The notes under the pieces were generated by a model. It was not told the DNA's origin. It did not search any database and saw only the letters and a program-made list of their open reading frames with translations. From IMG/VR virus record IMGVR_UViG_2778261249_000009, positions 1 to 5,194 of that record: a stretch of 5,194 bases of DNA, one strand, 5' to 3'. Position 1 is the first letter of the stretch. Each line of letters opens with the position of its first letter. A program made the translations under genes and the position numbers. This document shows, piece after piece, positions 1 through 5,194 of the stretch. Source of the stretch: a virus (taxonomy: Duplodnaviria > Heunggongvirae > Uroviricota > Caudoviricetes).

Positions 1-192
1 TCAGGAGCATTTCTGATTAACGCCACCGTTAAGAATCCACCCTTCAACAGCTTCACGAAGGTATGATTTGGGGTGGGTTCTGACTGGCTTCGGAAATCCG
101 TGCCGTTTGGTATAGTTCCAGATTGTCTGACGTGATGAAACACCGAGCTTGTTCATCACTTCTTTCTCAGGAATCAGGCTGGTATCGGTCAT
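1..192 (-). CDS. xis: AlpA-family helix-turn-helix excisionase / phage transcriptional regulator (63 aa), complete
   Basis: ATG at 192-190 preceded by GGAG 7 nt upstream (minus strand); TGA stop at 3-1. Sequence LGVSSRQTIWNYTKRHGFPKPV...EAVEGWI matches the AlpA/excisionase pattern (HTH, conserved FPKP and W near the C-terminus). An integrase would be expected beyond position 1. Confidence 0.7.
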   Translation of the reverse strand: MTDTSLIPEKEVMNKLGVSSRQTIWNYTKRHGFPKPVRTHPKSYLREAVEGWILNGGVNQKCS

Positions 193-206
193 CTTAATTC
201 TCCAGG

Positions 207-233
207 CAAAAAGAAACCGCCATCAGGCGGCTT
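207..233 (-). terminator. Rho-independent terminator (minus strand)
   Basis: Minus strand reads AAG-CCGCC-TGAT-GGCGG-TTT followed by CTTTTTG: GC-rich 5 bp core stem (217-221 / 226-230), extendable to 8 bp, 4-nt loop, then U-tract 207-216. Sits between the small ORF stop and the xis RBS. Confidence 0.5.
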
Positions 234-390
234 GGTGTTCTTTCAGTTCTTCAATTCGAATATTGGTTACGTCTGCATGTGCTATCTGCGCCCACAGCAT
301 CCAGTGGTCATAGCAGTCGCTGATGTTCTCGGCTTCGATAACTCTGTTGAATGGTTCTCCATTCCATTCACCTGTGACTCGGAAGTGCAT
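223..390 (-). CDS. Hypothetical small protein, 55 aa (MHFRVTGEWNGEPFNRVIEAENISDCYDHWMLWAQIAHADVTNIRIEELKEHQAA); below the ORF-track length cutoff
   Basis: Hand-translated: ATG at 390-388 with GGAG 7 nt upstream; TGA stop at 225-223 falls in the loop of the downstream terminator hairpin. Protein-like composition (3 Trp, 4 His). No family recognised. Confidence 0.3.
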   Translation of the reverse strand: MHFRVTGEWNGEPFNRVIEAENISDCYDHWMLWAQIAHADVTNIRIEELKEHQAA

Positions 391-400
391 TTATCATCTC

Positions 401-428
401 CATAAAACAAAACTCGCCGTAGCGAGTT
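401..428 (-). terminator. Rho-independent terminator (minus strand) downstream of the DUF551 gene
   Basis: Perfect inverted repeat AACTCGC (411-417) / GCGAGTT (422-428) with 4-nt loop; on the minus strand the hairpin is followed by TTTTGTTTTAT (complement of 401-410). Confidence 0.45.
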
Positions 429-490
429 CAGATAAAAGAAATCCCCGCGAGTTCGAGGATTGTTATTCACCTTTGACGGCAAGTTGCAGG

Positions 491-1696
491 TTAGCCACGG
501 TTAACCTCCTGCGGCGGTTCTGGTAGTGGCATCCAGTGGGTTACACCGCCAATTGGTTCATCGTCGTCGTACTCCAATGCGGCTATATAGAACCCGTCAC
601 GACGAGAATAAGAAATCCCGGACATTACAATGCCATCCGAAACAACAATAATGTCACCCGTTTCTTCCGGCATTCGCTCACTACAGCTTATCCAACCATC
701 CGGAGTTACCGGAGTTGGTCCATCGAATTCGGGCATGTCAGGACCTTTTCTGATAGCTTTAGCCAGCTCCAGCGGGTCATCGTAAAGCCAGTCGCCAGTT
801 TGTGGGTGATTTGCTTCTGCAAGCTGCGCAGCCCATTCAAGACCATCTTTTTGACCTTGGAGATAATCAAGCGGCAACTCTTCATGATTACTTACAGGTT
901 GGCTACCCTGAAGCATGGCAGCGTGGCAGGCATACTCAACACCCTTAACTGCATCTGCGCAGTAGTTATAGCGATTGCATTCCACTAATTTCCGTTTGAG
1001 TTTTTCAATTGCCTGCGCGACATCAGCCTGTATTACAGGAACTGGCGGAACGGCTGTTTGCTCTCGAACGTCATTAGTCGCTATCGGTTCTGCTGCCAAC
1101 TGACTGGCATATTTGTTAATGGTAACGATAAGCTCTTGCTCAGCCTCATCCAGACAATCACCGATACCTCGCCTGTCACCGTCAAAATCATCGAAATCGG
1201 CACGAATCTTGGCAACCTTCAGGATTGCGGACAACACCTCACTAGGAATTACCGGATAGTTGGTTGACGTTTCCGCGATTTCCCGAAAATTATTGGTTGA
1301 CGAATTCTTATTTTCCCGAAAGTTTCCGGACTGAAGCATGGCGGCGCGGCAGGCGTTCCAGCCTCTTACCTCTGCAATAGCGGCAACCGCATCAACCGCG
1401 TACATGCTAAGAGGATTAGGAATTGGTTTTTCTTCCGGTACTACTGGCGCTGGAGGGGCGGCGTAAATGCCCTCTATCACTAAATGTTTGCGCTCAAAAT
1501 CATCTGGCTCTCGATGATATACGTAACTCCAGTCACCAAGGTTATCATTGCGCCTGCAACGGAAACCTATCGGCTCTGCTTCCAGCGATGCCAGCGCAAT
1601 TTCATAAGCCCGGCGTTCAATATTGTCTCGAACGTCCAGGCTGCTGATACGCTCTTTGATTTCTTTAATCAGTTCTTTGTCGGTGAAAGTGGTCAT
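491..1696 (-). CDS. DUF551 domain-containing phage protein (401 aa)
   Basis: Track ORF 491..1777 begins at a TTG. The preferred start is ATG 1696-1694 with AAGGAG 7 nt upstream, 1 nt after the upstream gene stop (TGATATG). C-terminus ...DGWISCSERMPEETGDIIVVSDG...GFYIAALEYDDDEPIGGVTHWMPLPEPP matches the DUF551 signature (THWMPLP) seen at C-termini of enterobacterial prophage proteins. Internal repeats noted separately. Confidence 0.75.
   Translation of the reverse strand: MTTFTDKELIKEIKERISSLDVRDNIERRAYEIALASLEAEPIGFRCRRNDNLGDWSYVYHREPDDFERKHLVIEGIYAAPPAPVVPEEKPIPNPLSMYAVDAVAAIAEVRGWNACRAAMLQSGNFRENKNSSTNNFREIAETSTNYPVIPSEVLSAILKVAKIRADFDDFDGDRRGIGDCLDEAEQELIVTINKYASQLAAEPIATNDVREQTAVPPVPVIQADVAQAIEKLKRKLVECNRYNYCADAVKGVEYACHAAMLQGSQPVSNHEELPLDYLQGQKDGLEWAAQLAEANHPQTGDWLYDDPLELAKAIRKGPDMPEFDGPTPVTPDGWISCSERMPEETGDIIVVSDGIVMSGISYSRRDGFYIAALEYDDDEPIGGVTHWMPLPEPPQEVNRG
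1260..1325. repeat. Tandem imperfect 33-bp direct repeat (2 units, about 25/33 identical) inside the DUF551 CDS
   Basis: Units 1260-1292 and 1293-1325 both begin TTGGTTGACG and contain TTTCCCGAAA; they encode NFRENKNSSTN / NFREIAETSTN on the minus strand. Confidence 0.6.
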
Positions 1697-1697
1697 A

Positions 1698-2309
1698 TCA
1701 CTCTCCTTTAATGCGAATGCCAGCGGCGCGTGGCACATTAACTTCCACGATGCGCACAGTTGGTTTGTACATCTCAATCGCTGTCAGCCAGTCAGCTCCT
1801 GTCATGCGCTTTTCCGCATCGCCATTAGTCCACTGAACCGGTACACCAATAGCCTTCATAGCGATTTCTATTTCCCCGGCAATGGCGCTTTTTCCGCAAC
1901 CAGTAAAACCAGATACAACGACCAGAACTTCACCTTTGGCTGGTTTTATTTCCCGCGCTTCCAGTTCAGCAATGCGCTTACTCCCATCCCAGATAACGCC
2001 CTCGTAATACTCACGCTGCTCGTTGAGTTTTGATTTTGCCAACTCCAGTTGTTTTGTTAGTTCCGCAATACGGCAAACATCGTTGATACGCGTTTCCTCT
2101 AATGCGTTGATCTCATCCAGTAGTGCCAGCACGGTTTCTGGTCCGGCCAGAAATTTGAAGGCGTTGAGGGCATCAATATCAACACCGCTATCTTTAAGTT
2201 CCTGTTCGCTTATCAGATCATCATCAACTGGCAACATTAACAGGCGTTCCATTGCCGGAATTGCACGCTCTGCCGCCTCACGCAGTGCCTGGTAATTAAT
2301 TTCGCTCAC
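1698..2309 (-). CDS. Ead/Ea22-like coiled-coil prophage protein (203 aa with GTG start; possibly shorter)
   Basis: Track ORF 1698..2501 is over-extended through the Lar gene. GTG at 2309-2307 has GGAGG 6 nt upstream and overlaps only the last 14 nt of lar; alternative ATG at 2252. N-terminus SEINYQALREAAERA followed by a heptad-rich coiled-coil segment resembles Ea22-like proteins as I recall them (unverified). The C-terminal segment VVVSGFTGCGKSAIAGEIEIAMKAIGV is unassigned. Confidence 0.55.
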   Translation of the reverse strand: MSEINYQALREAAERAIPAMERLLMLPVDDDLISEQELKDSGVDIDALNAFKFLAGPETVLALLDEINALEETRINDVCRIAELTKQLELAKSKLNEQREYYEGVIWDGSKRIAELEAREIKPAKGEVLVVVSGFTGCGKSAIAGEIEIAMKAIGVPVQWTNGDAEKRMTGADWLTAIEMYKPTVRIVEVNVPRAAGIRIKGE

Positions 2310-2529
2310 TGGTTGCCTCCTTTGCTCGCTGATTCCACTCAGCTCTAACCTCTGAATAAAAAATCGCGCAGTCATTTCCAGGCGCTGCATATTTGCTACC
2401 AGATTGAGCGCGACACGTACCGCATCGAACGAAATAGAATCTACCGCCAGAGCCATATTCAGGGTGATCTGCTTCACTGGCAACGTGCGCTGCGCCGCCA
2501 CAGAATGGACATGGTAGTAGGTTGCTCAT
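2296..2529 (-). CDS. lar: Lar-family restriction alleviation protein (77 aa, CxxC...CxxC zinc ribbon)
   Basis: ATG 2529-2527 with AAAGGAG 8 nt upstream; ATGA overlap with the upstream gene stop (2526-2529). CPFCGG at residues 7-12 and CGTC at 36-39, the Lar/RalR-family signature; stop TAA 2298-2296. Confidence 0.7.
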   Translation of the reverse strand: MSNLLPCPFCGGAAHVASEADHPEYGSGGRFYFVRCGTCRAQSGSKYAAPGNDCAIFYSEVRAEWNQRAKEATSERN

Positions 2530-3026
2530 GACTGCACTCCTTTGCGAAGCTGGGCGGCTAACTCGTCACATATGTGCGTCAAGGAGCAAAGTTTGATTGA
2601 TGGATGTTCGCGCATCATCTCAACCCCCTGCGCCCGCACTTCAGCAAGGAAAGCATCGGTGGCTGGGGTTTTAACACGGATGCTGTCGCGCAAGATGAAA
2701 AATGCATCAAGCATTCCAACCTCCGGCACTTCATCCTGATGCTTCTCATACGCATCAAGAGCCTTCATCATCTCAGGTCCGAACGGTTGAGGGTGTGCTG
2801 TCTTCAGCCCAGCATTCTCCGCTGCCAGCACCGAGCACTTGGCTTCAAGGTTGTCAATCGTTATTCCAGCAGAACGACACTCACGCAACGCCGTTTCCAG
2901 TTTTGATTCAAGCTCACCAAATTTACGCACCAGATATTCAGCGTTTGTTTCGTTAACCTTTAAATCACTTGGGATGCATTTACCTTTCAGAAATCCATCC
3001 ATCTCAATTAGTGTCATTTGTTTCAT
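2526..3026 (-). CDS. Hypothetical coiled-coil protein (166 aa from ATG 3026; 172 aa if GTG 3044 is used)
   Basis: Track ORF 2526..3044 starts at GTG. ATG 3026-3024 forms an ATGA overlap with the stop of the upstream 54-aa ORF, matching the coupling used elsewhere in the operon. N-terminal half is predicted coiled coil ([18 protein letters not shown]...). No family recognised. Confidence 0.55.
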
Positions 3027-3187
3027 TTCTTCCCACTCCGCCACATCGCATTCAGATATTTGTTTTGATTCACTGATGTAAAAGAATTTCTCTTAAGCAA
3101 TTCCTCTCTCGATGGCATTGGCTTTACGCGTTGGCGAATAATCATTTCTGCCGGAAGAATGCCGGGATTGTATGCAAGTCCTCTCAT
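3023..3187 (-). CDS. Hypothetical small protein, 54 aa ([54 protein letters not shown])
   Basis: C-terminal part of track ORF 3023..3340. ATG 3187-3185 with GAGG 8 nt upstream, 10 nt after the stop of the 98-aa gene; its TGA overlaps the next start (ATGA at 3023-3026). Basic, Lys/Arg-rich. Confidence 0.35.
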
Positions 3188-3197
3188 GGTAAATTCC

Positions 3198-3494
3198 TCA
3201 GTCATTACTGATAGCGCCATAGCGTGAGCGGTAATTACGCAGGCGCGGGTCGATATATTCAGGGAAGTGGGTATATGTGGCTTTGCGGAATGGTCGGATT
3301 GATGTCTGGTAAATTCGCTCGCGTTCTTCTTTCTCTGCAAGCCATACGCAGTGGCGAAATTCCTTTTCCTCTTTTGTTTCCTGCGGTAGCGACATTATCC
3401 GGTCGTAGTTTTTCCTGAATTTATCCAGCACCTCCGATACGGAATTGCCGGAACAGCGGCGCGGGTCATCCGCACCATACAGAGGCGCTGGCAT
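3198..3494 (-). CDS. Hypothetical protein, 98 aa
   Basis: ATG 3494-3492, 23 nt after the SSB-like gene stop, with a weak TAAGG upstream; fills the gap in the operon. No family recognised. Confidence 0.5.
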
Positions 3495-3517
3495 AATGGG
3501 AGCCTTATTTTCAATAA

Positions 3518-4105
3518 TCAGAAAGGAGGGTAATCGTTCTGGCTGTAACCATAATCATCTGCATGATTCTGGCTTACGTTTTTAGAGCGATTGTCTTTAT
3601 CTTTGAGGCTGGCAACCATGTTGGCGATAGTTTCTGGTTGCTTGCCTTCCGCCTTTTCTTTAAGGGTTTGACCTGTTTGTGCAATAAACGGGATGCGTAT
3701 TTCCATCTGGTAGCTGTCTGCGCCAGTCTTTTTGTTTGTGGTTAATACTTTCTGGAGCACTAACCCGATTTTCTTTCCATGAAACTCAGGAGCAACAAAT
3801 TTACTGGCGGAAACCATATGTTGCGTTAATTGTCCAATCCCGGCACACCCCATCATGGCGTGAACGACATTTGCGCCAAATTTGTTTTCCGTTCCGTCAT
3901 TTTTCTGAACACAGACGCTAAGATATTGGATTTTACGTCCGTCGTCAGATTCGCCAGAAAACTCAATAAATTTGGCTCCTTTTTCTGATTGCTTTAGTTC
4001 TGCTTCAGTAATGGTAATGATATGAGCACCAGTTTCGTTAATAAAACCACCTTGCCCTGCGGTCAGTGCTGCTTCTTCGTTATAAGTAAAAATCACGTTG
4101 CTCAT
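3518..4105 (-). CDS. Putative phage ssDNA-binding (SSB-like) protein partnered with the Sak4-like ATPase (195 aa)
   Basis: ATG 4105-4103 in ATGA overlap with the Sak4-like gene stop; TAAGGA RBS. Acidic C-terminal tail ending ...HADDYGYSQNDYPPF resembles the SSB C-terminal tip (acidic residues + terminal PF). Position immediately downstream of a Sak4-like ATPase matches the known Sak4 + cognate SSB arrangement (e.g. phage HK620). The OB fold is not verifiable by eye. Confidence 0.45.
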   Translation of the reverse strand: MSNVIFTYNEEAALTAGQGGFINETGAHIITITEAELKQSEKGAKFIEFSGESDDGRKIQYLSVCVQKNDGTENKFGANVVHAMMGCAGIGQLTQHMVSASKFVAPEFHGKKIGLVLQKVLTTNKKTGADSYQMEIRIPFIAQTGQTLKEKAEGKQPETIANMVASLKDKDNRSKNVSQNHADDYGYSQNDYPPF

Positions 4106-4782
4106 GCGGCGTTTTCCTTAATTTGATGAACATTATTGATGCCGTAGTAATCACAAACAGTGGCATCGACGAAAGAGAGATCGTTATCAATCTCATTAGA
4201 ATCAAACATTCCCATTGGGGATTTAACAGTGTCTGCACCGTTGTTTTTCGTGGTGAAAAAGAACTGGTCATCGCGGGTAAGGGTGCGAAGAACTATAGTA
4301 AACATGCCTTCGACAGTGATTTTCTCGTCCAGCATTTTGCCGATAGTCTTCATTTTCACACGCCCCATAGGGGTTTCTTCGGTGTGCGCAAGAAAATAGA
4401 CTCTCAGGTCATCAGGTGCATCCTGTGCAGCCTTAATCACCTCCCATGCGTGGCGGCCTATCTCAGTGAATTTATCAAACGATTTTTCTTCTGAGCGGCG
4501 CATAAACTCATTGCTCATCACATACTGGAAGTCATCAACAATAACGATTCTTTTCCCGTATTCGTGAGCACGCTTAATTACGGCAACTATTACGTCCCAT
4601 TTGTCAGTGGTAACTACGGTTCCTTTTTTTGCTCTGGCATCCCATGCCAGCCAGTCTTTTGATTTAAATGGAAGCGGCTTGCCTATTGGTTTTATAAGTA
4701 TTGCTTCCTCTGGATTGATATTTCTCATGCTGGTTGATTTTCCGGTGCCAGATTCACCGAGTATTAATGTCGCAGTTCCCAT
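4102..4782 (-). CDS. Sak4-like RecA-fold P-loop ATPase (AAA_24-type, putative single-strand annealing protein), 226 aa
   Basis: ATG 4782-4780 with GAGG 6 nt upstream. Walker A GESGTGKST at residues 9-17 and Walker B-like IVIVDD near residue 80; size and N-terminal P-loop placement fit short phage Sak4/AAA_24 proteins. Confidence 0.7.
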   Translation of the reverse strand: MGTATLILGESGTGKSTSMRNINPEEAILIKPIGKPLPFKSKDWLAWDARAKKGTVVTTDKWDVIVAVIKRAHEYGKRIVIVDDFQYVMSNEFMRRSEEKSFDKFTEIGRHAWEVIKAAQDAPDDLRVYFLAHTEETPMGRVKMKTIGKMLDEKITVEGMFTIVLRTLTRDDQFFFTTKNNGADTVKSPMGMFDSNEIDNDLSFVDATVCDYYGINNVHQIKENAA

Positions 4783-4790
4783 AATTTGCC

Positions 4791-4979
4791 TCAGAATGGT
4801 AATTCGGATGGGGAGGAAAGAAACTCACGCTCATTCATGCGCTCTCTTTGTGCCTGCCATAAGCAAAGTTGTTTCTTTGATTTATCTCCCGCTTTACGCC
4901 AGTAACGAGCCTCAGCAATGTGATATTCTCTTTTTAATCGACTTAACTCTGGAGTTTTCGCCAGTTCTACCGGAATCAT
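4791..4979 (-). CDS. Hypothetical small protein, 62 aa (start at second Met of the track ORF)
   Basis: Track ORF 4791..4991. GGAGG lies 5 nt upstream of ATG 4979-4977 and overlaps the first ATG (4991), so the second ATG is the better start; it also forms an ATGA overlap with the upstream ORF stop (4976-4979). Confidence 0.5.
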   Translation of the reverse strand: MIPVELAKTPELSRLKREYHIAEARYWRKAGDKSKKQLCLWQAQRERMNEREFLSSPSELPF

Positions 4980-5194
4980 TTTGACCTCCATTTTCTGTAG
5001 GCTTCTACGGCCTCACGAAACATCTTTTCATCGCCAATAAAAGTGGCGATAGTGAATTTAGTCTGAATAGCCATAAGTGTTTTATCCATTTTTTGGAACT
5101 CCTGGCTGATTAAGTACGTCGATAAGGCGTTTCCATCCGTCACGTAATTTACGGGTGATTCGTTCAAGTAAAGATTCGGAAGGGCAGCCAGCAA
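4976..5194 (-). CDS. Hypothetical protein, 5'-truncated at the window edge (or a 37-aa protein if it starts at ATG 5089)
   Basis: Frame is open from the window end (track M is a TTG at 5194-5192) to TGA 4978-4976. Internal ATG 5089-5087 has AGGAG 9 nt upstream, so an independent 37-aa product is possible. Confidence 0.4.
   Translation of the reverse strand: MLAALPNLYLNESPVNYVTDGNALSTYLISQEFQKMDKTLMAIQTKFTIATFIGDEKMFREAVEAYRKWRSK

Follow-up and report, generated by a model that had tools for sequence, protein, structure and literature searches.

The stretch of DNA analysed here (5,194 nucleotides; hereafter, the window) is the early-left accessory region of a P22-like or lambdoid prophage, in which every gene lies on the minus strand (Table 1). 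The closest phage match was Escherichia phage APC_JM3.2 (Lederbergvirus), which covered only 62% of the window in six pieces. The window contained 15 terminator-like sites (5.5 expected). A strong terminator-like hairpin with a T-run (GCCGCC-TGAT-GGCGG; 214-233, minus strand) follows the 55-aa ORF, and the 100 nt that separate the DUF551 gene from the next ORF contain two adjoining terminator-like hairpins with GAACTCGC in common (410-461, minus strand). In APC_JM3.2, the first position is held by an ASCH-domain gene. In the Ead/Ea22-like ORF, PF13935 covers aa 2-117, and the C-terminal part contains a Walker-A-like GFTGCGKS and a weak APS-kinase match that lies below the cut-off (aa 128-165, E=0.0037). 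This ORF may encode a small P-loop domain fused to a coiled coil.

Table 1. Genes, domains, repeats and islands of the window (aa, residues of the DUF551-gene product; gene nt, nucleotides of the DUF551 gene).
Feature	Position	Strand	Evidence
AlpA/Xis-like gene (xis/AlpA)	1-192	-	
55-aa ORF	223-390	-	
DUF551-family ('EaA'-type) mosaic gene, 401 aa	491-1696	-	ORF and translation, Pfam
DUF551 domain (Pfam PF04448), aa 334-396	509-697	-	55.9 bits vs cut-off 22, E=7.8e-15
Island at DUF551 start, PVTPDGWISCSERMP, gene nt 983-1031	666-714	-	Identity profile, phage matches
Repeat copy 2, GCCTGCCACGCTGCCATGCTTCAG (ACHAAMLQ), aa 256-263	908-931	-	Repeat search
Cassette between repeats, aa 123-255: NFRE linker, helical module B, Pro-rich linker, helical module C	932-1330	-	Comparison with L071
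NFRE tandem unit 2, NFREIAETSTN, aa 136-146	1259-1291	-	Repeat search, shuffles
NFRE tandem unit 1, NFRENKNSSTN, aa 125-135	1292-1324	-	Repeat search, shuffles
Repeat copy 1, GCCTGCCGCGCCGCCATGCTTCAG (ACRAAMLQ), aa 115-122	1331-1354	-	Repeat search
33-nt island, GGCTGGAAC plus motif (GWNACRAAMLQ), aa 112-122; proposed recombination joint, end of helix 100-123	1331-1363	-	Column identity, phage matches
Pro-rich linker island YAAPPAPVVPEEKP, aa 78-91	1424-1465	-	Identity profile; V86 and P87 invariant
Island IALASLEAEP, aa 33-42; another mosaic joint	1571-1600	-	Identity profile; many matches begin at gene nt 96
Gene-boundary joint AAAGGAGAGTGATATG (16-mer): Ead/Ea22-like stop, RBS, DUF551-gene start	1694-1709	-	
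Ead/Ea22-like gene	1698-2309	-	Pfam PF13935 match
Lar-like gene	2296-2529	-	
ORF without assigned identity	2526-3044	-	
Abc2 anti-RecBCD gene	3198-3494	-	
DUF669-type SSB gene	3518-4105	-	
Sak4-like ATPase gene	4102-4782	-	

The 401-aa product of the DUF551 gene is identical to a protein annotated in E. coli. Its DUF551 match spans positions 1-68 of the 68-position profile with a score above the gathering threshold, which places the protein in the DUF551 family. Both copies of a 24-nt direct repeat lie outside this domain. The part of the protein that bears the repeated motif had no match in Pfam, NCBIfam, PADLOC or PDB sequences, and PHROGs matches were only to families without an assigned function.

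The direct repeat had been reported in the initial annotation, and we reproduced its coordinates (908-931 and 1331-1354), identity, reading frame and translations. The copies are identical at 22 of 24 positions (92%), are spaced 423 nt apart and are both in codon phase 0, whereas the best 24-nt direct repeat in codon shuffles of the gene (n=300) reached 19 of 24. Note that the copy at 1331-1354 is the first in coding-strand order and that the NFRE units start two codons after it, which corrects the original wording. The DNA likeness between the copies stops exactly at 24 nt, and the adjoining codons on both sides agree at chance level, so that no similarity extends beyond the motif. When the ~130-aa segments around each copy were aligned with each other by BLASTP (E=5e-4), the motif itself carried the alignment. 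Because the similarity ends exactly at 24 nt, the duplicated domain that had been suggested is not supported; further, the motif is nearly always single in at least 118 other ORFs. Module C contains C240, C246, C257 and H258 (C-x5-C-x10-C-H; aa 240-258; 932-1033, minus strand), a possible metal-binding arrangement; module A lacks this arrangement.

To examine the occurrence of the motif elsewhere, IMG/VR contigs were scanned with a fully degenerate back-translated pattern that left codon choice free. The motif was found in at least 120 loci; the matches listed comprised 118 unique ORFs (35-408 aa) with 124 copies in total. A back-translated scan for IALASLEAEP likewise returned at least 120 loci. 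The viral-contig samples described below are thus anchored on the motif or on the IALASLEAEP island, and both counts refer to the matches listed. Nearly all ORFs with the motif had a single copy; among the matches listed, only L110 had two in the manner of the window gene, and L183 and L197 were other two-motif genes with a different cassette between the copies. The commonest DNA version, also among the matches listed, was exactly GCCTGCCGCGCCGCCATGCTTCAG (63 of 124 copies), and the rare Leu codon CTT was used in about 90% of all copies listed.

Across 114 unique contexts among the matches listed, mean pairwise identity per column was 0.68-1.0 within the island and 0.25-0.33 in both flanks. 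In the same contexts it was 0.68-0.93 at the upstream TGGAAC, which lay outside the search pattern, and at the free third-codon positions. Since these positions are also conserved, the conserved unit is a DNA island of ~30-33 nt, GGCTGGAAC-GCCTGCCGCGCCGCCATGCTTCAG, that encodes GWNACRAAMLQ. The 33-nt island alone matched Enterobacter phages at 100%. Of 5,426 complete E. coli genomes, 697 contained it, with at most four copies per genome, and it also occurred on plasmids. An island of high identity therefore lies between unrelated flanks in many genomes, and it is nearly the same in hundreds of prophage genes of enterobacteria. The identity at synonymous sites could partly stem from the youth of the whole family rather than from repeated exchange.

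Upstream of the motif there is usually a Pro-rich stretch (APPAPVVPEE) at a distance of 18-46 aa, with unrelated sequence beyond; the Pro-rich linker island of the window gene occupies this place, 18-46 aa before the motif, in most family members. Downstream, the continuations are unrelated to one another and include DUF551, a 'PDGWVMVPVEPT' domain, MazG/DUF550-like sequences, Cys-rich segments and others. Alternatively, the motif is followed by GKGE, GKGD or GGKS, a stop codon and the conserved RBS-ATG joint AAAGGAGAGTGATATG. An exact copy of this joint was present in 55 of 219 fetched loci, often as ...AAMLQGKGE* and then ATG. Because it directly follows ...AAMLQGKGE* in other phages, the same modules exist either fused or as separate genes. 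Some also match separate families: aa 1-123 correspond to phrog_5117, and aa 92-265 to phrog_14306 (177 aa).

Among the matches listed, clustering of the sequences next to the island gave 52 upstream and 43 downstream types of cassette, which occurred in 87 combinations, and five pairs of upstream clusters showed all four combinations, as in a four-gamete test. Further, the two polymorphic sites of motif 2, R/H and Q/H, occurred in all four combinations on one upstream cassette, indicating crossovers inside motif 2. Cassettes are thus reassorted at the island. The modular architecture proposed in the initial annotation is strongly borne out in the form of a cassette chain split by short conserved islands, with the two repeats among them. 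The window gene is a chain of four to five cassettes, two of whose modules end in the joint.

In L135, L065, the second ORF of L080, L127 and others, IALASLEAEP is joined straight to VSQTYKL..., a linker that normally comes after AMLQ-GAEP. This join suggests an exchange via the shared ...GAAGC-GAACCTGTAAGCCA stretch, which would have skipped the whole middle of the N-terminal module.

The NFRE pair, which had been reported as a 33-bp tandem repeat encoding NFRENKNSSTN/NFREIAETSTN beside the copy at 1331-1354, was also present and in frame. The repeat search returned 32-nt copies (1260-1291 and 1293-1324; 75% identical) with a spacing of 33 nt and in codon phase 0, and the 24/33 identity of the pair was reached by none of 300 codon shuffles. 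Tandem Repeats Finder missed the pair even at a minimum score of 30, because it has only two copies with 75% identity. Across homologues, most loci had two units, whereas L076 and L178 had a single one and differed in the unit kept; three units were looked for among the homologous loci and none was seen. NFRE is thus a coding tandem repeat of variable copy number (one or two units; unit identity only 75%). The E. coli matches stop at the 3' edge of NFRE unit 2 (gene nt 435), and other linkers stand at the same place in other genes (AQDCIAP x2; NAESRC...NAESRC). In L102, L057, L061, L004 and L118, a short repeat of these kinds, tandem or dispersed, or a PAQ-rich sequence often forms the linker that follows the joint. 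Such repeat linkers end nearly always in GNSPV(I/T)PDGW, and the NFRE units end in N(S/Y)PV(I/T)P; the units may be derived from a linker of the former type. We propose that the 33-nt NFRE pair would be one among several low-complexity repeat linkers after the joint, varying from one to two units.

When the best 120 homologues were compared with the window gene, the identity profile was a staircase with steps at short conserved islands (IALASLEAEP, YAAPPAPVVPEEKP, GWNACRAAMLQ, ACHAAMLQ, PDGWISCSERMP and HWMPLPEPP); identity fell from ~98% to ~73% just past repeat copy 2. Match ends were also collected from motif-independent searches against E. coli genomes and GenBank phages (40+60 matches listed). 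These ends lay at gene nt 96, 331-334, 365/366, 435, 648, 766, 789-794, 983/984, ~1030 and 1155, and at repeat copy 2 the phage matches ended at gene nt 789/791 or started at 766/794. Thus, breakpoints in unbiased searches coincided with the island among the matches listed. The PVTPDGWISCSERMP island matched alone in many phages (46-49 nt, 96-100%). Gene nt 766-823 matched at 90% to OR850331.1 ('Staphylococcus phage SA 1298 Kay', 1,719 nt); this record is probably enterobacterial DNA that was mislabelled or entered as a contaminant.

In L071, gene nt 96-365 (99.6% identity) directly abut gene nt 766-1196 (98.1%), and the 23-nt overlap between the two blocks is the repeat itself. L093 has the same arrangement, and both genes encode 263 aa, corresponding to the window gene minus exactly 423 nt, that is, the cassette at 932-1330 plus one repeat copy. 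We searched junction probes of 143-144 nt against the 5,426 complete E. coli genomes. Of these, 102 contained the deletion-type junction, where deletion denotes the arrangement and either the long or the short form may be older; the first junction of the window gene itself was found in 191 and the second in 55. The in-frame deletion variants anticipated in the initial annotation therefore exist, both as this exact form and as the one-unit NFRE linkers. Of the expansion variants anticipated alongside them none was seen, neither a third motif copy of the same lineage nor three NFRE units among homologues. Repeat copy number across homologues, which had been named as a check, varies between one and two for the NFRE units as well as for the motif.

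At the protein level, the N-terminal module that carries the motif (aa 1-125) had 812 relatives among 50%-identity cluster representatives and no Pfam family. In an alignment of 51 of these representatives, C116 and R117 were invariant, and G112, W113, N114, A115, A119, M120 and L121 were at least 90% conserved. The IALASLEAEP-anchored sample contained degenerate versions of the motif (GWNDCREAMLQ, GWNAYRAAMLQ, RRAAMLQG, SDAMLHG and GYNAAVLHG); at the amino-acid level, the core of the motif is thus more ancient and more widespread than the uniform DNA island. AlphaFold2 placed the motif of the N-terminal module in helix 100-123 with a pLDDT of ~80, in a model whose pTM was only 0.43. In the full-length model (pLDDT 46), both motifs lay in the second helix of a predicted helical pair, where pLDDT was below 50. 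On this basis, (G)WNACRAAMLQ would be the C-terminal helix end that closes a small N-terminal-type module, composed of a Pro-rich linker, ~20-35 variable residues and the motif. It would be followed by a Gly, Ser or Ala residue, after which the protein would either end at a stop codon or continue through a flexible linker into the next domain.

The results comprise the island, the reassortment of cassettes around it, breakpoints that coincide with the repeats and the exact deletion-type form. We consider it probable that the 24-nt repeats are two copies of one conserved joint and not remnants of a domain duplication. The motif is most likely a conserved helix end whose DNA lets phage recombinases swap, fuse or delete cassettes in frame. 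Selection on the protein would preserve the helix-end motif, and the GC-rich identity that this leaves, with a length of about the annealase minimum, would act as a crossover point. Each exchange would spread one DNA version of the island, so that the island would stay uniform and the next exchange would become easier. Crossovers at the island could reassort cassettes in frame, fuse neighbouring genes or delete the segment between two copies in one gene. In-frame reassortment could occur in this way because the stretch is close to the minimal perfect identity for single-strand-annealing recombinases; efficient pairing needs a segment of at least 23-27 bp with Red-beta and of at least 31-34 bp with RecA (PMC3945230). 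The operon of the DUF551 gene also encodes a Sak4-like ATPase, an SSB and Abc2 (anti-RecBCD). From these products we infer homologous recombination as the source of the junctions, in preference to illegitimate joining with later selection, and likewise the recombinase responsible.

If the repeats were instead the best-kept remnants of two homologous folds, internal duplication would explain why both ACxAAMLQ motifs are in frame and why a Pro-rich stretch and predicted helices precede each of them (H95-108/H113-122 and H219-241/H245-265), and the weak BLASTP alignment (E=5e-4) would fit. The alignment is carried by the motif, however, the codons beside the 24 nt are at chance level, and the predicted helices come from a full-length model of low confidence. 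Further, motif DNA that is 92% identical between unrelated flanks is unlike the uniform divergence that follows a duplication, and the motif is single in other ORFs (at least 118), with 52 unrelated upstream contexts among the matches listed. We regard this explanation as very improbable and as already largely refuted. A cis-acting nucleic-acid signal within the coding sequence, for instance a Chi-like hotspot, an RNA structure or a site bound by a protein, would account for the strong conservation at the DNA level, including synonymous sites, but the motif is always in one reading frame and its variation preserves the amino acids. The window contains no Chi octamer, and the RNA around either copy did not fold better than shuffled sequence (z = +0.31 and -0.68); accordingly, Chi and RNA structure were rejected, and a signal of this kind is hardly credible.

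The motif could also act purely at the protein level, as a binding, oligomerisation or processing site at a helix end, with the mosaic produced by illegitimate recombination and selection, the DNA identity a by-product and the repeats without a role in recombination. A protease site at LQ|G was also considered as a possible reading. The invariance of C-R and near-invariance of G-W-N-A..A-M-L across 50%-identity representatives, the degenerate protein versions with diverged DNA and the confidently predicted local helix are all consistent with this, and rare illegitimate joins could survive solely where a functional helix end was preserved. Against it, third-codon positions and the rare CTT are conserved far beyond the flanks, and the two blocks of L071 and L093 overlap by 23 nt, the mark of an exchange that took place inside the repeat. 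Moreover, the two variable sites in the motif occur in all four combinations on one background, and the adjacent linkers and the stop/RBS/ATG joint behave in the same way although they share no role at the protein level. A purely protein-level role is thus rather unlikely.

In a more far-reaching proposal, the 33-nt island and the linker and gene-boundary islands near it might form a selected in-frame 'universal adaptor', whose nucleotide sequence would be kept uniform so that annealases of the Sak4, Erf or Red-beta type can shuffle parts of early accessory proteins, namely N-terminal handles and C-terminal effector domains, among the several prophages of one cell. We give this extended proposal a fairly low probability. 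The proteins shuffled in this manner may have anti-defence roles, and the adaptor, if real, would be a system that diversifies an entire class of phage genes by recombination.

Whether phage mosaicism arises via homologous exchange at short conserved sequences or via random joining and selection is a long-standing question, for which this gene family is an unusually clean test case. It offers an in-frame island of 24-33 nt, unrelated flanks and dozens of cassette partners, and also a natural two-copy gene and an abundant exact deletion-type form, in an operon that encodes phage recombination proteins. Further, full-length similarity is a misleading basis for annotating or grouping 'DUF551' or 'EaA' proteins, because these proteins are chains of independently inherited cassettes.

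The idea of modular evolution in phages reportedly goes back to Botstein and Susskind, and the joint in the DUF551 gene is a clear and unusually clean new example of the known mosaicism of lambdoid phages. No mention of the motif string was found in the searchable literature. The early-left operon of lambdoid and P22-like phages is highly mosaic (PMC2629481), and the modules of these phages are exchanged through relaxed homologous recombination at short conserved sequences that mark their boundaries (PMC3945230, PMC2327257). The window shares with these boundaries the early-left setting and blocks of >90% identity that end at short shared sequences, and the length of the island is near the 23-27 bp pairing minimum of annealases. 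In contrast, the joint described here lies inside a gene, is kept in frame and doubles as a conserved protein motif; further, the sequences on both sides of it are unrelated, whereas those at the known boundaries are 60-80% diverged homologues.

The mosaic ea22 genes of lambda and Stx phages (PMC10834534) are similar in that a neighbouring gene has a shared N-terminal part, swapped C-terminal domains and a portable DUF551, and some records annotate island-carrying genes as Ea22. Unlike them, the N-terminal module of the window gene is not the Ead/Ea22 coiled coil, PF13935 matching the adjacent ORF instead, and the joint motif is not described in PMC10834534. A design of conserved motifs between hypervariable segments is also known from the gp38 adhesins and tail-fibre genes of T-even phages, in which the motifs are glycine-rich (PMC3157838). 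However, gp38 is a virion adhesin with another fold, whereas the DUF551-gene product is an early intracellular accessory protein. Further, the gp38 motifs form one structural core in a fixed order, whereas in the gene family described here domains, linkers and gene boundaries are exchanged.

What the first reader, a model, noticed from the sequence alone, without database searches (positions are those of the whole stretch)
2296..3494. Lar-centred cluster of small uncharacterised proteins: candidate anti-defence island
A Lar-family zinc-ribbon protein (CPFCGG...CGTC) is translationally coupled to three upstream ORFs of unknown function (98 aa, 54 aa, 166 aa coiled-coil) and followed by an Ea22-like protein. 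Lar/Ral proteins are known to alleviate Type I restriction, and early-left operons of lambdoid phages next to the recombination genes are a recognised location for anti-defence genes. The unannotatable neighbours are therefore plausible inhibitors of restriction or other defence systems; none matches a family I can name.
Basis: partly seen in the sequence, partly recalled or inferred. Interest (0 to 1): 0.6.

Follow-up and report, generated by a model that had tools for sequence, protein, structure and literature searches.

The report
Known prophage abc2–Lar accessory gene block
This is an ordinary, already catalogued stretch of the early-left operon of a P22/HK620-like E. coli prophage: a well-studied RecBCD hijacker (Abc2) followed by three small accessory genes, including a Lar-family zinc ribbon, whose functions are still untested.

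Summary
They are tightly packed, each has a Shine-Dalgarno motif, and each is under purifying selection.

- **98-aa ORF:** not unknown. It is Abc2 (Pfam E=9e-62; 92% identical to P22 Abc2, PDB 8B1T), a characterised RecC-binding RecBCD modulator.
- **54-aa ORF:** DUF2737 (P22 orf56, HK620 hkaI).
- **166-aa ORF:** a member of the very mosaic EaE/HkaH helical family.
- **77-aa ORF:** a genuine but divergent Lar-family 4-Cys zinc ribbon. It is only 26% identical to Rac Lar/RalR, whose own anti-restriction role is disputed.

The order of genes matches P22, HK620 and HK97. Copies of the block that are at least 99% identical sit in E. coli prophages next to three different recombinase modules. The abc2–DUF2737 pair occurs in about 20% of complete E. 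coli genomes, and this Lar allele in about 1%.

The "anti-defence island" reading is partly supported, and only through Abc2, which is textbook. No evidence assigns a counter-defence role to the other three genes. An equally plausible comparison is the lambda exo–xis region, whose genes modulate development. Nothing here is new beyond three still-uncharacterised accessory genes.

The parts
3198..3494 (-). abc2: anti-RecBCD protein 2 (98 aa), orthologue of P22 Abc2, HK620 HkaJ and HK97 gp39
   Evidence: Pfam PF11043 E=9.4e-62. PHROG 656 'abc2 anti-RecBCD' E=1.9e-56. 92% identical to P22 Abc2 and 97% to HkaJ. PDB 8B1T/8B1U chain A E=1.9e-56, with only 3 substitutions in residues 1-66, the modelled part that lies on RecC. 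Pro68, the PpiB site, is conserved.
3023..3187 (-). DUF2737 small basic protein (54 aa, pI 11), equivalent to P22 orf56, HK620 HkaI and HK97 gp38; function unknown
   Evidence: Pfam PF10930 E=5e-30. PHROG 1117, unknown function. 98% identical to HkaI and 74% to P22 orf56. Third-position bias against P22 orf56 is 15/6/28. The core PxP(S/T)REELxxRNSF...NKYLN is also present in virulent Guernseyvirinae phages that show no abc2 nearby.
2526..3026 (-). EaE/HkaH-family mosaic helical protein (166 aa, ATG 3026); function unknown
   Evidence: PHROG 614 E=8e-55 and PHROG 492 E=8e-28, both of unknown function. 62% identical to HK620 HkaH over residues 1-141; C-terminal part 29% identical to P22 EaE. More than 7900 90%-identity clusters. 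Invariant N-terminus 1-38, swapped middle modules, conserved [11 protein letters not shown] and AAQLRKG motifs. No Pfam, NCBIfam or PDB match. AlphaFold2 model all-helical, pLDDT 64.
2296..2529 (-). Lar-family 4-Cys zinc-ribbon protein (77 aa); activity untested
   Evidence: PF14354, 38.5 bits against a gathering score of 28.6. TIGR03655, 29.4 bits, below the 39.6 cut-off. Profile match to Rac RalR/Lar: probability 96.3%, E=1.8e-9. C7, C10, C36 and C39 invariant in 13 homologues. AlphaFold2 pLDDT 81.5. Best viral fold matches are Lar-annotated proteins, TM 0.81. The reading frame is confirmed by codon-position bias.
1698..2309 (-). Ead/Ea22-like protein (203 aa, GTG 2309) with a C-terminal Walker-A-like module; downstream neighbour in the same operon
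   Evidence: PF13935 E=7.9e-21 and PHROG 250. AAGGAGG lies 6 nt before the GTG. The alternative 267-aa call from GTG 2501 is rejected.
3518..4105 (-). HK620 HkaK-type phage SSB (195 aa); upstream context, part of the recombination module
   Evidence: 99.5% identical to HkaK. PHROG 743. Shown to be the cognate SSB of Sak4 in PMC5928155.
4102..4782 (-). Sak4 single-strand annealing protein (226 aa); upstream context, part of the recombination module
   Evidence: 99.6% identical to HK620 HkaL. PHROG 2872 E=3.9e-108. Characterised in PMC5928155.
3495..3527 (.). Mosaic junction between the interchangeable recombinase modules and the abc2-led block
   Evidence: Alignments to contigs that carry Rad52+SSB or Erf modules end at window 3497-3527. 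Alignment to the Sak4-type contig continues to 5194.
491..1696 (-). EaA-like protein with C-terminal DUF551 (401 aa); further member of the conserved block
   Evidence: PF04448 E=7.8e-15. C-terminus 42% identical to P22 EaA.
214..461 (-). Terminator-like hairpins (461-440, 429-410, 233-214) flanking the 55-aa ORF at 223-390. These are the first terminator-like sites downstream of the cluster.
   Evidence: No minus-strand terminator-like site lies within 2296-3494. The 55-aa ORF matches PHROG 676.

Best explanation
Window 2296-3494 is the start of the non-essential 'ea' segment of the early-left (PL) operon of a P22/HK620-type lambdoid E. coli prophage. This segment is the positional equivalent of lambda's exo–xis region.

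**Layout.** Four genes are read in series on the minus strand from one transcript: abc2, DUF2737, an EaE/HkaH-family gene and lar. They follow the Sak4–SSB recombination module and precede the Ead/Ea22-like gene, the EaA-like gene, xis and int.

[quoted passage not shown] It leaves RecBCD helicase activity largely intact but redirects the enzyme, so that it serves the phage recombinase instead of destroying phage DNA ends.

**The other three genes (inferred only).** They are mobile accessory modules.
- DUF2737 is a small basic peptide with a conserved linear motif. It most likely binds a host protein.
- The 166-aa protein is a modular helical protein of the hypervariable Ead/EaE type.
- Lar is a zinc ribbon of the Rac Lar family. 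It most likely acts by binding a host protein or DNA. Alleviation of type I restriction is the leading guess, but it is untested.

The block is already present and annotated in many genomes.
For: **Gene identities.**

**Shared gene order.** The order matches P22 (erf-abc1-abc2-orf56-eaE-...-eaD-...-eaA-...-xis-int), HK620 (hkaL-hkaK-hkaJ-hkaI-hkaH-hkaG), HK97 (abc2 next to erf) and E. coli E189 (abc2-DUF2737-hypothetical-Lar-...-Ead).

**One transcription unit.** No minus-strand terminator-like site lies inside the cluster. The genes overlap or abut, and each has a Shine-Dalgarno motif.

**Abc2 mechanism.** It comes from the cryo-EM and biochemical study PMC9836394. The Sak4/SSB/Abc2 module of HK620 was studied in PMC5928155.

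**Conservation and mobility of the block.**
- Window 203-3497 is at least 99% identical in E. coli contigs that carry Sak4, Rad52 or Erf modules.
- The abc2+DUF2737 pair is in 1078 of 5426 complete E. coli genomes.
- The Lar allele is in 47 of 5426, and every hit listed is annotated 'Lar family restriction alleviation protein'.
Against: - Nothing here tests the function of DUF2737, the 166-aa protein or Lar, so their proposed modes of action are guesses.
- The AlphaFold2 model of the 166-aa protein has low confidence.
- Abc2 has been characterised with Erf or lambda Beta. With Sak4 it had no effect in an ssDNA recombineering assay, so its role with this recombinase is inferred.
- No complete E. 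coli genome in the collection covers at least 80% of the whole 5.2-kb window. The exact combination of modules is therefore uncommon, although draft contigs match it at 99% over long stretches.
Confidence: 0.85

Rival explanations
1. One reading: the neighbours of Lar (DUF2737 and the 166-aa protein) and Lar itself are dedicated inhibitors of restriction or other defence systems, so the cluster is an anti-defence island.
For: - Abc2, in the same cluster, is a genuine RecBCD antagonist.
- The abc1/abc2 neighbourhood has been used as an accessory region that holds counter-defence genes.
- The slot between DUF2737 and Ead varies between phages.
- The 166-aa family is hypervariable, with more than 7900 clusters and swapped modules, as expected for genes under host–phage conflict.
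- Lar has the Lar-family fold.
Against: - No sequence or fold match links DUF2737 or the 166-aa protein to any known anti-defence protein. PHROGs classes both as 'unknown function'.
- Lar is only distantly related to Rac Lar, and Rac Lar's anti-restriction role is contested.
- Related prophages already carry a bona fide Ral as well as Lar.
- Lar is near-neutral (pI 6.7), so it is not an acidic DNA mimic.
- The ea region of P22-like prophages also carries defence cargo, for example DUF262/GmrSD-type genes. Location alone therefore does not indicate counter-defence.
Confidence: 0.2
2. The three uncharacterised genes are exo–xis-type modulators of phage development and host physiology. They would bias the lysis–lysogeny decision or prophage induction, like lambda/Phi24B Ea22, Orf60a, Orf61, Orf63 and Orf73, and would not be anti-defence factors.
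For: - They occupy the same position, between the recombination genes and xis, and sit next to an Ead/Ea22-like gene.
- Abstracts of the exo–xis literature report effects on lysogenisation and induction, and a pro-lysogenic Ea22 that keeps its function despite high sequence diversity.
- Some members of the 166-aa family score as Ead/Ea22-like, and PHROG 368 matches both the 166-aa protein and the Ead neighbour.
Against: - None of the three proteins is homologous to a characterised lambda exo–xis protein. There is no PDB match, although Ea22 and Orf63 structures have been published.
- The evidence is positional only.
Confidence: 0.25
3. DUF2737 is a functional partner of Abc2, acting as a cofactor in RecBCD modulation or recombination.
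For: - It lies immediately downstream of abc2 in P22, HK620, E. coli E189, phage APC_JM3.2 and the window, about 10 nt after the abc2 stop.
- The pair is found in 1078 of 5426 complete E. coli genomes.
- The mosaic junction keeps abc2 with DUF2737, not with the recombinase.
Against: - The DUF2737 core also occurs in virulent Jerseyvirus, Kagunavirus and related phages, in a cluster of small genes between lysis and terminase, with no abc2 in the stretches examined.
- The RecBCD–Abc2–PpiB complex forms without it.
Confidence: 0.12
4. The Lar homologue is a RalR-like DNase toxin of a type I toxin–antitoxin pair, not a restriction alleviator.
For: - It is homologous to RalR (hhalign probability 96.3%).
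- RalR is reported to be a non-specific DNase controlled by the antisense sRNA RalA.
Against: - RalR Lys52, whose K52Q mutant is inactive, aligns with Gln67 of the window protein (WNKR against WNQR), and Gln is the subfamily consensus.
- Cys14 and Arg49 of RalR also differ in the window protein.
- No antisense sRNA family was found, and no plus-strand promoter-like site lies near Lar.
- The gene sits inside a translationally packed operon, unlike a toxin–antitoxin cassette.
Confidence: 0.06
5. There is no separate Lar gene, and the real gene is the 267-aa ORF (1698-2501) called by some annotation pipelines.
For: Gene callers produced a 267-aa Ead_Ea22 product in place of Lar plus a 203-aa protein in two of six near-identical contigs (L009, L014).
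Against: - In the Lar frame, differences from homologues concentrate at third codon positions, and the other frames contain stops in homologues.
- Pfam and fold matches support Lar.
- Four cysteines are invariant across homologues.
- A strong Shine-Dalgarno motif precedes GTG 2309, and none precedes GTG 2501.
- The Pfam Ead match begins at the 2309 start.
Confidence: 0.02

Closest known systems
Phage P22 abc2–orf56–eaE segment of the PL operon (NC_002371) and its HK620 counterpart hkaJ–hkaI–hkaH (NC_002730)
   Same: The order, strand and packing of the genes are the same. Abc2 is 92% identical to the P22 protein and 97% to the HK620 one. DUF2737 is 74% and 98% identical respectively. The 166-aa protein is 62% identical to HkaH and 29% to EaE over its C-terminus. 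The upstream Sak4 and SSB genes are at least 99% identical to HK620.
   Different: A Lar-family gene is inserted between the EaE/HkaH-type gene and the Ead-type gene. P22 has orf45 and eaF in that slot, and HK620 has nothing there. The downstream Ead and EaA alleles also differ.
P22 Abc2 bound to RecBCD (PDB 8B1T, 8B1U; Wilkinson et al. 2022, PMC9836394)
   Same: The sequence is near-identical over the part modelled on RecC (3 substitutions in residues 1-66), and Pro68, which engages PpiB, is conserved.
   Different: The partner recombinase here is Sak4 plus its SSB, not Erf, and there is no Abc1. The C-terminal 30 residues carry most of the substitutions.
Rac prophage Lar/RalR of E. coli K-12 (b1348)
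   Same: Both have the CPFCG...CxxC zinc ribbon followed by an E-x-W-N-x-R helix (hhalign probability 96.3%). Both lie in a prophage early-left operon downstream of the recombination genes and upstream of xis and int.
   Different: Identity is only 26% over 42 residues. The window protein has two insertions (SEADHPEYGSGG and SK...NDCAIFY). Lys52 of RalR is replaced by Gln. There is no RalA-type antisense RNA. The window protein scores below the TIGR03655 cut-off.
Lambda/Stx-phage exo–xis region (orf60a, orf63, orf61, orf73, ea22, ea8.5)
   Same: It is the same place in the genome, between the recombination genes and xis. Both are non-essential early genes, both include an Ead/Ea22-type protein, and both are highly mosaic.
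   Different: The three uncharacterised proteins have no detectable homology to the characterised exo–xis proteins.
Lambda/P22 Ral (PF11058)
   Same: It is a small early-left-operon protein associated with alleviation of type I restriction.
   Different: It is an unrelated family and has no match in the window. Related prophages encode Ral separately, far upstream of Lar.

Membership tests
Abc2 / Anti-RecBCD protein 2 (PF11043) | Sequence match above the Pfam gathering score over the full length | tested here: met
   205.7 bits against a cut-off of 25, residues 1-98 on profile positions 1-97 of 97. PHROG 656 E=1.9e-56.
Abc2 / Anti-RecBCD protein 2 (PF11043) | Conservation of the N-terminal helical region that lies on RecC in the solved complex, and of Pro68, the PpiB site | tested here: met
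   Alignment to 8B1T chain A shows 3 substitutions in residues 1-66 and Pro68 present.
Abc2 / Anti-RecBCD protein 2 (PF11043) | Position directly after the phage recombinase module in the PL operon | tested here: met
   It follows Sak4 and SSB here, Erf and abc1 in P22, and Rad52 or Erf modules in near-identical contigs.
Abc2 / Anti-RecBCD protein 2 (PF11043) | Binds RecC and alters RecBCD activity | not testable with these tools
   Needs co-purification or nuclease and recombination assays. Inferred from 92% identity to P22 Abc2.
Lar family (PF14354 / TIGR03655) | Pfam PF14354 gathering score | tested here: met
   38.5 bits against 28.6, residues 3-69 on profile positions 2-58 of 58.
Lar family (PF14354 / TIGR03655) | NCBIfam TIGR03655 (anti_R_Lar) curated cut-off | tested here: not met
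   29.4 bits against 39.6. This makes it a divergent subfamily.
Lar family (PF14354 / TIGR03655) | Four-cysteine zinc ribbon (CPxCG ... CxxC) and homology to Rac Lar/RalR | tested here: met
   C7, C10, C36 and C39 are invariant. hhalign to RalR gives probability 96.3%, E=1.8e-9. The fold matches Lar-annotated viral proteins, TM 0.81.
Lar family (PF14354 / TIGR03655) | Alleviates EcoKI-type restriction and enhances modification (the phenotype that named the family) | not testable with these tools
   Needs plating of unmodified phage on hosts with restriction–modification systems. The founding claim (King & Murray 1995, reference 30 of PMC4041452) is disputed in that same paper.
RalR-type DNase toxin with RalA antitoxin (type I toxin–antitoxin) | Lys52 required for DNase activity (K52Q is inactive) | tested here: not met
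   The aligned residue is Gln67, WNQR against WNKR.
RalR-type DNase toxin with RalA antitoxin (type I toxin–antitoxin) | Adjacent antisense sRNA antitoxin | tested here: inconclusive
   No Rfam match and no plus-strand promoter-like site near Lar. A novel sRNA cannot be excluded.
Lambda Ral (PF11058) | Sequence match to the Ral family | tested here: not met
   No protein in the window matches PF11058. Ral is a separate gene in related prophages.
DUF2737 (PF10930) | Pfam gathering score over the full length | tested here: met
   103.6 bits against 25, residues 1-52 on profile positions 1-52 of 53. PHROG 1117 E=2.6e-37.
EaE/HkaH family (PHROG 614 / 492; no Pfam model) | Profile match and homology to HK620 HkaH and P22 EaE | tested here: met
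   PHROG 614 E=8e-55 and PHROG 492 E=8e-28. 62% identical to HkaH and 29% to EaE.
Known anti-defence proteins (Ocr, ArdA, Gam, anti-CRISPRs and others) for DUF2737, the 166-aa protein and Lar | Sequence or fold similarity to a characterised inhibitor | tested here: not met
   PDB sequence searches were empty. Foldseek against the PDB gave nothing significant for Lar or the 166-aa model. PHROG category is 'unknown' for DUF2737 and the 166-aa protein. No dedicated anti-defence HMM library was available.

The most novel reading that the evidence does not exclude
At least one of the three uncharacterised genes is a new counter-defence or host-takeover factor.

- The best candidate is DUF2737. It is a 54-aa basic peptide with a conserved PxP(S/T)REELxxRNSF...NKYLN motif. 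It lies directly after abc2 in temperate phages and is also kept by virulent Guernseyvirinae phages.
- The second candidate is this Lar subfamily, which has a natural K52Q-type change.
- The hypervariable 166-aa EaE/HkaH family could also reflect an arms race with a host sensor.
Probability: 0.25. Interest if true: 0.45.

Novelty: already known. Interest (0 to 1): 0.15.

Why it matters
The practical value is a corrected annotation. The cluster is led by Abc2, a RecBCD hijacker whose structure is solved, and it is not a set of unknowns around Lar.

RecBCD antagonists matter because several defence systems sense them. Recent work cited here connects OLD and Gabija with such proteins. Prophages that carry abc2, about one in five complete E. 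coli genomes, are therefore relevant to those studies.

DUF2737, the EaE/HkaH family and this Lar subfamily are very common in enterobacterial prophages and have no experimental function. They are reasonable but unremarkable entries for accessory-gene screens. The name 'Lar family restriction alleviation protein' should be read with caution, because the founding member's activity is disputed.

Tried and rejected
**Searches that found nothing useful**
- PADLOC defence models gave no hit for the four proteins.
- NCBIfam gave only the sub-threshold Lar hit.
- PDB sequence searches for Lar, the 166-aa protein and DUF2737 were empty.
- Foldseek of the Lar model against the PDB gave only insignificant hits, to dsRBD, ribosomal and cereblon chains.
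- Foldseek of the 166-aa model against the PDB gave nothing, and the model is too uncertain (pLDDT 64, pTM 0.27) to interpret.
- Pfam scans of 33 members of the 166-aa family gave only spurious coiled-coil hits and two Ead_Ea22 hits. The 'HNH endonuclease' names attached to some members have no domain support.
- Rfam found no RNA family in the cluster.

**Literature**
- 'DUF2737' occurs in one unrelated phage-therapy paper.
- The only relevant mention of hkaH and hkaJ is a filamentation screen, where they appear in a gene list for a region that also contains kil.
- No experimental paper on Lar-family proteins beyond Rac Lar was found.
- The supplementary text held for Silas et al. 2025 contains neither of the two searched sequence fragments, MRGLAYNPG (DUF2737) and CPFCGG (Lar).

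**Ideas rejected**
- The 267-aa ORF in place of Lar.
- The GTG 3044 start for the 166-aa gene. The ATG at 3026 overlaps the upstream stop, and homologues begin with MKQM.
- A functional terminator inside DUF2737. The 'tL3' annotated in the HK620 record corresponds to a weak hairpin, z = -0.42.
- Lar as an Ea8.5- or TraR-type zinc protein. There is no Pfam or PDB support.

**Not used:** the third large protein search and the representative-library search. Their results would not have changed the verdict.


Full report
**1. What is in the sequence**

All credible genes in the 5194-base window are on the minus strand. Read in the direction of transcription, they are:

| Window coordinates | Product | Notes |
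|---|---|---|
| 4791-4991 | 66-aa ORF | Overlaps the 62-aa HK620 HkaM |
| 4102-4782 | Sak4, 226 aa | 99.6% identical to HK620 HkaL |
| 3518-4105 | Phage SSB, 195 aa | 99.5% identical to HK620 HkaK |
| 3198-3494 | 98-aa ORF | In the finding |
| 3023-3187 | 54-aa ORF | In the finding |
| 2526-3026 | 166-aa ORF | In the finding |
| 2296-2529 | 77-aa zinc ribbon | In the finding |
| 1698-2309 | Ead/Ea22-like, 203 aa | Starts at GTG 2309 |
| 491-1696 | EaA-like with DUF551, 401 aa | |
| 223-390 | 55-aa ORF | |
| 1-192 | AlpA/Xis-like, 63 aa | |

A partial match to the lambda cIII thermoregulator RNA at the window edge (5177-5194) fits kil and cIII lying just upstream, as in HK620.

**2. The ORFs are real and tightly packed**

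- The 54-aa stop and the 166-aa start share ATGA (3023-3026).
- The 166-aa stop and the Lar start share ATGA (2526-2529).
- The 54-aa ATG lies 10 nt after the abc2 stop.
- Lar overlaps the GTG of the Ead gene by 14 nt.
- Each start has a Shine-Dalgarno-like motif.
- No minus-strand terminator-like site lies in 2296-3494. The first ones are at 461-410 and 233-214.

Differences from homologues pile up at third codon positions.

| Gene and comparison | Differences at codon positions 1/2/3 |
|---|---|
| Lar vs Serratia homologue | 21/20/53 |
| Lar vs Kluyvera homologue | 18/13/41 |
| Abc2 vs P22 | 7/2/18 |
| DUF2737 vs P22 orf56 | 15/6/28 |
| 166-aa ORF vs its E189 homologue | 39/28/57 |

Some pipelines call a 267-aa ORF from GTG 2501 in place of Lar plus the 203-aa protein. 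That call is wrong. It has no Shine-Dalgarno motif, the alternative frames carry stops in homologues, and the Pfam Ead match begins at the 2309 start.

**3. Identities**

*The 98-aa ORF is Abc2.*
- It matches Pfam PF11043 with E=9.4e-62 and PHROG 'abc2 anti-RecBCD'.
- It is 92% identical to P22 Abc2 and 97% to HK620 HkaJ.
- It aligns end to end with PDB 8B1T/8B1U chain A. There are three substitutions in residues 1-66, the part modelled on RecC, and Pro68 is conserved.
- Wilkinson et al. [quoted passage not shown] They also show that it has only moderate effects on helicase and nuclease activity, and that it engages host PpiB, almost certainly through Pro68.

*The 54-aa ORF is DUF2737.*
- It matches PF10930 with E=5e-30.
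- It is 98% identical to HkaI and 74% to P22 orf56.

*The 166-aa ORF belongs to the EaE/HkaH family.*
- It has no Pfam, NCBIfam or PDB match.
- It matches PHROGs 614 and 492. It is 62% identical to HK620 HkaH over residues 1-141, and its C-terminal part is 29% identical to P22 EaE.

*The 77-aa ORF is a Lar-family zinc ribbon.*
- It passes Pfam PF14354 (38.5 bits against 28.6) but not NCBIfam TIGR03655 (29.4 against 39.6).

**4. The 166-aa family**

More than 7900 90%-identity clusters match it, nearly all from E. coli and Salmonella. An alignment of 33 members shows:
- an invariant N-terminus (residues 1-38);
- helical segments that are inserted, deleted or swapped;
- an invariant [11 protein letters not shown] motif;
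- a variable stretch;
- a conserved AAQLRKG tail.

Two members score as Ead/Ea22-like, and PHROG 368 matches both this protein and the Ead neighbour, so modules are shared between the two families. Some database names say 'HNH endonuclease', but no domain supports that. The AlphaFold2 model is all-helical but unreliable (pLDDT 64, pTM 0.27), and Foldseek returned nothing.

**5. Lar**

- Thirteen homologues keep C7, C10, C36 and C39 invariant.
- The AlphaFold2 model (pLDDT 81.5) is a three-stranded zinc ribbon followed by a C-terminal helix.
- Its best matches among predicted viral structures are proteins annotated as Lar, with TM up to 0.81. Nothing significant appears among solved structures.
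- Against the founding member, Rac prophage Lar/RalR, BLASTP gives 26% identity over 42 residues. Profile comparison gives 96.3% probability, with two insertions in the window protein.

So this is a true but divergent family member, and what the family does is unsettled. King and Murray (1995) named Lar for restriction alleviation. Guo et al. [quoted passage not shown] In the window protein the aligned residue is naturally Gln (WNQR against WNKR), and Gln is the subfamily consensus. That argues against a RalR-type DNase activity here.

Lar is also unrelated to lambda Ral. No PF11058 match exists in the window, and related prophages carry Ral as a separate gene far upstream of Lar. That sits awkwardly with the two doing the same job.

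**6. Context and distribution**

The order of genes matches P22 (erf-abc1-abc2-orf56-eaE-orf45-eaF-eaD-eaI-eaA-eaG-eaC-xis-int), HK620 (hkaL-K-J-I-H-G...) and HK97.

Window 203-3497 is at least 99% identical to E. coli draft contigs in which the block sits next to three different recombinase modules: Sak4 plus SSB, Rad52 plus SSB plus a 155-aa protein, or Erf plus a 127-aa protein. It also sits next to two different int/xis ends. The junction lies just upstream of the abc2 start.

| Element | Complete E. coli genomes with ≥80% coverage (of 5426) |
|---|---|
| abc2–DUF2737 pair | 1078 |
| This Lar allele | 47 |
| Whole 5.2-kb window | 0 |

Every Lar hit listed is annotated 'Lar family restriction alleviation protein'.

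Lar homologues elsewhere sit in other contexts. In a Serratia prophage, Lar lies between a 133-aa ORF and an HNH gene in the PL operon. In a Kluyvera prophage, it lies in the nin region after DnaB. Lar is therefore a mobile insert in a variable slot, not the centre of a conserved cluster.

The DUF2737 core motif also occurs in virulent Jerseyvirus, Kagunavirus and related phages, in a run of tiny genes between the lysis and terminase genes, with no abc2 nearby. It is therefore not strictly tied to Abc2.

**7. How it most likely works**

Shown for orthologues and inferred here: after PL transcription with N antitermination, the four genes are translated in series. Abc2 binds RecC and redirects RecBCD so that phage DNA ends are spared and handed to the phage recombinase, here Sak4 with its SSB.

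Inferred only:
- DUF2737, a basic peptide with a conserved linear motif, probably binds a host protein.
- The 166-aa protein is a modular helical protein of the hypervariable Ead/EaE type.
- Lar probably acts by binding a host protein or DNA. Type I restriction alleviation is the leading hypothesis, but it is untested.

An equally reasonable frame for the three unknowns is the lambda exo–xis region. Its small early genes bias lysogeny, induction and host physiology.

**8. Comparison with what is known, and verdict**

The gene order, the Abc2 identity and the general idea that this neighbourhood is an accessory region with counter-defence genes are all published or annotated.

It errs in calling the neighbours unannotatable, in centring the cluster on Lar and in equating Lar with Ral. 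The anti-defence reading is supported only by Abc2, which is textbook.

No evidence for or against a counter-defence role could be obtained for DUF2737, the 166-aa protein or Lar. The finding is ordinary and already known. Its residual interest lies in three very common but experimentally untouched accessory genes.

Noticed in passing
window 1698-2309 (-), C-terminal ~95 aa (about 1701-1997): The Ead/Ea22-like protein ends in a small module with a Walker-A-like GFTGCGKS motif. Matches are weak: Pfam APS_kinase E=0.0036, PHROG 11761, and only marginal P-loop hits in the PDB. An Ea22-type N-terminus fused to a mini P-loop-like domain has no assigned function.
   Followed up: partly
window 1698-2501 (-) versus 2296-2529 (-); loci L009 and L014, 8526-9329: Gene callers in two of six near-identical E. 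coli contigs merge the Lar region and the Ead gene into a 267-aa ORF and miss Lar. Codon-position bias, stops in homologues and the Shine-Dalgarno positions show that Lar plus a 203-aa Ead protein (GTG 2309) is correct.
   Followed up: yes
window 203-3497; junctions near 3497-3527 and 203-232: The abc2-to-orf55 block is at least 99% identical in contigs that carry three different recombinase modules (Sak4+SSB, Rad52+SSB+155 aa, Erf+127 aa) and two different int/xis ends. abc2 therefore travels with the downstream ea genes and not with the recombinase.
   Followed up: partly
window 5177-5194 (-): Partial, sub-threshold match to the Rfam Lambda_thermo family (cIII thermoregulator; 21.6 bits, cut off by the window end). 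This fits a cIII gene lying just beyond the window.
   Followed up: no
window 3023-3187 (-); loci L006 3426-3596, L007 3444-3614, L008 3441-3602: The DUF2737 core motif (PxP(S/T)REELxxRNSF...NKYLN) is shared between temperate P22-, lambda- and HK97-like phages and virulent Guernseyvirinae (Jerseyvirus, Kagunavirus, phiEap-2). In the virulent phages it lies among tiny ORFs between the lysis and terminase genes.
   Followed up: partly
window ~3082-3094 (-), inside the DUF2737 gene: The HK620 record annotates a terminator 'tL3' at the homologous position. In the window this is only a weak AT-rich hairpin followed by four U (-8.4 kcal/mol, z = -0.42), and the terminator scan did not flag it.
   Followed up: yes
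window 2296-2529 (-), residue Gln67: Lys52 of Rac RalR, whose K52Q mutant lacks DNase activity and toxicity, aligns with a naturally occurring Gln in this Lar subfamily (WNQR consensus).
   Followed up: partly
window 491-1696 (-): The 401-aa EaA-like protein contains an internal repeat-like motif (…CRAAMLQSG… and …CHAAMLQGS…) ahead of its C-terminal DUF551 domain, and it matches several PHROGs in a piecewise way. This suggests another mosaic protein.
   Followed up: no
loci L009, L010 and L001 (E. coli E189): Prophages that carry this Lar allele can also carry a bona fide Ral (PF11058) gene near the N gene in the same operon. If both acted on type IA restriction, they would be redundant.
   Followed up: no

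Follow-up and report, generated by a model that had tools for sequence, protein, structure and literature searches.

The closest described system is the recombination module of phage HK620, whose Sak4 annealase and single-strand binding partner (SSB_HK620) have been studied both biochemically and genetically (Hutinet et al., 2018; PMC5928155). HK620 Sak4 binds ssDNA only in the presence of ATP, and it does not bind dsDNA. SSB_HK620 has the apparent size of a tetramer in gel filtration; it shifts ssDNA in gels, with an affinity about 4-fold below that of E. coli SSB. It blocks RecA-mediated annealing and strongly stimulates annealing by Sak4, the latter only with ATP and only with the SSB tail; Sak4 itself binds SSB-coated ssDNA only if that tail is present. 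Sak4 neither carries out strand exchange nor affects RecA. In oligonucleotide recombineering, sak4 alone gives a 15-fold increase in a recA mutS strain. The four-gene HK620 module reaches about 210-fold, and sak4 with ssb fully restores that level; neither ssb alone nor sak4 with abc2 stimulates recombineering, and hkaM is dispensable in the published assay. Removing the last six SSB residues, NDYPPF, lowers recombineering 10-fold and abolishes stimulation in vitro. Compared with lambda Red, the in vivo activity of Sak4/SSB is modest at some loci (PMC5928155).

The genomic setting of these proteins is also documented. An ssb-type gene lies immediately beside approximately 80% of sak4 genes (PMC5928155). 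The Abc2 protein, encoded by another gene of the module, is described as converting or blocking RecBCD functions by binding RecC (PMC5928155, PMC12315714).

A sak4-ssb gene pair nearly identical to that of HK620

The window is the whole stretch of viral DNA that was analyzed, 5,194 nucleotides long. An earlier note, made from the letters alone, had singled out two adjacent ORFs of 226 and 195 amino acids on its minus strand and had read them as a Sak4-like ATPase with Walker A and B motifs and an SSB-like partner. Both ORFs are found at exactly the coordinates given there, and the 226-aa protein carries the two motifs, GESGTGKST and the Walker B-like IVIVDD. The features of the pair are as follows.

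4102..4782, minus strand: sak4 (hkaL homologue), 226-aa ORF, identified by phrog_2872, AAA_24 and its identity with HkaL
4732..4758, minus strand: Walker A motif (P-loop) GESGTGKST, residues 9-17 of Sak4, read from the sequence
4531..4548, minus strand: Walker B motif IVIVDD, residues 79-84 of Sak4, read from the sequence
4102..4105, minus strand: ATGA overlap of the sak4 stop and the ssb start, from the sequence and the ORF coordinates
3518..4105, minus strand: ssb (hkaK homologue), 195-aa ORF, identified by phrog_743 and its identity with HkaK
3683..4030, minus strand: predicted OB-fold core of the SSB, residues 26-141, arranged b1-b2-b3-helix-hairpin-b4-b5
3521..3538, minus strand: SSB C-terminal tip NDYPPF, residues 190-195, the same as in HK620

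The window Sak4 is identical to HK620 HkaL (NP_112045) at 225 of 226 positions, and the window SSB to HkaK (SSB_HK620, NP_112044) at 194 of 195. The two allele differences, D43E in Sak4 and E153V in the SSB, both lie outside the motifs; E153 is the consensus residue of the SSB family. At the DNA level positions 3100-5194 are 98% identical to HK620, and the gene order, kil-hkaM-sak4-ssb-abc2, is alike in the two. Judged by this identity, the window pair is the HK620-type Sak4-SSB module, already characterized in 2018 by biochemistry and genetics, and the properties of the HK620 pair would be expected to transfer to the D43E, E153V allele. The recombineering activity that had been predicted for the two genes has likewise been published for the 99.5%-identical HK620 proteins, with the predicted result (PMC5928155). 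Because the proteins are nearly identical to HkaL and HkaK, the reading of this DNA is correct but ordinary and brings nothing new: the same pair, one residue apart in each protein, already serves in the literature as the model for Sak4-type recombination, and the window adds little to it.

The two genes share bases at their junction, where the sak4 stop codon TGA (4104-4102) overlaps the ssb start codon ATG (4105-4103) to form ATGA. This overlap suggests that sak4 and ssb are translationally coupled. On the plus strand the listed ORFs are all short, at 127 aa or less, and no competing gene is evident.

The 195-aa protein ends in HADDYGYSQNDYPPF, with three Asp among its last 13 residues and PF at the very end. 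The earlier description of this tail as acidic with a terminal PF, like an SSB tip, thus holds for the PF, and the acidity is only mild. Toward this end (...DDYGYSQNDYPPF), residues 177-193 have a pLDDT below 50 in the AlphaFold2 model and are disordered.

Sak4 family membership and fold

The 226-aa protein belongs to phrog_2872, "Sak4-like ssDNA annealing protein" (E 3.9e-108 over residues 1-220). Its best Pfam match is AAA_24 (PF13479), with 30.2 bits where the gathering score stands at 27, so that the proposed Sak4/AAA_24 assignment is borne out by both collections. AAA_24 is also matched by 10 of the 11 Sak4 homologues that we aligned, whose genes are 630-741 bases long. Three residues, G14, K15 and D83, never vary across these 11 sequences, even at 25% identity. 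The Walker A and B motifs lie within a short single-domain protein that lacks the N- and C-terminal domains of RecA. Since no ORF of the window matches a Red-beta, RecT or Erf profile in Pfam or PHROGs, the module is non-Red and non-RecET, as had been supposed. None of the four Rec-module proteins has a significant NCBIfam match.

Assignment of Sak4 to the RecA/Rad51 superfamily rests on published work (Lopes, 2010; Hutinet et al., 2018; PMC5928155), and the RecA-core fold is reproduced here only weakly. The single-sequence AlphaFold2 model of Sak4 (pLDDT 44.4) is of too low a quality to be used for comparing folds. A PDB search with the single sequence found nothing, and the matches of the 11-sequence profile, among them a designed phosphate-loop protein, FtsY and TnsC, did not go beyond the P-loop. 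When the 11-sequence alignment is compared with E. coli RecA by hhalign, it aligns to RecA 58-151 with a probability of 36% (E 3.7e-4). The alignment is co-linear from Walker A to Walker B and places the Sak4 Walker B opposite IVVDS of RecA. The control comparison, with adenylate kinase, yields a probability of 4.5% over 20 residues.

One might then ask whether the 226-aa protein could be just a generic NTPase with a P-loop (a helicase loader, for instance, or an ATPase for transport or packaging) that has an OB-fold protein as its neighbor by coincidence. RefSeq does call it an "ATP-binding protein", Pfam gives AAA_22 at threshold together with weak ABC_tran and Zot matches, and the PDB profile search stays at the level of the P-loop. 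However, 225 of its 226 residues are those of a protein with demonstrated ATP-dependent annealing, AAA_24 recurs in 10 of the 11 family members, and the pairing of the two genes is conserved across phyla. Published biochemistry effectively refutes the generic reading, which we regard as extremely improbable. The transporter-ATPase variant was set aside as well, since the ABC_tran match takes in no more than the P-loop (residues 2-24, E 0.022).

A phage-type SSB with a predicted OB fold

The 195-aa partner falls into phrog_743, "single strand DNA binding protein" (E 1.8e-66), the HK620/N4-gp45 type of phage SSB ("SSB-2"), and has 147 homologues with E of 0.001 or less. Together with the phrog_2872 match of Sak4 and the 391 phage records that match the DNA, this puts the pair well outside what chance would produce. 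An AlphaFold2 model built from an alignment of 46 of these homologues reaches a mean pLDDT of 82.1 and a pTM of 0.73; it shows a core (residues 26-141), then two short helices, then the disordered tail. The OB fold on which the earlier note had staked its reading of this protein is therefore predicted to be present. Foldseek places the model closest to PrgE (E 3.2e-5, prob 1.00), followed by Bacillus subtilis SsbA (E 8e-3). Among the predicted viral structures of BFVD, the best matches are DUF669 proteins and annotated SSBs (E 1e-14 to 1e-9), the latter including proteins of Roseobacter phage RD-1410W1-01 and Vibrio phage phi50-12.

Sequence methods alone see neither the OB fold nor the likeness to PrgE. 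No Pfam, NCBIfam or PDB sequence match links the protein to the canonical bacterial SSB family. PDB searches returned nothing meaningful, whether started from the single sequence, from a profile of 46 sequences or from one of 8 diverse sequences. The comparison with Pfam SSB models that had been proposed gave no match, and the protein does not belong to the canonical bacterial family. The model instead predicts an OB-fold SSB of a phage-type, non-canonical lineage. Hutinet et al. called SSB_HK620 a distant SSB homologue, yet HHpred did not link it directly to E. coli SSB in their hands (PMC5928155). An OB fold that is nearest to PrgE and not to canonical SSB clarifies the inconsistency between two papers on homology with bacterial SSBs.

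The label DUF669, used by NCBI for many homologues and by Hutinet et al. (2018), disagrees with the current Pfam model. No Pfam family, DUF669 included, matches the window SSB at E of 1 or less, none matches the 7-8 related SSB partner proteins at E of 0.01 or less, and no precomputed Pfam domain appears among the 120 SSB homologues listed.

The N-terminal segment of the SSB, about 25 residues long (around 4031-4105, minus strand), is unusually conserved: among the 46 homologues, 15 of its 25 positions reach 90% conservation or more, and the pattern can still be recognized at 16-43% identity. The monomer model leaves this segment poorly ordered (pLDDT 54-60). [quoted passage not shown] We consider it doubtful, though worth stating, that the HK620-type SSB might work in the manner of PrgE and not of E. 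coli SSB, forming a filament-like array that displays multiple NDYPPF tips. If true, such an array could account for the finding that SSB stimulates Sak4 only when it is concentrated enough to form the higher-order "C2" complex.

Neighboring genes in the early-left operon

The sak4-ssb pair lies between the orphan gene hkaM and abc2 in a lambdoid early-left operon. Other genes of the window, from right to left, are the following.

4976-5089, minus strand: Kil-like start (MDKTLMAIQTKF...) at the right window edge, judged by eye against HK620
4791..4991, minus strand: hkaM homologue, a 62-66-aa orphan heading the Rec module, phrog_1723 (E 2e-33)
3198..3494, minus strand: abc2 (hkaJ homologue), anti-RecBCD or RecBCD-modifying protein, PF11043 Anti-RecBCD_p2 (E 9.4e-62)
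3023-3187, minus strand: probable 54-aa hkaI counterpart just downstream of abc2, judged by eye against HK620
2296-2529, minus strand: Lar-like restriction-alleviation protein, 77 aa, PF14354 (E 1.4e-9), phrog_599
1698-2501, minus strand, probable start near 2306: Ead/Ea22-like protein, PF13935 (E 1.3e-21)
491-1777, minus strand, probable ATG at 1696: large ea-region protein of about 401 aa with a C-terminal DUF551 (E 8.5e-15)
1-192 and 223-390, minus strand: early-left genes for an AlpA/Xis/TorI-like excisionase (phrog_66) and a 55-aa protein (phrog_676)

Abc2 of the window is identical to HK620 HkaJ at 95 of 98 positions, and the window HkaM is 98% identical to that of HK620. A consensus scan found no sigma-70-like promoter in 3000-5194, which fits transcription from an upstream pL promoter. 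Terminator-like matches in the same interval lie mostly on the non-coding strand within ORFs and were disregarded.

Several observations concern HkaM. It ends in PSELPF, and this ending is invariant even in the homologues ES18 gp50 and ST64T Orf-66, which are only about 66% identical; the comparison covers four sequences and leaves out the homologue from Salmonella phage GE_vB_TR, an unverified record with in-frame stops. In both ES18 and ST64T the hkaM-type gene precedes an Erf-type annealase, not a Sak4. PSELPF resembles the SSB C-terminal tips DDDIPF and NDYPPF. It is pure speculation, drawn from this resemblance, that HkaM could mimic an SSB tip and modulate access to SSB-binding pockets. 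The label "recombinase" that PHROGs gives to HkaM was apparently inherited from the older "arf" annotation.

The ea region downstream of the Rec module includes the Lar-like protein, which shows a zinc-ribbon-type CxxC...CxxC pattern. The mechanical start of the Ead/Ea22-like ORF overlaps the Lar gene, so its real start is probably a GTG near 2306. The C-terminal extension of this protein contains a P-loop, GFTGCGKSA, and a weak APS-kinase-like match (E 0.007). The large ea-region protein has composite PHROG matches (phrog_14306, phrog_60 and phrog_5117) and looks like a mosaic fusion of modules. At the equivalent position HK620 has a 177-aa DUF551 protein, much shorter than the approximately 401 aa of the window.

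Distribution and conservation of the pairing

The DNA is matched by 391 phage records, and the module is found in 195 of 5,426 complete E. coli genomes; two of these copies are 100% identical. Dozens of Stx-converting phages carry it too. On E. coli chromosomes RefSeq (PGAP) lists the pair as "ATP-binding protein" plus "hypothetical protein" or DUF669. There is thus an annotation gap in RefSeq for a characterized module, and the correct annotation can be transferred.

These counts bear on whether the module might be an inert remnant in a decaying prophage. In favor of this, all the E. coli copies are chromosomal, and none of the phage records or complete E. coli genomes, taken singly, covers 80% or more of the whole window. 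All four Rec-module ORFs are intact, however, and they share 97-99.6% identity with their counterparts in HK620, a functional phage, which makes decay very unlikely; nor is patchy coverage telling, as mosaicism is normal for lambdoid phages, the ea region included. The region almost certainly represents the central part of an HK620-type Rec module, carried in the early-left operon of a phage or prophage of the lambdoid kind.

The pairing itself extends well beyond lambdoid phages. In 7 of 10 distant phage loci, an SSB-like gene of 200-240 aa that can be aligned with the window SSB directly follows sak4. The Sak4 proteins of the distant loci are 25-56% identical to that of the window, and the hosts are Acinetobacter, Pseudomonas, Aeromonas, Moraxella, Roseburia, Enterobacter and Cellulophaga. 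A D/E-[LIM]-PF tip is found in five of the seven distant partner proteins, two of which have one extra residue after it.

Proposed mechanism and biological role

A working model can be proposed by carrying the HK620 results over to the window proteins. The 195-aa SSB would coat ssDNA, as has been shown for the HK620 protein, one residue different. Once bound to DNA it would expose its NDYPPF tip, through which Sak4 would bind the SSB-coated strand, again as seen with the HK620 proteins. Sak4, an ATPase that in HK620 requires ATP to bind ssDNA, would then anneal complementary strands, and it would do so, like the HK620 protein, with neither strand exchange nor influence on RecA. Abc2 presumably reprograms host RecBCD to supply resected ends or ssDNA substrate in place of a phage exonuclease, while the ATGA junction would couple the translation of sak4 and ssb. 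As a whole, the module would support phage recombination and recombination-dependent replication.

The last point raises the question of emphasis. The pair could serve mainly in phage DNA replication, through the theta-to-sigma switch, fork restart or ssDNA protection, and recombineering would then be a by-product. The gene neighborhoods of distant relatives lend this some weight: the sak4 homologues of phage EcP1 and of crAss-like phages sit amid replication genes. In crAss001 and Dulem virus 41 a helicase lies upstream, in EcP1 and Cellulophaga phi14:2 a primase adjoins the pair, and the EcP1 annotation likens its pair to N4 gp44 and the N4 SSB. Lambdoid Rec modules have moreover been implicated in the switch to rolling-circle replication (PMC12315714), and single-strand annealing proteins (SSAPs) promote concatemer formation, with SSAP escape mutants being less fit (PMC13041830). 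The lambdoid module, however, occupies the red/erf position beside abc2 and not the O/P replication region, and the existing direct assays measure annealing and recombination. We see a mainly replicative role as a real but minority possibility; it complements the explanation as a recombination module and does not exclude it.

Defense systems offer another angle. Phage SSAPs and SSBs had been mentioned beforehand as triggers of retron and abortive-infection defenses, and for the protein classes this is correct: AbiK and AbiA target Sak4-family proteins of lactococcal and staphylococcal phages, which infect Gram-positive hosts (PMC13041830), and, according to the literature, phage SSBs act as activators of Retron-Eco8, Hna and AbpAB. 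Nothing ties the HK620-type pair in E. coli to such systems. It could still be argued that the pair is chiefly a target or trigger of these defenses, or a counter-defense together with Abc2. Pfam and PHROGs detect no defense system within the window, though, and being sensed by one is a liability, not a function, so a chief role of this kind is unlikely. The recombination module remains the preferred reading of the pair.

Comparison with known systems

The module shares its early-left (pL) position and its overall task with lambda Red (Exo/Beta/Gam), Rac RecET and P22 Erf/Abc1/Abc2, and with P22 it also has Abc2 in common. It differs from them in its annealase, which is RecA-like and ATP-dependent, whereas those of Red, RecET and Erf are Rad52-like and ATP-independent. 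The HK620-type module also has no phage exonuclease, and it requires a dedicated SSB for full activity.

The same logic, an annealase acting on SSB-coated ssDNA by way of the SSB tip, is found in E. coli SSB/RecO and in RPA/Rad52; the tip is NDYPPF in the window and DDDIPF in E. coli SSB. Unlike RecO and Rad52, to which it is unrelated, Sak4 is an ATP-dependent RecA-core protein, and it does not load RecA.

PrgE, from the Enterococcus plasmid pCF10 (PDB 8S4S/8S4T; PMC11137577), is the nearest solved structure to the SSB model, and yet the two proteins are only 11-14% identical and no sequence-profile link between them was found. PrgE binds ssDNA and dsDNA equally, as beads on a string held together by its N-terminal tail (PMC11137577). 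SSB_HK620, unlike PrgE, is an apparent tetramer characterized as an ssDNA binder in gel shifts (PMC5928155). The prgE gene belongs to a conjugation operon, unlike that of the window SSB.

The N4 gp44/gp45-type pair of Enterobacter phage EcP1 and the other Sak4/DUF669-type SSB pairs have the same gene order, with sak4 followed by a 200-240-aa SSB-like protein. Compared with the window, identity in the N4-type pairs is 25-30% for Sak4 and 16-17% for the SSB, and these pairs are embedded among replication genes and not in a lambdoid Rec module. The partner proteins of EcP1 and Cellulophaga phi14:2 are without the D-x-PF tip of the window SSB.

The HK620 pair itself is by far the closest. Although the ea-region genes downstream of the module are unlike those of HK620, which is ordinary mosaicism, the ATGA overlap, the Walker A and Walker B motifs, the NDYPPF tip and the flanking hkaM, kil and abc2 genes are the same in both, and the window proteins differ from their HK620 counterparts by one conservative substitution each (D43E and E153V).
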